Below are positions 1 through 64,000 of a stretch of 64,000 nucleotides of DNA, piece by piece. Position 1 is the stretch's first letter; each line of letters starts with the position of its first letter. The stretch spans positions 363,024-427,023 of the forward strand of contig JAIUOC010000003.1 of assembly GCA_020161265.1 (NCBI GenBank), written 5' to 3'. The notes beneath the pieces are model-generated. The model had not been told where the DNA came from. It did not search any database and was given only the letters and a program-made list of their open reading frames with translations. The DNA comes from Chloroflexota bacterium. GTDB taxonomy: Bacteria > Chloroflexota > Chloroflexia > Chloroflexales > Herpetosiphonaceae. The translations under genes and the position numbers were made by a program.

Positions 1-67
1 CAGTTAACACCACTAACGATTGAGCTTGGCGTAAAGTTTGAATTAACTCAGCAGCAAATTCGGCCAT
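1..67 (-). CDS. NAD-dependent protein deacylase (sirtuin/CobB-like), N-terminal fragment running off the left edge of the window
   Basis: The reverse complement of 1-67 translates to MAEFAAELIQTLRQAQSLVVLT(G). This is a typical Sir2 N-terminus leading into the VVLTGAG(I)S Rossmann motif. Only 22 codons are visible. Confidence 0.4.
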   Translation of the reverse strand, partial: MAEFAAELIQTLRQAQSLVVLT

Positions 68-381
68 GAATTGATCTCCTTATCAATAATAATCAGAACT
101 ATTGTGCTATTTATCAAATGCTAGTGCAAATAGTTATTGGCCTTGGGATAATCAAATTTTATTAACGATTTATTATTTGGATAATAATTTGGCCAAAAAT
201 CTATTGAAATTCGGCTGCGAATGTTTTACTATCAATAAGAGAAAGATTTAGAGATAATGATGCTCTTTAGCAACGCTCTACTTTGCATTCGACTACTTGA
301 GCAAATGGGTTGGATTTGTGCCTAGCTGTACGTGATACCATTCCGTACCGCTATTTTTATTGATTTTTACGCATACCATTC

Positions 382-738
382 GTGGTATTTGCCATAAACG
401 TCCTATCAATCCTTCGTGCCAAAGGATCGCAGAACATGCAAACCGAACGTGTTAAAAGCCGTGGGGTCTTGCTCAAATTAGCAAGCCATATAGTCCAATT
501 AGCCGTGATTGTTCGCGAAGCTGAAGGCATCAACGATAACGATGCCTACATGGTTGCAGAAGAAATTATCAACCATGTCAGTGCTGCGCATCAAGTACCA
601 AGCCAAGATTGCTGGCCAGTGCAAACCGTTTGTCGTGCCTGGCAAATTGTTGTGCAACGCCAGCCAGCCTGTCGGTGTGCCGATATGAACAGCGTCGCCG
701 ATAAGTTGGTCAAGCTCGATTGGGTTGCTGTCAACTAA
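382..738 (+). CDS. hypothetical protein (no recognisable domain; start possibly at 436, MQTERVK)
   Basis: 118-codon ORF following a 300 bp AT-rich divergent intergenic region. I found no motifs. Confidence 0.25.
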   Translation: MVFAINVLSILRAKGSQNMQTERVKSRGVLLKLASHIVQLAVIVREAEGINDNDAYMVAEEIINHVSAAHQVPSQDCWPVQTVCRAWQIVVQRQPACRCADMNSVADKLVKLDWVAVN

Positions 739-834
739 ATTTCGGCAATTTTCCTCAATTTCGCCGACTCCATGCCAAAAATCGCCAACATGTGGCTCTA
801 ACTCCCGGTAGCAGATTGTTATGGGGGTGTCATT

Positions 835-2349
835 ATGTTGGCGAAAGTTTGGAGTTGCGCCGTGGTAGGTTTAGATGGCGCGTTAGTTGAAGTCGAAGTT
901 GATCTCAGTCGCGGCCTGCCATCATTCACAATTGTCGGCTTGCCTGATACTGCTGTTCAAGAGGCCAAAGAGCGAGTACGAGCAGCAGTGCGTAATAGCG
1001 GTGGCTCGTTTCCCGATTCGCGGCTCACCGTTAATTTGGCTCCAGCCGATTTACGCAAAGCTGGCCCAGCCTACGATTTACCAATTGCCGTCGGCATTTT
1101 GTTGGCTTCAGGCCAAATTGCTGCCGATGTAAGTCAAGCCTTGTTTGTGGGCGAACTATCGCTTGATGGCGCGGTTCGACACACCGATGGTATCTTACCA
1201 ATGGTCACGATTGCACGGCGCGAAGGCTTGCAAACCGCCTATGTTCCCCATTGCGATGCAGCCGAAGCGGCCTTGCTTAGCGGCATCACGATTATTCCAG
1301 TGCGTTCAATCGTTGATATTGCCGCCCATCTCAATGGCGAGCGCTACATCGAAGCCTACGAAGGCCAGCCGCCAGCCGCCGAAAGCCTAAGCTACAACGT
1401 CGATTTTGCCGATGTCAAAGGCCAAGAACACGTTAAACGTGCTTTAGAAGTTGCTGCGGCTGGCGGACATAATGTGTTGATGAGCGGCCCACCTGGCTCT
1501 GGCAAAACCTTACTAGCCCGCTGCGTACCTTCAATTTTGCCACCGCTCAGCCTCGACGAAGCCTTAGATGTGACCAAAATTTATTCAGTTAAAGGCTTGT
1601 TGCCCAGTGATATGCCCTTTATTCGTACTCGGCCATTTCGTGCGCCGCACCACACAATTTCTAATGCTGGCTTGGTTGGTGGTGGTCGCACGCCCCAGCC
1701 AGGCGAGATTTCGCTAGCCCATCGTGGGGTGCTGTTTCTCGACGAAATGCCGGAATTTAGCCAACAAGTGCTCGAAGTGCTCCGTCAACCACTCGAAGAT
1801 CATACCGTGGTGCTCAGTCGGGCAGCGGGCACGCTGACATTCCCGGCAAACTTTGTGCTAATAGGAGCCATGAATCCTTGTCCATGTGGCTACTATAGCG
1901 ACCCCACTCGCCAATGTGTTTGCCCGCCAGCCGCGATTGCCCGCTATCAAAAACGCATCTCAGGGCCATTGCTCGATCGGATTGATATTCATATTGAAGT
2001 GCCACGCCTAGAGTATGAAAAACTTGCGAGTGTGCGTAGTAGCGAGCCATCAGAGCAAATTCGTGATCGCGTGGTTTTAGCTCGTCAACGTCAAGCCGAG
2101 CGCTTTGGCAAACACCATATGTTGACGAATAGTGATATGGGGCCAGCCCAGTTACGCCATGCCTGTGAGCTAGATTCGTCCAGCCAAAGCTTGATGAAAG
2201 CCGCCATGAGACAATTACAACTTTCGGCCCGTAGTTATCATCGCGTGCTTAAATTGGCCCGAACTATCGCCGATTTAGCCAATCTTGCGCAAATTCAACC
2301 AGCGCATTTAGCCGAAGCGCTCCAATATCGCCCGCGCCGAACCGAATAA
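835..2349 (+). CDS. YifB/ComM family Mg-chelatase-like AAA+ ATPase
   Basis: 504 aa. N-terminal Lon-protease-like ChlI domain. Walker A GPPGSGKT, Walker B VLFLDE, C-terminal Mg_chelatase_C helix (SARSYHRVLKLARTIADL). Confidence 0.9.
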   Translation: MLAKVWSCAVVGLDGALVEVEVDLSRGLPSFTIVGLPDTAVQEAKERVRAAVRNSGGSFPDSRLTVNLAPADLRKAGPAYDLPIAVGILLASGQIAADVSQALFVGELSLDGAVRHTDGILPMVTIARREGLQTAYVPHCDAAEAALLSGITIIPVRSIVDIAAHLNGERYIEAYEGQPPAAESLSYNVDFADVKGQEHVKRALEVAAAGGHNVLMSGPPGSGKTLLARCVPSILPPLSLDEALDVTKIYSVKGLLPSDMPFIRTRPFRAPHHTISNAGLVGGGRTPQPGEISLAHRGVLFLDEMPEFSQQVLEVLRQPLEDHTVVLSRAAGTLTFPANFVLIGAMNPCPCGYYSDPTRQCVCPPAAIARYQKRISGPLLDRIDIHIEVPRLEYEKLASVRSSEPSEQIRDRVVLARQRQAERFGKHHMLTNSDMGPAQLRHACELDSSSQSLMKAAMRQLQLSARSYHRVLKLARTIADLANLAQIQPAHLAEALQYRPRRTE

Positions 2350-2384
2350 CGGCTGGTGGTAACATCTGCTAACCAACACAGCGA

Positions 2385-2412
2385 TTGACATCACCCATCA
2401 GCCACGTACAAT
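2385..2412 (+). promoter_or_regulatory. sigma70-like promoter (TTGACA-16-TACAAT) upstream of the ABC exporter
   Basis: TTGACA at 2385-2390, a 16-nt spacer, TACAAT at 2407-2412. Confidence 0.35.
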
Positions 2413-2462
2413 CATCAGTAACCGATTGATTGATCATACAGCGCTTGCTGGTTGCTGGGCAA

Positions 2463-2478
2463 GCACGTATATACGTGC
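2463..2478. promoter_or_regulatory. perfect 16-bp palindrome GCACGTATATACGTGC in the leader of the ABC exporter gene (candidate operator)
   Basis: Exact dyad symmetry, read directly. It lies between the predicted -10 and the start codon. Confidence 0.35.
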
Positions 2479-2503
2479 CAACGAGGGTATTGTTGGCTGA
2501 AGG

Positions 2504-4309
2504 ATGGATGTGATGCTGGCACAAGCACCGAAACAATTGGGAAATTTGCGCCATTTAGAATTACGGCGCATGTTTCAATATGTCTATCCCTATCGTTGGC
2601 GCTTAGGCTTGGCGCTGCTGTGTTTGGCGGTTTCAAGTGGCATTGGCCTGGTTATGCCATTGGCAATTCGCAATTTGGTCGAAACCGTTAAAGATGCTTC
2701 AAGCACCGCCGCCTTAGATAACGTTGCGATTGGTTTGATGGGCGTATTTATTGCCCAAATGGTGTTTAACTATATTCAAGGCTATTTTTTGACCTACGTT
2801 GGCGAACGAGCAGTCGCCGACCTGCGAATTGAGGTTTATTCGCATTTACAACGGCTGTCATTGGCCTTTTTCAGCGAACGCCGCGTCGGTGAATTGACTT
2901 CGCGAGTCACCAACGATGTCACGGTGATTCAGGGTATCGGTACAAATGCGGTTGCCGCGTTTCTGCAAAATGGCATTACCTTTATTGGTAGTTTCATTAT
3001 GATGATTAATCTCAGTTGGCAACTAACTGCGATTACCCTATTGCTGATTCCCTTGTTGATTGTACTGGCGATTATCTATGGTCGCCGCATTCGCAATATG
3101 TCCACCGAAGTGCAAGATCGGATGGCTGAAGCCTCGTCGGTGCTCGAAGAAACCATCTCCGGCGTGCGCATTGTCCAATCATTTGCCCGTGAACCATACG
3201 AAGTTGAGCGATTTAGCGGAGCGATTGAGCATGCGTTTTCGGCCTCGATGCGCCGCACCAAAACCCGTGCTCAGTTTGTGCCAATTGTCTCGTTTTCAGG
3301 CTTTGGTGCATTGGTATTTGTGCTGTGGTTTGGCGGTCGCCAAGTATTAAATGGCACAATGCAGCTTGGCGATTTAATCGCCTTCTTGTTGTATGCCGCC
3401 GTGATTGCTGGCTCGTTGGGCACGTTTACCAGTTTGTATAGCCAATTGCAAGAGGCACTTGGTTCGACTGCCCGCGTATTCGGCATTTTGGATACCGCTC
3501 CCGAAATCGCCAGCAAAACCAATGCAATCAACTTACCACCAATTGAAGGCGAAATTTATTTAGAAGATGTATCGTTTAACTATGGCGAGGCCGCAACTCC
3601 AGTTTTGAGCAACATCAACCTCAAGGTTGAGCCAGGCGAAGTCATGGCGATTGTCGGGCCGAGTGGTTCAGGCAAATCAACCCTCGTTAATCTCATTCCG
3701 CGTTTTTACGATGTAACAGCGGGGCGGATTACGGTTGATGGTTTTGATATTCGCGATGTCGATTTGCCCTCGTTACGTTCACAAATTGGGATTGTGCCGC
3801 AAGAAACCTTATTATTTAGCGGTACGATTGCCGATAATATTCGTTATGGCAACCTTGATGCACCGATGGAAGCGGTAATTGAAGCCGCCAAAGCTGCCAA
3901 CGCCCACGAATTTATCAGCAATTTTGAGGGTGGTTACGAATCGATCGTTGGCGAACGTGGGATCAAACTCTCTGGTGGGCAACGCCAGCGCGTGGCAATT
4001 GCCCGAGCTTTGCTCAAAAACCCGCGCATTTTAATTCTCGATGAAGCAACATCGGCTATGGATAGCGAATCGGAAGGTTTGGTGCAAGAAGCCTTAGAAC
4101 GCTTGATGCAAGGTCGCACCACGTTTGTAATTGCCCATCGCCTGTCAACTGTCAAAAATGCCACCCGAATTGCCGTGATTGAAGCAGGCAAAGTGACCGA
4201 GCTTGGCAGCCATAGCGAACTTTTGGCCCAAGCTGGCACATACGCTCGTTTGTATCAATTGCAATTTGAAACCAACGAAAGTGCCGGATCTGTGCTAACA
4301 GAGTATTAA
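2504..4309 (+). CDS. ABC transporter, fused permease/ATP-binding protein (MsbA/multidrug exporter type)
   Basis: 601 aa. Six-TM N-terminal domain, Walker A GPSGSGKST, signature LSGGQRQR, Walker B ILILDEATSAMD. Alternative start at 2513. Confidence 0.85.
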   Translation: MDVMLAQAPKQLGNLRHLELRRMFQYVYPYRWRLGLALLCLAVSSGIGLVMPLAIRNLVETVKDASSTAALDNVAIGLMGVFIAQMVFNYIQGYFLTYVGERAVADLRIEVYSHLQRLSLAFFSERRVGELTSRVTNDVTVIQGIGTNAVAAFLQNGITFIGSFIMMINLSWQLTAITLLLIPLLIVLAIIYGRRIRNMSTEVQDRMAEASSVLEETISGVRIVQSFAREPYEVERFSGAIEHAFSASMRRTKTRAQFVPIVSFSGFGALVFVLWFGGRQVLNGTMQLGDLIAFLLYAAVIAGSLGTFTSLYSQLQEALGSTARVFGILDTAPEIASKTNAINLPPIEGEIYLEDVSFNYGEAATPVLSNINLKVEPGEVMAIVGPSGSGKSTLVNLIPRFYDVTAGRITVDGFDIRDVDLPSLRSQIGIVPQETLLFSGTIADNIRYGNLDAPMEAVIEAAKAANAHEFISNFEGGYESIVGERGIKLSGGQRQRVAIARALLKNPRILILDEATSAMDSESEGLVQEALERLMQGRTTFVIAHRLSTVKNATRIAVIEAGKVTELGSHSELLAQAGTYARLYQLQFETNESAGSVLTEY

Positions 4310-4346
4310 AATTAGCAAGATTACGCCAAAATAGGACAATCGATGC

Positions 4347-4374
4347 TTGCCGTTAAGATAAGTTAGCGTATACT
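4347..4374 (+). promoter_or_regulatory. candidate promoter for lon (TTGCCG-16-TATACT)
   Basis: -35-like TTGCCG at 4347-4352 and -10 TATACT at 4369-4374, about 75 nt upstream of the Lon start. Confidence 0.3.
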
Positions 4375-4448
4375 ATAAAGACGTATTATGATGCTTTTAA
4401 CCCACTCTGTGTGGCCATTCTGCCACAACGAAATGAGGGATTTTTGAT

Positions 4449-6881
4449 ATGACCCGAGAAAAAGACCGCCCTCGTACAGGTACCGAGCGCACTTTACCGT
4501 TGGTGGTATTGGGCGAAATTGTGATCATGCCGCACATGACTGTGCCGCTCCAGGTTGGGCAGGGCAAGTCTTATCGGGCCATGGAACAAGCCATGGAAGA
4601 CGATCAACATGTCTTGTTGATCTTTGTTTCTGAGGCTGAAATTGAAGCTTATAAAGGCCACGAACCCCAACAACTACCCAAAGTTGGCGTGGTCGCTCGC
4701 TTGGAAGATTTCTCCCAATTGCCCGATGGCACGGTAAAAATTGTGCTCGAAGGGATTACCCGCGCTGAGATTGTTGATTGTGTTCAGAGCGATCCCTTCT
4801 ATCGTGTAGCTTGCCGCTACTTGCCAGATCAAGAACCAAAAGGCATCGAAGTCGATGCTTTGATGGATACGGTCAAACAACAAATTACTGAATTTGTCGA
4901 TTATTTAGGCGAAATTCCGCAAGAAGCGGTTGCCTTTGTGCACCGAATCACGACACCTGGCCATTTAGCCGATTTGGTGACCTATGGCCCAGCCTTCTCG
5001 TTCCAAGATCGCTTGGAATTATTGAATGAGTTGGAGCCGTTGGCTCGTTTGAATCGGGTGCAGGTGATTTTGGCTCGTCAATTAGAGCTGTTGCGGCTCC
5101 GCGCCAAAATTCAATCTGATACCAAAGAAGTGCTCGATCAAGGCCAAAAAGAGTATTTCTTGCGCGAACAAATGCGGGTCATTCGCCGTGAACTAGGCGA
5201 AGATGACGATGGCGATGATCCAATTGATGAATTGCGCCGCAAAGTCAATGAACTGAATGCGCCGCAATATGTCAAAGATCAAGCCTTGCACGAAATTAAG
5301 CGTCTCGCCCAACAAGGCATGAATTCGCCCGAAGCTGGCGTGATTCGCACTTACCTTGATTGGATTATTGCTTTGCCGTGGAATGCCGATCAAGTCGCCG
5401 CAATTTCGTTGGTGCAATCACGCCAAGTGCTTGATGAAGATCATTATGGCTTGGAAAAAGTCAAAGAGCGAATTTTGGAATATCTGGCGGTGCGCAAGCT
5501 TGCTGGCAGCAAAATGCGTTCGCCAATTTTGTGCTTCGTCGGCCCGCCAGGCGTGGGTAAAACCAGCCTTGGGCGCTCGATTGCTCGCGCCTTGGATCGC
5601 CCATTCGTGCGCCAGTCGCTGGGTGGTGTACACGATGAGGCCGAGATTCGCGGCCACCGCCGAACTTACATCGGAGCCATGCCAGGCCGGATTATTCAAG
5701 GCATGAAAACCGCCAAATCGCGACAAGCAGTCTTTATGCTTGATGAAATCGACAAAATTGGCAATGATTTCCGTGGCGACCCAACTTCAGCTCTGCTAGA
5801 AGTGCTTGATCCTGAGCAAAACAACACGTTCTCGGATCACTATTTGGAAATTCCATTTGATTTGAGCCAAGTGGTGTTTGTGGCAACCGCTAACCAACTT
5901 GAGCCAATTCCAGCGCCGCTGCGCGACCGGATGGAAATTATCGAGATTGGCGGCTACACCGAGGACGAAAAACTAGCAATTGCTCAAGGCTTTTTGTTGC
6001 CCAAGCAACGCGAGTTCCATGGCCTCGAAAGCAGCCAGTTGGAATTAACCGATGCTGCGATCTTGAAGTTGATTCGCGAATATACCCGTGAAGCTGGCGT
6101 GCGTAACCTTGAGCGCGAAGTTGCGGCCTTGTGTCGCAAAATTGCCCGTAAGGTAGCTGAATCGCAGGATGAAGAAGCGCCACAAGAAGGCAAGAAGCGC
6201 CGTAAGAAGGCCAAAAAAGCCGAGCCAACCAAGTTCTTGATTGACGCTGCTGATGTGCCAATCTACCTTGGACCTGAACATTTCAGCTTTGGCATGGCCG
6301 AAGTTTCCGATCAAATTGGGGTCGCGACTGGAGTTGCTTGGACACCAACGGGCGGCGATATTCTTTCGTTCGAAGTTTTGCCATTGACTGGCAAAGGCGA
6401 ATTGCGCCTCACTGGTCAATTGGGCGATGTGATGAAGGAATCGGCGCAAGCAGCCATGTCGTATGTGCGGTATCGCGCCAAAGAGTTGGGCATCGAGCCA
6501 AATTACTTCGACGAGCATTCGATCCATATTCACGTGCCCGAGGGTGCAGTGCCTAAAGATGGCCCATCGGCTGGGATTACATTAACGATTGCGTTGATCT
6601 CCGCGATGACTGGCCGAGCGGTGCGCCGCGATGTTGCCATGACAGGCGAAGTCACCTTGCGCGGGCGGGTCTTGCCGATTGGTGGCTTGAAAGAAAAAAC
6701 CTTAGCCGCCCATCGCGCAGGCATCAAAACGTTTATCTTGCCCAAGGAAAACGCCAAAGATATTGTTGATCTGCCTGAAAAAGTGCGCCAAGATCTGCAA
6801 TTGATTCCGGTTGAAACTATGGATGAAGTGCTGACAATTGCATTGATGCCATTTATTCGCCAAGACGTGATCGCCAGCTAA
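4449..6881 (+). CDS. lon: ATP-dependent Lon protease (La)
   Basis: 810 aa. LON N-terminal domain, AAA+ Walker A GPPGVGKTS, protease catalytic Ser in DGPSAGIT, Lys in KEKTLAAHRAGIK. There is a lysine-rich insertion (EGKKRRKKAKKAEPTK) between the AAA and protease domains. Confidence 0.95.
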   Translation: MTREKDRPRTGTERTLPLVVLGEIVIMPHMTVPLQVGQGKSYRAMEQAMEDDQHVLLIFVSEAEIEAYKGHEPQQLPKVGVVARLEDFSQLPDGTVKIVLEGITRAEIVDCVQSDPFYRVACRYLPDQEPKGIEVDALMDTVKQQITEFVDYLGEIPQEAVAFVHRITTPGHLADLVTYGPAFSFQDRLELLNELEPLARLNRVQVILARQLELLRLRAKIQSDTKEVLDQGQKEYFLREQMRVIRRELGEDDDGDDPIDELRRKVNELNAPQYVKDQALHEIKRLAQQGMNSPEAGVIRTYLDWIIALPWNADQVAAISLVQSRQVLDEDHYGLEKVKERILEYLAVRKLAGSKMRSPILCFVGPPGVGKTSLGRSIARALDRPFVRQSLGGVHDEAEIRGHRRTYIGAMPGRIIQGMKTAKSRQAVFMLDEIDKIGNDFRGDPTSALLEVLDPEQNNTFSDHYLEIPFDLSQVVFVATANQLEPIPAPLRDRMEIIEIGGYTEDEKLAIAQGFLLPKQREFHGLESSQLELTDAAILKLIREYTREAGVRNLEREVAALCRKIARKVAESQDEEAPQEGKKRRKKAKKAEPTKFLIDAADVPIYLGPEHFSFGMAEVSDQIGVATGVAWTPTGGDILSFEVLPLTGKGELRLTGQLGDVMKESAQAAMSYVRYRAKELGIEPNYFDEHSIHIHVPEGAVPKDGPSAGITLTIALISAMTGRAVRRDVAMTGEVTLRGRVLPIGGLKEKTLAAHRAGIKTFILPKENAKDIVDLPEKVRQDLQLIPVETMDEVLTIALMPFIRQDVIAS

Positions 6882-6900
6882 ATTAAGCTGATCGCAAGCA

Positions 6901-6948
6901 AAAACGCCCCTTGCCTAGATATTTTAGGTGAGGGGCGTTTCTTTAAGG
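6901..6948. terminator. rho-independent terminator hairpin (AACGCCCCT ... AGGGGCGTT followed by TCTTTAAGG) after lon, shared with the convergent Nudix gene
   Basis: 9-bp GC-rich inverted repeat at 6903-6911 and 6931-6939, followed by a T-rich tract. Confidence 0.5.
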
Positions 6949-6952
6949 ATGA

Positions 6953-7125
6953 ATTATGAGGGATGAGGGATGAAGTTGCGCTATACAACACAAAAGCAGA
7001 GTATTTAACGCAGAGAAACATAAGAGATCAGATGTCAGGAGTCAGGGGTCAGAGCTTTGGGATAAGCAACCTTCGCGATCTTCGCGTTCTTCGTGGTTTC
7101 AACTTTCGTACCCTGCGTTGCATAG
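6953..7125. repeat. mosaic intergenic repeat R1 (GGGATGA heptamers, CAGGGGTCAG module, CTTCGCG/CTTCGTG 9-nt periodic module)
   Basis: gagggatgagggatgaag at 6958-6975; gtcaggagtcaggggtcagag at 7033-7054; ccttcgcgatcttcgcgttcttcgtggtttcaac at 7070-7103. It is homologous to elements at 38828-38900 and 39469-39543. Confidence 0.6.
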
Positions 7126-7582
7126 TTTGGCTACCTGCAACACATGGCGATAAACTGGCACAAAGGCTGGTGGCAGGTAGTCGCAAATTTCAGCAAGTGT
7201 GATCATCCGGCGTTGGCGAATTTCAAATTGAGGTTGCCATGGCTGGATTTGAACTTGGGCTAGCCAAAAACTTCGCACCAGCACTAAGTCTTGTTCAACT
7301 CCTGTCAGACATTGGCTTTGGCAAAAGCCCAATAACTGGGCAGATTGCACCTTGGCACAAGCTTCCTCGGCAACTTCACGCCGCAAGGTTGCTTCCCACG
7401 ATTCACCAATTTCGCTGCGCCCGGCAGGCACATCCCAAACGAGGCCATTTTGGCTCACCACGATAACTTGTTGCTCAGGAGTGAGGCAAATGCCTGCCGA
7501 GCCATGGGCCCTTGCCTGTTGGCTCGGCAGCGGCGGGATACCAAACCACTTGCCATGTTTCTTGATGCGTGTTAATTTGCCA
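7099..7582 (-). CDS. NUDIX hydrolase
   Basis: Nudix box GESWEATLRREVAEEAC. The ORF track starts at 7461, but the in-frame upstream sequence (TRIKKHGKWFGIPPLPSQQARAHGSAGICLTPEQQVIVV) is Nudix-like, so a GTG start near 7582 is likely. The last six codons lie inside repeat element R1. Confidence 0.65.
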
Positions 7583-7650
7583 CGTTGGTTGCTGCATATT
7601 TAGGCCTTAACTATAATCAAATTCACAATAAGAGTATAAGGTGATTTGTA

Positions 7651-8694
7651 ATGCTTCAATATCATGTCCAGTGTGGAAAATGGGGCTATACACCAAATCC
7701 GATAGCATGGCATCCTTACAAGGCGTTATTAGCAACTGGATCAACATTAAACTATCAACAACGACATGATGTGACAATTTGGAATGCCGATGGATCATTG
7801 CAAAAACTTTTAAAGTGCCATAGTTATGTAGAGGAAATTAAGTGGGTTTGTTACGGGAAAATGCTTGCAATCAGGGCTAACGAAATTTTGTTATGGCACG
7901 AGGATTATACATTTTTACGCAAAATTCCAGGCTCGCGGATGGCTTGGAATCCAGTTTATCCTCAATTAATCAGCTATAGCATAAAAACTGAAGCATGGCA
8001 CTTATGGGATCTGAATCATGCTACGAACCAGATCTTGTGTTATCGTTCAGAACCACAAGAGTTTAAAGATAATTTACAGTGGTCGCCATGTGGTAAATAT
8101 TGCATAGGCGTGTGGAATCAAACTGAATCACGCAAAATTGAGCTAAGTATTTGGCAAAAGAATGGTCAACTGCTTAGCCAAAATAGTATTAATTCTACCC
8201 AAAATAGCCGAGTAATTGAAGCTATTTGGCATCCCACCACGCTTCAAATAGTTATCCGAACAGAATTAGAAGTTATTATCGTTGATCTAGCAGGTCAGAT
8301 GCTTAATCAATGGGATTTGATCAGCGATCAAAGGGAATGGGAACATGGTGTTTGTTTTCAATGGTCACCTGATGGCACTATTTTAGCCCAAGCAAATCAA
8401 ACAAAAATCCAGCTTCGTCCAGTAAATGGTCAACAAATTAATATTGAACTGGAATCAAACGTGATGGCATTAGCTTGGCATCCTACAAGTCATTTTTTGG
8501 CAATTGCGCCATGGAATAATCAAATTCAGCTTTGGGATAAGAATGGCAAGCATCTAGCAACGCTTATTACTGATGTTGAGGAAGTTGGCGCACGCATGAT
8601 TATGATCCCATTAGTGCTTGAGTGGGATAAAACTGGCCAATATCTCGCTACATCATTGCGGGGCTGTACTGTACATTTATGGAAGATCCAGTAG
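7651..8694 (+). CDS. WD40/beta-propeller-like repeat protein, AT-rich (about 40% GC), probably foreign
   Basis: 347 aa with recurring W-H/N/S-P and LWD motifs (IAWHP, MAWNP, LQWSPCGKY, AIWHPT, FQWSPDGT, LAWHPTSH, IQLWDKNGK). Codon usage is markedly AT-biased relative to its neighbours. Confidence 0.45.
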   Translation: MLQYHVQCGKWGYTPNPIAWHPYKALLATGSTLNYQQRHDVTIWNADGSLQKLLKCHSYVEEIKWVCYGKMLAIRANEILLWHEDYTFLRKIPGSRMAWNPVYPQLISYSIKTEAWHLWDLNHATNQILCYRSEPQEFKDNLQWSPCGKYCIGVWNQTESRKIELSIWQKNGQLLSQNSINSTQNSRVIEAIWHPTTLQIVIRTELEVIIVDLAGQMLNQWDLISDQREWEHGVCFQWSPDGTILAQANQTKIQLRPVNGQQINIELESNVMALAWHPTSHFLAIAPWNNQIQLWDKNGKHLATLITDVEEVGARMIMIPLVLEWDKTGQYLATSLRGCTVHLWKIQ

Positions 8695-8813
8695 TTATGA
8701 TTGGTAGAGCCTAATCCTTTTGGATTAAATTGGCAATTCGACTGAACAAGCTTGGCAGCAGCGAGTCGCGGGGAATGCTTGGGTGGCTGCTGCCTAATTC
8801 GTATGGCGAGGGA

Positions 8814-9920
8814 TTAAGCAGCGAAAAAAGCTTGAATGCAGTCGATTACCTGATCAACTTCGGCATCGCTTAGCTCAGGGTAGCATGGCAACGACAGAAT
8901 TTCATTGCTCAGCGCTTCGGTGATCGGCAAGCTCACATCTTGGTAGCGCTCGGCCCAAGCTGGCTGTTGATGGTCGGCGATTGGGTAATGCACGTCGCTG
9001 CCGATGCCTGCTGCTTGCAAATGTTGGCGCAGCGCATTGCGTTGCTCGGCGGCAACCCGTACCACATACAAATGCTGGACATGCTGAGCGTTATCAAGTT
9101 GTGGGCATTGCAGCGGAGTTGTGGCTAAACCTGCGTTATAACGGGCAGCAAGGGCTTGACGGCGGACATTTTGGGCATCAAGATGAGCTAATTTGACCCG
9201 CAAAATGGCTGCTTGGAGTTCATCGAGGCGGCTGTTAGTGCCTTTTTCAAGGGTTACCTGATATTTACTGGCCCAGCCATAGGTGCGCAATTGTTTGATT
9301 TGAGTGGCCAAGGCATCGTCGTTGGTGATAATGGCCCCGCCATCGCCCAACGCTCCTAAATTTTTGGTGGGGTAGAACGAAAATGTGGCTAAAGCGCCGA
9401 ATGTGCCGACGTGCTGACCTTGGTAGCGTGCCCCGTGGGCTTGGGCACAATCTTCGAGCACTGGCAATTGGTGGTCGGCGGCAATCGCCAAAATTGCCGA
9501 AAGATCGGCAACCTGTCCATATAAATGTACGGGCACAATGACTTTGGTGCGTGGGGTAATCGCCGCCGCCAATTGGCTCGGATCAAGCGTATAGCTCGCT
9601 GGATCAACATCGACATAGCGTGGGGTTGCGCCGACGGTGTGGGTGGCAAAGGTGGTATAGCTGCCAGCGTTGGCCACGGTCAACACTTCGTCGCCCGCTT
9701 GCAAGCCCAAGGCGCGTAGCCCTAAAATCAAAGCATCGGTGCCAGTTGCCAGGCTAATGCAATGGCGTGCGCCACAATATTCTGCCCATTCTGCTTCAAA
9801 GGCGCGAACTTCTGGACCCAAAACAAACCAACCGCTGCGCAACACCCGGGTGCTGGCTGCTTCGATCTCCTCGGCCATAGTGGCGACATGCCGCCCAAGG
9901 TCGTTAAATGCGATCGACAT
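8814..9920 (-). CDS. DegT/DnrJ/EryC1/StrS family PLP-dependent sugar aminotransferase
   Basis: 368 aa. N-terminus AFNDLGRH...[41 protein letters not shown]-lysine region [18 protein letters not shown]. Confidence 0.85.
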
Positions 9921-9927
9921 TACTCTG

Positions 9928-9961
9928 CTCCAAAAAGAACAGCCTCGCTACTGCGAGGCTG
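9928..9961 (-). terminator. intrinsic terminator for the minus-strand two-component operon (stem CAGCCTCGC/GCGAGGCTG, loop TACT, then T-tract on the minus strand)
   Basis: 9-bp perfect stem at 9940-9948 and 9953-9961. The minus strand continues ttctttttgg. Confidence 0.5.
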
Positions 9962-10008
9962 CGAATTAACAGCGATAGGCCAACTTTAACCGAGAGCTGG
10001 CTGGTTCG

Positions 10009-10731
10009 TCAAGCGGTGCGGCTGCGGCTTTCGCGACTTTCATCATAGCCTAGTTTGATCCAGCCTTGTTGAATAGCGTGAATAACGGCCATTGTGCGGT
10101 CGTTGACTTGAAGCTTGCTAAGAATTGAGGTGATGTGGTTTTTGACGGTTTGGCCGCTGATCGACAGCTGGTTGGCGATTTCTTTGTTGGAGAGGCCACG
10201 GGCAATACAATCGAGAATTTCAATTTCGCGGCTGGTCAATGGCGCAAACATCGACGAGGTATCTTCGCTATTGTTGGCAACATTCGAAAGCTCGCGGAAT
10301 TGGTTGAGCACGCGGGTGGCCACATGCGGCTTAGACATGACGCTTTCGTTGATCACATAGCGGCCATGGGCGACATCGCGAATCATGCCGACGAGCTGTG
10401 TGGGATCGATTTCCTTGGAAGCGTAAGCGGCAGCGCCGGCCTTGATCGCGTTGAACAATTGCTCATCGTCGTCGTGAATGCTCAACACAATGATGCCCAT
10501 GCGGGGAGCGCGGCGTTTGAGCACGCGAGCAACTTCCAAGCCATTTAAGCCTGGCAAATTAATATCCAGCAACACAACATTAGGGCTGAGGGTTTCAGTG
10601 AGCTTAATGGCCTCAGCGCCATTTTCAGCCTGGCCGATCACCTCGATATCTTTTTCTTGGCCGAGGCTCCAGCAGATGCCTTGGCGAAACAGTGGATGAT
10701 CATCAATGATAAGAACGCGAATGAGCTCCAT
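10009..10731 (-). CDS. LuxR/NarL-family response regulator (REC + HTH_LuxR), DegU-like
   Basis: Start MELIRVLIIDDHPLFRQG with an AAGGAG RBS 7 nt upstream. Receiver aspartate in VVLLDINLPG. C-terminal LuxR HTH (LSNKEIANQLSISGQTVKNH). The ORF-track N-terminal extension to 10824 is probably not real. Confidence 0.85.
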   Translation of the reverse strand: MELIRVLIIDDHPLFRQGICWSLGQEKDIEVIGQAENGAEAIKLTETLSPNVVLLDINLPGLNGLEVARVLKRRAPRMGIIVLSIHDDDEQLFNAIKAGAAAYASKEIDPTQLVGMIRDVAHGRYVINESVMSKPHVATRVLNQFRELSNVANNSEDTSSMFAPLTSREIEILDCIARGLSNKEIANQLSISGQTVKNHITSILSKLQVNDRTMAVIHAIQQGWIKLGYDESRESRSRTA

Positions 10732-10753
10732 GGGTATCTCCTTCTGGATGAGC

Positions 10754-11767
10754 TTAGATCGTAATCCGAATGGTAACTTCAGTGCCAGCCCCGGGGCGCG
10801 AAGCAATTGCAAAATCTCCGCCAAGTAAGGCGACTCGTTCGCGCATACTGGTCAATCCCCAACTCTCTTTGCCAGAGCGCCGCACAACTTCTCGTGGATC
10901 AAAGCCCGGGCCATCGTCGCGGATGGTGACGATCAGCAGGTTGCCTTGCAACATACTGCGGATCAAAACATTGGCATTGCGAGCATGTTTATGGATATTT
11001 TGCAATGCTTCTTGTGTTACCCGATAGAGCACAATCTCAGCTTCAGCCGGAAGGCGGTTTGGCCAGTGGAGCAGGTCAATCGTGACTTTGACCTTGGTCG
11101 TTTGTTGGTATTTTTGAACATAGTCAGCGAGGGCAGTAGGGAAGCCTTGGTCGAGCGCACCTGGCCGTAAATCGGCGATAAAGCCACGAACTTCGTGCAA
11201 GCCTTGGCGGGCAGCGCTGCGCAGTTCGTGTAAAAATGGCTCCATCTGCGGCGAATTGCTTTGCTGTAAATTCATGGCATGTTCCAAGCCCATCAGAACA
11301 TTCGCTAAAACTTGGGCTGGCCCATCGTGGACTTCACGGGCCAGGCGTAAGCGTTCGTCTTCACGGCCTTGGATAATTTGACCACGTAAGGCCAAGGCCC
11401 AAGGGTCATTTTGTTGGCCAATTGTGGTCGTGCCACTGAGGCTGGTGCTGCTCATTTCGATCTGGCGAATTAATTGTTCGAGCCGCTTGAGGGCTTCGGC
11501 GGTGGCGCTGGTTTCCGCATCGAGGTTGGCCATTTTGCTGCGTAGTTCGGCCTCTTGTTGGCGCAAACGCCCGACCGCTGGGGTGCCAAGTTGCTCGGCG
11601 AAGGTGCGCTGAACCGCTAACTCATCGGCAGTTCGATACATCTGGCGACCTTGTTGGGCAATTGCCGTATGCCGCTCGCGCAGTTGGGCGGCCTCACCTC
11701 GCAAGGCCTGCAAGGCATTTGCCAATTGGGTCTGTGCTTGTGCAAGTAACGCTGCTGCATCGGCCAC
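10754..11767 (-). CDS. cytoplasmic sensor histidine kinase, HisKA_3 type with N-terminal coiled coil (DegS-like)
   Basis: 337 aa, no TM segment. Coiled-coil N-terminus. H-box EDERLRLAREVHDGPAQ (HisKA_3). HATPase_c G-boxes (DDGPGF, GLTSMRERV, GGDFAIASRPGAGT). Confidence 0.85.
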   Translation of the reverse strand: MADAAALLAQAQTQLANALQALRGEAAQLRERHTAIAQQGRQMYRTADELAVQRTFAEQLGTPAVGRLRQQEAELRSKMANLDAETSATAEALKRLEQLIRQIEMSSTSLSGTTTIGQQNDPWALALRGQIIQGREDERLRLAREVHDGPAQVLANVLMGLEHAMNLQQSNSPQMEPFLHELRSAARQGLHEVRGFIADLRPGALDQGFPTALADYVQKYQQTTKVKVTIDLLHWPNRLPAEAEIVLYRVTQEALQNIHKHARNANVLIRSMLQGNLLIVTIRDDGPGFDPREVVRRSGKESWGLTSMRERVALLGGDFAIASRPGAGTEVTIRITI

Positions 11768-12060
11768 AAGGACTTCCTTCCTACATGGTGCTAGTTCTGA
11801 GATCTGAAGTATAGCACGCTGTACGGGTGATGCAACAGCCGATTGACTATAGGAAAAGGGGTGATCTTAATAGTTGGATGTGGTCACACATTAGCGATAA
11901 GCGATCAAGTGGTTTTTCGTGTGGCTCACCCTCTAGCGCCAATCGTCAATTGTTCAATCCGACGGAATAGCCTGCTTTTCAGGACGCTCCAGAAGCTATT
12001 CCGTCGGATGCTAGAGATATTGATCAATGGACTCAGATAGATTAATTAGCGTTTTAAACC

Positions 12061-12507
12061 CTATACCACATCGACAACCCAAGTAATCCCAAAACGATCG
12101 GTAAGCATGCCAAACAGCTGCGCCCAAGGCGTTTGGGTAATTGGCTCGATGATTGTTGCCTGCTCAGCCAGTTTCGCCCACAACTCCATAACCTCGTTAA
12201 CCTGTTGCCCACGGAGCGAGATAAAGAATGATGCTTGGGTCAGCGTTAGCCCATGGGCGCGGGAAGTCACGGTTTGTAGTGCTGGTAGTTGCTCTGTGGT
12301 TGGAATATCGTAGGCCATCAGACGGAAACCGCTGGCCGTCGTTACTTGCCCCCACATAATCATATCGGCGATTGGCGTATCTTTTGGTGCACCAACATCA
12401 GCGTAAGTTGTAAGCACAAGTTCCCCTTCGAACACGGCCTGATAAAACTCAAGCGCTTGACGGGCATTACCATGAAAGTTGAGATGAGGGGTTACAGCGA
12501 TTGTCAT
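12061..12507 (-). CDS. PhnB-like VOC (glyoxalase/bleomycin-resistance fold) family protein
   Basis: 148 aa. N-terminus TPHLNFHGNARQALEFYQAVFEG. C-terminus FGMLTDRFGITWVV, typical of COG2764/PhnB. Confidence 0.65.
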   Translation of the reverse strand: MTIAVTPHLNFHGNARQALEFYQAVFEGELVLTTYADVGAPKDTPIADMIMWGQVTTASGFRLMAYDIPTTEQLPALQTVTSRAHGLTLTQASFFISLRGQQVNEVMELWAKLAEQATIIEPITQTPWAQLFGMLTDRFGITWVVDVV

Positions 12508-12638
12508 AATTTGCTCCTTGGTGATTCACGACTGTCACTATTTGCTGTGGCAGTTGTTGATAAATCGGTCTTACTCCGTGAGTATAATGTATAATGCGGT
12601 CAGAATCAGACCTAATTAATTCAAGGAACTCTAAATCG

Positions 12639-13598
12639 ATGTATAGCCCAACAACTCGTTTGTTAACGATCCTCGAACTCTTACAATCGCATCAGCGGAT
12701 GCGCGGTGCTGAGCTTGCCAGTCGCCTCGAAATTAGCCAACGCACAGTGCGCCGCTATGTGGTGATGCTCCAAGATATGGGCATTCCGGTTGAGGCTGAG
12801 CGTGGACCCGATGGTGCTTACTATCTTGGTCGCGGCTACACCATCCCGCCCTTGATGATTAATCCAGCTGAGGCATTGGCACTCGTGCTGGGATTGCGCA
12901 TGATTCAGGCTTTGCAATTTCCAGTTGATGCGACCGCGATTGAGGGTGCAATCGCCAAACTCGAACGGGTTATGCCAACAATTCTGCTTGATCAGGTACG
13001 AGCCTTCCAAGAGGCGATTACGTTTCATGTTGCTCCACCGCTTACCTTTTTGCAGCCAAGCATCGTCGCCAGCTTAAGTGTGGCGGTGCATACGCGCCAG
13101 CAGGTATGGCTGAGCTATCAAACATACAATGGGGATTCATCGGCACGGGTGTTTGATCCCTATGGAATTGTCTATTATCAAGGGTATTGGTACAGCGTTG
13201 GCTATTGTCACCAACGCAATGATCTGCGCACTTTTCGGATTGATCGCATTCAAGAGCTAAAGTTGCTCAATCAGCCATTTGAGCGTCCCCAAGATTTCGA
13301 CGCGTTACACCATATGCACACCACGTTGGCCACCATGGCAGGACCATATGCGGTTGAGGTTGTTTTCGACGCAACGATCGAACAGGTGCGCCATGTGTTG
13401 CCACCCGCAGCCGGAACCTTTGAGCAAAGCGACGTTGGGATTATTTGGCGGCGGGAAACCTACGAATTAACCTCGATTGCTCACCGCTTGTTACAAATTG
13501 ATCTGCCAGCTACTATTCGCCAACCAGCTGAATTAAAGGAGATGATGCATCAGCTGGCAGCAAAGGCACTGCGAATGACGCTTAATCAACATCCATAG
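12639..13598 (+). CDS. HTH-WYL domain transcriptional regulator (YafY-like)
   Basis: N-terminal wHTH (RLLTILELLQSHQRMRGAELASRLEISQRTVRRYVVMLQDMGIPV), central WYL domain (YYQGYWYSVGYCHQRNDLRTFRIDRI) and a C-terminal WCX-like domain. The ORF track starts at 12594; an MYSPTT start at 12639 is more plausible. Confidence 0.75.
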   Translation: MYSPTTRLLTILELLQSHQRMRGAELASRLEISQRTVRRYVVMLQDMGIPVEAERGPDGAYYLGRGYTIPPLMINPAEALALVLGLRMIQALQFPVDATAIEGAIAKLERVMPTILLDQVRAFQEAITFHVAPPLTFLQPSIVASLSVAVHTRQQVWLSYQTYNGDSSARVFDPYGIVYYQGYWYSVGYCHQRNDLRTFRIDRIQELKLLNQPFERPQDFDALHHMHTTLATMAGPYAVEVVFDATIEQVRHVLPPAAGTFEQSDVGIIWRRETYELTSIAHRLLQIDLPATIRQPAELKEMMHQLAAKALRMTLNQHP

Positions 13599-13634
13599 AT
13601 GGGCATCATTTAACAGAAAAATGTGCCCATCTAC
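13596..13634. terminator. bidirectional terminator hairpin between convergent genes (TAGATGGGCA ... TGCCCATCTA)
   Basis: 10-bp perfect inverted repeat with an 18-nt A/T-rich loop, between the stops at 13598 and 13656. Confidence 0.4.
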
Positions 13635-13655
13635 TAAACTGTAACAAAGCGTGGC

Positions 13656-14660
13656 TTAGCGCATCGTGATGACGACCTTGCCTTTTACTCGGCCTGTTTC
13701 AACGTAGTCCAAGGCCTCTTTGGTTGCTTCAAAGGCAAAGCTTCGATCCACAATCGGGTGGATAATTCCAGCGTCGATCAATGAACTCAGTTCGCTGAGC
13801 TGCTCGCCGTGCGCCCGCATAAATAGAAATGAATAGCGTACCTGCCGTTGTTTCGCTTTTTTGCGAATGCGATAGCTCAAAAAGCGCAAAAGCATGCGAA
13901 TGGGCCACTTCGCGCCAATTTCTTGACCAAACGCCGGATCAGGTGGCCCCGAAATCGAGATCAGCGTTCCGCCAGGCTTTAGCACCCGAAGCGATTTTTC
14001 GCCGATTGCTGCCTCTTGACTATGCAAGACCACATCATAATCTTTCAGGATTGTTTCGAAATCCTCGGTCTTGTAATCAATCACAATATCGGCCCCGAGG
14101 CGCTTCACAAAATCGAAATTTGCCTTGCTCGTGGTTGTCGCGACAATCGCCCCCACATGTTTGGCCAGCTGAATTGCAATTGTCCCAACTCCGCCGGAAC
14201 CTGCCTGGATGAAGATTTTTTGGCCTTTTTTGAGCTGTGCTTGTTCAATCAAGGCTTGCCAAGCGGTCAGGCCAACCAACGGGAAGGAAGCTGCTTCAGC
14301 CATGCTCAGTTTTTTGGGCTTGATCGCAACATCAGCTTCGTTGATTGCAATGAATTCGGCAAAGGTTCCAATGCGGTCTGCTGCTGGCCGAGCATAGACC
14401 TCATCGCCTAGCTTGAATCGCTGTACCTTTGCTCCAACCTTAACTACAACCCCAGCGACATCATTGCCCAAAATAAGTGGGAAGCGATATGGCAAGATAG
14501 CTTTGAACTCGCCATCCCTGATTTTGTTATCCAACGGGTTAACGCCAGCGGCGTGGATCTGAATCAATAGATCAGTATCTCGCAGTTCTGGAATTGGCAG
14601 ATCGCCAACCCGCACCCGATCCTTGTTGCCATAGCGCTCGATGAAGAAGGCTTTCATCAT
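13656..14660 (-). CDS. zinc-type alcohol dehydrogenase/quinone oxidoreductase (MDR superfamily)
   Basis: 334 aa. AAGVNPLD, GNDVAGVV and the cofactor fingerprint AGSGGVGTIAIQLAK. Confidence 0.85.
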   Translation of the reverse strand: MMKAFFIERYGNKDRVRVGDLPIPELRDTDLLIQIHAAGVNPLDNKIRDGEFKAILPYRFPLILGNDVAGVVVKVGAKVQRFKLGDEVYARPAADRIGTFAEFIAINEADVAIKPKKLSMAEAASFPLVGLTAWQALIEQAQLKKGQKIFIQAGSGGVGTIAIQLAKHVGAIVATTTSKANFDFVKRLGADIVIDYKTEDFETILKDYDVVLHSQEAAIGEKSLRVLKPGGTLISISGPPDPAFGQEIGAKWPIRMLLRFLSYRIRKKAKQRQVRYSFLFMRAHGEQLSELSSLIDAGIIHPIVDRSFAFEATKEALDYVETGRVKGKVVITMR

Positions 14661-14745
14661 ACGGTGTTGCTCCTATTGTTGTATCTGGCGCTGCTTATGG
14701 GAAACGAAATTCCCATAAGCATGCTGCCGTTCGCAGTGTATGAGA

Positions 14746-15555
14746 CTAGGCAGCGGTCTTGCTACCACTGAACAGACGGCGTTTGAACGCCTCAAATACT
14801 GCCTCTGGGAGCACACGCTGGAGCATCAGGGCGATTGTTCCATCCACGCCAACGGGATAGCGCAGACGGGGCTTGCTAGTCGCGGCGCGAAGGATCACAC
14901 GGGCGACTGCGCCAGGGTCCATGCCTTTCTTGGCATTTGTGACAAGGCTTTGCTGGGCACTTTGGCGACCTGGGGTATAGTCGTCAATCGCGGTGGTTGG
15001 CCACTGCGCGACGAACGGCGTGTTCACATAGCTTGGCTCGATCAGTGAGACGCTCACGCCGAACTGCCGAACCTCGGCGCTAAGGGATTCGCTCAGGCCT
15101 TCCAAGGCAAATTTGCTCGCGCTATACAGGCCGCCGTATGGCGGCGCAATGTGCCCAACAATCGAGCTAACATTGATAATGTGGCCGCTACCTTGCTGGC
15201 GCATAATCGGCATTACCGCTTTGATCATGCGGATAACACCGAACAGATTGGTATCGAACTGAGCTTGCGCATCGGCAATGCTACTTTCCTCAACCGCGCC
15301 AAACTGCACATAACCTGCATTATTGACGAGGATATCAAGTTGTCCGGTCTGGCCCAGCAGCGATTGAACCGCTGCATCCACCGAATCGTCCGAGCGGACA
15401 TCCAGCGGTAGCCAAGTAAATGAGTGCTTGTGTGAAATCGGGTTGCGGCTCGTGCCGAAAACCCGAAATCCTTTGGCTGCCAAGAGTTCCGCAGTTGCTT
15501 GACCAATCCCCGATGATGCGCCCGTGATGAGCACGACCTTTTGTTGCGATGTCAT
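14746..15555 (-). CDS. short-chain dehydrogenase/reductase (SDR)
   Basis: TGASSGIG NAD(P)-binding motif, NNAG, catalytic YSASK. Confidence 0.85.
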   Translation of the reverse strand: MTSQQKVVLITGASSGIGQATAELLAAKGFRVFGTSRNPISHKHSFTWLPLDVRSDDSVDAAVQSLLGQTGQLDILVNNAGYVQFGAVEESSIADAQAQFDTNLFGVIRMIKAVMPIMRQQGSGHIINVSSIVGHIAPPYGGLYSASKFALEGLSESLSAEVRQFGVSVSLIEPSYVNTPFVAQWPTTAIDDYTPGRQSAQQSLVTNAKKGMDPGAVARVILRAATSKPRLRYPVGVDGTIALMLQRVLPEAVFEAFKRRLFSGSKTAA

Positions 15556-15617
15556 TAATCTGTTCCTTCATGAATAGTCATGTTTGAATAATCGTTCAAG
15601 CATGAGGTCAAAAAAAT

Positions 15618-16199
15618 TTAGTTGAAAATCGATAACGCTGTTTTTACGATATCGTCGAGCATTCCCCGCTGCTGCTGGCTCCGCGCAAGCACGCGCAGGC
15701 TGATAAAGGTTCCTACTAAGAAATGCGCCAATTGATGGGGATCGTGTTGCCACGAGAGTTCACCCGCAACCTGCGCCTTGATCAGCAGCCGATAGAGCGC
15801 TTCTTCGAACTCGTTCAAGGCCGACTGGATGATCTCGTTAACGGCATGATCATGCGGAGCTATTTCTAAGGATGCATTAACCAAAAAACAGCCACGGCGC
15901 GCTGGGTCGTGCAGCAAAGCATCAACCTGGGCTTGGAAAAGCTGGCCTAATATAACTTGGAGTGAGCCAGTTTGCGCCAAAATAGCCATAGTTTGGGCTT
16001 TAATAGCGGCAGTATACTGATTAAGCGCTGCTAGGTATAGCGCATGTTTATCGCCAAACGTTCCATAGAGGCTACCGCGCCCGATTCCCGTAACTTGGAC
16101 GAGATCTTCGATTGATAGCCCTTCGTACCCACGTTCCCAAAAGGCGTTCATGGCTTTTTCGAGAACCCGTTGAGGCTCAAATGCTTTCTTGCCTGCCAT
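15618..16199 (-). CDS. TetR/AcrR family transcriptional regulator
   Basis: N-terminal HTH (EGLSIEDLVQVTGIGRGSLYGTFGDKHALYLAAL). The start is ambiguous between 16199 (MAGKK) and 16211 (MRRLMAGKK). Confidence 0.8.
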   Translation of the reverse strand: MAGKKAFEPQRVLEKAMNAFWERGYEGLSIEDLVQVTGIGRGSLYGTFGDKHALYLAALNQYTAAIKAQTMAILAQTGSLQVILGQLFQAQVDALLHDPARRGCFLVNASLEIAPHDHAVNEIIQSALNEFEEALYRLLIKAQVAGELSWQHDPHQLAHFLVGTFISLRVLARSQQQRGMLDDIVKTALSIFN

Positions 16200-16533
16200 A
16201 AGTCGTCTCATACTCCTGCTTGCAGCGAAGTATAGCATATGTTGGAACGATAAGTCAATGATCATAAATGGAAGTGCTAGACCAGATCGTGCTCATTCAA
16301 TTGTGCTAAGCATTGAGACTCAGTAGTTTTAACCTCAAACGCTTGCGAGTAGCTATCAACGAGGGCCAGCTTGCCCATCTTTTTGAGCTATCCAAGGCGA
16401 ATCCCCTCTAGGGGTTGAGTGTCAAGGGTTTTCATCTGACTATCAGTGCCAAATAGCGCATTCTAACGATTGAGATGGCTTGATCGGGGTGCTACAATAG
16501 GATGACAATGCTGCTGCACAAGAGGCTGAATTC

Positions 16534-19119
16534 ATGGTTTGTCCACGCTGTTCAACCGAATTAAAAACTGGGGCACGCTTTTGCCCCAAGTGTGGTGCTG
16601 GTCTACCCCGTTGGACTGGCCGCCTTGCCAATGGCGATGTATTGATTGATCGCTATGTGGTGGTTCGCCCGTTGGCCCGTGGTGGCATGGGCGCGGTTTA
16701 TTTGGCGACCGATCGGCGGCTTGGTGATGCTCCAGTCGCGCTCAAAGAGATGACGGGTTTGCATCAACCAGGCGATACCGATGCTTGGGAACGCGCTGTT
16801 GGCGAGTTTCGGCGCGAGGCTTCGCTCTTGGCGCGGCTAAGTCACCCCAATTTGCCGCGCGTGATCGACCAATTTCGCCATGACGAAAACGAATTTTTGG
16901 TGATGGAATATGTCGAGGGTCAAACGCTCCGCTCCGAAATGGAAGGCCGCACCGAGCCGTTGGCCTTGGAAACGGTGATCGATTGGATGCGCCAATTGAC
17001 CAACGTGCTGCAATATTTACATAATCAAAACCCACCGATTATCTATCGCGATCTCAAGCCGCCGAATATTATGCTGCGCCCCGATGGCCGAATTGCCCTG
17101 ATCGATTTTGGCATCGCTCGCTTGTTCAAACATGGTCAAGAAGGCGATACGGTGATTTATGGCACGCCTGGTTATGCGCCGCCTGAGCAATATGGCTTTG
17201 GTCAAACCGACCATCGCTCGGATATTTATAGTTTGGCGATGGTCATTCACGAATTGTTGACCCGTTTTGAGCCAGCCAAACGTGAAAGTACCCGCCCGCC
17301 GTTGGCGCATAATTTGCGTAATACTGTGCCACCTGCCTTGAGCGAGGTGCTGCACCGTGCAATGCATCCTGATCCTGCTGATCGTTATCAATCAATGCGC
17401 GATTTTCAAATGGCAGTCGATCATTCATTAAATCAAAATCAGGTTGCCGCCTTGCCTGATGCCACAGTGCTGCATCAAGCGACGATTGCCAAGCCCAAAG
17501 CTGCAAATTGGTGGTGGCTGGCGCTGGCCTTGGTTGGTATTGGCTTGATTGGCTTTTTGCTGGCCCGCACCTTTGGCGTATTTGCGCCTGAGGTTCAGCC
17601 AACCAGCGTGGCCCAAATTACGCCTAGCCTAGCTGAGCCAACTCCGATCGAAGCCACGGCTGTGCCGATCGTGATTGGGCCAGCTCCGCCGGGGATGTTG
17701 GCGATTCCTGGTGGCACATTTGTGATTGGTAGCGATGCTGGCTCACCTAACGAGCAGCCAGTTGGTCGCGGCTATCTGCCAACCTTTTATATTGATCGCA
17801 CTGAGGTGACGGTAGCGGCCTATCGCGCCTGTGTCGAGCAACAACGCTGTAGCGAGCCAGCTGATCGTAGTTCGCTGACGGTCGCTGATTATTACGATAA
17901 CGCCCAATATGCTGAATATCCGATGATTAATGTTTCGTGGCAACAAGCCTTGACCTACTGCCAAGCTCAAAATAAACGCTTGCCCAGTGAGGCCGAGTGG
18001 GAGCGGGCGGCGCGGGGCACTGAAGGCCGCATCTATCCATGGGGCGACCAGTGGGATGCCAGTTTGCTGAATGCTTGGGGCGCTGGAGTTGCTGGCGATA
18101 CCCGCGCAGTTGGCAGTTATCCTAATGGTGCTACGCCCGAAGGCGTTTTGGATTTAGCTGGCAATGTTTGGGAATGGACGAGCAGCCTTGATTTGCCCTA
18201 CCCCTACAATGCTGCTGATGGCCGTGAAGTGCCAACCCAACCTGGCTCGCGGATTGTGCGCGGCAGTTTTAGCGGCACGAATCCTGAGAATGCTCGCGCG
18301 GCGGTGCGCGAACGACGCGACCCTGAATTGCCCTTAAATATTATTGGCTTTCGCTGCGTCACCAACGATTTTTATGTGCCCGAAGGCATGGATTTTATTG
18401 CGGGCGGGCGCTGGACGATGGGCGCAACTGCCGAAGATTTGGCGCATTACAAAGAAGTCTATGGATGGCAAGGCTTGCAAAATGAAGAACCAGCAACTCC
18501 AATTTCGACCACGGCCTTTTATCTTGATCGTACTGAAGTGTCCAACCAAGCCTATGCTGAGTTTATTAATGCGACTGATCGCGCTGTCCCGACCAATTCA
18601 TTTGATCCGGTTGGGCTTTCATTGTGGTTGCCCGATCGCACAGTACCAATCTCGCTGAGCCAACATCCAGTTGTCAATGTAACCTGGGATGATGCCCGCA
18701 GCTATTGCGAATGGCGTGGCAAACGGCTACCGACCGAAGCCGAGTGGGAACGGGCGGCGCGTGGCGATCAGCGCACGATTTTCCCATGGGGCGATCAAGC
18801 TGATGCTAGTTTGCTCAACAACAAGGATTTTGGGCCAGGCCGAACTATGCCCGTTGGCACATTGCCAAACGCTGGCCCCTATGGCACACTAGATCTTGCA
18901 GGCAACGTGTGGGAATGGACACAATCGCTGTATATTCCCTATCCGTATCATCCCAATGATGGGCGCGAGTTGCCGACTGGCGCAGGTTCGCGGGTATTGC
19001 GCGGTGGTTCGTGGTTCGATGATCTGATGTCAGCGCATACCACAGGCCGCAATTCGTTCCGCCCCGACCTTGCCAATATCAATGTTGGTTTTCGGTGTGC
19101 ACAGGATGTTGCACCATAA
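16534..19119 (+). CDS. Ser/Thr protein kinase with N-terminal zinc ribbon, one TM helix and two C-terminal FGE-sulfatase (SUMF1-like) domains
   Basis: CPRC...CPKC zinc ribbon. Kinase motifs: GxGxxG-like LARGGMGAVY, VALKEM, YRDLKPPN, DFGIAR, GTPGYAPPE. TM segment WWWLALALVGIGLIGFLLA. Two FGE domains, each ending RVxRGGSW/F ... (I/N)GFRC. Confidence 0.85.
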   Translation: MVCPRCSTELKTGARFCPKCGAGLPRWTGRLANGDVLIDRYVVVRPLARGGMGAVYLATDRRLGDAPVALKEMTGLHQPGDTDAWERAVGEFRREASLLARLSHPNLPRVIDQFRHDENEFLVMEYVEGQTLRSEMEGRTEPLALETVIDWMRQLTNVLQYLHNQNPPIIYRDLKPPNIMLRPDGRIALIDFGIARLFKHGQEGDTVIYGTPGYAPPEQYGFGQTDHRSDIYSLAMVIHELLTRFEPAKRESTRPPLAHNLRNTVPPALSEVLHRAMHPDPADRYQSMRDFQMAVDHSLNQNQVAALPDATVLHQATIAKPKAANWWWLALALVGIGLIGFLLARTFGVFAPEVQPTSVAQITPSLAEPTPIEATAVPIVIGPAPPGMLAIPGGTFVIGSDAGSPNEQPVGRGYLPTFYIDRTEVTVAAYRACVEQQRCSEPADRSSLTVADYYDNAQYAEYPMINVSWQQALTYCQAQNKRLPSEAEWERAARGTEGRIYPWGDQWDASLLNAWGAGVAGDTRAVGSYPNGATPEGVLDLAGNVWEWTSSLDLPYPYNAADGREVPTQPGSRIVRGSFSGTNPENARAAVRERRDPELPLNIIGFRCVTNDFYVPEGMDFIAGGRWTMGATAEDLAHYKEVYGWQGLQNEEPATPISTTAFYLDRTEVSNQAYAEFINATDRAVPTNSFDPVGLSLWLPDRTVPISLSQHPVVNVTWDDARSYCEWRGKRLPTEAEWERAARGDQRTIFPWGDQADASLLNNKDFGPGRTMPVGTLPNAGPYGTLDLAGNVWEWTQSLYIPYPYHPNDGRELPTGAGSRVLRGGSWFDDLMSAHTTGRNSFRPDLANINVGFRCAQDVAP

Positions 19120-19139
19120 GCTAGATGTGTTAGGAATGC

Positions 19140-21020
19140 ATGAACATTATCAATTTAGAAACTATTTCCAAAGCCTATGGCCCTAAAGTGTTGTTTGAAA
19201 ATATTTCTTTAGGCTTAGCAAGCGGCGATCGAATTGGCTTAATCGGGGTCAATGGCAGTGGTAAATCGACCTTATTAAAAATTGCTGCTGGTTTAGAACA
19301 ACCAGATACTGGCCGCGTAACCTTGCGCAAAGATTGCCGAATTGGCTATTTGGCTCAAGATCCGCCGATGGATGCCAACCAAACGGTGTTGGAATATGTG
19401 TATGCGGCGGCGGGCGAAGGTGCAACCTTGCTTAGCCAATATACGCTTGCCAGTGTGCAGCTTGAGCAAGACCCTAACGATACCAAAGCGCTGGCTGCCG
19501 TAGCCGAGTTGAGCGAACGTTTGACCACGCTTGATGCTTGGGATACCGAGTTGAGCGCTCGAACGGTGCTTTCGCGGCTTGGCATTACCACGCTTGATGC
19601 CCAACTTGGCACGCTCTCTGGCGGCCAACGCAAGCGTGTGGCGATGGCGCGGGTGCTGATCGAAAAGCCCGATTTGCTGATTCTCGATGAGCCAACCAAC
19701 CATATCGACCCAACTACCGTGGCTTGGCTGGAAGGTTATTTAGCCAATTTGCAAGGCGCGTTGCTGCTGATCACCCACGATCGCTACTTTTTGGATCGGG
19801 TGGTGACGGCGATTGTTGAGCTTGAAGATCATCAATTATTTTCGTATCCAGGCAATTACGAGCGCTTTGTGGTCGAACGAATTGAGCGCGAACGCCAACG
19901 CGCCAAGGCCGAGCTTGACCATCGCAACGAGGTGCGCCGCGAATTGGCTTGGTTGCGTCAAGGTGCGCAAGCTCGAACCACCAAACAACAAGCCCGCGTC
20001 GATCGCGCTAATGCCTTGATCAACCAAGAGCGCCGCCAAGAGCGTGGAACCTTGGAGCTTGAATCGACAGGCCGACGGATTGGCAAAAAGCTGATCGAAA
20101 TGCATGGCGTGAATAAGCAAATTGCTGGCAAAACCTTGCTGAGCAATTTTGAATATCAGCTTACTCGCGACGATCGGCTGGGAATTATCGGCCCAAACGG
20201 GGTTGGCAAATCGACCTTGCTCAATTTGATCGCAGGCCGTTTGCAGCCTGATAGTGGCGAATTGGTGGTGGGCGAAACCATCCATGTGGCCTATTACGAT
20301 CAAAGTAGCAGCGATCTTAACCCCAACCAACGCTTGATCGATTATGTCAGTGATGGTGCTGAGTTGGTGCAAACAGGCGAGGGTTTACGCACCGCCAGCC
20401 AAATGCTTGAGCGCTTTTTGTTCCCGAATAATCAGCATTGGGATTATATCCACAGCTTGTCGGGGGGCGAACGCCGCCGCCTTTATTTATTACGAACCCT
20501 GATGCGCAATCCCAATGTGTTGCTGCTCGACGAACCCAGCAACGATCTTGATGTGCAGACGATTGCAATTTTGGAAGAATACATTGAGCAATTTAATGGC
20601 GCAGTGATTATCGTCTCGCACGATCGGGCTTTTCTCGATAACACGGTTGATCATTTGCTGATTTTCGAGGGCGATGGCAAGGTGCGCCACTTCCCAGGCG
20701 ATTACTCGGCCTATCGTGAAGTCTACGAACGCGAGCAATCAGCACTCAAGGCTGTAACCAAACCGTCAACTCAAGAGCGGCCACGCGAGCAAAAACCGCG
20801 TAAACTGAGCTTCAAAGAGCAACGCGAATTGAGCGAACTCGAAAAAACCATCGCCAACTTAGAAGCCCGCCAAAACGAATTGAATGCAGCATTGAATAAC
20901 GCAGGCAGCGATTATCAAGCCTATACCCGTTTGCACACCGAACTTGAGCAGGTCAGCCAAAGCTTAGAACAAAGCTACGAACGCTGGATGGAACTTTCTG
21001 AGCTAGCGTCGGCTTCGTAA
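19140..21020 (+). CDS. ABC-F family ATPase (tandem ABC domains, no permease), Uup/EttA-like
   Basis: Two Walker A sites (GVNGSGKST, GPNGVGKST), two signatures (LSGGQRKR, LSGGERRR), C-terminal coiled coil. Confidence 0.9.
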   Translation: MNIINLETISKAYGPKVLFENISLGLASGDRIGLIGVNGSGKSTLLKIAAGLEQPDTGRVTLRKDCRIGYLAQDPPMDANQTVLEYVYAAAGEGATLLSQYTLASVQLEQDPNDTKALAAVAELSERLTTLDAWDTELSARTVLSRLGITTLDAQLGTLSGGQRKRVAMARVLIEKPDLLILDEPTNHIDPTTVAWLEGYLANLQGALLLITHDRYFLDRVVTAIVELEDHQLFSYPGNYERFVVERIERERQRAKAELDHRNEVRRELAWLRQGAQARTTKQQARVDRANALINQERRQERGTLELESTGRRIGKKLIEMHGVNKQIAGKTLLSNFEYQLTRDDRLGIIGPNGVGKSTLLNLIAGRLQPDSGELVVGETIHVAYYDQSSSDLNPNQRLIDYVSDGAELVQTGEGLRTASQMLERFLFPNNQHWDYIHSLSGGERRRLYLLRTLMRNPNVLLLDEPSNDLDVQTIAILEEYIEQFNGAVIIVSHDRAFLDNTVDHLLIFEGDGKVRHFPGDYSAYREVYEREQSALKAVTKPSTQERPREQKPRKLSFKEQRELSELEKTIANLEARQNELNAALNNAGSDYQAYTRLHTELEQVSQSLEQSYERWMELSELASAS

Positions 21021-21043
21021 TTTTCAGCGCATGGAGCACAGGA

Positions 21044-22639
21044 ATGCAAGCAACACCCGAACTAATTTTGATTGTGGATGATCAAACCACCAATGTGATG
21101 GTGTTACAGCGGATGTTGGAACGCGCTGGTTATGCTACTGCCTGTGCTCGCAGCGGCTTCGAAGCCTTGACCATGCTCGAACAGCAAGTCCCCGATTTGA
21201 TTTTACTTGACGTAATGATGCCGGAAATGGATGGCTACCAGACGTTGCAGGCAATTCGTGAGCGCAACCATCTGCCATTTATTCCAATTATCTTTGTTTC
21301 GGCCAAGCAAACCACCGCCGATACGGTAACTGGGTTGGATTTGGGCGCTGATGATTACGTTACCAAGCCCGTCAATCGTGATGAATTGCTGGCTCGTATG
21401 CGCGTGCTGTTGCGCTTGAAACATACGCGCCGTGCGCTCCATCGGGAACAAGAACGTTTGCGCTTTCTCTATCGGGTTTCGCAAACCTTGCATCGCTCGT
21501 TGGATATTGATCAAGTGTTGCCCGAAGCCTTGAATGCGATCAACGAGCTGTTGGGAGCCAGCCGTGGTAGCGTGTTGCTGCTCGATGATCAAAATCGGGT
21601 TTGGCGGCGGATTCTGTTTCGACCACATTTGCCGCCTGCCGAGGCTGAACAAGCGATTCAGGCGGTGCTACGTGAAGGCTTGGCCTCGTATGCCTTGCGC
21701 ACTGGCGAAGTCCAAATCGTCGAAGATGCCCAAAACGATCCCCGTTGGAAGCATTTTTATGATGATCGTGAGGAAATTGGCTCGGCGCTGGCCTTGCCAT
21801 TACATAATTATGCCCAAAATACGATCATCGGCGTATTTATCTTGGTGCATCCCCAACGTAATTTCTTCCGCACCGAGCTAGAAACCCTGATCAAAGCATT
21901 GACTGATCAATTAAGCGTGGCCTTGACCAATGCGGCGGTCTACACCCGTTTGCGCGAAGCTGAAGATAGCCGCGATGGCTTTATTCAAATGCTGACCCAC
22001 GACTTACGCGCACCGTTGGCAGGCATGGTTGGCTGCTTCGATGCCTTGATGACCACCCAGCTTGATGATGATGGCAAATTGTTTGTCGAGCTTGGCTTTC
22101 GAGCCGGAGCTGCCCAACAACGCCTGATCGACGATTTGCTCGATGTGTATAAGGCTGAGGCTGGGCGTTTGGTGCTTAGCCAGGAAACCACCAGCTTGCA
22201 GCGTTTGGGTGAATTGCTGAGTGAGCAAGTTTTGGGAATTACGGTTGAACAACAACTAAGCTTTGAGCTTGATCTGCCAGCCGAGCCATTGGTGGTGCTT
22301 GATGAGCATAAAATGGTGCGCGTATTGGCCAATTTGGTCAGCAATGGCATCAAATGGACGCGGCCAGGTGGTACAATTCGCGTGGTTGGCACGGTTGATC
22401 AAGCGCAGCAACTGATTACCCTAAACGTCAGCGATACGGGGCAGGGGATTGCTGCCGAAGATATTCCGCATATTTTCGATAAATTTTATCAAGGTCGTAC
22501 TACCGCCCAATCGCGGGGTACTGGGCTGGGCTTGACCTTTTGCAATTTAGCGGTTGGTGCTCATGGCGGCACAATTAGCGTGGATAGCCAAGTAGGCAAG
22601 GGGACGACGGTCACCGTGCAGCTACCTTGGAAGGAGTAA
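21044..22639 (+). CDS. hybrid signalling protein: receiver + GAF + histidine kinase (HisKA/HATPase_c)
   Basis: N-terminal REC (LIVDDQ...LILLDVMMPEMDG...AKQ), GAF-like middle region, H-box MLTHDLRAPL, G-boxes SDTGQGI and GTGLGLT. Confidence 0.85.
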   Translation: MQATPELILIVDDQTTNVMVLQRMLERAGYATACARSGFEALTMLEQQVPDLILLDVMMPEMDGYQTLQAIRERNHLPFIPIIFVSAKQTTADTVTGLDLGADDYVTKPVNRDELLARMRVLLRLKHTRRALHREQERLRFLYRVSQTLHRSLDIDQVLPEALNAINELLGASRGSVLLLDDQNRVWRRILFRPHLPPAEAEQAIQAVLREGLASYALRTGEVQIVEDAQNDPRWKHFYDDREEIGSALALPLHNYAQNTIIGVFILVHPQRNFFRTELETLIKALTDQLSVALTNAAVYTRLREAEDSRDGFIQMLTHDLRAPLAGMVGCFDALMTTQLDDDGKLFVELGFRAGAAQQRLIDDLLDVYKAEAGRLVLSQETTSLQRLGELLSEQVLGITVEQQLSFELDLPAEPLVVLDEHKMVRVLANLVSNGIKWTRPGGTIRVVGTVDQAQQLITLNVSDTGQGIAAEDIPHIFDKFYQGRTTAQSRGTGLGLTFCNLAVGAHGGTISVDSQVGKGTTVTVQLPWKE

Positions 22640-22645
22640 CACCCG

Positions 22646-23356
22646 ATGCCAGCACGATGGCGTATTCTTGTAGTTGATGATGACACGATTATTCGCCGCA
22701 CGCTCGTGAGCAATTTGCTTAACGATGGGTTTGAAGTAATGGCGGCAGAATCAGGCCAATCGGCCTTGACCATGGTCGAAAGTTCATGGCCTGATCTGGC
22801 GATTCTCGATTTGATGATGCCTGGCATGACTGGTTTTGAACTATCCGACCGTTTGCGGCGCTATGTGGAAATTCCAGTGATTATGCTGACCTCGATTTCC
22901 GATGAGGCTACAACTGTACGCGGCCTTGAGCAGCATGCCGATGATTATATGACCAAGCCCTACCGCTACCCTGAATTGCGTGCACGGGTCAATAAACTGC
23001 TGACCAAATCGTATGAAGGTGGCTTGCATCCAGGCGAGTTGGTGGTAATTGACGAAGATCTCTCAGTTAATTTTGGTCAGCATATTCTGTTGCGCAAAGG
23101 TGAGGCAATTCCGTTGGAGCCGATTGAGCTACGGGTCTTGTACTTACTGTTGCAAACACCAACTGTGGCGGTGGCAACCACAACCCTGTTGCGCAAGGCT
23201 TGGGGCTTGGGCGAAGAGGGTGATCAATCCTCGTTGTGGGTGCGAATTCGCTCGTTGCGCACCAAACTTGAGGACAATCCATCAAAGCCAATCTACTTAA
23301 AGACTGTGCGTGGCGTGGGCTATGTGTTCGACGTGCAACCACGGCGCGGCTTGTAA
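22646..23356 (+). CDS. OmpR/PhoB-family response regulator (REC + winged helix)
   Basis: ILVVDDD...LAILDLMMPGMTG. C-terminal trans_reg_C (YLKTVRGVGYVFD). Confidence 0.85.
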   Translation: MPARWRILVVDDDTIIRRTLVSNLLNDGFEVMAAESGQSALTMVESSWPDLAILDLMMPGMTGFELSDRLRRYVEIPVIMLTSISDEATTVRGLEQHADDYMTKPYRYPELRARVNKLLTKSYEGGLHPGELVVIDEDLSVNFGQHILLRKGEAIPLEPIELRVLYLLLQTPTVAVATTTLLRKAWGLGEEGDQSSLWVRIRSLRTKLEDNPSKPIYLKTVRGVGYVFDVQPRRGL

Positions 23357-23423
23357 TCTTACTCGTAAACTTACATTCTTATAGTGGTGGTGATGGTTGC
23401 CCAAATGATCCATCGCTATAAGG

Positions 23424-23756
23424 ATGTTAAGTATGCTAAAGACTGTTTTGCTGGTTGATCCCGACTGGATCACCCGAACGCTCATGAGATATCACCTTCG
23501 CCGGGCAGGCTATACAGTCTACGAAGCCGATTCCTGCACTCTCGCGGCTCAACTGAACGAGCAATATCAGCCAGAATTTATCATCCTTGATGAAGCGATT
23601 TCAACCGAGCACAGCAATGCGCTCAATTGCCGCGATCATCAGAACTATATTTTGCTGACCGATCTGCCGCAACCCCGAACCACTGGCCGTTTGAGCTTAG
23701 CCAAGCCAATTACTGGCCATAATTTAATTAGCCAATTACAAGCCTATCGGGCATAG
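23424..23756 (+). CDS. single-domain receiver (CheY-like) protein, slightly atypical (D-P-D in place of the acidic pair)
   Basis: LLVDPD, phospho-acceptor position IILDE, LLTD, AKP. All the canonical receiver positions can be aligned. Confidence 0.5.
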   Translation: MLSMLKTVLLVDPDWITRTLMRYHLRRAGYTVYEADSCTLAAQLNEQYQPEFIILDEAISTEHSNALNCRDHQNYILLTDLPQPRTTGRLSLAKPITGHNLISQLQAYRA

Positions 23757-23759
23757 GCG

Positions 23760-23997
23760 CTAGGGGTCGGCTATCCGGCGCATAGTTTTGAGCCACGAAG
23801 AACACGCAAATTGTTTTTTGATCCACGAAGAGCACGAAGCACACGAAGGTTAGATTTTTTGCTGTGAATTGCCCGAAACATGTTCCGATAGCCCAAAGCC
23901 TATCGCCATTCAGATCTCTGCGCCTCTGCGTTGAATAGTGTGATCCTCAATTTTTGATGGTTGCTTTCATCCCTCATCCCTCATCCTTCATCCTTAC
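23760..23997. repeat. mosaic intergenic repeat R2 (CACGAAG modules, CTATAGC/CGATAGC module, CTCTGCG module, TCATCCC heptamer array)
   Basis: gagccacgaagaacacg...gatccacgaagagcacgaagcacacgaagg; ccgatagcccaaagcctatcgccat; tctctgcgcctctgcgtt; catccctcatccctcatccttcatcctta. Confidence 0.6.
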
Positions 23998-24138
23998 AAA
24001 TTACTTGCTTTAGTACGCTTGACAGTTGGGCTACCTTGCGACTATGCTAAGCTACGATTTGCTGCTTTAGAACGCGCCATTTGTGATGATTCAATGCTTG
24101 GTTGCTGCTCAATTGAGCCATACAACCATTATTGAATC

Positions 24139-24585
24139 ATGCGGGAGCCTATTGTGAGCCAAGTTGAGGATCAATTGGCGCAATTTGTGGTTTTTATCCT
24201 CGATCAAGAACGGTTTGCTTTGCCAGTTGAGCAGGCGCGTGGCATCGAACGTTGGCGTAATCCAACTCGCATTCCAGGCACTGCAACCGCGATTATGGGG
24301 ATTATCAATCAGCGCGGGGTGCTGCTGACGGTGGTTGATATGCGGGTGGTTTTAGGCATGAAGCCAATTACCCCGACTCGGCGTAGTCGTTTTTTGCTCG
24401 TTCACGAACAGATCGATTGTGCAATCGCGGTTGATCAGGTGATCGATATGTTGACCTTGGATGTGGGTTTGGCTGAGCCAACTCCCCATCGTGGAACGGT
24501 CGCTAGCCGAGGTTTGCTGCCAACGCCGTTTGGGTTTGCAACCTGGCTTGATCTTAATGCCCTACTTGGGTCGATCAATGGTTAA
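24139..24585 (+). CDS. cheW: CheW-like coupling protein 1
   Basis: 148 aa single CheW domain (FVVFILDQERFALPVEQARGIER...GIINQRGVLLTVVDMRVVLG). Confidence 0.8.
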   Translation: MREPIVSQVEDQLAQFVVFILDQERFALPVEQARGIERWRNPTRIPGTATAIMGIINQRGVLLTVVDMRVVLGMKPITPTRRSRFLLVHEQIDCAIAVDQVIDMLTLDVGLAEPTPHRGTVASRGLLPTPFGFATWLDLNALLGSING

Positions 24586-24997
24586 CCCAGTCATTGTCAG
24601 CGATCTTTATCCAGTTAATGTTGGCGATCAAACGATCTTGATTCGCCAAACCGCCTTGGTTGGTGTGGATTATGTTGCCAATAGCGGGCAACCAATTAGT
24701 AGCGTGGTTCAGCAATCTAATCCAATCGATGTCATTGACTTAAATCAGTGGCTCCAGCAGCCAATTGGCCAACAAGCCAATCGCTTAGCCTTATTTGTGG
24801 TTGGGCAAACAGCTATGGGCGTGGTAGTCGATCAATTGGGCGACCCGATTAGCACAGCCTTGAGCCTGCAACCACTGCCAAGCCTAGTTTCCGATAGCTT
24901 GCTCGACCCCAGCATTTTGGGCATTATTATGCTCGATGAACGCCCATGCCTCATGCTTGATCTTGAACTGTTTGTGCTGGTACACGCCAAGCGCTAG
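24578..24997 (+). CDS. CheW-like coupling protein 2 (divergent)
   Basis: About 139 aa. Its ATG at 24578 overlaps the cheW-1 stop (ATGGTTAA). Hydrophobic CheW-like core (LALFVVGQTAMGVVVDQLGDPIS...ILGIIMLDERPCLMLDLELF). The ORF-track start at 24461 is an upstream in-frame extension. Confidence 0.6.
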   Translation: MVNPVIVSDLYPVNVGDQTILIRQTALVGVDYVANSGQPISSVVQQSNPIDVIDLNQWLQQPIGQQANRLALFVVGQTAMGVVVDQLGDPISTALSLQPLPSLVSDSLLDPSILGIIMLDERPCLMLDLELFVLVHAKR

Positions 24998-25019
24998 ACC
25001 AGTGCCAAGGAGTCTGCTC

Positions 25020-26519
25020 ATGGCGAATTTAGGTTCGCTTTTCTCGCTCGATTTTACGAATTTGACTGATCGCCGCCGCGTGATTATGCGGATTGTTGCC
25101 TTGGCTGCCTTGGTTGTGCCTTTTTTAGTGGTCTTGGTGGCGTGGATTTACGAGCGCAATAATCCACAATTGTGGGATGCCCTTGGGGTTTTGTTTGTCT
25201 CGATGGGCGCGGTTTGGTTGATTGCCTTGTTCAGCTTGCGCATGATTAATCAAGGCCAAGATCAAATTGTTACCTATGTTTTAATTGGCACAATTTCGTT
25301 GTCAGCCTTGGCTTGTGCCGTGCGCTATGGCGGCATCGATCAAAGCCTGATTGTCTCGCTGTTGCTGGTGATGCTGTTTATTGTCGGTTTGGTCGCAACA
25401 TGGCGCGAAATTGTCTCGTATGGCGTTGCGATTACCTTAGCGTATGGTCTGTTATTACTGCTCAAGGGCAACCTTGAATCATTTCGAGTGACAACCCTGA
25501 CCGCTGCCAATAACGCCGGGGTCTATGGCGTTGGGGCGGTGCTGTTTTTTGTTGGCTTGGCTACCACGATTGTCCTGACCACGATTTTTAGCCGTGCTTT
25601 GGCTGAATATTCGCAAAAAAGTGAGCAATGGACAGCCGATTTGATGCGGGCCAATGAGCAGTTGATCGAGAAAAATATTCAGCAGATCGAGCTTGGCACT
25701 GATCTTTCGTTTGCCGCTACCGAATTATCGGCAGCCTCGCAACAACAAGCTTCGGGGGCAACTGAGCAAGCCTCGGCTGTGGCAGAAGTTTCATCAACCA
25801 TCGAAGAATTGGGCTTTACAGCGCGACAAATCGCTAGTGCCTCGGATCAAGTCAGTATTGCCGCTCAACAAACCTTGACCTCGTTGGCCATGGGCCAGCA
25901 ATCGGTTGATGAAGCGATTCAAGGTATGGAGCGGATCAAGCAGCGGGTACAAGAGGTTTCTTCGCGAGTTTTGAGCTTGGGCGAACGTTCGCATCATATT
26001 AGCGAAATTATTGCCTTGATCGATGATGTTTCCGATGAAACCCACCTGCTGGCCTTGAATGCGGCGATTGAAGCGGCTGGAGCTGGCGAACATGGCCGCC
26101 GATTTGCCGTAGTTGCCGCCGAAGTCAAGAGCTTGGCCAATCGTACTTTGGCGGCTTCGCGCGAAGTTAAAGATGTGATTGCCGAAATTCAGGCTGCGAC
26201 CAACGCCTCAGTGCTGGCCACCGAAGAGAGCGTCAAAGAAGTCGAACAAGGGGTCAGCTTGGCTCATCGTGCTGGCCAAGAGATGGATTCAATTGTGGTT
26301 TTGGGCGAACATACTGCCCAATTAGCCCAAGAAATTAGCCTAGCAACCGCTCAACAACAAACTGCATCGGAGCAAGTTGTTGAAACCATGCGTGAAATTG
26401 CCGAAGTCTCACGTCAAACGGCGGCTGGTTCGCGCCAAACTGCCGACGCTGCATCCAAACTCACCGCGATTGCAAATCGCTTGCATTCGTTGGTCAACAT
26501 TGATGCCAATACACGCTAA
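25020..26519 (+). CDS. methyl-accepting chemotaxis protein with a multi-TM (about 6 helices) N-terminal module and no periplasmic or HAMP domain
   Basis: Start MANLGSLFSL. About 200 aa of consecutive hydrophobic helices, then the MCP signalling domain (LLALNAAIEAAGAGEHGRRFAVVAAEVKSLANRT). Confidence 0.85.
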   Translation: MANLGSLFSLDFTNLTDRRRVIMRIVALAALVVPFLVVLVAWIYERNNPQLWDALGVLFVSMGAVWLIALFSLRMINQGQDQIVTYVLIGTISLSALACAVRYGGIDQSLIVSLLLVMLFIVGLVATWREIVSYGVAITLAYGLLLLLKGNLESFRVTTLTAANNAGVYGVGAVLFFVGLATTIVLTTIFSRALAEYSQKSEQWTADLMRANEQLIEKNIQQIELGTDLSFAATELSAASQQQASGATEQASAVAEVSSTIEELGFTARQIASASDQVSIAAQQTLTSLAMGQQSVDEAIQGMERIKQRVQEVSSRVLSLGERSHHISEIIALIDDVSDETHLLALNAAIEAAGAGEHGRRFAVVAAEVKSLANRTLAASREVKDVIAEIQAATNASVLATEESVKEVEQGVSLAHRAGQEMDSIVVLGEHTAQLAQEISLATAQQQTASEQVVETMREIAEVSRQTAAGSRQTADAASKLTAIANRLHSLVNIDANTR

Positions 26520-26534
26520 GCGAGGAGCTATCGC

Positions 26535-28844
26535 ATGGGCGGTTTTGATTTATCAGCATTTTTTGGCCAGTTTCGCGAAGAAACTGAAGAGAATGTGCGG
26601 GCCTTGACCACAGGCTTATTGGCCTTGGAGTCAAACCCAGGCGATCGCGAAGCGATTGATACGATTTTTCGGGCGGCACATACGATCAAAGGCTCGGCGC
26701 GCATGCTGGGTCAAGTCGATATGGGTCGTTTGGCACATACCATGGAAAGTTTGCTTTCGGCCTTGCGCAGTGGCATGCTAGCCATGAATTCGAGCATTAA
26801 CGATGTGCTGCTGGCCAGTGTTGATGTGCTGCTAGTGCTGAATTCCCAAGTCAACGAGCCGCCGCCAACCGATCCCAACGTTGATCGTTTGGTGGAGCAA
26901 CTGAATGCCTTGGCGGCTGGTGAAAGCTTGCCGACTGCGCCAATAGCGCCTAAAGCTGCGCCAATTGTCGCGCCAGTGGCCGAACCAGAACCTGAGCCAG
27001 CGCCAGTTGTGCTTGAGCAACCCAAGCCCGAACCAGTGGTTGCTAAGCCAGCCGTGCCTGCCAAACCCAAAAAATCAGCCTCAGCCGAAGCCCCCAAGCC
27101 AGTGATTAGCACTCGTTCGACCGTGCGTGTGCCAATTTCGCGCTTAGATCGGTTGTTGAATACCGCTGGTGAGTTGGTGGTGACCCGTCAATTGCACCTT
27201 GAGCATGTCGCCGATCTTGAGGCTTTGGATAAATTGCTGACCAAAAGTGAGCGCCTGAGCCAACAATTGAGCGAGCGCTTGACGGGCCAACGCGTGACCT
27301 TTCAGCAACGGCGCGAGGCCAGCGAATTAGCCAGCCAACTGCAAAATCTGGCCCAATCGACGCGCAATCAGTTGCGCTTGCTCACCGAGCGTTGGAGCAG
27401 CCATAGCGCTGCTAGCGAGGCCTTGGTCGATGAACTTGAAGCCGAGGTCATGGCGACCCGTTTGCAACCTGTGGCTGGTTTGTTTGCGCCAATTCCTCGG
27501 GCCGTGCGCGAGCTGGCTCGTTCGTTGGGCAAAGAAGTTAACTTAATCACCGAAGGCGAAACCACCGAGGCCGACCGCAAAGTGATTGAGTTAATGGCTG
27601 ATCCGTTGGTACATTTGGTGCGCAACGCGCTTGATCATGGCATCGAAAGCCCCGATGAGCGTGTGAAAGCTCACAAGTCTGCCGAAGCAAGCTTGCGTTT
27701 AGAAGCTCGCTCGTTGGGCGGCACAATTGAAATTATTATCAGCGACGATGGCCGTGGAATCGATCCAGCAGTGATTCGGGCAACTGCAATTAAACGGGGA
27801 ATTATCGAGGCTGATGCCGCGACTCGCTTGCGTGATGAAGAAGCTTTGGAGTTAATCTGGCAGCCTGGTTTTTCCACCAGCGCAATCATCACCGATGTTT
27901 CAGGCCGTGGCGTGGGCATGGATGTGGTGCGGGCGGCAGTGACCGAGGTTGGCGGGCGGGTCGATGTGCATTCGGTGCTTGGCCAAGGCACGACCTTCAC
28001 GCTGATTTTGCCAATTACCTTGCTGACCACGCGCGTGTTGTTATTTGATGTGGCTGGCACGACCTATGCCTTGCCCTCGACCGCCTGTTTAGGTGGGCGG
28101 CGGGTTGCTGGCGGGCAAATTCAGACCGTCGAAGGGCGACCAACCGTACGGGTTGATGAGCGCAGCGTGAGCATTGTAGCGCTTGCGCCCTTGCTTGAGC
28201 AGCGCGGCCCCTTGCCACAACCATCGGATATTTCCAATTTGGTGATTTTGGGGCCAGCTAATCGCCCATTGGCCTTGCTTGTCGATAAATTGGTCGATGA
28301 ACGTGAGGTGGTGGTTAAATCGTTGGGCGCGTTGTTGAACGAACAGCGTTTATGCACTGGTGCGATTGCCCTGCCTGATGGGCGTTTGGTGTTAGTGCTC
28401 AATCCCTTGGCGATTGCGGCGCGGGCGCGTGAATGGGGCAAACCAGTCGCTTTGCCAGCGCCAACCAAGCTCCAACCCGCCAAATTATTGGTCGCGGAAG
28501 ATTCATTTACCACCCGCGAACTACTTCGCTCAATGCTGCAATCGGCGGGCTATGTGGTTGAAACGGCGATTAACGGCCAAGATGCGCTTGACAAGCTCAA
28601 TCACAATTCCTACGATCTGCTGGTAAGCGATGTTGAAATGCCGTTGCTAACTGGCTTTGAGCTAACCCGCCGTGTGCGTGCCCATGACCGTTTGCGCCAA
28701 CTGCCAATTATCATTATCACCAGCTTGGCCCGCGATAGCGATCGGCGTGAAGGCTTGTTGGCTGGTGCGCAAGCCTATATCGTCAAAAGCCAGTTTGATC
28801 AAAGCAACTTGCTCGAAACGATTCATCAATTACTTGGTCGCTAA
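26535..28844 (+). CDS. cheA: CheA histidine kinase fused to a C-terminal receiver (CheA-REC hybrid)
   Basis: P1 Hpt (FRAAHTIKGSARMLG), Pro/Ala/Glu-rich linker, HATPase (SDDGRGID, GRGVGMDVV, GQGTTF), P5 CheW-like, C-terminal REC (LLVAEDS...LLVSDVEMP...KS). Confidence 0.9.
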   Translation: MGGFDLSAFFGQFREETEENVRALTTGLLALESNPGDREAIDTIFRAAHTIKGSARMLGQVDMGRLAHTMESLLSALRSGMLAMNSSINDVLLASVDVLLVLNSQVNEPPPTDPNVDRLVEQLNALAAGESLPTAPIAPKAAPIVAPVAEPEPEPAPVVLEQPKPEPVVAKPAVPAKPKKSASAEAPKPVISTRSTVRVPISRLDRLLNTAGELVVTRQLHLEHVADLEALDKLLTKSERLSQQLSERLTGQRVTFQQRREASELASQLQNLAQSTRNQLRLLTERWSSHSAASEALVDELEAEVMATRLQPVAGLFAPIPRAVRELARSLGKEVNLITEGETTEADRKVIELMADPLVHLVRNALDHGIESPDERVKAHKSAEASLRLEARSLGGTIEIIISDDGRGIDPAVIRATAIKRGIIEADAATRLRDEEALELIWQPGFSTSAIITDVSGRGVGMDVVRAAVTEVGGRVDVHSVLGQGTTFTLILPITLLTTRVLLFDVAGTTYALPSTACLGGRRVAGGQIQTVEGRPTVRVDERSVSIVALAPLLEQRGPLPQPSDISNLVILGPANRPLALLVDKLVDEREVVVKSLGALLNEQRLCTGAIALPDGRLVLVLNPLAIAARAREWGKPVALPAPTKLQPAKLLVAEDSFTTRELLRSMLQSAGYVVETAINGQDALDKLNHNSYDLLVSDVEMPLLTGFELTRRVRAHDRLRQLPIIIITSLARDSDRREGLLAGAQAYIVKSQFDQSNLLETIHQLLGR

Positions 28845-28894
28845 AGTAGCGCCGCCCGAATCAAGGCTTATCTGCCCCTGCGAGGAGTTTTTCA

Positions 28895-29254
28895 ATGAGT
28901 GAACGTATCTTAGTTGTTGACGATAGCAAACTGGTTACCGATATTGTCAAAATGCGGCTGGAAATGTATGGCTATGCTGTCGATTTGGCCTACAGTGGCG
29001 AGGAAGCGCTGCAAAAAATCGGCGATCTCACGCCCGATTTGGTAGTGTTAGATGTGCAGATGCCTGGGATTGATGGCTATGAGGTTTGCCGTCAGTTACG
29101 CGCCAATCCCTTGTTTGAAGAGCTGCCAATTATCATGCTAACATCGATGGATGATAAACGGGCAGGCTTTGAAGCTGGAGTTGACGATTATCTCAACAAA
29201 GATCTCGATTTGCTCGATTTGCCTAATCGGGTCAAATTGTTGTTGGGTATGTAA
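28895..29254 (+). CDS. cheY: CheY-like single-domain response regulator
   Basis: ILVVDDS...LVVLDVQMPGIDG...LTSMDDK. Confidence 0.85.
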   Translation: MSERILVVDDSKLVTDIVKMRLEMYGYAVDLAYSGEEALQKIGDLTPDLVVLDVQMPGIDGYEVCRQLRANPLFEELPIIMLTSMDDKRAGFEAGVDDYLNKDLDLLDLPNRVKLLLGM

Positions 29255-30336
29255 TGATGACAGGGCCGCTTGCACCAATTCGAGTGTTGGTTGTTGATGA
29301 TTCGGCGGTTTCGCGCCGAGTCATCAGCACTATTTTAGCCAATGATCCCGCGATTCAAGTGGTTGGCGAGGCCCGTGATGGCCGTGAGGCGGTGCAATTG
29401 GTGGCAGCGTTGCAACCCGATATTATCACAATGGATGTGCGCATGCCGGTGATGGATGGTTTGCAGGCCACCGAAGAAATTATGGCCTATCATCCTACGC
29501 CGATTTTGGTGATCACCTCATCGCTGACCCGCCATGATCGTAATTTAACCTTTCAAATGCTCAACGCCGGAGCTTTGGAAGTTTGGGAGAAACCAACCGA
29601 CCTGACCCTAGCTCAAGGCGAAGCTAATCGGATGCGGCTGTTGGAGCGGGTCAAGGTGCTTTCACGAGTTAAAGTGTTGACCCATTTGCGCGGGCGACGG
29701 CGCAAATCGCCAACGACCGAAACCAACATTCCCTTATTATTGGCCTCGGCTAGCCCGCCAAGCCAACGCTGGCTGATTGTGGTTGGGGCTTCGACTGGCG
29801 GCCCACGAGTGTTATACAAACTCCTGCATAGCCTGCCTGCGAGCATCCCCGCAAGCATTATCATTGTGCAGCACATCGCCGAGGGATTTGTTGGTACAAT
29901 GGTAGACTGGTTGGACAATCATTCGCCCTTGACGGTGGAATTGGCGCAACACCGGGGTAGTTTGAAAAATGGCCATGTCTATGTTGCGCCCGATACCCAT
30001 CACTTGCGGGTTGATGCCAACTGGACGGTACATTTGGAAACTGAACCCGATAATTTGCTCTATCCATCAGTCGATGTGACTATGCAATCAGCTGCCAAAG
30101 TGTTGCCGAAACAGACGATCGGGGTGTTATTGACTGGTATGGGTCGCGATGGAGCGCAAGGTTTGTTGGCTTTACGCCGCTCTGGCGCTCGCACGATCGC
30201 CCAAGATCGAGCCACTAGCGCGATTTGGGGCATGCCACGGGCGGCAGAGGAAGCTGGGGCTGCCATGGAATTTTTAGCTGCTGATCTGATTGCGCCGCGT
30301 TTGGTGGCGTTGCTCAGCGAAACTGAACGTCGATGA
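29254..30336 (+). CDS. cheB: CheB protein-glutamate methylesterase (REC + CheB_methylest)
   Basis: Its start overlaps the cheY stop (TAATG). REC domain plus esterase motifs GASTGGP, HIAEGF and GMGRDGA. Confidence 0.9.
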   Translation: MMTGPLAPIRVLVVDDSAVSRRVISTILANDPAIQVVGEARDGREAVQLVAALQPDIITMDVRMPVMDGLQATEEIMAYHPTPILVITSSLTRHDRNLTFQMLNAGALEVWEKPTDLTLAQGEANRMRLLERVKVLSRVKVLTHLRGRRRKSPTTETNIPLLLASASPPSQRWLIVVGASTGGPRVLYKLLHSLPASIPASIIIVQHIAEGFVGTMVDWLDNHSPLTVELAQHRGSLKNGHVYVAPDTHHLRVDANWTVHLETEPDNLLYPSVDVTMQSAAKVLPKQTIGVLLTGMGRDGAQGLLALRRSGARTIAQDRATSAIWGMPRAAEEAGAAMEFLAADLIAPRLVALLSETERR

Positions 30337-31793
30337 GCGAGTTGAGCACTGAACAATGGATGATCATCCGCGATTATCTAGCTCAACGGGCTGGCTTATA
30401 TCTCGATGATAGCCGCATGCGCCAAGGCCGCATGCTCGTTCAGGAGCGTTATCGGCAATTACAAATTAGCCCCGCTGCCTATACATTGCGAATTCAAGAC
30501 CCCACCAATGGCGGCGAGTTGCAATGGTTGGCTGAACGCTTGGCTAACCATGAAACCCAATTTTTTCGCAACCCTGCCCATTTTCGGGCCTTACGTGAGC
30601 ATATTCTGCCTGAATTGCAGCGTTCGCGCTCGCCGTTGCGGCCATTGCGCTGTTGGAGTGCTGGTTGCTCAACTGGCGAGGAACCCTATAGCATGGCCAT
30701 GGTTGCCTTGCAACAATGGGGCAATCCGCCGAGCCGCCCGATTTCGATTTGGGCTACCGATTTGAGCAATGTGCCGTTGGAGCGAGCGATTGCCGCCGAG
30801 TATCGTGGTCGTTCGCTAACGAATGTGCAAGCCGACTACAGACAATGGTTTGAACCGCAATCCAACGGAGCGTTGCGTGTCAGCGAAGCCGTGCGATCCT
30901 TGGTACAATTTGAACAGCACAATTTGCTTGATGCCCTGCCACATTGGGCCTATCAACTTGATGTGGTATTTTGCCAGAATGTCACGATCTATTTTCAGCT
31001 GGAAACATGTCGCCAATTGATCGAACGGATTTATGCGGCGATGGCGGTTGGTGGCTATCTGCTCTTGGGCTTTTCCGAGTCGCTGTGGGGCATTTTTGAT
31101 CGCTTTGAAACGGTCGAGGTGGCTGGGGCGTTTATCTATCGCAAAGGCGATGGTCAACCTAAACCACGCCCCAACTTGAGCGAACGACCAATCACCAAGC
31201 CGCTGAATAAGCCAGCCGAGCCAATACCAGCGCGGCCACGCCCAAGTACGCGGCCATTAGCGCCAGCTAGCCCAAGCAAGCCGCCCGATGTGACGAGTTT
31301 GTTGGATGAAGCGCGGAAATTGCGTGGCCAAGGCCAGCAGCGACGTGGATTAAGCCTGTTGGCGAGTATTGCGCCCAACCAGCGCCAGCCAGCAATTTTG
31401 GCTTTAGCCGCGCAATTGCACGCCGATCTTGGGCAGCATGAGCAAGCGGCGGCTGAGGCGCGGCGGGCATTAGAGCTTGATGTGCTGCAAGATGCTGCCT
31501 ATGTCGTGCTGGGCATGATCGAACTTAACCAAGGCGCATGGGATAAAGCGATTAATTATCTTGAGCGAGCCAGCTATTTAGTGCCCGATTCGCCGACGAT
31601 TGCCTTTCATTTAGCTGAGAGCTATCGCCATCAAGGGCGAGCAACCGCCGCTTTACGTTATTATCAACATGCCTTGCGCAAATTGGCCCAACATTCAAGT
31701 AGCACGGTTATTGATGGAATTGCCGTGGGGTGGCTGCGTTCTGCTTGTGAACGCTGGATTGGCGGCTTAGAAGCCAGCCAAGGAACATTCTAA
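30333..31793 (+). CDS. cheR: CheR methyltransferase with C-terminal TPR repeats
   Basis: ATGA overlap with cheB. SAM-binding CWSAGCSTGEEPYSMAM. A Pro-rich linker, then TPR repeats. Confidence 0.85.
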   Translation: MSELSTEQWMIIRDYLAQRAGLYLDDSRMRQGRMLVQERYRQLQISPAAYTLRIQDPTNGGELQWLAERLANHETQFFRNPAHFRALREHILPELQRSRSPLRPLRCWSAGCSTGEEPYSMAMVALQQWGNPPSRPISIWATDLSNVPLERAIAAEYRGRSLTNVQADYRQWFEPQSNGALRVSEAVRSLVQFEQHNLLDALPHWAYQLDVVFCQNVTIYFQLETCRQLIERIYAAMAVGGYLLLGFSESLWGIFDRFETVEVAGAFIYRKGDGQPKPRPNLSERPITKPLNKPAEPIPARPRPSTRPLAPASPSKPPDVTSLLDEARKLRGQGQQRRGLSLLASIAPNQRQPAILALAAQLHADLGQHEQAAAEARRALELDVLQDAAYVVLGMIELNQGAWDKAINYLERASYLVPDSPTIAFHLAESYRHQGRATAALRYYQHALRKLAQHSSSTVIDGIAVGWLRSACERWIGGLEASQGTF

Positions 31794-31797
31794 AACT

Positions 31798-32892
31798 ATG
31801 CAAAAAGCACAATCAGCAATCTATAGTTCACTGCTCAGTCACCGCGCCCAAGGTCGTGTGGCGGTTCCGCTTGAGCCACCAGTGCCAACCCCGCCCGCAG
31901 CGCCTGAACCCGACCAACGCCAAGCTGAGCTGGAACAAGATTTGCAATTGGCGCGAGATTTGCAACAGGGCTTGATGCTCGAAACCGTGCCGCGCCTGCC
32001 TGGCTGGGAAATGAGCGCGGTCTCATTGCCAGCGCGTGAGCTTGGTGGCGACCTCTATGATTTTCTGGCGGTCAACGGCTCGCAGGGAATTATGATTGGC
32101 GATGTGAGCGGCAAAGGCTTGCCTGCGGCCTTGCGGATGGCAGTAGCACGAACCGTGTTTCGGGCTGAAGTGCGACGCGGCCAATCGCCAGGCCAAACCT
32201 TGGCAGCGGTGAATAATATTTTGATCGAAGAAATGCCCCAAGGCATGGTTACGATGCTCTATGCATTAATCGACCCGCAAACAGGCATGATGCACTTGGC
32301 CAATGCTGGTCACAATTATCTGATTGTGATCAATAATCAAGTGATTGAAATCGAAACGTCAGGTGTGCCACTTGGGGTTATGGAAATTGATTGTTATAGT
32401 GAATCCATCTTACAACTGAACTATGGCGATTCAGTCATGTTGTACACTGATGGTATTGTTGAAGCGACCAACGAACACCAAGTATTGTATGGCTACCCGC
32501 GTTTTCAAAGCCTGTTACAAGCAGTTGGCCATCTCAAGCCACGCGCCTTGATGGCCCGCGTGCTGAGCGAAGTTCGCGCCTGGACTCAAGGCCAGCTTAA
32601 ACACGATGATGTGACGATGGTGCTGGTACGGCGGCGCTTGGCAAATTTGCTTGATGAAATGCATAGCATTGTGGCCGATGTGGTTGGGCCAATCACTGCT
32701 GACGAGTGGTGGCAAGCCTTGAACTTGGTTGGCACAACCCGCACGCCCGACCAATGTCTAGAGTTATTGCGCCCACTGAATGAAATGGTATCCAGCCAAT
32801 TTGGCCGTGGGATTGCCCGTGAACTCCAAGCGCAATTGCGCCCAGTGATCGAAGAATATCGCTTGCTCCAATCCACCAAAGGATCGTCCTAA
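31798..32892 (+). CDS. PP2C-family (SpoIIE/RsbU-like) serine phosphatase
   Basis: GGDLYDF...IGDVSGKGLPAALRMA...YTDGIVEA...DDVT, the SpoIIE/PP2C metal-binding motifs. Confidence 0.8.
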   Translation: MQKAQSAIYSSLLSHRAQGRVAVPLEPPVPTPPAAPEPDQRQAELEQDLQLARDLQQGLMLETVPRLPGWEMSAVSLPARELGGDLYDFLAVNGSQGIMIGDVSGKGLPAALRMAVARTVFRAEVRRGQSPGQTLAAVNNILIEEMPQGMVTMLYALIDPQTGMMHLANAGHNYLIVINNQVIEIETSGVPLGVMEIDCYSESILQLNYGDSVMLYTDGIVEATNEHQVLYGYPRFQSLLQAVGHLKPRALMARVLSEVRAWTQGQLKHDDVTMVLVRRRLANLLDEMHSIVADVVGPITADEWWQALNLVGTTRTPDQCLELLRPLNEMVSSQFGRGIARELQAQLRPVIEEYRLLQSTKGSS

Positions 32893-32902
32893 GGGAACTG
32901 TT

Positions 32903-34459
32903 ATGACTACCAATGTTGACACTTTGAATGTAATGCCGCTGGACCTCGATACCTTTGCTGGGAGCGAGCGTTTTATGGCTGGGACGCGCTTGGGTGCTGC
33001 GTTTGGGCGCGGGATCAAAGCCTATTTGGCCGCCAATTATCCTGATGCAATCGAGCATTTTAAAACTGCATTAATCGCTGCCTATGTTGAAGGCGATGAG
33101 AAATCGCAAATCTACGATCGCGAACGGGCGATTATCTATCTGTATATTGGTAATGCCTGTGCTTTTCAAGATGATTGGCCGACGGCTCAGCGCGAATATT
33201 TGGAATCGGTACAAACCGACCCGCAATTAGCCGAAGCCCACTACAATTTAGGTGTGGCTTTCGGCGCGATGCGCCAAATTGATCGGGCAATTGGCGCATT
33301 CAAGGAAGCGCTTGAGCATAATAATGGCTTGTACGAGGCCCATTTTGCGCTTGGTCGCGCTTATCAAATGCTCGATGATGCTGGCCGCGCCTATATTCAC
33401 TTTACTTCAGCTCGTGAATTGCGGCCTTATGCTGGCGAGCCTTTGTATTACATGGGTTTGATGCACCAAGCTCATGGTGCTCACGAATTGGCTCAGCGTT
33501 GTTTTGCCGAGGCGCTACGGGTTGAGCCAACCTTTATCTCGCCCAGCGTTGGCCCCGATGAAGTGCTGGTCAGCAAATCCGAGCAAGAGGTTGCCAATTG
33601 GTACTATCGTTTGAGTGACGACCTCAAAGCCCAAGGTTATGATGAAGATGCCAAGCGGATTTACGAGGCCTTGCTGAAATGGCGACCAACCGAGCATCGT
33701 GCCCGCTATTTGTTGGGCAATTTGTTGGCGCGGGCGCGGCGCTGGGAATTATCCTTGCAAGAATATGGCCGAATTCCACCGCAAGATCGCTACTATGTTG
33801 ATGCGCGGCTGCGGATCAGCGCAATTTTACGCTTTCAGGGCAAGCATCGTGAGGCCTATAACCATTTGTATAGCACCGCCAAGTTGCGGCCCAACGATGG
33901 TCAAGTGTTCTTACAAATGGGCAAGTTGCTCTATGATTTAGAGAAACATCATGCTGCGATGCGTGCTTTTGAACGCGCGGTCCAACTTTTGCCCAAAGAT
34001 CCCAATGCCTACTATTTATTGGGATTTATGTACACCGTGTTGGGGCATGAAAGTTGGGCACTAGCAGCCTGGCGTAAAGCGGTGGAGTTAGCGCCGCATG
34101 CGCATTCATTGCGCTACGATTTGGGTTATATGTACACCCGCCGCCGTCGCTACGATTTGGCTTCGCGTGAATTTAGCCATGTGCTGATGCATTGGCCCGA
34201 TGATATTGAAACCACCTTTATGCTGGGTACATGTTATAAAGAAATGTTAGAACCAGCCCAAGCCATACCATTATTTGAAAAAGTGCTGCGCCGCAACCCA
34301 CGCCATACTCAAGCACTCTACTATTTGGGGGCATGTTATCTCCAAGTTGGCAACAGTTCTTTGGGTAAGGCCTACCTGCGCCGCTATGAACATCTGATCA
34401 ACCAACAGGAACAATTACCACAAAAGGGCCGTGCAATGGCTCGTGGAGGTTCGCGATGA
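32903..34459 (+). CDS. TPR-repeat protein
   Basis: 518 aa of consecutive 34-residue TPR units (AHYNLGVAFGAMRQIDRAIGAFKEALEHNNG...). Confidence 0.75.
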   Translation: MTTNVDTLNVMPLDLDTFAGSERFMAGTRLGAAFGRGIKAYLAANYPDAIEHFKTALIAAYVEGDEKSQIYDRERAIIYLYIGNACAFQDDWPTAQREYLESVQTDPQLAEAHYNLGVAFGAMRQIDRAIGAFKEALEHNNGLYEAHFALGRAYQMLDDAGRAYIHFTSARELRPYAGEPLYYMGLMHQAHGAHELAQRCFAEALRVEPTFISPSVGPDEVLVSKSEQEVANWYYRLSDDLKAQGYDEDAKRIYEALLKWRPTEHRARYLLGNLLARARRWELSLQEYGRIPPQDRYYVDARLRISAILRFQGKHREAYNHLYSTAKLRPNDGQVFLQMGKLLYDLEKHHAAMRAFERAVQLLPKDPNAYYLLGFMYTVLGHESWALAAWRKAVELAPHAHSLRYDLGYMYTRRRRYDLASREFSHVLMHWPDDIETTFMLGTCYKEMLEPAQAIPLFEKVLRRNPRHTQALYYLGACYLQVGNSSLGKAYLRRYEHLINQQEQLPQKGRAMARGGSR

Positions 34460-34875
34460 ATCGGATTCACCTCAACATTCCATCGGATTTGGTCTTTGAG
34501 CGGGTTGTGCGAGCTAGTGCTGCCGAACTCGGTAGCACAATGGGCTTTCCACGTGAGCGCGTCGAAGATTTGAAACTGGCGGTGAGCGAAGCAGTAACCA
34601 ATGCTATCGAGCATGGTGGCGGCGGCGGTGTGGCTGGCTCGGTCGAAGTGATTTTCTCGTTGCATGCCGATCAGTTAGAAGTTGAAATTATTGATCATGG
34701 CAAAGGCATCGAGCATTTCAATACCGAACGGCGGGTGGTCGAGGAAGATAATCTCGAAGCGGGCATGCTGCGCGGTTTCGGCTCCTATCTCATCAGCGAG
34801 TTGGTTGATCAATACGAAGTGCAAAGCTCAGGCACAGGCACAAGTTTGCGCTTACGAATTTTCAAAGCGAAGTAG
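34456..34875 (+). CDS. RsbW/SpoIIAB-like anti-sigma-factor Ser kinase (GHKL ATPase, HATPase_c_2)
   Basis: ATGA overlap with the TPR gene. N-box EAVTNAIEHG, G1 DHGKGI, C-terminal GFGSYLI. 139 aa. Confidence 0.7.
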   Translation: MNRIHLNIPSDLVFERVVRASAAELGSTMGFPRERVEDLKLAVSEAVTNAIEHGGGGGVAGSVEVIFSLHADQLEVEIIDHGKGIEHFNTERRVVEEDNLEAGMLRGFGSYLISELVDQYEVQSSGTGTSLRLRIFKAK

Positions 34876-35075
34876 GGAGCAGGGGTCAGAATTCAGGGGT
34901 TAGGCTTCAGGAAACACGGCTATAGGCGCTAGGCTAGCGGAACAATTTGTGGAATGACAATGATCTCAAAAAGCCAAAAGCCTATAGCCGCTAGCCTATG
35001 GATTAAATGCCGATCCCTCGCCCCCGGCATTCCACTAGTCCCTGATCCCTCGCCCCTCGTCCCTAGCCCCCTAAG
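34876..35075. repeat. mosaic intergenic repeat R3
   Basis: gggagcaggggtcagaattcaggggttagg; ggctataggcgctaggctagcgg ... aaaagccaaaagcctatagccgctagcctatgg; ccgatccctcgcccc...ccctgatccctcgcccctcgtccctagcccc. Confidence 0.6.
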
Positions 35076-35099
35076 CCACCGTATAATGGAGAACATTGC

Positions 35100-36623
35100 A
35101 TGCAGCGCCGACGATGGATATTAATCGCAATCAGCCTGACGCTGCTTCTAGCGAGTGCTGGCTTGAGTTTAGCTCGCACAACTGGCCTGTTGGATGACCC
35201 GAATTGCACAACCAGCGATTGTACGTTTTTACCGTTGGCCTTGAAAAATTCTAGTGAAATTACGCCAATGCCAACAAATGCGGCAACCGCAACCAGTGTG
35301 ATGCTCTCGCCAACTGCAACATCGAGCACTACCCCAACCGCCGCGCCAACCGCAACCAGTACCTCAACTAATGTGCCAACTGCGACGAACACCGCAACCG
35401 ATGTGCCAACCGCGACGAACACACCAACTGCTGTACCAACCGCAACCAGTACGCCAACCGACGTGCCAACTGCGACCAATACACCAACTGATGTGCCAAC
35501 CGCGACCAACATACCAACTGATGTGCCAACCGTGACCAACACACCAACCCATACATCAACGCCAACGAGTACATCAACCCATACATCAACGCCGACCAGC
35601 ACGGCTACGGCAACCCCACGTCCACCAACCACCACCCCAACCACGATTGTGGGTACGGCGACCCCAACCACACCGCCCAACTTCACACGGATTGTTTGGT
35701 CTACGGCTGTGCCAACACCATTTAGCTATCCTTTTGCGGCGGTTGAAGCTCAAGGCGCAGTGGTTGGCGGCAAATTGTATGTCTTTGGTGGCTTCGGTCA
35801 GCCTGGTTTATCGGGCGATACACCCTCGCGCTTGTCGAACGTGTATGATCCAGTGGCCAATACCTGGACAGCGATTGCGCCCTTGGAGCGAGGTTTGACT
35901 CACGTTGGTACTGCCACCGATGGTCAAAAGATCTTCCTTGTTGGTGGCTATATTGAAGATTTTGATGGAGTTGGCCAGATTTTCGGCTCACGGGTTTCGC
36001 GCTATTACGACACCGCCACCAATACCTACACCAACTTGCCGGTGATTCCGATTCAACGGGCGGCGGGCCAGCTGTATTATCTTGATCGGAAGTTGCATTA
36101 TGTTGGTGGAACCTATTACAAACAGGTTGATGTTGGCACGCATTTTGTGCTCGATTTGAATGATTTGGCGACTGGTTGGGTGACCCAGACCAACCAACTA
36201 ACCTATGCCGAGTTGCCCAATCCACGTCAACATGCTGGTGGGGTGGTGCTTGATGGCAAACTCTACTATATTGGCGGTCAGCATGGCCACGATGGTAGTT
36301 TAACCGTCGATAACGATGTGCATCGCTATGATCCCGCTACGAATATGTGGGAACAAATGGCCGATATTCCGTTGGCCTTGAACCATATTAGCCATTCGAC
36401 CTTGGCGCTTGGCGGTAAAATTTTCGTCTTTGCTGGCCAAACCACCAACGGAACTAAACATAATACGATTTATGTGTATGATCCGGCCACGAATACTTGG
36501 GCACAAATGCCTAACAACTTGCCAGCAACCCGTTATTCAGGCATTATTGGCGAGATTAATGGCACGTTGTATTTCACGACTGGCGGCGGAACCAACAGCT
36601 ATCGTGGAATTCCCACACCATAG
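35100..36623 (+). CDS. secreted/surface protein with signal anchor, Thr/Pro-rich repeat linker and C-terminal Kelch (galactose-oxidase-like) beta-propeller
   Basis: N-terminal hydrophobic segment. ([10 protein letters not shown])n linker. Kelch signatures [50 protein letters not shown]. Confidence 0.75.
35340..35601 (+). repeat. in-frame tandem repeat: about 7 x 30 bp (encoding [10 protein letters not shown]) followed by 2 x 27 bp (HTSTPTSTS)
   Basis: Direct reading: ccaactgatgtgccaaccgcgaccaacaca units with point variants. Confidence 0.8.
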
Positions 36624-36670
36624 CATTATTTTGCAGGGCGTTGGTCGCGTTTGGCGGCCAACGCAAAACT

Positions 36671-37726
36671 ATGAGTATCACGATCTATCCAATTCCGCGT
36701 TTGCTGGCAACCAACCCATATCTTGATTTGTTGTATGCGCCATTTGCTGCATGGCCTGATGTGCAGATTGCACGCCAGCCATTTGCTCAAACCTTGCGCC
36801 ATGGCTTGTTGCATGGCGGTCAGCGGGTGCTGCATTGGCACTTTTTTGATGAACTGACCCAGCAGCCCAGCCAAGCGGCAACTGCATTGCGTAGTATGAG
36901 CTTTATTGTGCTATTGCGTTTGCTGGCTTTGCGTGGAGCAAAATTGGTTTGGACGGCTCACAACTTGGAGCCACACGAATTGCGTTACCCCCAATGGGCG
37001 CAGCGTTGTTATCAGGCTATGGCGCAGGCGGCTGAGCAAATTATTGTACATTCGCAGGCCGCCGCCCAACTGCTCGATCAACGCTATCAGGTTGCCGCTA
37101 AAACCAACGTGATTGCCCATGGCTCGTATATCGGTGTCTATGGCGAAGCTTGGGATCAAGCGGCTGCCCGTGAGCAATTGCAACTAACGCCCAAAGGCTT
37201 TGTTGCGCTCAATCTTGGCACATTGCGTCCCTACAAAGGTGTGGAATTGTTGCTTGAGGCTTGGTCAGCCGAGCTTGGCCGCTTGCTGATTGTGGGTGCG
37301 GCCAAAGATCAACGCTATGCTGAGCAATTGCAACAACAGGCAACCAATCCTAGCATCACGCTACGGCCCCAGTTTATTGCCGATGCCCTTCTGCCTGCTT
37401 GGTTTGCCGCCTCCGATGTGGTCGTATTGCCCTATCGCAAAACCTTGACCTCAGGCATGTTGCTGGCAGCGCTTTCGTATGCCACGCCAGTGGTTGCGCC
37501 TGATTTGCCGCCAGTCCGCGAATTGATTCGCGATGGCGAGAATGGCTTTTTGTTTGAGGCCAACGATGTGGCTAGTTTACGCGCCGCTTTACACCGTGCC
37601 GCCGCCCATCCCGATCGACAAGCTTTGCGCCAAAATGCGCTCCAAACAGTTCAAGCGCTTGATTGGAGCCTGATTGCCAACCAAACTGCGGCAGTTTATC
37701 GCCGTTTATTCGAGAAACCCGCATGA
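36671..37726 (+). CDS. glycosyltransferase family 1 (GT4-like)
   Basis: Start MSITIYP. C-terminal GT1 motifs (VVLPYRKTLTSGMLLAALSYATPVVAPDLPPVRELIRDGENGFLFE). Confidence 0.8.
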   Translation: MSITIYPIPRLLATNPYLDLLYAPFAAWPDVQIARQPFAQTLRHGLLHGGQRVLHWHFFDELTQQPSQAATALRSMSFIVLLRLLALRGAKLVWTAHNLEPHELRYPQWAQRCYQAMAQAAEQIIVHSQAAAQLLDQRYQVAAKTNVIAHGSYIGVYGEAWDQAAAREQLQLTPKGFVALNLGTLRPYKGVELLLEAWSAELGRLLIVGAAKDQRYAEQLQQQATNPSITLRPQFIADALLPAWFAASDVVVLPYRKTLTSGMLLAALSYATPVVAPDLPPVRELIRDGENGFLFEANDVASLRAALHRAAAHPDRQALRQNALQTVQALDWSLIANQTAAVYRRLFEKPA

Positions 37727-38652
37727 TTCCAGGCCAAATTTCGATCATCATCGTGAGCTATAACAGCGCCGCACTATTGCCCGCTTGTTTTGCAAGCCTC
37801 GCCACGACCAACGACGACAATTATCAATTAATTGTGGTTGATAATGCTTCGAGCGATGGCTCTGCTGAGTTGGTACGTCAGCAGTATCCGCAGGTTCAGC
37901 TGATTGCCAATCAGCATAATCATGGCTTTGGTGCGGCATGTAATCAAGGTATGGCGGCGGCGACTGGCGAATATTTTTTATTTTTCAATCCCGATGTACA
38001 AATTACGCCCAATTGGCTGACACTCTTGCGCCAGCACCTAGCAGCCAATCCCCAAGCGGCAATTATTTGCCCAACCACCTTGTATCCCAATCAAGCGCCG
38101 CCAACCCGTCATGGTGTGGCGATCACGGCGGCTGTGCCAGGCTGTGCAATGCTTTTGCGGCGCAGCGCATGGCAAGCAATTGGCGGTTTTGACCCAGCTA
38201 TTTTCTTGTATTGGGAAGATACCGAGTTGTGTTGGCGGGCGTGGTTGTTGGGTTGGCAGGTGCTCGAAGATTTCGAGGCGCTGGTGGTACACGAGCGTGG
38301 TGGTAGCGGCGGCGGCCAGCGCTGGCTGGTCGAGAGCAGCAAGAATGGCTTGTATTGCTACCTGAAGTTGCGGCCTTGGTCGGCGGTTTTGGGCTATAGC
38401 CTGCGCATGCTGGCCAAAACGGCGATTGTAAGTTTGTGCCAGCGCAATCTGGCAATGCTGAATGTTTGGATTTGGCATATTCGTAATCTCAAGCAAACCC
38501 TCGCCACGCGCCGCAGCATTCAAGCCCAAATCAGCGCTGATCGCAGCGAAGTTGAGCGTTTGATCAAGCAGCATTTAGCGCGTGGCAAACGGGAACGCAA
38601 CGAAAATCAAAAGTCAAAAGGCAAAAGTCAGAAGGCAAAAGGCAAAAGTTAG
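37723..38652 (+). CDS. glycosyltransferase family 2, with a repeat-derived Lys-rich C-terminal tail
   Basis: ATGA overlap with GT1. IIIVSYNSAALL...VVDNASSDGS (GT2 DXD region). The last about 20 codons (RERNENQKSKGKSQKAKGKS) are encoded by a CAAAAG-type simple repeat. Confidence 0.8.
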   Translation: MIPGQISIIIVSYNSAALLPACFASLATTNDDNYQLIVVDNASSDGSAELVRQQYPQVQLIANQHNHGFGAACNQGMAAATGEYFLFFNPDVQITPNWLTLLRQHLAANPQAAIICPTTLYPNQAPPTRHGVAITAAVPGCAMLLRRSAWQAIGGFDPAIFLYWEDTELCWRAWLLGWQVLEDFEALVVHERGGSGGGQRWLVESSKNGLYCYLKLRPWSAVLGYSLRMLAKTAIVSLCQRNLAMLNVWIWHIRNLKQTLATRRSIQAQISADRSEVERLIKQHLARGKRERNENQKSKGKSQKAKGKS

Positions 38653-38662
38653 AAGGCAAAAG
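38603..38662. repeat. left arm of an inverted repeat pair (AAAATCAAAAGTCA...GAAGGCAAAAGG); partner at 39648-39677
   Basis: The reverse complement of 39648-39677 (ataaaatcaaaagtcagaaggcaaaaaaaa) matches this segment. Confidence 0.4.
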
Positions 38663-38935
38663 GATGAGACTGGATAGCGCAGAGACGCAGAGGATTCGAG
38701 GGGCTAGGATTCAGAATTTAACGGAGAGACGCAGAGGATTCGAGGGGCTAGGATTCAGGGGTCACAGGGGCTGGAAATTTAAGCATAATCATATAAATCT
38801 GGGTCAATCTGTGGCTAAAAATAAAACTTCGCGATCTTCGCGCCCTTCGTGGTTTCAACCCTCGCACCCTTCGTGTCCTTCATGCGCTTCGTGGATCGAT
38901 ATTCATTCGCTGGCCTGGGTTAATATTGAGGAGAT
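38653..38935. repeat. mosaic intergenic repeat R4, including a 45-bp direct duplication and the conserved CTTCGYG element
   Basis: agagacgcagaggattcgaggggctaggattcag occurs twice (38681-38714 and 38726-38759). cttcgcgatcttcgcgcccttcgtggtttcaaccctcgcacccttcgtgtccttcatgcgcttcgtggatcg at 38828-38900. Confidence 0.6.
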
Positions 38936-38939
38936 GTAG

Positions 38940-39443
38940 ATGAACATAACAATTGTTGATGGCTTTACTCCAACCAATGAGGCTGAAGTTGCGGCTTTTG
39001 AGCAAGAGTTGGGCTGTCGTCTGCCAGAAGATTACCGCGCTTTTTTGCTACAACATAACGGCGGTCAGCCTGAGCTAACAGTTTTTGATATGAATAGTAA
39101 CTTGCTGCCTGATGATCAAAGTATAATCCACTATTTTTTATCCTTAGACCCAGCAGCGGAATCCTCTGAAATTCGTCAAGTAATCAGAACATTTACAGAA
39201 TATGAGACGCGGATTCCACCAGAGCTTTTGCCAATTGCCCACGATCTTGGAGGCAACCTAATTTGCTTGGGAATTCGTGGCGAGCAGCGGGGCAAAGTTT
39301 ATTTTTGGGATCATGAATTTGAGCTAGAAACTGAAGAAGAAGGCGATCTGTATTACAACGTTTCGTGTTGTAGCCCTTCATTTCAAGCATTCGTTGATAG
39401 CTTGTTGCCTGAATCCTCGCTTGATGTTGACGAGGCAGCATAG
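38940..39443 (+). CDS. SMI1/KNR4 (SUKH-1) family protein, immunity-protein-like
   Basis: 167 aa. LPEDYRAFLLQHNGG, IGD-like LGGNLICLGIRGEQRGKVYFWDHE, acidic C-terminus. AT-richer than its surroundings. Confidence 0.75.
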   Translation: MNITIVDGFTPTNEAEVAAFEQELGCRLPEDYRAFLLQHNGGQPELTVFDMNSNLLPDDQSIIHYFLSLDPAAESSEIRQVIRTFTEYETRIPPELLPIAHDLGGNLICLGIRGEQRGKVYFWDHEFELETEEEGDLYYNVSCCSPSFQAFVDSLLPESSLDVDEAA

Positions 39444-39647
39444 AGATCGGCATGAGCTTTGGGTTACATAACCTTCGCGATCTTCGTGCCCTTCGTGGTT
39501 TCAACCCTTGCGCCCTTCGTGTCCTTCGTGCGCTTCGTGGATCAGAACGGATGGCGAGAGGCTAAAGGCACTTAATCTTCCGAAAAAAGTCCAATAGCCT
39601 ATCACCATCTATACTCTGCGCTACAACCCGCTCCTTATGTTCGATGT
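39444..39647. repeat. mosaic intergenic repeat R5 (second full copy of the conserved about 75-bp CTTCGYG element)
   Basis: gagctttgggttacataaccttcgcgatcttcgtgcccttcgtggtttcaacccttgcgcccttcgtgtccttcgtgcgcttcgtggatcag, then a CTATAGC/CTCTGCG module. Confidence 0.6.
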
Positions 39648-39677
39648 TTTTTTTGCCTTCTGACTTTTGATTTTATA
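39648..39677. repeat. right arm of the inverted repeat pair bounding the SUKH cassette
   Basis: ttttttttgccttctgacttttgattttat, overlapping the udk stop codon. Confidence 0.4.
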
Positions 39678-40317
39678 TTTGTTTCTCGCTTTCGGCTAGC
39701 AAATACTCGACGCGGGCAATCACCATATCGATGGCAATTGCATTCAATCCACCGCGTGGAATAATAATATCGGCATAGCGCTTCGTTGGCTCGACAAATT
39801 CAAGATGCATCGGGCGCACAGTATTGGTATATTGCTCGATCACCGATTCGATTGAGCGTCCACGTTCGGCAATATCGCGTTTGAGGCGGCGAATAAAGCG
39901 CAAATCGGCATCAGCATCAACATAGATTTTTACATCCATGCATTCGCGCAACACAGCTTCGGCAAAAATCAAAATGCCTTCGACCAAAATAACCGGACGC
40001 GGCTGCACATGCATCACCTCAGGCCGACGACCATAGCGCGTAAAATCATAAATTGGCACTTCAATCGTTGTACCATTGCACAAGGCCTCGATATGTTGCG
40101 CCAGCAAATTGCTATCGAGCGAGTTAGGGTGATCGAAATTGACTCGCAAGCGTTCTTCAAACGAAAGCTCAGCAAAATCACGATAATAGGAATCGTGCTG
40201 TAAAAATGCAATTCGTGATGGCCCGACGCGACTAAGAATCGCTTGGGAAACGGTAGTTTTGCCTGATCCAGTTCCGCCAGCGACCCCAATCACAATTGGT
40301 CGTTGCTCTGCGCTCAC
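39673..40317 (-). CDS. udk: uridine kinase
   Basis: P-loop IGVAGGTGSGKTT, LQHDSYYRD, DHP, ILVEGIL, DADADLRFIRRLKRDIAERGRS. Probable GTG start at 40317; the longer ORF-track N-terminus (to 40473) has no homology signal. Confidence 0.8.
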   Translation of the reverse strand: MSAEQRPIVIGVAGGTGSGKTTVSQAILSRVGPSRIAFLQHDSYYRDFAELSFEERLRVNFDHPNSLDSNLLAQHIEALCNGTTIEVPIYDFTRYGRRPEVMHVQPRPVILVEGILIFAEAVLRECMDVKIYVDADADLRFIRRLKRDIAERGRSIESVIEQYTNTVRPMHLEFVEPTKRYADIIIPRGGLNAIAIDMVIARVEYLLAESEKQI

Positions 40318-40509
40318 GCCGTTTGTCCTCCATTGTTCGCAAAAGGGGAGCAAAGAACAACTAGTTCTTTGCCCCCATCTGCGCCTATTGTACCTGATTA
40401 TGCTGGTTTTGCATGCGCTGGTTTTGCTCTTGACAGGGCCATATCGCTCTACTACTGTATAGCCACGCTGCAATCATCCCAAAAAAATTAGCGCTGAGGA
40501 GTTTGCACT

Positions 40510-41406
40510 ATGGGTATTCGTGGCTTATTTGTGGGAATCAATAGTTATAGCGAGCGGCCACTCAAGGGTTGTGTCAACGATGTAAGCGTAGTTCGTGAGT
40601 TGTTCAAAGCCCAACACGCTGCTGCCGATGATCAACTGCGTTTGATCACCGATGCTGCGGCTACGCGCCAAGCTATTATTGATAATTTGGGCTGGCTCGC
40701 CGAACCGCTCAACGATGGGCAGCCGGAAATTCGAATTTTTCACTATGCTGGCCATGGCGTACAACAGCCTGATCAAAATGGCGATGAACCTGATGGTGCT
40801 GATGAATGCCTCGCGCCAATTGATTATCCCAGCGCTGGCTTGCTGAGCGATGACCATTTAGCCGAGCTATATCAAGGATTTTTGGGTACAACGCGGCTCA
40901 TTTTGTTGATGGATTGCTGTCATTCGGGCACGATCAGCAAAGACCCTTTTTCCGATATTCGGTATCGCACCTTAACTCCCGCCAAAGTGGTTTATGATGA
41001 AATTCGTGCCAAGAAGCAGGCCTATCAACAACACCAGGTTGATAGCGTAGCGCAACAAATTCTTGATCTGCAACAACGGAGCGCCGACCCCAGCGAAATT
41101 GCTAAGTTTGCAGGCGAGTTGGTCAGTTCGTTGCAAAAACAGAGTTTTGGCCAACGCCCACAGCACGAAAACACCATTTTGATTTCAGCCTGCAAGGCCG
41201 AGCAAGTTGCCGCCGATGCCAATTTTGGCGGAACCTACCACGGTGCCATGACCTTCTTTTTGAAAAATATTCTCAGCGAAAATCCCCAAATTAGCTATGC
41301 CAACCTTGGCGAACAGCTTCGCCGTAGCCTCTACGACAATAAGTTTCAACAAATTCCCCAACTTGAGTGCCCAAATAGTCTAATTAACCAGCCCTTCCTA
41401 CGTTAA
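40510..41406 (+). CDS. caspase-like peptidase (C14 family, metacaspase/HetF-type)
   Basis: Catalytic dyad context HYAGHG (His) and LLMDCCHSG (Cys). 298 aa, no signal peptide. Confidence 0.8.
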   Translation: MGIRGLFVGINSYSERPLKGCVNDVSVVRELFKAQHAAADDQLRLITDAAATRQAIIDNLGWLAEPLNDGQPEIRIFHYAGHGVQQPDQNGDEPDGADECLAPIDYPSAGLLSDDHLAELYQGFLGTTRLILLMDCCHSGTISKDPFSDIRYRTLTPAKVVYDEIRAKKQAYQQHQVDSVAQQILDLQQRSADPSEIAKFAGELVSSLQKQSFGQRPQHENTILISACKAEQVAADANFGGTYHGAMTFFLKNILSENPQISYANLGEQLRRSLYDNKFQQIPQLECPNSLINQPFLR

Positions 41407-41473
41407 TTAACTAAGCAGCCAATTGCTAGGCGATTGGCTGCCCTCATCGATCACGCTGCACTGAGGAGCTTGT

Positions 41474-42487
41474 ATGAGTTCAGATCATGCTCACGATTGT
41501 CCATGTGCTGATCCTATCACCCAATTACGCCAGCTCTTTGTCAACAGAACTATGGGCACGCGGATTAACGCCGGACAAGATCCGGTTCGACGGGCGGTGT
41601 TTCTTAAGGCGCATGGCGGGGCCAAAGCCACCTGGTGGGTTCGCCCTGATTTGCCAGCCGAGCTACGAGTTGGCTTGTTGGCCTACGATCAGCTGGCAGC
41701 ATGGCTGCGCTTTTCCAGCGATACCGTGCCTTTTGCCAGCGACCTTGGCACAACCTTGGGGGTAGGCATCAAGCTGTTTGGTATACACGGCCGTAAATTA
41801 TTAACTGGTGAAGAAGCTGCATTAACTCACGATTTGGTCTTGCAAAATTATCCAGTCTTTTTTGTCGATACTGCCAAGGATATGTGCGAATTTACCTACG
41901 AAGGCTTGGTGGGTGATGGCTATGATGCGTATCTCGCCAAACACCCCAAAACCCGCAAAATTCTCGATTTGATGCAGCAAAATCTGGCCAGTGTCTTCGA
42001 TGCAGTGTATTGGAGCGGCCTGCCCTATGCGTTTGGCCAAGGTCGTTACGTCAAATATCGCTTGGCGCTTGAAGCGCTCAATCCACAGCCACCCAGTAAC
42101 CCACAGCTCAACCCCAACTTTTTGCACGATGATTTGCGTAGTCGTTTGTTGGCAGGCCCGATTGATCTGCACTTTAGCATTCAACTACGCACCAATCCTA
42201 AGCTGATGCCGTTGGATGCAGCAACCGTCGAATGGTCAACCGAGCTAGCCCCGCCGCTGCATGTGGCAACCCTAACCCTGCCCCAACAAGATATTGATGC
42301 GCCTGGCCAAGCCGCCTATGTCGAAAATCTGGCCTTCAATCCTTGGCATGCACTGCCTGAACATGCTCCAGTTGGCAGCATCAGTGAAGCTCGCAAAGTA
42401 GTCTATCAAGCTTCGGCGGAGTTGCGCCGCCAACGCAATGGCATTCCGATTGTGGAGCCACGCCAACCTCGTCACGATTTAACCTAG
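41474..42487 (+). CDS. catalase-related (mini-catalase/allene-oxide-synthase-like) haem protein, putative
   Basis: Distal-His-like RRAVFLKAHGGAKATWWV. Proximal haem-ligand motif R-x3-Y-x2-S/A-x3-R (RKVVYQASAELRR). About 337 aa, the size of small catalase-related proteins. Confidence 0.45.
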   Translation: MSSDHAHDCPCADPITQLRQLFVNRTMGTRINAGQDPVRRAVFLKAHGGAKATWWVRPDLPAELRVGLLAYDQLAAWLRFSSDTVPFASDLGTTLGVGIKLFGIHGRKLLTGEEAALTHDLVLQNYPVFFVDTAKDMCEFTYEGLVGDGYDAYLAKHPKTRKILDLMQQNLASVFDAVYWSGLPYAFGQGRYVKYRLALEALNPQPPSNPQLNPNFLHDDLRSRLLAGPIDLHFSIQLRTNPKLMPLDAATVEWSTELAPPLHVATLTLPQQDIDAPGQAAYVENLAFNPWHALPEHAPVGSISEARKVVYQASAELRRQRNGIPIVEPRQPRHDLT

Positions 42488-42527
42488 CCCTCCAAAATGC
42501 TTGAATGGTTTACAAGGAGATGTGATT

Positions 42528-44465
42528 ATGGCTTGTGCTGAGATTGTCAGCGTCGCGATTTATCCTCCCGTTGGCTTTGCCCGCGTCGGAAATAGCCCAA
42601 ATGAGTTTTTTTATGGCCCCGAAGTGCTGGGTGCACCCCAAGTTGACCCCGATTTGTTTCGCGATCCGAGTGGCGCGATCAAACGCCAAGCGGCGCGGTT
42701 TCGGGTTTATGGCTTGAATGCCGCTGGTGAGGTGATTTGCGAGTTAAACCAAACCAATCCTGATGTGCAAGAAATTGTTTGGACGGCGCAGCTCGCCAAT
42801 CAAAAAGCCGCGTGGTATGAATTTATCCAAGCACTGGATATTCCGGCCTCGGCTGATGGCAAAATTGTTAGCAAGCGCCGCAATGCCGATGTAACTGAGC
42901 GCGATCAATTGACGATCGATGGTGGCACGCGCAGCATTTGTGGCTTGAATGTCAATCCTCAGGGCGAAGAGGCGATCTATGCCTTTGATCACGGCGCATT
43001 CTTTGGTAAGCAAGTTTATTTGGGCGAATTGCGCACCGATCAACAGGGCAATTTGATTGTGCTGGGCGGGCGGGGTCACTCAGCTTCGGCCCATGGCAAG
43101 CCCTTAACCACCTTTGCCGATAACGATGATTGGCATGATGATACTGCCGATGGCCCGATTGAGGCCGTGGTTAAGCTGAGCGATGGACGGGTTTTGCAGG
43201 CAACTCATGCTTGGGTGATTGTTGCGCCGCCTGATTATGCGCCAGGCACAAATTCGATTATGACAGGCTATGATTTGCTGTTTGAAGTGGCGATGCAGCT
43301 TGATTCGACGCTTGCGCCAGCCAAGCCACGTTTCAGCAGCGAAATTTATCCGTTGCTCTCACGGTTTAGCCAATTGCAATGGGTTAATGCTGGCTTTGCG
43401 CGGAGTTTTGGTTGGGGCAGCCCCAGCGATTTCAATAATCCTGAGTTGATCGCTCGTTTGGGCGATCCTAGTGCTGCCAGCGAACCGTTGCGCCAAGCGG
43501 TTTTGGCTCAAATGCGCAATCCTAGCAATCCCTATATTGATCCCGAAGGCTTGCCATTGTTTTATGGCGATGCGATTACGCTCAACACCAAAACCACCGA
43601 TCCCCAAGAGTGGCAGGCAATTTTGCCTAGCCAATATCGTTGGCTAGAGCAATGGGCCAATGGCGATTTTATTGCCGATGGCTTGCCCGTGGTCAGGCCG
43701 TGGGAGCAGCTTGATCCCGCTGAGCAGGCCTACAATCTCACGCGGGCGGCGCTTGATGCAACCTTGGGCGGGCCGTTTCACCCCGGCTGCGAATTCACTT
43801 GGCCGTTACGCCATACCTCGATGTATGTAGCACCATTTCGACTCAAACGCCGCACCAGCCCTGAGCCAGATTGGGGCGATACGCTCGATGCGGCTACTGC
43901 CTTAGCTCCCGATGGGATGTTGTATGCCAGCGCTGCTGGGGCAATTACGCGTTGGATGGCCGTGCCTTGGCAAACCGATACCTCAAGCTGTCTCTCGGCC
44001 TATATGGGCTATGCCGGAACTTATTTGCCAACTTTTTGGCCCGCTCGTGTGCCCAACGATGTGCTTAGCCAAGAGAGCTACCAGATTATTATGAACCCTG
44101 ATGCTACGCCTGAAGAGCGTGCCCAAGCCTTCGCACCGACTGCCCGCCGCAAGTGGCTGCGCGGCATGGTCTACACCGAGAGCATTCCACCAGGCCATAT
44201 TCCAACCGTGCCAGCAATTACTAAATTTACCAACGAATGGGATACCGTGGGCATTATCATCGCCCAAACTGGGCCTGAACATAGCGCTAGCTTCCCGCAA
44301 ACGCTATGGGTTGAAACAGGCCGCCACGTTGAAGCTCAGGCTCCCCAATTAACCCGTAGCCTAGCCGCCGAGCCAGAAACTGATCTGGTTGATAGCGACC
44401 TCAATTGGCCACAACAACGCCTCAAGCGAGGACGCAAAAATGCTGCCGAAGCCAATAACGATTGA
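42528..44465 (+). CDS. LodA-like amino-acid oxidase (CTQ quinoprotein family; L-lysine epsilon-oxidase / glycine oxidase GoxA relatives)
   Basis: AAGGAGA RBS. N-terminal LodA signature IYPPVGFARVGNS. Conserved Asp-x3-Cys (WQTDTSSC) with a Trp about 60 residues downstream (RRKWLRG), as for the cysteine tryptophylquinone pair. Confidence 0.65.
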   Translation: MACAEIVSVAIYPPVGFARVGNSPNEFFYGPEVLGAPQVDPDLFRDPSGAIKRQAARFRVYGLNAAGEVICELNQTNPDVQEIVWTAQLANQKAAWYEFIQALDIPASADGKIVSKRRNADVTERDQLTIDGGTRSICGLNVNPQGEEAIYAFDHGAFFGKQVYLGELRTDQQGNLIVLGGRGHSASAHGKPLTTFADNDDWHDDTADGPIEAVVKLSDGRVLQATHAWVIVAPPDYAPGTNSIMTGYDLLFEVAMQLDSTLAPAKPRFSSEIYPLLSRFSQLQWVNAGFARSFGWGSPSDFNNPELIARLGDPSAASEPLRQAVLAQMRNPSNPYIDPEGLPLFYGDAITLNTKTTDPQEWQAILPSQYRWLEQWANGDFIADGLPVVRPWEQLDPAEQAYNLTRAALDATLGGPFHPGCEFTWPLRHTSMYVAPFRLKRRTSPEPDWGDTLDAATALAPDGMLYASAAGAITRWMAVPWQTDTSSCLSAYMGYAGTYLPTFWPARVPNDVLSQESYQIIMNPDATPEERAQAFAPTARRKWLRGMVYTESIPPGHIPTVPAITKFTNEWDTVGIIIAQTGPEHSASFPQTLWVETGRHVEAQAPQLTRSLAAEPETDLVDSDLNWPQQRLKRGRKNAAEANND

Positions 44466-45510
44466 TTGTTTGATCGTTGGCGGCGGAATTGCTGGCTGCG
44501 CCTGTGCCGTGCATCTCGCACGGCATGGGTGGCAGGTGCTTGTGCTCGAACGCCCGCCTACACGGCCACAACGCTTTGGTGAAAGTTTAGCGCCTGCCGC
44601 TCGTCCGTTGGTGCACGAGCTTGGGTTAGATCTTGATCGAGAGCATTCGATTTGCCCAGGCAATCTGGCAGCTTGGGGATCAGATGCGCTCTATCATCAT
44701 GATTTTTTGGCAACGCCCTATGGTCATGGCTGGCATCTCAATCGACCTCATTTTGAGCAGCAGCTCCACCAGTGCTGCCTTGGATTAGGCGTAACATTCA
44801 GTTCAGCGTCAATCAGCTACCTCGAACGCCAGCCCGAACGCTGGATTATTGGGGTTGGAGAGCAATTATTTCAAACGCGCTGGCTGATTGATGCCACTGG
44901 CCGAGCACGTTGGCTAGCACGGCGGCTGGGAGTACAAACCCAGTTCGATGGCCCCAAACAGCTCGGTTTGGTGGCGATGCTGGAGCCGCAAGCCCAGCCA
45001 TGGCCGGATCAGCGGAGTTTGGTCGAGGCGGTAGCTGATGGTTGGTGGTATGTGGCGCGAGTGCCGCAAGCCCAAATGGCGACAATTTTTATTGGTCAAC
45101 CAACCACCAACCAACGCCAAAAGCTTGCTCAGGCCGAGGGTTGGTGGCAATCGCTCAAGCGCAGCACTTGGGCCAAACAATGGCTTGAGCAACATCAGCT
45201 TTGTGCCCAACCATATTGGGTCGATGCCAGCAGCAGTCGTTTGGATCGCTGCTATGGCAATGGTTGGCTGGCGATCGGTGACGCGGCCATGAGCTATGAT
45301 CCGCTGGCGGCGCATGGGATTACAGTTGGATTAACCAGCGCCCGTGATGCCGCCCAATGTTTAATCGCTGCCAACCAAGGCTCAGTTGCTGCGCTGTATG
45401 GCTATGGTCATCAGCTGGAATTGGCTTGGCACGCTTATCGTCAGCTTCGCCAACAGATCTATGCCCAAGAACAGCGCTGGCCTGATCGCCCATTTTGGCA
45501 ACCACGCTAG
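44440..45510 (+). CDS. LodB-like FAD-dependent flavoprotein (cofactor-maturation partner of LodA-type oxidases)
   Basis: Overlaps the 3' end of lodA-like by 26 nt. FAD fingerprint CLIVGGGIAGCACAVHLARHG...VLVLER. Halogenase/GG-reductase-like fold. 356 aa. Confidence 0.6.
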   Translation: MLPKPITIDCLIVGGGIAGCACAVHLARHGWQVLVLERPPTRPQRFGESLAPAARPLVHELGLDLDREHSICPGNLAAWGSDALYHHDFLATPYGHGWHLNRPHFEQQLHQCCLGLGVTFSSASISYLERQPERWIIGVGEQLFQTRWLIDATGRARWLARRLGVQTQFDGPKQLGLVAMLEPQAQPWPDQRSLVEAVADGWWYVARVPQAQMATIFIGQPTTNQRQKLAQAEGWWQSLKRSTWAKQWLEQHQLCAQPYWVDASSSRLDRCYGNGWLAIGDAAMSYDPLAAHGITVGLTSARDAAQCLIAANQGSVAALYGYGHQLELAWHAYRQLRQQIYAQEQRWPDRPFWQPR

Positions 45511-45712
45511 CAAAAACCCTGAATTATGCTAAGATGCAGCAATCAAATTTTTGGCTGCTGCATGGAGTCAAACTCGTCCATACACTCCACCCATCAATTG
45601 CTCCATCACCCACAGCAGCATGCTTCAATCTGCTACGTTTGCTAGAGAATCAAACGTTGGTAGCCACAATTGTTGTGTGAGTTGAATTCCATTTGGCTTG
45701 GAAGGAGCTACG

Positions 45713-47086
45713 ATGGGCCATGATCATGCGCTGGTTATCGGCGCAAGCATTAGCGGTTTAGCGACCGCGCATATCCTCAGCCACTATTTTGCTCAAGTAA
45801 CGATTATTGAACGTGATAGTTTGCCCGACTCGATTGAGGTTCGATCTGGTTTGCCGCAAGCTCGCCACCTGCATCTGTTGTTGATGCGCGGAGCGCGTGA
45901 GCTTGAAACGCTCTTTCCTGGCATTGGGCAAGAACTCGTGGCTCACGGCGCACAGTCGGTCGATTTGATGAATGATTATCGCTACTTGATGGCTGGTGGT
46001 TGGGCCAAACCGCATCAATCAGCCCATCGCACAATTTCGGCCAGCCGCCCGCTCTACGATTGGGTGCTGTTGCAGCGTTTACGCCAAAACCCCAAAATTC
46101 GGATCGAAACCCAAACCGATGTGCTTGGCTTGGTTGGGGATTTGCGCCATGTGCGGGGCATTAACACCAAGCGCCGCGATACTGGGGTTGAGCAACAATT
46201 TCTAGCCGAACTCTTGGTTGATTGTAGTGGGCGTTCATCCAAGCTTGATCAATGGCTACAAGCGCTGGGTTGCCAAGCAGTACCCGAAACCGTGATTGCC
46301 TCGAATGTTGGCTACTGCTCACGACTCTATGCCAAGCCCGAAGGCTGGAACGAATGGAAGGGCTTATTTGTGCGCCAGCGACCATTGGTTAATCCACGCG
46401 GCGCGATTTTAACCGAGATTGAAGGCAATCGCTGGATGGTGACCTGTGGTGGTTTTAATGAGGCCAAGCCACCCCTTGATGAGAGCGAATGGCTGAATTG
46501 GCTCAACCAATTGCGCTCGCCAATTTTGTATGAATTGTTGAGTAAGGCCCAGCCAATTAGCCCATTGGTTGGTTTTGGCCGTACCGAAAATCGCCAACGC
46601 CATTATGAGCAAATTAGCCTGCCTGCGGGAGTGGTGGCGTTGGGTGATGCTGTTTGTGCGTTTAATCCAATTTATGGACAAGGTATTAGCAATGCCACCT
46701 TGGGCGCGATCTTGCTGAGCCAGCATTTAAAAGAACAAGATCGGGCTTCGGCAGCCTGGGGTCAGCGCTTTCAACAAGCACTCGCTAAAAGCAATCAATT
46801 TCCTTGGAGCATTGCGGTGGGCGAAGATGCCCGCTATAACGCCAGCGTCAAGCGTTCGTTTGGCGCAACTCTGCTGCGCAACTACTTCGACCAAATTAAC
46901 CTAGCATCAAGCAATAATCCGGTTGTGCTCAACCGCTTCACGCCGATTGTGCATATGACTGGCAATCCCAGTGGCTTACTGCACCCAGCGATGATCTGGA
47001 ATGTTATTAAAGGTCGCTTGAAGCCCCAAACGACCAACCCAACGCCCTCGATCCCTACCATTCTCAGCGCTAGCCAAGGAGCGTAA
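45713..47086 (+). CDS. class A FAD-dependent monooxygenase-like flavoprotein, paralog 1 of 3
   Basis: AAGGAG RBS. GxGxxG (VIGASISGL), DG-type motif (LVDCSGRSSKL), GD motif (LGDAVCAFNPIYGQGIS). Confidence 0.75.
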   Translation: MGHDHALVIGASISGLATAHILSHYFAQVTIIERDSLPDSIEVRSGLPQARHLHLLLMRGARELETLFPGIGQELVAHGAQSVDLMNDYRYLMAGGWAKPHQSAHRTISASRPLYDWVLLQRLRQNPKIRIETQTDVLGLVGDLRHVRGINTKRRDTGVEQQFLAELLVDCSGRSSKLDQWLQALGCQAVPETVIASNVGYCSRLYAKPEGWNEWKGLFVRQRPLVNPRGAILTEIEGNRWMVTCGGFNEAKPPLDESEWLNWLNQLRSPILYELLSKAQPISPLVGFGRTENRQRHYEQISLPAGVVALGDAVCAFNPIYGQGISNATLGAILLSQHLKEQDRASAAWGQRFQQALAKSNQFPWSIAVGEDARYNASVKRSFGATLLRNYFDQINLASSNNPVVLNRFTPIVHMTGNPSGLLHPAMIWNVIKGRLKPQTTNPTPSIPTILSASQGA

Positions 47087-47088
47087 CC

Positions 47089-48450
47089 ATGCTACAAGAT
47101 CATGCAATTGTGATTGGAGCCAGTATCAGCGGCTTGATTACCGCTCATATGCTGAGCCACCATTATGGTCGAGTCAGTGTGCTCGAACGTGATAGCTTGC
47201 CCGAGGCTGGCGATTTTCGCGCGGGCGTGCCCCAAGGTCGCCATGTGCATTTGTTGCTGATTCGCGGCGCACGTGAGCTGGAAACGCTTTTTCCAGGCAT
47301 CAACCAAGAACTGCAAGCTCTTGGGGCACAAGCCGTCGATATGATCAACGATTGTCGCTATTACCTCAAAAATGGCTGGACAGTACCTCAGCCAACCGAA
47401 TTGAAAACGCTCTCGGCAACTCGCCCTTTGTTTGATTGGGCAATTCGGCGGCGCTTATTGCAAAACCCCAAGATTCAGTTTTTGGCCCAACACGATGCCC
47501 TGAATCTGATTGGCAATAGCCGTCATATTCAAGGGGTGCAGGTGCGCAATCGCCAAGATGGCAGCGAACAGAGCTTGCATGCTGATCTGGTTGTCGATGC
47601 CAGCGGGCGCAATTCCAAATTGGCGGAATGGTTGGGCGAGCTTGGTTGTGGCAAAGTTAGCGAAACTGTGCTTGATGCCAAACTTGGCTATACTTCGCGG
47701 CTCTATGCCAAGCCCGAAGGTTGGAAAGAATGGAAAGGCCTGTTTGTGATGCAACAGCCGCCGACCATTCCCAAAGGTGCGATTTTGCTCGAAGTTGAGG
47801 GCAATCGCTGGATTGTGACTGGCGGTGGGGTCAATCATGCCAAGCCACCAACCGATGAAGCTGGTTTTATGCAATGGCTGCGCGAATTGCCCTCGCCAAT
47901 TTTGGCCGATTTATTGAGTAAATCGCAGCCGCTTAGCCCAACCAGTGGCTATGGTCGTACCGAAAATCGCCAACGCCACTACGAGCGTATGCACCTGCCA
48001 GCCGGAGTAATTGCCTTGGGTGATGCCGTTTGTGCCTTTAATCCGGTGTATGGGCAAGGTATTAGCACCGCCACCTTGGGGGCAATCTTGCTTGGTACAC
48101 ATTTAAAAGAGCAAGATCGTGGCTCGGCAGCATGGGGCCAGCGGTTCCAACAAGCCTTAGCCAAGAACAATCAATTCCCTTGGGAAATGGCGAGCGGCGA
48201 GGATTCGCGTTATGATTCATCATTCAAACGCCCATTTTTCAGCAAGCTGATTGCGCCCTATTTTGATCAAATTAATCAGGCCAGTTTGAATAGCAACGTG
48301 GTGTTCACTCAATTTATTAAAACGATTCACCTGATCGACAATCCGAATGCATTGTTTCATCCACGGGTGTTTATCCCCGTGCTGCTGAGCAAAATTCGGC
48401 CTAAATATTCTGATGCAGTGCCAAACTTGCCTTTGCAGGTCAACGTATAG
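47089..48450 (+). CDS. class A FAD-dependent monooxygenase-like flavoprotein, paralog 2 of 3 (about 65% identical to paralog 1)
   Basis: Same three motifs (VIGASISGL; VVDASGRNSKL; LGDAVCAFNPVYGQGIS). Starts 2 nt after the paralog-1 stop. Confidence 0.75.
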   Translation: MLQDHAIVIGASISGLITAHMLSHHYGRVSVLERDSLPEAGDFRAGVPQGRHVHLLLIRGARELETLFPGINQELQALGAQAVDMINDCRYYLKNGWTVPQPTELKTLSATRPLFDWAIRRRLLQNPKIQFLAQHDALNLIGNSRHIQGVQVRNRQDGSEQSLHADLVVDASGRNSKLAEWLGELGCGKVSETVLDAKLGYTSRLYAKPEGWKEWKGLFVMQQPPTIPKGAILLEVEGNRWIVTGGGVNHAKPPTDEAGFMQWLRELPSPILADLLSKSQPLSPTSGYGRTENRQRHYERMHLPAGVIALGDAVCAFNPVYGQGISTATLGAILLGTHLKEQDRGSAAWGQRFQQALAKNNQFPWEMASGEDSRYDSSFKRPFFSKLIAPYFDQINQASLNSNVVFTQFIKTIHLIDNPNALFHPRVFIPVLLSKIRPKYSDAVPNLPLQVNV

Positions 48451-48524
48451 CATAGGCAACTGAATCAAGCCCTGCTATACTACTAGAATAGGCAGGAGTA
48501 CATTTCAGATTTGGGAGGTGTGCT

Positions 48525-49883
48525 ATGAGACGAGACCATGCGATTGTGATCGGGGCCAGCATCGGTGGATTATTGAGTGCCCGCGTGTTGAGTGATGTGT
48601 ATGCCAAAGTGACGATTTTGGAGCGCGATACGTTGCCCGATGGGGTGCAATTTCGGGCAGGCGTGCCGCAAGGTCGCCAATTGCACTTGCTGCTGATGCG
48701 CGGCTTGCTCGAATTAGAAAAACTGTTCCCCAAATTGCGCGAAGATATGAAGGCGCTTGGCGGCAACGAGCTGGATCTGATGAACGATTGCCGCTATTTA
48801 TTTGCGGCAGGCTGGGCCGAACCACGACCCTCGGATTATCGCAGCATCATCGCCACCCGCCCCTTGTTCGATGCAGCGATTCTTGGGCGGATTCGCCAAA
48901 TTCCCAATATTGAAATTCAAACTCGCCAAGAAGTGACGGATTTGCTCTTTCACGGGCGGCAAGTTGTCGGGGTCAAGCTGCGCAATCGTGATACTGGCGA
49001 GCAGCATGAACTTAACGCCAACTTGGTTGTCGATGCGGCTGGCCGCCCATCCAAGCTGCCCGAATGGCTAGAACAACATCAATTTGGGCGCGTCAAAGAG
49101 ACCATTTACAAATCGGATGTGGGTTATGCCACCAGAATGTACACCGCGCCAGCCGATTGGCAAGGCTGGCCAGCGATCTTTGTGATGCCGATGCCGCCGC
49201 ATATTCGCCATGGTGCAACCTTCCTTAAAGTTGAAAACGATCAATGGCTCTTGACGATTGGCGGAGTTGGCAGCCAGCGCCCACCAACCGATAGCGCTGA
49301 GTTTGAGGCTTGGCTGGCGCGGATGCGCACACCATTGATTGCTGAAATTACCCAGAAATTTACGCCTGCCAGCCAAGTGTATGGCTATGCCAAAACCGAA
49401 AATCGTTGGGTGCATTACGAACAACTACCCGTTATGCCCGCTGGCCTGATTGCTATTGCCGATAGCGTGTGTGCCTTGAATCCAATTTATGGCCAAGGCA
49501 TCACCAATACTGCCATGAGCACGCAGGTTTTGGCCAAGCATTTGCAACGCGAAGGCATTGGCAGCGCACCTTGGGCCTTGAGTTTCCAAAAAGCCTTGGC
49601 ACGCCGCAACAAAGCGGGCTGGCTCACCACCATCAGCGAAGATTCACGGCTGGCTGATACGCCAACCTATCGCCCAATCTTGCCGATTCGCGTGCTGCAA
49701 TGGTATAGCGATAAAGTGAATTTGGCGGCGGCGGGCAATCGGGCTGCTACCAACGCAATGGTTGGTGCGATTCATATGATTGGCTCAGCTGCGAGCTTAT
49801 TTACGCCCAAAGTATTGCTTGCCGCCTCGCGCTTTTTCCGTTCACAACCGCCAAGCAGTGTGCCAGCAGCACCCAATAAATAA
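48525..49883 (+). CDS. class A FAD-dependent monooxygenase-like flavoprotein, paralog 3 of 3 (more divergent)
   Basis: GGGAGG RBS. VIGASIGGL; VVDAAGRPSKL; IADSVCALNPIYGQGIT. Confidence 0.75.
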   Translation: MRRDHAIVIGASIGGLLSARVLSDVYAKVTILERDTLPDGVQFRAGVPQGRQLHLLLMRGLLELEKLFPKLREDMKALGGNELDLMNDCRYLFAAGWAEPRPSDYRSIIATRPLFDAAILGRIRQIPNIEIQTRQEVTDLLFHGRQVVGVKLRNRDTGEQHELNANLVVDAAGRPSKLPEWLEQHQFGRVKETIYKSDVGYATRMYTAPADWQGWPAIFVMPMPPHIRHGATFLKVENDQWLLTIGGVGSQRPPTDSAEFEAWLARMRTPLIAEITQKFTPASQVYGYAKTENRWVHYEQLPVMPAGLIAIADSVCALNPIYGQGITNTAMSTQVLAKHLQREGIGSAPWALSFQKALARRNKAGWLTTISEDSRLADTPTYRPILPIRVLQWYSDKVNLAAAGNRAATNAMVGAIHMIGSAASLFTPKVLLAASRFFRSQPPSSVPAAPNK

Positions 49884-49984
49884 TCTAGCTGCGCCTTGAT
49901 CACCGTTGATCGAGGCGCAGGCATATCGGCTGTGGCCTGAATCTTGCCTTAACCTAGGCATAGAATAGTGGTGTAACAGGAGGT

Positions 49985-50554
49985 ATGCAACCTATGAGTC
50001 ATCATCTCAATGGTAAACGGGTGGCGATTATCGCAACTCATGGCTTTGAACAGAGCGAGCTTGAAGAACCCAAAGCGGCCTTAGAGCAAGCCGGAGCCAA
50101 AACCCATGTTATTTCGCTCAAGGCTGGCACGATTCGTGGCTGGAAAGAGCAAGATTGGGGCAGTGAAGTTGCTGTCGATTATACGCTTGAGCAAGTTAAT
50201 CCTGCTGATTATGATGGGTTGTTGTTGCCTGGCGGCGTGATGAACCCCGATAAATTGCGGCGCGAAACCAGCGTTTTGAATTTTGTACGAGCCATGGCCG
50301 AAGCTGGCAAGCCAATTGCGGCAATTTGCCATGGCCCATGGACATTGATTGATGCTGGAATTGCCAAAGGCCGCATGCTCACATCGTACCCAACCTTGCA
50401 AAACGACCTGAAAAATGCGGGAGCCGAGTGGGTTGATCGCGAGGTCGTGGTCGATAATGGCCTGGTGACCAGCCGCAATCCCCAAGATATTCCCGCCTTC
50501 AATCGCAAATTTATTGAAGAATTAGGCGAAGGTTTACATAAACAAGTTGGCTAA
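49985..50554 (+). CDS. DJ-1/PfpI family protein (intracellular protease/deglycase type)
   Basis: Nucleophile elbow AAICHGP. LLPGG. 189 aa. Start possibly at 49994. Confidence 0.85.
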   Translation: MQPMSHHLNGKRVAIIATHGFEQSELEEPKAALEQAGAKTHVISLKAGTIRGWKEQDWGSEVAVDYTLEQVNPADYDGLLLPGGVMNPDKLRRETSVLNFVRAMAEAGKPIAAICHGPWTLIDAGIAKGRMLTSYPTLQNDLKNAGAEWVDREVVVDNGLVTSRNPQDIPAFNRKFIEELGEGLHKQVG

Positions 50555-50571
50555 TAACCTGCATAGTTAAC

Positions 50572-50615
50572 AATGGCCCCGTAGTTTAGGATAAGCTACG
50601 GGGCCATTTCATTTA
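50572..50615. terminator. bidirectional intrinsic terminator (AATGGCCCCGTAG ... CTACGGGGCCATT + TTCATTT)
   Basis: 13-bp perfect inverted repeat between the convergent DJ-1 and Nudix genes. Confidence 0.55.
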
Positions 50616-51080
50616 AGCAATCGTTGGAATTGGGTCGTTGCTCCAAATCGCCGCCATACGCTCACGGTGTGGATCGATCAGATCCATAGTATCAATTTCG
50701 GCTTGACTGAAATAGCCCACTTCGGTGGTTTCATTGCTTAATCCTAGTTCGCCGCTAATCAAGCGCACCTCAAAATTCATGCTAATGACATGATATTGAT
50801 TGCCATCGGCGTAGCGCACCATGCGATGTGGATTGCTATAGACTCCCAGCAAGCGTACAACTTGCACTGTCAGCCCAGTTTCCTCAAAAACCTCGCGAAC
50901 ACAGGCCTCGCTGACCGATTCGCCAGCATCGACCGCTCCGCCAGGCAAACACCAGCGCCCGTTATCGGTGCGGCGGGTCAATAAAAGCTTGCTGCGCGTC
51001 GCATCGAACAAGGTTGCCGAACAACCAAGCATCAAGCGGCCTTGGGCAGCGATGCGATCACCATACAAATATTGGGCCAT
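50613..51080 (-). CDS. NUDIX hydrolase
   Basis: Nudix box GGAVDAGESVSEACVREVFEETGL. Confidence 0.8.
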   Translation of the reverse strand: MAQYLYGDRIAAQGRLMLGCSATLFDATRSKLLLTRRTDNGRWCLPGGAVDAGESVSEACVREVFEETGLTVQVVRLLGVYSNPHRMVRYADGNQYHVISMNFEVRLISGELGLSNETTEVGYFSQAEIDTMDLIDPHRERMAAIWSNDPIPTIA

Positions 51081-51195
51081 CGTTCACTCCTCTAAGTTGC
51101 TAACAAACCTAGTGAGTATAGATCGCCGCTACGTTAAAAACAATCGCCCTACCCGTAGGCAGAGCGTTTGTTTGATACCGCAGGGTTATCGTTGA

Positions 51196-51699
51196 TTAAT
51201 GTTTGTAAGAATGTTTCATCCCACAACCATGCGATTTATGATTGCTAAAAAGGATGAGCAGCGCGATGCCCCACCACCAGCCAGTGATTGACAGAATTGG
51301 AATCCCAATCAACCATACTGCTGCTTGGCGTGATTGGCGCGATGCAAGCACCCCAAGGCCCATCATCATCAGATGCCAATCTTGAATTGCAACATTGCTA
51401 AACGCAAGCAAGCCGAGCACAAGCAAGCCAATCACGATCAAACCATCATTTGACGATTTGCGTGAGCGTTCACGCTGGACGATTGGCTGAGCAACCGGCA
51501 TTGGTGGCACAACTGGCTCAAGCTTGGGCGTAACCGGAATTGATTGCACAGCAGGCCCAGACTCACGGCGTAAATCTATTGTCTTGCCGAGGGCTGGCTG
51601 AACTGGCTTGCGCTGATTGGCGGTTTCAAGCCGAATACCACAATAGACACAAAATACCGCTGCTGTTTCGTTGTGACGGCCACATGCTGCACAATCCAT
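51196..51699 (-). CDS. zinc-ribbon domain membrane protein
   Basis: CAACGRH...CVYCG zinc ribbon, Pro-rich linker, two TM helices. Start MDCAAC. Confidence 0.5.
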   Translation of the reverse strand: MDCAACGRHNETAAVFCVYCGIRLETANQRKPVQPALGKTIDLRRESGPAVQSIPVTPKLEPVVPPMPVAQPIVQRERSRKSSNDGLIVIGLLVLGLLAFSNVAIQDWHLMMMGLGVLASRQSRQAAVWLIGIPILSITGWWWGIALLILFSNHKSHGCGMKHSYKH

Positions 51700-51812
51700 G
51701 ACCTTATGTTCCTTTCGCCTTGCCAAAAGAACTATGCAAGGCAATGCTTTCGATTGAATATCAATCCTTCTGGAACACAGTACGCAGCGTGGTTCAGCAA
51801 GGTTGCAAGCAA

Positions 51813-52214
51813 TTAAACAAATTCATATTCAATGGCAAATGGATAACCCTCGGCATGGCCGCTGATCGTCAGTTTGCCATGGCCGCGCAAACCAGCCAAC
51901 TCGCCAGTGGCCGAGCCAGCTACAACCTCAATCTGATCAAAAACATCAACCTGATTGGCAGTGCCGATATGTTGCAACACAAAACTACCAGTTTTACCCG
52001 CCAACGTACCAACGAAGCGCTGTAGGCCAACATAACTGGCATCGCCAACTTCAGGGTAGGCCATCAAATACTCAACTGTGCTTTCGCCAACTAGATCACC
52101 TTCATAGCGATAACGCACATGGGCGCGAGTCATTTTGCCTTCGCCTGCTTGCTCGTGAAAAGGCTTTTCATCCCATTCGAGAATGCTAAACGTGGCCTTC
52201 GCAGTAGTGCTCAT
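51813..52214 (-). CDS. DUF3224-like small protein (hypothetical)
   Basis: GGAGGA RBS 4 nt upstream of ATG. 133 aa, with FSILEWDEKPF...LVGESTVEYLMAY...GSFVLQHIG resembling DUF3224. Weak assignment. Confidence 0.4.
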   Translation of the reverse strand: MSTTAKATFSILEWDEKPFHEQAGEGKMTRAHVRYRYEGDLVGESTVEYLMAYPEVGDASYVGLQRFVGTLAGKTGSFVLQHIGTANQVDVFDQIEVVAGSATGELAGLRGHGKLTISGHAEGYPFAIEYEFV

Positions 52215-52284
52215 TCCATCCTCCAAATAAAACATCTGTGCTAATACTATAACCAAGCTTAAGCCAAATGTAAAGCAGGAACCA

Positions 52285-52470
52285 ACTTATGAGGGATGAA
52301 ATTTGGTATTTAACGTCGCGAAAATATGGATGAACATAATTCGTGAAATTCGTGGCTAATTGGAATATCAAAAGCCAAAAGCTTATAGTCATTCTTCGTG
52401 TCCTTCGTGGATCGAAAACGCCCAGTCCCCGACCTCCAATAACCGATCCCCAGTTAAACAACAACACGCC
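52285..52470. repeat. mosaic intergenic repeat R6
   Basis: tatgagggatgaaa; aaaagccaaaagcttatagtcattcttcgtgtccttcgtggatcg; cccagtccccgacctccaataaccgatcccc. Confidence 0.55.
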
Positions 52471-52493
52471 ATGAAACTTCATAGCGTGTGATT

Positions 52494-52584
52494 TGGCGGG
52501 TGGAGAGGGATTCGAACCCTCGAGAGCTTTGACACCCTACGGCATTTCCAGTGCCGCGCACTCGACCAACTATGCGACCCACCC
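52494..52584 (-). tRNA. tRNA-Ser (anticodon GGA), class II with an 18-nt variable arm, CCA encoded
   Basis: Reverse complement GGGTGGGTCGCATAGTTGGTCGAGTGCGCGGCACTGGAAATGCCG...GAGGGTTCGAATCCCTCTCCACCCGCCA. Acceptor, D, anticodon (CGGCA/CTGGAAA/TGCCG) and T arms all fold. T-loop TTCGAAT. Confidence 0.85.
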
Positions 52585-52613
52585 GTGCGCCGCGCATTAT
52601 ACCAAAGAATAGC

Positions 52614-52970
52614 TTAGCAGGCAACGCCGATGATTTGCTGAATCAGCCCTTGAATTTGATTGAGGGTAAAGGGTTTGGCTAGGAAGTAGGGTTGTTGATG
52701 TAAGGGGAATTGAGCACGCACATCATCTTCGCTATGTCCACTCATCAGTACAACTGGCACATTACTCAACCGTTGCATCTCGCGACATAAGGCCACCCCA
52801 GGCTCATCGGGCAACTCAAAATCCACCACCACTGCTTCCAACGTTCGCTCATGACAGATGGCACGCGCTGCCCTCACACTCTCAGCCTCGCAAGTTGCCA
52901 CGTCTATCCGTGCTAGGGCTGCTGCCACAAACGCACGAATAAACGGCGAATCATCGACAACTAAGACCAT
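52614..52970 (-). CDS. single-domain response regulator receiver protein
   Basis: VLVVDDSPFIR...VVVDFELPDEPG...LMSGHSEDD...AKP. Confidence 0.75.
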   Translation of the reverse strand: MVLVVDDSPFIRAFVAAALARIDVATCEAESVRAARAICHERTLEAVVVDFELPDEPGVALCREMQRLSNVPVVLMSGHSEDDVRAQFPLHQQPYFLAKPFTLNQIQGLIQQIIGVAC

Positions 52971-53049
52971 ACACAGGTTCTCCTACATGGAGTAGTATCC
53001 TTTGACTATAGTATACCGTAGTTTTCAACCACGCAAACAATCAGCAATT

Positions 53050-53285
53050 TAGCCACGAACTGAAATCACGAAGTATTCGAAGGGGTCAGGATTCAGGGAC
53101 GAGGGGGTCAGATTTGAATTAACAAACCCAATCAGCAATCCTGACTCCTGATCGCTGGCCCCTGGCCCCTAAATCCTCTCTGCGCCTCTGCGTTAAAATC
53201 CCAATCCCCGACAACCGATCCCCAACCCCTTTGTTCTATATTTTCATCCTTCATCCCTCATCCTTCATCCTTACCCAGATTGAGC
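53050..53285. repeat. mosaic intergenic repeat R7
   Basis: agccacgaactgaaatcacgaag; ggggtcaggattcagggacgagggggtcag; ctctctgcgcctctgcgtt; cccaatccccgacaaccgatccccaacccc; catccttcatccctcatccttcatcctta. Confidence 0.6.
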
Positions 53286-53320
53286 GTGGTACAATTCAAG
53301 GCGCGTCCTGAGGGCGTGTT

Positions 53321-54469
53321 TTGGCTCACCTGAGGTTGGAAATGAACGAAATTGAAACGCTCGATTTTGAAATTCGGGCTTTGATGAAGGCGGGTGTTCG
53401 CCCGATTGACCCCGATGACGATAGTTTGTTTAATGATTTAGCCTTGCGCACGTTTCGCTATCAATGGCAACATAATCTGGTGTATCAGCGCTATTGCGAA
53501 CGGCGGATGCTCAGCCCTGAGCGCGTAAAGCATTGGTCGGAGATTCCGGCTGTGCCAACCACGGCCTTCAAGCATCTGCCATTAACGACCTTCCCGCCTG
53601 AAGAAGCCCAGGCGATTTATCGCACCAGCGGTACAACTCAAGGCAGCGAACAACGCGGCACGCACTATATTCGCGATCGCTCGTTGTATGAAGCGTCGTT
53701 ACGGCCAAATTTAGCCTATCATCTGTTTCCCGATGCTAAACGCCTGCCAATCTATGTGCTTTTCTGGCATCCCAATGAGCTACCACAATCGTCGCTAGCG
53801 CATATGATCAGCGATGCGGTTGAGCAGCATGGCACAGCTGAAAGCCGCTATGTGTTTAGCGCAGCTGGTTTGGATTCAGCCAGCCTCGCCGAGTCGCTTG
53901 ATGCAGCGGTTGCCACCAATACTTCGGTGTGTTTGATGGGCGTAATGTATACCTTCGTCTATTTTTTAGATTGGTGCGCCGAGCATGGCAAGCGTTGGCA
54001 ATTGCCCAAAGGTAGCCGTTTGATGGATACGGGCGGCTCCAAAGGCAAAGTGCGCGAAATTGCCCGCAACGATCTTTATGCGCTCTACAGCGAAGTTTTG
54101 GGTATTCCATCGACCATGTGTGTCAATGAATATGGTATGACCGAGTTGGGCAGTCAATTCTACGATTGCTCGTTACACTCGGCCTACCTGCGCGAATGGC
54201 AACCACGCCATAAGGTGATTGTACCTTGGGTTCGCACCCAGATCGTCGATCCAACCACCTTTGCGCCATTGCCTGCTGGCCAAACTGGGCTATTACGCCA
54301 CCTTGATTTGGCCAATCTCTACTCGGTACTCGCTTTGCAAACCGAAGATTTAGGCGTGGTTGTGGCTGATGGGTTTGAGGTGCTTGGTCGGGCCAGCGGC
54401 GCAGAATTGCGCGGTTGTTCGCTGGCGGTTGAAGATGTTCTCGCCGCTCGCCGGAATGGCAACGGCTAA
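53321..54469 (+). CDS. LuxE/PaaK-like adenylate-forming acyl-protein synthetase family protein (putative)
   Basis: YRTSGTTQGS P-loop-like adenylation motif. N-terminal region with the FK motif typical of the LuxE family. About 375 aa. Start possibly at 53342. Confidence 0.45.
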   Translation: MAHLRLEMNEIETLDFEIRALMKAGVRPIDPDDDSLFNDLALRTFRYQWQHNLVYQRYCERRMLSPERVKHWSEIPAVPTTAFKHLPLTTFPPEEAQAIYRTSGTTQGSEQRGTHYIRDRSLYEASLRPNLAYHLFPDAKRLPIYVLFWHPNELPQSSLAHMISDAVEQHGTAESRYVFSAAGLDSASLAESLDAAVATNTSVCLMGVMYTFVYFLDWCAEHGKRWQLPKGSRLMDTGGSKGKVREIARNDLYALYSEVLGIPSTMCVNEYGMTELGSQFYDCSLHSAYLREWQPRHKVIVPWVRTQIVDPTTFAPLPAGQTGLLRHLDLANLYSVLALQTEDLGVVVADGFEVLGRASGAELRGCSLAVEDVLAARRNGNG

Positions 54470-54513
54470 TCTAGTGATAAGGAGCCAGTAGCCGCTTGGC
54501 TATAGACTCGCCT

Positions 54514-55689
54514 ATGAAACGCTCTCCACTTTTGACCATTTTTTTGATCGCGTTTGTTGGAACCATGAGCTATGGTGTGGTGATTCCGATCACGCCGTTT
54601 TATGCGCAGGAGTTTGGGGCTTCCGAGGTTCAGGTTGGCATGATTGTGGGCAGTTATGCCTTGATGCAATTTATCTTTGCCCCGATCCTTGGCCAATTAT
54701 CCGACCGCTATGGTCGCCGCCCACTGCTCATTTTAAGTTTGATTGGTACAGTCTGTAGTTTGTTGCTATTTGGCTTTGCCAATAGCCTGATTTGGCTGTT
54801 CGTCGGGCGCATGTTCGATGGCGCAACTGGCGGCAACATCTCGATTGCTCAAGCCTATGTTAGCGATATCACCACCGACAAAGATCGTGCTCGCGGCATG
54901 GGCATGGTTGGGGCGGCACTTGGCTTAGGCTTTATCGCTGGGCCAGCTATCGGCGCGTTGCTCAGCAAAGATGGCAATTATCAGTTGCCAATTTTTGTAG
55001 CCGCAGGCATTGCAGTGCTCAGCCTGATTTTAACGATTGTGGTGTTGCCTGAGCCAGAGCGCCATGCACCCCAACAAGGCCGTACTTTTAACCCAATGAA
55101 ACTGCTGGCGGCAGTTCGCAAGCCGAATGTTGGCCGTTTGCTCAGCATTACACTCTTGATCAACTTGGCGTTTGTGGCCTTTGAAACAACCTTTGCCTTG
55201 TTTGCGGCACGACGGTTGGAGTTTGGCTCGCATCAAACTGGCTATACTTTGGCCGGAGTTGGGATTGTGGTGGCGATTGTGCAAGGCGGCTTAATTCGGC
55301 GCTTGGCGGCGCGGTTTGGCGAAGCAACCCTGATTGTGTCAGGCTCGTTGCTGCTAGCACTTTCGTTGGCGGGCTTGGGTTTTATTCAGAATGTTTGGCA
55401 TTTGGTGGCAATTTGTATTGTGCTGGCAGTTGGTGAGGGCTTGCTCACGCCATCGCTTTCGTCGTTGGTCAGCCGCAATTCACCTGCCAGTGAGCGTGGC
55501 GAGAATATGGGCTTGTATCAGTCGATGAGCAGTTTGGCGCGGATTTTTGCCCCGCTCTATGCCACGTGGATGCTCTCGAATGTTGGCGAAGCCTCGCCCT
55601 ACCTGATGGGCAGCGTGTTGGTTGTGGCGGGCGCATTAATTGCCGTTGGTTTGTCTAGCGCCGAACCCCAAGCCCAGCCAGCACATTAG
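54514..55689 (+). CDS. MFS transporter (12 TM; drug:H+ antiporter-like)
   Basis: MFS motif A GQLSDRYGRRPLL. Twelve hydrophobic segments. Confidence 0.85.
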   Translation: MKRSPLLTIFLIAFVGTMSYGVVIPITPFYAQEFGASEVQVGMIVGSYALMQFIFAPILGQLSDRYGRRPLLILSLIGTVCSLLLFGFANSLIWLFVGRMFDGATGGNISIAQAYVSDITTDKDRARGMGMVGAALGLGFIAGPAIGALLSKDGNYQLPIFVAAGIAVLSLILTIVVLPEPERHAPQQGRTFNPMKLLAAVRKPNVGRLLSITLLINLAFVAFETTFALFAARRLEFGSHQTGYTLAGVGIVVAIVQGGLIRRLAARFGEATLIVSGSLLLALSLAGLGFIQNVWHLVAICIVLAVGEGLLTPSLSSLVSRNSPASERGENMGLYQSMSSLARIFAPLYATWMLSNVGEASPYLMGSVLVVAGALIAVGLSSAEPQAQPAH

Positions 55690-56912
55690 GCATAAATCGA
55701 TGAATCAACATCGAAAATAAGCCCTTCGTTGGCCAATTCTAGGGCTGGATCAAGCTGGTTCAACAAACGGCGCTCATAGACAATCCAGCGATTTTTACCA
55801 GTTTCCTTGGCCTCGTAAAGCGCTAAATCGGCAGCAGTCAGCAATTGGGCTTCATTGAAGCCATGCGTTCCACATACCGCAATCCCAATGCTGACTGTAT
55901 GCTGAATCACCTGATCATTCCAGACGGTTGGCTGCTGTTGGATCGCTTGACGTAAGCGTTCAGCCATCAAGGTTGCTTGCTGAATCGTATCGGCATCAAC
56001 AATTAACAGAAACTCTTCACCACCCCAGCGCCCAATTAGATCGTTAATTCGCACTTGTTCGCTTAGCACCAAGGCAATATGCCGCAACACAGAATCGCCT
56101 GCGTGGTGACCATAGCGATCATTAATTTGCTTGAAACAATCAATATCGAGCATGATTACCGCAAAACCCTGCTGATTGCGCCGCCATTTGGCAATTGCCT
56201 GCTCTAGATATTCGTTGATTGCACGGCGATTGGCGATGCCAGTTAAGACATCAATACTGGCTAAGGCCGATAAATCACATTGCATGCGCTGAGTAATCAT
56301 TACCGCAAAGCCACCAGTCCACAGCAGCGAAAGCAGCAAAATCAACACGCTATAGCCTAATTTCAAGGTCGTCAGGCTGGGCCAGCGCTGGCTATACCAA
56401 AAATAGGCCAAGCCCAAAACAACAATCGCAATTTTGAGGCTCAAGGCCAACGCCAATAATCGGCTAGCACTTTGATACGGGATGGTGCGCTGGAAAAACA
56501 CCTGGAGTGCAGTATAGGCCATTCCAGCACTCCCGATCAGCATCGCCAAATTGATAATTAAGCCTGAATCGGCAAACAACCATGCTCCCAAACTAAGCAT
56601 TGCAGCAACGATTAGCCAGCAGATCGCATAAATTTTGGCTGAGCTGGCGGCTCCAATGAAGCGTAAAATGCCACTGCTTAGCCCAAACAAGCCACTGAGA
56701 ATCAGAATATAACTACTTGTGATTGCTACGATTGAGGCTTGGGGCAATAACGCCAAGGCTAAAAAGCCCAAACCTAAGCCAATCGTGCCAAACAAAAAGC
56801 AGCGAATTCCTTGATAGCGCCGAACAAAGACTAAAAAAGCTCCAATTACTAATGCTTGGAGCAACAAGCCAATTCCGACAATTAAGGCAACCGTTGGCTG
56901 GTCGAGCGCCAT
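55686..56912 (-). CDS. diguanylate cyclase (GGDEF) with a multi-TM N-terminal domain
   Basis: GGAGG RBS 8 nt upstream of MALDQPT. About 8 TM helices, then a GGDEF domain with RWGGEEFLLI. Confidence 0.85.
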   Translation of the reverse strand: MALDQPTVALIVGIGLLLQALVIGAFLVFVRRYQGIRCFLFGTIGLGLGFLALALLPQASIVAITSSYILILSGLFGLSSGILRFIGAASSAKIYAICWLIVAAMLSLGAWLFADSGLIINLAMLIGSAGMAYTALQVFFQRTIPYQSASRLLALALSLKIAIVVLGLAYFWYSQRWPSLTTLKLGYSVLILLLSLLWTGGFAVMITQRMQCDLSALASIDVLTGIANRRAINEYLEQAIAKWRRNQQGFAVIMLDIDCFKQINDRYGHHAGDSVLRHIALVLSEQVRINDLIGRWGGEEFLLIVDADTIQQATLMAERLRQAIQQQPTVWNDQVIQHTVSIGIAVCGTHGFNEAQLLTAADLALYEAKETGKNRWIVYERRLLNQLDPALELANEGLIFDVDSSIYA

Positions 56913-57190
56913 GCCGCCTACCTCCGCAGGATGGGTAAATGGCCAAAAGCTAACGCACTCATCGCGGTTGGCTGCGGAGTTAGCAGAAGTTGCCAAAGCC
57001 AAGACCACAATATGAAGCGTCTTTGAATATTCGCCAAACGTATGTAGTTAATTGTGAGTGGTTATATCACAAACCAATTGATCTATTTTTGGATATAACC
57101 ACAATACCACCGATTGTAGGTTTGCTAAAGTAGCAATTTAGTAGCCAAACCAACCGCTGATTTGGCTAGTATCAAGACGGATTTACCAGT

Positions 57191-58681
57191 TTATTCTTGC
57201 CAATTGAGCGTGCGTTGCACTGCTTTGTTCCATTGTGCATACAAGCTATCACGCTGATCGCTGCTCATTTGCGGCTCCCAGCGCTTGCTTTCGCTCCAAT
57301 TGGCACATAATTCAGCCGGATTCGCCCAGTAGCCAACGGCCAAACCGGCGGCGTAGGCTGCTCCCAAGGCAGTGGTTTCGGCAACTTTAGGCCGTACAAC
57401 TGGCACACCCAAAATATCAGCCTGAAACTGCATCAATAATTCATTCGCCACCATTCCGCCATCAACTTTGAGCGCTGTCAACTTAACCCCTGAATCTTGG
57501 GCCATGGCGCTGACGACTTCGCGGGTTTGGTAGGCAGTCGCTTCAAGCGCCGCCCGTGCGATATGCGCTTTATTGGCATAGCGCGTTAGCCCAACCAACA
57601 CGCCCCGCGCGTCGGAGCGCCAATGTGGGGCAAACAAGCCCGAAAAGGCGGGCACAAGATACACGCCGCCATTATCGGCTACGCTGGTAGCCAATGGTTC
57701 GACCTCAGCCGCACTGTGAATAATGCCTAAATTGTCGCGTAGCCATTGCACCAACGAGCCAGTTACTGCGATTGAGCCTTCTAAGGCCCACGTTGGCTGC
57801 TTGCCAAAATGATAAGCTGGCGTGGTGATTAAGCCATGGCGCGATTGCACCAAGCGTTCGCCAGTATTGAGCAGCATAAAATTGCCGGTGCCATAGGTGT
57901 TTTTGGCCTCGCCAACTTCAAAACACACTTGCCCAACCGTCGCCGCCTGTTGATCGCCCAAAATGCCTGCTAATGGCACGCCATCGAGTTGGCCGCGACA
58001 TGTGCCATACACCTCGCTTGAGGATCGCACACTTGGCAACATGCTGCGCGGAATGCGAAAAATCTCCAATAATTCAGCATCCCAATCGCCAGTCGCGAGG
58101 TTGAGCAGTAAGGTACGTGAGGCATTGGTGGTGTCGGTGATGTGCAAGCCGCCATGAGGGCCGCCTGTCAACCACCAAGCGACAAAACAATCGATCGTGC
58201 CAAATAACAAATTGCCTGCTTCAGCCGCTGCCTGCGCACCCTCAACTTGATCAAGTAGCCAACGAATTTTGGTGGCCGAGAAGTAGGTCGCCAAGGGCAA
58301 GCCAGTTTGCGCCCGAAAACGATCTTGTCCACCGTCGGCAGCAAATTGGCGCACCAGCGAATCTGTGCGGGTATCTTGCCAAACTAAAGCATTGTAGATT
58401 GCCTTGCCCGTGTGGCGATCCCAAATGACGGTTGTTTCACGCTGATTGGTAATGCCCAGCGCCGCCAGATCGCTTTTTTCGATGTTGGCCGCCGCTAGTG
58501 CTCCTGCGATCACGCCCTGGGTTCGTTGCCAAATCTCAGCAGGATTATGCTCAACCCAGCCTGGCTGTGGGAAAATCTGGGCATGCTCACGTTGATCAAC
58601 TCCAACAACATTGCCATTATGATCGAAAACCATACAGCGCGTGCTGGTTGTACCTTGGTCGAGTGCCGCAATATACTGCAT
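57191..58681 (-). CDS. glpK: glycerol kinase
   Basis: 496 aa. [32 protein letters not shown]; the full FGGY kinase signature. Confidence 0.95.
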
Positions 58682-58734
58682 ACAACATTACCTCATTGTA
58701 ATACGTGGAGATTGGTTGTCGGGAATCGGTCGTT

Positions 58735-58945
58735 TTGATCCACGAAGGACACGAAGGGAGATTAGGCTATCGACTGATGGCTATCGGCTTTTGGAGTAGA
58801 GAATTTTGAAATGATTAAAATATTCCGATAGCCTATAGCCCATAGCCATTAATCCTCTGCGCTAAATGCCGCTCCCTAAATCCCTATATTCTCTGCTGTT
58901 AACTTCATCCCTCATCCTTCATCCTTCATCCCTTCGTGCTGTCAT
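58735..58945. repeat. mosaic intergenic repeat R8
   Basis: gatccacgaaggacacgaagggag; ctatcgactgatggctatcgg; ccgatagcctatagcccatagccat; aatcctctgcgct; catccctcatccttcatccttcatccc. Confidence 0.6.
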
Positions 58946-59029
58946 CGCTTTGTAACCTTAACCGATTGAATCCATGGTTGGCAAGCCTTAGGCTAAACCT
59001 CACAGCTATCGTTTTAGGAGGGACGGCAT

Positions 59030-59644
59030 ATGGCCTTAGCAACCTTTCGACTTAACTTCCTACCGCGCCTCCGTGATGGTCGGCAGATTCGGCGGTATCG
59101 TCACCACTTGCTTGAAGGTGAGAGTTTGGTTGGCTCCCAACCATTGCTGCCCCATTTGCAACGTTTGCCGCTGCAATTTCAACAAGTTGAGGGCGGCCCA
59201 TCGATGACCTTGCGCGATGCCCTGCGCGAAACGCCGCGTTTGGCCTTGATCGAGCCAGGTTCGCGGTCGTTGGCCATGCGCCAATTATGTTTGCAATGGG
59301 CACGCGGCGCTCAATTACCAACCGCCTATTTGCCGTTGCTCTATCAGGTGCAACAGCCGCTAAGCCGGCTAACTCAGCCGTTGCATTTGCTGCACCAAGA
59401 GATTGAGAAGCTTGGCTTTGCCATGACTGAATTGGCTGTTAAACGTGGCTTAGCCGCTGGTTTATGGTTGTTATTGATCGAAGGCTGGGATCAACTTAAT
59501 CAAAGTGATCAACAACGTTGGTCAAATTGGGTCAGCAGTTGGCTCGAACGCTATCCAGCCTTATCAATGATGCTTTCAACCAGCAAACCGCAAACGATTC
59601 CCCATCAATTTGCCTTGTGGCACAGTGTGCAATGGCGTTTCTAA
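59030..59644 (+). CDS. hypothetical protein (possible degenerate NTPase remnant)
   Basis: 204-codon ORF. LLLIEGWDQL resembles a NACHT/NB-ARC Walker B, but no intact Walker A is present. Confidence 0.3.
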   Translation: MALATFRLNFLPRLRDGRQIRRYRHHLLEGESLVGSQPLLPHLQRLPLQFQQVEGGPSMTLRDALRETPRLALIEPGSRSLAMRQLCLQWARGAQLPTAYLPLLYQVQQPLSRLTQPLHLLHQEIEKLGFAMTELAVKRGLAAGLWLLLIEGWDQLNQSDQQRWSNWVSSWLERYPALSMMLSTSKPQTIPHQFALWHSVQWRF

Positions 59645-60942
59645 GGCTGCTGTTTTTGGATCGTTTTTAGGGCTTGTTCAGCGCGAGCTACGGCCTCGGC
59701 ATCAAGTTGCTCGGCATAGCGGGCTTGGGTATAGATAGCTGTTAGTTCAGCAATCGCTGACTCGTTGGTTGGCTGTTGTTGCGCATATCCACGCCCATAT
59801 TCGTGAGCTGTTTGATGTTTGCTACGTGGTTGGCCATGATCTTCGCCCAACTCCAAAAATCGCGTATAAATTCGCCGCACTTTTTGTACCTGTGGATCGT
59901 TGGTATCAAGTTTCCATGGTTTTTTGCGCCGAAAGCGCTCCAAAATTTGCTCACGCAAGCTATCGAACGACCAAATCGATTGTTCGATGACGACTTCGCC
60001 TTGGGCAATCGGCCTGGTTTCAAAATCACGCAGCCAGTGCACTACCCGATAAATCAGCCAGGCAATCATCATAAGCAGAATGATCGCCACCCCAATATTC
60101 AGCAGATCGCCGAGCCACGAGCTGACTTGGCTGGTTTCTTCAGGCATTAAACTTGAGGGATCGACCACTTGGGGCATGCTTGGCTCAATTGGCGGGCGTT
60201 GATTGGGCTTGAATGAGGGAATCAACCAGCCAACCAACCATGATAAAGCCACCGCTAAACCGCCAGCAATCAGCACTATTCCATCCATAAATGCGCCTAA
60301 AATGAGGCCCAAGATGCTGCGCTGACCGTCGGCAATCCCAAACAAGAGCAAGGGAATCGCTACCAGTGCCAAGGTAAATAGGCTGCTCCAACCCAACATC
60401 GGCGGGGTTTGCAACTCGGCTTGGTTGCTCTGATCGAGCATAATCGCAAATAAACAGGCTGCCACAAACGCCAAGGCTTGAATGATAAAAAGTTGCAGTA
60501 AACCTGGTTGTTCTAATGCGCCACGGGTCATGACTGGGCCAAGCGCCACAAATGCCACCAACACGCCCAGACCCCGCCAAAAGAGCTGTTGCAACCAATC
60601 GTGATTCCATTGATCAGCATTGATCGCCCGCGACATCAAAAAGCCCGCCCCAAATCCACTCAAGACCAATTCTTGGCCACTGCGTTCGCTGCGAATCCAG
60701 AGCCAGCCAACCATGGTGATGCCAATCGCAGCGGCAGCAGTAATGATCGCGCTGCGCTGACGCAAACGTTGGCGCAAACTAGCCATTGTGATCATGCCAA
60801 ACACGAAAATTGGCCAGCGCCAAACCGCACTTGGTTGATCGCCAACACTATCAAGGCTATTCAGCACAACGCTGATCAAGCTGCTATAGGCGATGCATGC
60901 GCTGAGCAAAACGATTAATTTGGCGCTCTGACGATTGATCAT
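59641..60942 (-). CDS. DUF4129-domain polytopic membrane protein (third gene of the MoxR/DUF58 triad)
   Basis: Multiple TM helices. C-terminal KHQTAHEYGRGY...LTAIYTQARYAEQ (DUF4129-like). Overlaps the upstream gene by 4 nt. Confidence 0.6.
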   Translation of the reverse strand: MINRQSAKLIVLLSACIAYSSLISVVLNSLDSVGDQPSAVWRWPIFVFGMITMASLRQRLRQRSAIITAAAAIGITMVGWLWIRSERSGQELVLSGFGAGFLMSRAINADQWNHDWLQQLFWRGLGVLVAFVALGPVMTRGALEQPGLLQLFIIQALAFVAACLFAIMLDQSNQAELQTPPMLGWSSLFTLALVAIPLLLFGIADGQRSILGLILGAFMDGIVLIAGGLAVALSWLVGWLIPSFKPNQRPPIEPSMPQVVDPSSLMPEETSQVSSWLGDLLNIGVAIILLMMIAWLIYRVVHWLRDFETRPIAQGEVVIEQSIWSFDSLREQILERFRRKKPWKLDTNDPQVQKVRRIYTRFLELGEDHGQPRSKHQTAHEYGRGYAQQQPTNESAIAELTAIYTQARYAEQLDAEAVARAEQALKTIQKQQP

Positions 60943-62126
60943 GGCTCCCTCTGGTGACTATGAATCAGCTTAACTCCAGCAACTTTTGGCGCATGCTGGC
61001 CCAAATAGAGCCAAACGGGGGCATAGCCATATTCGCGCAAACGGGCCAAGGCGCTGCGATGAGCCGGCGTATCTACCGTGCTAATCAGCAAAACCGTCGC
61101 GCCTAGCGGTAAGCGCGATTGTTCACGCCCAATAAATTTGGCAATTTCTAGCCGCGAGTAGAGCGACATTTGGGCCAATACTTCCAAGATCGCGCTGGCC
61201 TGTTTGGGGCTACGATTGGGCGGCAGTTGGATGGCGGTGTTGCCTTCAACTAGTGCTGCATTCGACCATAAACCAACCGCATGGCCAGCTTTATGCAAAG
61301 CGCTACAAACCGTTGCCGCCATACTAATTAAACGTTCACCCTGAAATTTATTCACCCCCAGATAGGAGGGTACAATCGTTTCAATATCGAGAATACACAT
61401 CACTGTCAATGCAGTGACTGGCTCGTAAATGCGAGTTTGCAGTTGCCCCCGTCGTGCCGTCGCCGTCCAATGAATGCTTTTGAGCGGGTCGCTTTGGGTA
61501 TAATCGCGGATACCAATCGGCACAACTGGATCAGTCAATAAGCGCTGCGAAGCGCGAATCGTGCCCAATAATTCGCGTAAGGGCAAGCCTAATTCTGGCT
61601 CAGTCAACAAGCGAGGATAGACGATCAAGCGATCAATCTCATTAATTGTTGCGCGACTAATACTCAACCCAAGCGGATCGCTGGCACTCAAATTGGCTGG
61701 GCCAAAACGGTGCAAACCGCGCTGTGGGCACAAAATTGTATATTGGCGGGTTACTTGTTGATAGCTGCTGATACCAAATGCCCGCGCTAGTACCCGATAA
61801 TTGGGGCTGGCGGCGGGCTGGGTTTCAATCTGCTCAAGTGTGATGCCAACTGGCACCAAATCGTGCAAATTAACAAATGGCAAGGGCAAAAATTTGCGAT
61901 TGCGCAGGGTAATGCTGAGGGTCGTGCGGTTATCAGGGAACAGATGGGTATGACCTAGTTCACGTTGGTAATCAACATGCTTAAACATGCGCCATTCCCA
62001 TAATTCGACCGCGAGCAAGGCCATAATCCCTAGCATCGTGACCAACGGCAACAGCGTTACATCGCTCAGCAAGCCAATAATCAAGAGCAAGACCAAAACA
62101 AATAAGCCTGCTCGTCGCCCTTTCAT
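60939..62126 (-). CDS. DUF58 domain protein (vWA-like, MoxR partner)
   Basis: N-terminal TM pair. DUF58 core VYPRLL...GIRDYTQSDPLKSIHWTATARRGQLQTRIYE. Confidence 0.8.
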   Translation of the reverse strand: MKGRRAGLFVLVLLLIIGLLSDVTLLPLVTMLGIMALLAVELWEWRMFKHVDYQRELGHTHLFPDNRTTLSITLRNRKFLPLPFVNLHDLVPVGITLEQIETQPAASPNYRVLARAFGISSYQQVTRQYTILCPQRGLHRFGPANLSASDPLGLSISRATINEIDRLIVYPRLLTEPELGLPLRELLGTIRASQRLLTDPVVPIGIRDYTQSDPLKSIHWTATARRGQLQTRIYEPVTALTVMCILDIETIVPSYLGVNKFQGERLISMAATVCSALHKAGHAVGLWSNAALVEGNTAIQLPPNRSPKQASAILEVLAQMSLYSRLEIAKFIGREQSRLPLGATVLLISTVDTPAHRSALARLREYGYAPVWLYLGQHAPKVAGVKLIHSHQREP

Positions 62127-63097
62127 GCTCGTTCCTCAACTGGAGTTGCAATGCTTTTGACAATATCAGCTAGAATTTTTTCAGGGCTGCGTTGAGCCAA
62201 ACGGGCTTCAGCATTCAAAATCAGCCGATGGGCTAAAACGCTGGGCACAAGTTGCTTCACATCATCAGGCAGCACAAAATCGCGGCCATGAATTAATGCC
62301 CAAGCTTGGGCGGCGCGGGTTAAGGCCAATGAGCCACGTGGGCTAGCGCCTAATTCAATTTCGCCATGTTCGCGGGTTGCCCGCACAATCGCAATTGCAT
62401 AATTGCGCACTGCATCGCTCAAATGCACAGTGCGTACTGCCTGAATTGCCGCCAACAGCTGGCTTTGATCGCTCACGGCCTGCATCGCCACCCATGGATC
62501 GCCTTGATTAAAGCGTTGGATAATCGCATGTTCTTCGGCTTCGCTGGGATAGCCCAAATTCACTCGCAGCAAAAAGCGGTCGAGTTGGGCTTCGGGCAAG
62601 GGAAAAGTGCCTTCTAATTCGATTGGGTTTTGGGTGGCAAGCACCAAAAATGGCCGCGTTAATTGATGAGTTTCGCCATCAATCGTAATCGTGGCTTCGG
62701 CCATAGCTTCGAGCAAGGCCGATTGGGTGCGCGGCGTAGCGCGGTTAATTTCATCGGCCAGCACAATATTGGCAAACAACGGTCCAGCTCGAAACTGAAA
62801 TTCACTCAATTTTTGATTATAAAAATTCAGGCCAGTTACGTCGCTGGGCAATAAGTCGGGAGTAAATTGCACTCGCCGAAATTGACAATCAAGGCTTTGG
62901 GCTAGCGCCCGAATCAGGGTGGTTTTGCCCACGCCTGGCACATCTTCTAGCAGCACATGGCCTTCGCACAACAGCGCGGTTAGCAATAAATCGATGCTGG
63001 TTTGCTTTCCAACCACCACCTGCCCAACTTGCCGACGTAACTGTTCAGCCCATGTTTGAATATTTAATCCCGTCATGATTTCCCTCAAACCACACAA
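62123..63097 (-). CDS. MoxR-family AAA+ ATPase
   Basis: VVGKQTSIDLLLTALLCEGHVLLEDVPGVGKTTL; LADEINRATPRTQSALLEAMAE; VLATQNPIE. Start 63097 or 63076. Confidence 0.9.
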   Translation of the reverse strand: MCGLREIMTGLNIQTWAEQLRRQVGQVVVGKQTSIDLLLTALLCEGHVLLEDVPGVGKTTLIRALAQSLDCQFRRVQFTPDLLPSDVTGLNFYNQKLSEFQFRAGPLFANIVLADEINRATPRTQSALLEAMAEATITIDGETHQLTRPFLVLATQNPIELEGTFPLPEAQLDRFLLRVNLGYPSEAEEHAIIQRFNQGDPWVAMQAVSDQSQLLAAIQAVRTVHLSDAVRNYAIAIVRATREHGEIELGASPRGSLALTRAAQAWALIHGRDFVLPDDVKQLVPSVLAHRLILNAEARLAQRSPEKILADIVKSIATPVEERA

Positions 63098-64000
63098 TTA
63101 ATCATCTTCGACAACTGGTAGGGCTACGGTGAAGGTGCTGCCGCGGCCTTCGCTGCTGGCAACCCAAACCACACCGCCATGGCCTTCGACCAAGTGTTTG
63201 ACAATCGCCAAACCTAAACCTGTGCCACCAACCCCGCGTGTCCGTGCCCGATCAACTTTATAGAAACGCTCGAAAATTCGCGGAATCGCCTCGGCTGGAA
63301 TGCCCGCGCCAGTATCGTGAATTGCCATAATCACCCAGCGATTGCTTGGCTCAAGCATGCGGCTCAGATGATGGCCAAGTTCGCTACGCGAACGTAAGCC
63401 AGCTTCAATCGTAATCGTGCCGCCAGCATCAGTCCATTTAACGGCATTATGCAACAAATTGAGCAGCACTTGGCTAATTCGGTCGCGATCAACATAGACT
63501 TCGGGCAGATCAGGCGCAATTGTCACCGCCACTCGCAGATCTTTGCGCTTGGCTTGCGGCTGAATCCGATCATTGGCCCGTTCAACAATATCTTCAACGG
63601 GAGTTGGCTGCAATTGCAAGGCCGTGCGCCCCGATTCGATCTGCGAAAGTTCGTGCAATTCATCGACCAACTGCATCACCGCGTCAAGCTCGGTATCGAC
63701 TTGGCCAAGCATGCGTTGGGCTAATTCGGGTGGTGGTTGGGTGGCCAAAGTTTCAACCAAGAGTTTGATTGAGGCTAGCGGCGTGCGTAATTCGTGCGAA
63801 ACGTTCGCCACCAAATCACGCCGCGCCCGCTCCAACAAACTCAGTTGGGTCAAATCTCGCGCCAGAATTAACGCGCCGCTTTCAGGCATTGGCTCACACC
63901 AAATCCGAATTGTCCGATTCGAAAGCACTGGTTGCAAGGTTACTTGCTGCGGGTCGCGTCGCCGAATCGATTGCTCAATCATCGTATCGGCCTGATAATC
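63098..64000 (-). CDS. sensor histidine kinase (HisKA + HATPase_c), C-terminal part; N-terminus beyond the right edge of the window
   Basis: H-box VSHELRTPL. N, G1 and G2 boxes (LLHNAVKWT, HDTGAGI, GTGLGLAIV). The open frame continues to position 64000. Confidence 0.8.
   Translation of the reverse strand, partial: DYQADTMIEQSIRRRDPQQVTLQPVLSNRTIRIWCEPMPESGALILARDLTQLSLLERARRDLVANVSHELRTPLASIKLLVETLATQPPPELAQRMLGQVDTELDAVMQLVDELHELSQIESGRTALQLQPTPVEDIVERANDRIQPQAKRKDLRVAVTIAPDLPEVYVDRDRISQVLLNLLHNAVKWTDAGGTITIEAGLRSRSELGHHLSRMLEPSNRWVIMAIHDTGAGIPAEAIPRIFERFYKVDRARTRGVGGTGLGLAIVKHLVEGHGGVVWVASSEGRGSTFTVALPVVEDD

Follow-up and report, generated by a model that had tools for sequence, protein, structure and literature searches.

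The window that we analyzed, a stretch of 64,000 nucleotides from a Herpetosiphonaceae contig (JAIUOC010000003.1), contains three consecutive ORFs on the forward strand, here designated P1, P2, and P3, which an initial annotation made from the sequence alone had described as a tandemly triplicated flavin-monooxygenase gene that might act on the same metabolite as the neighboring lodAB. The locus raises the question of what reaction these proteins might catalyze, how the three copies arose, and whether lodAB has any part in their function. The explanation that we consider the best as a whole, with a probability of about 60%, is that of a tandem trio of the MonCI/Lsd18 type, originating from two old duplications, operating by an epoxidase-type mechanism, and independent of lodAB.

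Organization of the tandem array

P1 (45713..47086, + strand), delimited by its ORF and RBS, encodes a 457-aa class A flavin monooxygenase similar to MonCI and Lsd18; P2 (47089..48450, +) a 453-aa paralog, which of the three is the nearest to the family consensus; and P3 (48525..49883, +) a divergent paralog of 452 aa. The lengths previously given for P2 and P3 were correct, and the 462 aa given for P1 proved to be the count from an upstream TTG at 45698, from which the ORF (45698/45713..47086) also opens. Because the ATG at 45713 is the start that the initial annotation itself had given, we corrected the P1 length to 457 aa, which is likewise the length of the P1 orthologs and of the 96%-identical P0001. 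The P1 stop and the P2 start are separated by the 2 nt already reported (TAA-CC-ATG), and each gene carries its own RBS—GGAAGGAG for P1, AAGGAG for P2, and GGGAGG for P3—a feature that had been pointed out for the last of them. The 74-nt P2–P3 spacer (48451..48524, +) includes, along with the P3 RBS, a promoter-like site (TAGGCA-17-TATACT, 48453-48481) that is a consensus match only. The mutual BLAST matches of the three proteins were full-length and far above chance, in agreement with their description as paralogs; the global identities, at 59.6% for P1–P2, 41.6% for P1–P3, and 43.6% for P2–P3, fell below the ~65% and the 45–50% (for P3) that had been estimated.

Fold, family, and proposed activity

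P1–P3 are class A flavoprotein monooxygenases with the PHBH fold, an assignment made earlier and one on which the sequence signatures, the Pfam FAD_binding_3 scores, and the Foldseek matches of the P3 model all agree. FAD_binding_3 scored 42.9 bits on P1 against a cut-off of 22 and was also above the cut-off on P2 and P3; each protein is a single chain of ~450 aa whose only Pfam matches are of the FAD_binding_3 type, without a separate NAD(P)H-binding domain. The N-terminal fingerprint VIGASI(S/G)GL...ERD, in which the acidic residue is present, identifies a Rossmann fold, and the FAD-contact motifs D(C/A)(S/A)GR (residues ~170-174) and (G/A)D(A/S)VCA(F/L)NP (~311-319) are those of class A. 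With respect to the three motifs that all the copies had been said to share, DxSGR and GD were indeed found in P1 and P2; but the literal GxGxxG is in none of the three, whose dinucleotide-binding motif is G-A-S-I-(S/G)-G, that is, GxSxxG; and P3 has DAAGRPSKL instead of DxSGRxSKL and ADSVCALNPIYGQGI instead of GDAVCAFNP.... MonCI has the GxSxxG variant too (GASMAG), as does the rest of the family (consensus GGSMAG), the Lsd18 counterpart being GGGMAG. The AF2 model of P3 (pLDDT 93.3) superimposed over its full length on Lsd18 and MonCI with TM values of 0.88–0.90, and its top Foldseek matches were all class A enzymes, thus indicating a PHBH-like two-domain fold; P1 and P2 align end to end with this modeled copy.

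Among characterized proteins, P1–P3 are closest to MonCI and Lsd18/LasC, two polyether epoxidases that a phmmer search of the PDB retrieved with E values of 9e-68 to 2e-66, the next match being at 6e-07; the P2 alignment to those enzymes spans residues 5-376, and the identity to MonCI is 33–36% across the three proteins (34% for P1). The motif alignment pairs H54 with the His71 that stacks on the flavin in Lsd18, and the Arg of the ERD motif with the adenine-contacting Arg51. The motifs RKGxPQxRHxHxLWSxGA and AFNPxxGHGMSxxA have been said to be exclusive to the polyether enzymes (PMC10560226); P1–P3 possess variants of both regions, namely R(S/A)G(L/V)PQ(A/G)R(H/Q)xHLLL(M/I)RG and A(F/L)NP(I/V)YGQGI(S/T), in which the LWS and GHGM parts differ.

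By analogy with these relatives, P1–P3 would most likely epoxidize a long hydrophobic olefin in a reaction dependent on NAD(P)H and FAD. As homology would have it, each paralog would bind FAD, be reduced by NAD(P)H, and form a C4a-hydroperoxyflavin, from which one oxygen atom would pass to a C=C bond of the substrate, a long hydrophobic molecule lodged in a large pocket. This molecule would be free rather than bound to a carrier protein, an isoprenoid- or polyene-like compound being the most plausible, and the three copies probably differ in the substrate or in the position oxidized. We favor an olefin or isoprenoid because MonCI epoxidizes farnesyl 4-hydroxybenzoate and was crystallized with farnesyl acetate, and because, of the 38 genes in distant loci that may be operon partners of family members, two encode terpene synthases, one a UbiA prenyltransferase, and three alpha/beta-hydrolases; the hint of an isoprenoid comes from 3 of these 38 neighbors.

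Epoxidation and hydroxylation cannot be told apart by sequence. P1–P3 might be ordinary class A hydroxylases, rather than epoxidases, of aromatic or other small substrates, with a role in catabolism or detoxification under inducible control and a substrate range broadened by the presence of three copies, a reading that we deem unlikely, though it is the strongest of the competing ones. Aromatic hydroxylases constitute the majority of the class A enzymes; a conserved palindrome lies beside a putative promoter, an arrangement familiar from catabolic or detoxification operons under repressor control; and the conserved neighbor is a DJ-1/PfpI gene. Moreover, no biosynthetic cluster is close by—neither the 20 large ORFs scanned in the window nor the annotated flanks of the relatives contained genes of the PKS, NRPS, or terpene type, and eight related loci had no PKS domains in their annotated 10-kb flanks—and no partner gene is fixed across the family, the best neighbor cluster, a generic one, being present in 8 of 84 loci. 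Nevertheless, the only characterized proteins with this degree of similarity to P1–P3 are epoxidases that act on olefins and whose hydrophobic pockets are very large, whereas the aromatic hydroxylases are much more remote (E > 1e-3, TM ~0.6).

The specific affinity for MonCI and Lsd18 had escaped the earlier description of the locus. In H. gulosus, two of the genes bear the automated name 'Epoxidase LasC'.

Divergence of the third paralog

P3 departs from the consensus at 13 of 81 conserved family positions, and P2 at 6 of the 81. The P3 motifs contain RQ for RH, DAAGR for DASGR, AD for GD, and ALNP for AFNP, changes that were fixed in the 4 of 4 P3 orthologs examined; the Gly of the GD motif, present in 83 of the 83 other members, is replaced in P3 by Ala, a substitution that may have altered FAD binding or the chemistry of this copy. 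The dN/dS ratios were ~0.10 for P1, 0.08–0.11 for P2, and 0.03–0.06 for P3, values indicating that all three copies are maintained by purifying selection, with P3 as the most constrained.

These characteristics might be taken to mean that P3 is not a stand-alone oxygenase, but rather an altered or noncatalytic partner, for example in a mixed complex with P2 or P1, or else an enzyme with a different flavin chemistry. The changes at the conserved positions, their fixation, the strong constraint in spite of them, and the retention of P3 alongside P2 in every genome would all be in keeping with such a role; but the P3 fold is intact in a high-confidence model, the protein still has the flavin-stacking His and the ERD motif as well as the NPxYGQG helix and the GD-motif Asp, and the Gly-to-Ala replacement is conservative, so that we consider this possibility quite improbable.

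Genomic context and the relationship to lodAB

Upstream, the conserved neighbor of the array is a caspase-like gene (Pfam Peptidase_C14; 40510..41406, +), and downstream a DJ-1/PfpI family gene (49985..50554, +; Pfam, 185 bits), which latter follows P3 in all the Herpetosiphon loci (L001, L002, L003, L085–L088, L090) and is absent from 80 distant family loci. Between the caspase-like gene and P1, and outside the paralog array, junction alignments and family scans delimited a variable 4.1-kb cassette (41412..45515, +) composed of a catalase-family gene (41474-42487, +), a LodA/GoxA-like gene (42501-44465, +), and a LodB/GoxB-like gene (44389-45510, +). The cassette is present in the window, in H. 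aurantiacus DSM 785, and in contig L085, and consecutive accession numbers suggest that H. gulosus has it as well; it is missing from six Herpetosiphon loci (H. llansteffanensis, the MAG L002, NSE202, H. geysericola, H. giganteus, and L088), where the paralogs directly adjoin the caspase gene. The catalase–lodA–lodB block is a lineage-specific indel confined to the H. aurantiacus-like clade, and the position of the paralogs beside lodAB is a lineage-specific accident.

The region upstream from P1 (45511..45712, +) is homologous to the stretch immediately after the caspase gene in the genomes lacking lodAB. It contains a palindrome with 14-nt arms (45534-45563) and weak promoter-like hexamers recognized by inspection (TAGCAA, 45508-45513; TAAGAT, 45530-45535), which a promoter scan left unflagged; over its first ~35 nt the leader does not vary among four species, and this part is retained in the two-copy genomes. 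A similar palindrome precedes the cassette (41415-41441), the pattern occurring 3 times against 0.41 expected. The array, flanked by the caspase-like and DJ-1/PfpI genes, has an upstream region of its own with a conserved palindrome, and its expression would be independent of the catalase–lodA–lodB cassette.

The initial annotation had suggested, from the adjacency, that the paralogs may act on the same metabolite as lodAB; P1–P3 would then work with LodA and LodB, whether by acting on what the LodA-like oxidase produces or by taking part in the maturation of its cysteine tryptophylquinone cofactor. In the window, H. aurantiacus DSM 785, and L085, the genes do lie side by side on one strand, P1–P3 match the QhpG/LodB models weakly (E 1e-7 to 1e-9), and the similar palindromes could reflect a shared regulator. 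The synteny, however, already weakens this partnership: the six Herpetosiphon loci keep the paralogs with no lodAB at the locus, and a LodA or LodB homolog lies within 10 kb in 0 of 80 distant family loci. Furthermore, P1–P3 scored 16–37 bits on the LodB, GoxB, and QhpG models (29–37 on those of LodB and QhpG), whose NCBIfam cut-offs are 240–400 and on which the LodB-like gene of the cassette itself reached 160–240 bits, and the leader of the trio is the same as in the genomes without lodAB. We therefore regard this partnership as very doubtful. An identity of P1–P3 as LodB/GoxB/QhpG maturases was also rejected, with scores so far under the cut-offs and a pairing with lodA that is not conserved.

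Duplication history and loss of P1

Phylogeny and shared residues show P1–P3, at the level of sequence, to be each other's closest relatives with the topology (P3,(P1,P2)). The tree, constructed by neighbor joining only, gave bootstraps of 100 for P1+P2, 99 for the trio plus its sister clade, and 83 for P1+P2+P3, the inclusion of P3 resting on this last value; 17 rare residues, and in addition certain deletions, are common to the three proteins and missing from the sister clade and from 81 other members. The stepwise local duplication originally envisaged was upheld by these data, and the reservation made at that time, that the three might not be mutual closest homologs, was examined and contradicted by the tree and the shared residues. 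The expansion of substrate range that had been associated with these duplications is plausible. Since P1 and P2 are 60% identical while orthologs are 84–94% identical (84–85% for P1), the duplications are evidently old, and both are older than the divergence of the sampled Herpetosiphon species; two successive local events produced the trio. A search for gene-conversion tracts among P1–P3 found none. That the copies were acquired independently by horizontal transfer is scarcely credible and effectively refuted, for although the P1–P3 identity (42%) is no higher than that of P1 to many cyanobacterial and Chloroflexota homologs (40–44%), the trio is monophyletic, carries the rare residues and deletions just described, has the same tandem order in all the genomes examined, and includes a P3 whose best non-orthologous matches are the P2 orthologs (424 bits, the others ≤391).

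P2 and P3 are retained in every genome examined, and P1 has been deleted in NSE202, H. geysericola, H. giganteus, and L088, that is, in 4 of the 6 loci without lodAB; at the deletion junction the leader is fused to the 3' end of P1. This loss came later than the duplications, in one lineage. The variation in copy number had gone unnoticed. The trio is already in the public genome of H. aurantiacus DSM 785, and the array in itself is an ordinary lineage-specific expansion.

Significance and comparison with known systems

The wider family comprises ~4,300 clusters at 50% identity (E ≤ 1e-30), mostly single-copy, from Cyanobacteria, Chloroflexota, Acidobacteriota, Actinomycetota, and Myxococcota. 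As a tentative extension, on which we would not insist, the trio may lie in a very large non-polyether branch of the MonCI/Lsd18 enzymes that would act on free endogenous lipophilic olefins, for instance isoprenoid or polyene lipids, and not on polyketides bound to a carrier protein, the copies epoxidizing one lipid class in different or successive steps and P3 being specialized through its altered FAD-contact motif. If that were true, a chemistry would be assigned to those ~4,300 clusters, among which Mycobacterium tuberculosis Rv3254 would be a putative member, by automated name only. Close variants of the signatures considered exclusive to the polyether enzymes occur in a very large family of orphan enzymes without a polyketide context; Herpetosiphon offers natural two- and three-copy genomes, with and without lodAB, for comparison; and the apparent link to lodAB, which a neighborhood-based annotation would spread, is a lineage-specific indel.

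Among the known systems, LodB, GoxB, and QhpG belong to the same broad flavoprotein superfamily as P1–P3, and one such gene is directly upstream in the window. The UbiH/UbiF/Coq6 enzymes share the class A fold and have a prenylated, lipophilic substrate; that identity was rejected at 16–25 bits on TIGR01988 (cut-off 224.65) and a TM of 0.62 for UbiH. JGI labels many members of the family as UbiH/UbiF/Coq6-type, and the designation 'polyprenyl-methoxyphenol hydroxylase-like' is a generic transfer. Squalene monooxygenase (human SQLE; PDB 6C6N/6C6P/6C6R), a class A enzyme that epoxidizes a linear isoprenoid, represents the next-best structural class, with TM values of 0.67–0.71 to the P3 model and a weak sequence match (E 3e-4); but that enzyme is only 18% identical, is membrane-anchored, and in eukaryotes is reduced by a separate reductase, and membership in its family was rejected on those TM values and that identity. 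With MonCI and Lsd18 (PDB 8T3P, 9UDB, 8UP4, 8WVB), P1–P3 have in common the single-component class A fold including the C-terminal helices, the RxGxPQxRHxH loop, the AFNPxYGxG helix, and the GxSxxG variant of the Rossmann motif. They differ in having LL[MI]RG for LWSxG and GQGI[ST] for GHGMS, and in lacking a nearby polyketide synthase, carrier protein, or epoxide hydrolase of the MonB/Lsd19 type; their genes are instead chromosomal, in a housekeeping and regulatory neighborhood, and Herpetosiphon possesses three diverged copies as opposed to one.

Three adjacent monooxygenase genes

The initial annotation had described three consecutive paralogs, and the ORF calls in the window agree with that description: P1 (45698/45713..47086), P2 (47089..48450), and P3 (48525..49883) all lie on the + strand. 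The gap of 2 nt between the first two genes was likewise confirmed (TAA-CC-ATG, from the P1 stop to the P2 start), while 74 nt separate P2 from P3; and P3 does possess the ribosome-binding sequence of its own that had been ascribed to it, although good ribosome-binding sequences precede P1 and P2 alike. The length of 462 aa assigned to P1 needed correction, as it requires an upstream TTG: from the ATG at 45713 the protein comprises 457 aa, which length is shared by the P1 orthologs and by the 96%-identical database homolog P0001. The identities of about 65% (P1–P2) and 45–50% (P3) proved somewhat too high, the global values being 59.6% for P1–P2, 41.6% for P1–P3, and 43.6% for P2–P3; the pairwise DNA identity is 58–66%. 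The P2 sequence of the window is that of the database homolog P0004, and the window proteins have exact matches in MCA0352125-130 (a "Chloroflexi bacterium" MAG); the array is already in public genomes, where it has gone unremarked.

Family assignment

The flavoprotein-hydroxylase motifs that had been read in the three proteins are all present, but not entirely in the form reported: the Rossmann fingerprint G-A-S-I-(S/G)-G is GxSxxG in P1, P2, and P3 and not GxGxxG, and in P3 the D(C/A)SGRxSKL and GDAVCAFNP of P1 and P2 are replaced by DAAGRPSKL and ADSVCALNP. Among the Pfam models FAD_binding_3 alone scored above cut-off, and the three proteins fell far under the cut-offs of the NCBIfam UbiH, LodB, GoxB, QhpG, geranylgeranyl reductase, and other models. 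In a search of solved structures the polyether epoxidases MonCI (monensin) and Lsd18/LasC (lasalocid) matched residues 5–376 with E values of 9e-68 to 2e-66, the next match being a halogenase (6e-07); the identity to MonCI is 34% for P1, 36% for P2, and 33% for P3. P3 diverges most of the three copies, and its AlphaFold2 model (pLDDT 93.3, pTM 0.92) superposed over its full length on Lsd18 and MonCI (TM 0.88–0.90), beyond which there was a large drop to squalene epoxidase (TM 0.67–0.71), Bmp2, and kynurenine monooxygenase.

Two signature regions are said to be exclusive to the polyether enzymes (PMC10560226), and P1–P3 carry close variants of both: R(S/A)G(L/V)PQ(A/G)R(H/Q)xHLLL(M/I)RG for region 1 and A(F/L)NP(I/V)YGQGI(S/T) for region 2. 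An invariant His54 and the Arg34 of the ERD motif are found in all three copies; in Lsd18, His71 stacks on the flavin and Arg51 contacts the adenine (PMC12144862), to which residues His54 and Arg34, respectively, would correspond by motif alignment. The original assignment to the class A flavin monooxygenases is therefore upheld, MonCI/Lsd18-like being the more precise designation.

Origin and maintenance of the three copies

Neighbour-joining was applied to 82 family members, with MonCI as the root; the bootstrap values were 100 for each of the three ortholog groups (P1; P2; P3) and for the P1+P2 clade, 83 for the P1+P2+P3 clade, and 99 for the trio together with a metagenomic sister pair (P0010, P0012). 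Seventeen alignment columns hold a residue common to all the P1, P2, and P3 sequences and present in less than 10% of 81 further members. The sister pair lacks most of the seventeen, and in the same comparison three residues are deleted in the trio alone. The best non-orthologous matches of P3, for their part, were the P2 orthologs (424 bits), the others attaining at most 391 bits. The rare shared residues and deletions, on the one hand, and the bit scores of P3, on the other, are two independent lines in agreement with the tree; P1–P3 are therefore each other's closest homologs, and the stepwise duplication first proposed is borne out.

Since the paralogs are 42–60% identical, as against 84–94% for the orthologs across Herpetosiphon species, the duplications are old. 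A scan of synonymous identity among P1–P3 found no tract where that identity was raised, which result rules out recent gene conversion between the paralogs. The dN/dS ratios are ~0.10 for P1, 0.08–0.11 for P2, and 0.03–0.06 for P3; purifying selection acts on all three copies. P3 is a paradox, deviating at 13 of the 81 highly conserved family positions and yet being the most constrained copy. Among its deviations is the loss of the GD-motif Gly, which 83 other members keep without exception, and the residues that set P3 apart are fixed in each of the four P3 orthologs examined.

Locus states across Herpetosiphon

The window DNA is about 94–95% identical to that of H. aurantiacus DSM 785, and the two share with contig L085, which starts inside lodA, the order caspase, 337-aa gene, LodA, LodB, P1, P2, P3, DJ-1/PfpI; consecutive accession numbers suggest the same order in H. 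gulosus. In H. llansteffanensis and the MAG L002, P1-P2-P3 lie immediately 3' of the caspase gene without lodAB, and in NSE202, H. geysericola, H. giganteus, and contig L088 there are P2-P3 only, again without lodAB. In these two-copy genomes the P1 leader breaks off after ~86 nt and runs straight into the final ~55 nt of the P1 CDS, from which fusion it follows that the loss of P1 is a derived deletion. Unequal crossing-over was discarded as the cause, the junction of mid-leader with the last ~55 nt of P1 being that of a simple deletion.

Other differences from DSM 785 were observed along the window. A kelch-repeat gene and most of the adjoining glycosyltransferase gene (35076-37681) are inverted, and the gene order in the related loci L001, L002, and L003 suggests that the inversion comprises the entire kelch–glycosyltransferase block. 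The window lacks some 930 bp, comprising two small ORFs, that lie between the PRK-family and caspase genes of DSM 785, as well as ~240 bp between the catalase-family gene and lodA. Synteny stops at ~52281, a little short of a tRNA gene (52497-52584, minus strand), past which point LuxE-like, MFS-transporter, and GGDEF genes replace those of DSM 785; the segment ~52281-52584 may be a hotspot of integration or rearrangement. Elsewhere in the window, at 16534-19119 (+), an 861-aa protein joins an FGE-sulfatase (formylglycine-generating-enzyme-like) domain at its C-terminus to a zinc ribbon and a Ser/Thr protein kinase domain.

The lodAB cassette

From its position directly after lodAB, the trio had been suggested to act perhaps on the same metabolite. 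In junction alignments a 4.1-kb cassette (~41412-45515), consisting of the catalase-family gene, lodA, and lodB, has the stop codon of the caspase gene on one side and the P1 upstream region on the other, which region is otherwise conserved. Herpetosiphon loci lacking lodAB keep the paralogs, and homologs of LodA, LodB, the catalase-family protein, caspase, or DJ-1 occurred within 10 kb at none of the 80 distant family loci; the proposed link is therefore unsupported. A residual hint of it lies in two palindromes that resemble each other, one upstream of the cassette (41415-41441, GCAGCCAATTGC...GCGATTGGCTGC) and the other where the P1 leader begins (45534-45563, ATGCAGCAATCAAA..TTTGGCTGCTGCAT), the latter being invariant over four species and kept in genomes without P1. 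Both could be operators, or else a scar of the cassette insertion. An Rfam search of the window returned a tRNA only, with no match in the P1 leader.

The 337-aa product of the gene just 5' of that of the LodA-like oxidase (41474-42487, +), named "catalase family protein" by NCBI, had no Pfam match and weakly matched PDB 3e4w (E 3e-5), a small catalase-related haem protein. A putative peroxide-handling protein and an H2O2-producing quinoprotein oxidase would make a sensible three-gene cassette. The LodA-like protein (42501-44465, +) scored 437 bits with the GoxA glycine-oxidase model and 201 with the LodA model, both below cut-off, and its LodB-like partner (44389-45510, +) 240 bits with GoxB and 200 with LodB (cut-offs, 400). 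The oxidase looks like a further, unassigned type of cysteine-tryptophylquinone oxidase.

The wider family and its neighbourhoods

A profile search at E<=1e-30 recovered 4,329 clusters (50% identity). Species-representative genomes yielded at least 594 loci, distributed over Cyanobacteria, Chloroflexota, Acidobacteriota, Planctomycetota, Actinomycetota, Myxococcota, and other groups. The gene occurs as a single copy in nearly all cases outside Herpetosiphon. An ORF-based count had indicated that this was always so, which reading was ruled out by tblastn: two copies, representing independent duplications in tandem or nearby, exist at 3 of 80 loci, in an Actinomycetota MAG (L052, 407-3184), Archangium minus (L060, 8530-11299), and a Gemmataceae MAG (L029, 1443-7905).

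For guilt by association we called and clustered the ORFs of 80 distant loci. No conserved neighbour emerged, no neighbour family exceeding 8 of 84 loci, and the recurrent ones were generic (histidine kinases, ABC ATPase, zinc alcohol dehydrogenase, alpha/beta-hydrolase). The 38 close same-strand neighbours include two terpene synthases, one UbiA prenyltransferase, and three alpha/beta-hydrolases, a slender pointer to isoprenoid olefins and to the handling of epoxides. In Winslowiella arboricola (L055, 10001-12303) the family gene adjoins a family-2 terpene synthase on the same strand with a 15-nt overlap, and in Fischerella sp. PCC 9431 (L033, 8874-11359) it stands beside another on the same strand; these two members would be the most tractable for finding a substrate. 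Our literature searches yielded no characterised non-polyether MonCI homolog, and nothing on LodA in Herpetosiphon or on Haur_0826-0831 (locus tags guessed). In one source the P3 ortholog of H. gulosus bears the name Rv3254 (name only), and Rv3254 is mentioned in the literature only as uncharacterised.

Possible function and comparison with the polyether epoxidases

The trio is a real tandem expansion, old and maintained by selection, of an orphan MonCI-like monooxygenase; its copy number varies within the genus, and no conserved context ties it to lodAB. By homology, each enzyme would bind FAD and then be reduced by NAD(P)H, whereupon a C4a-hydroperoxyflavin would form and oxygen would pass to a C=C bond in a long, hydrophobic substrate. 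The copies diverge most at residues ~76–105, at ~136–165, and in the C-terminal helices, a pattern compatible with diversification of substrate or regiochemistry; in the C-terminal part of MonCI, modelling has Arg412 and Arg454 docking the carrier protein (PMC10560226). A scan of 20 large ORFs of the window revealed no PKS, NRPS, or terpene cluster, and the biosynthetic cluster that constitutes the defining genomic context of the polyether epoxidases is therefore absent around P1–P3, which enzymes we accordingly file as MonCI/Lsd18-like in their working, and not as polyether epoxidases.
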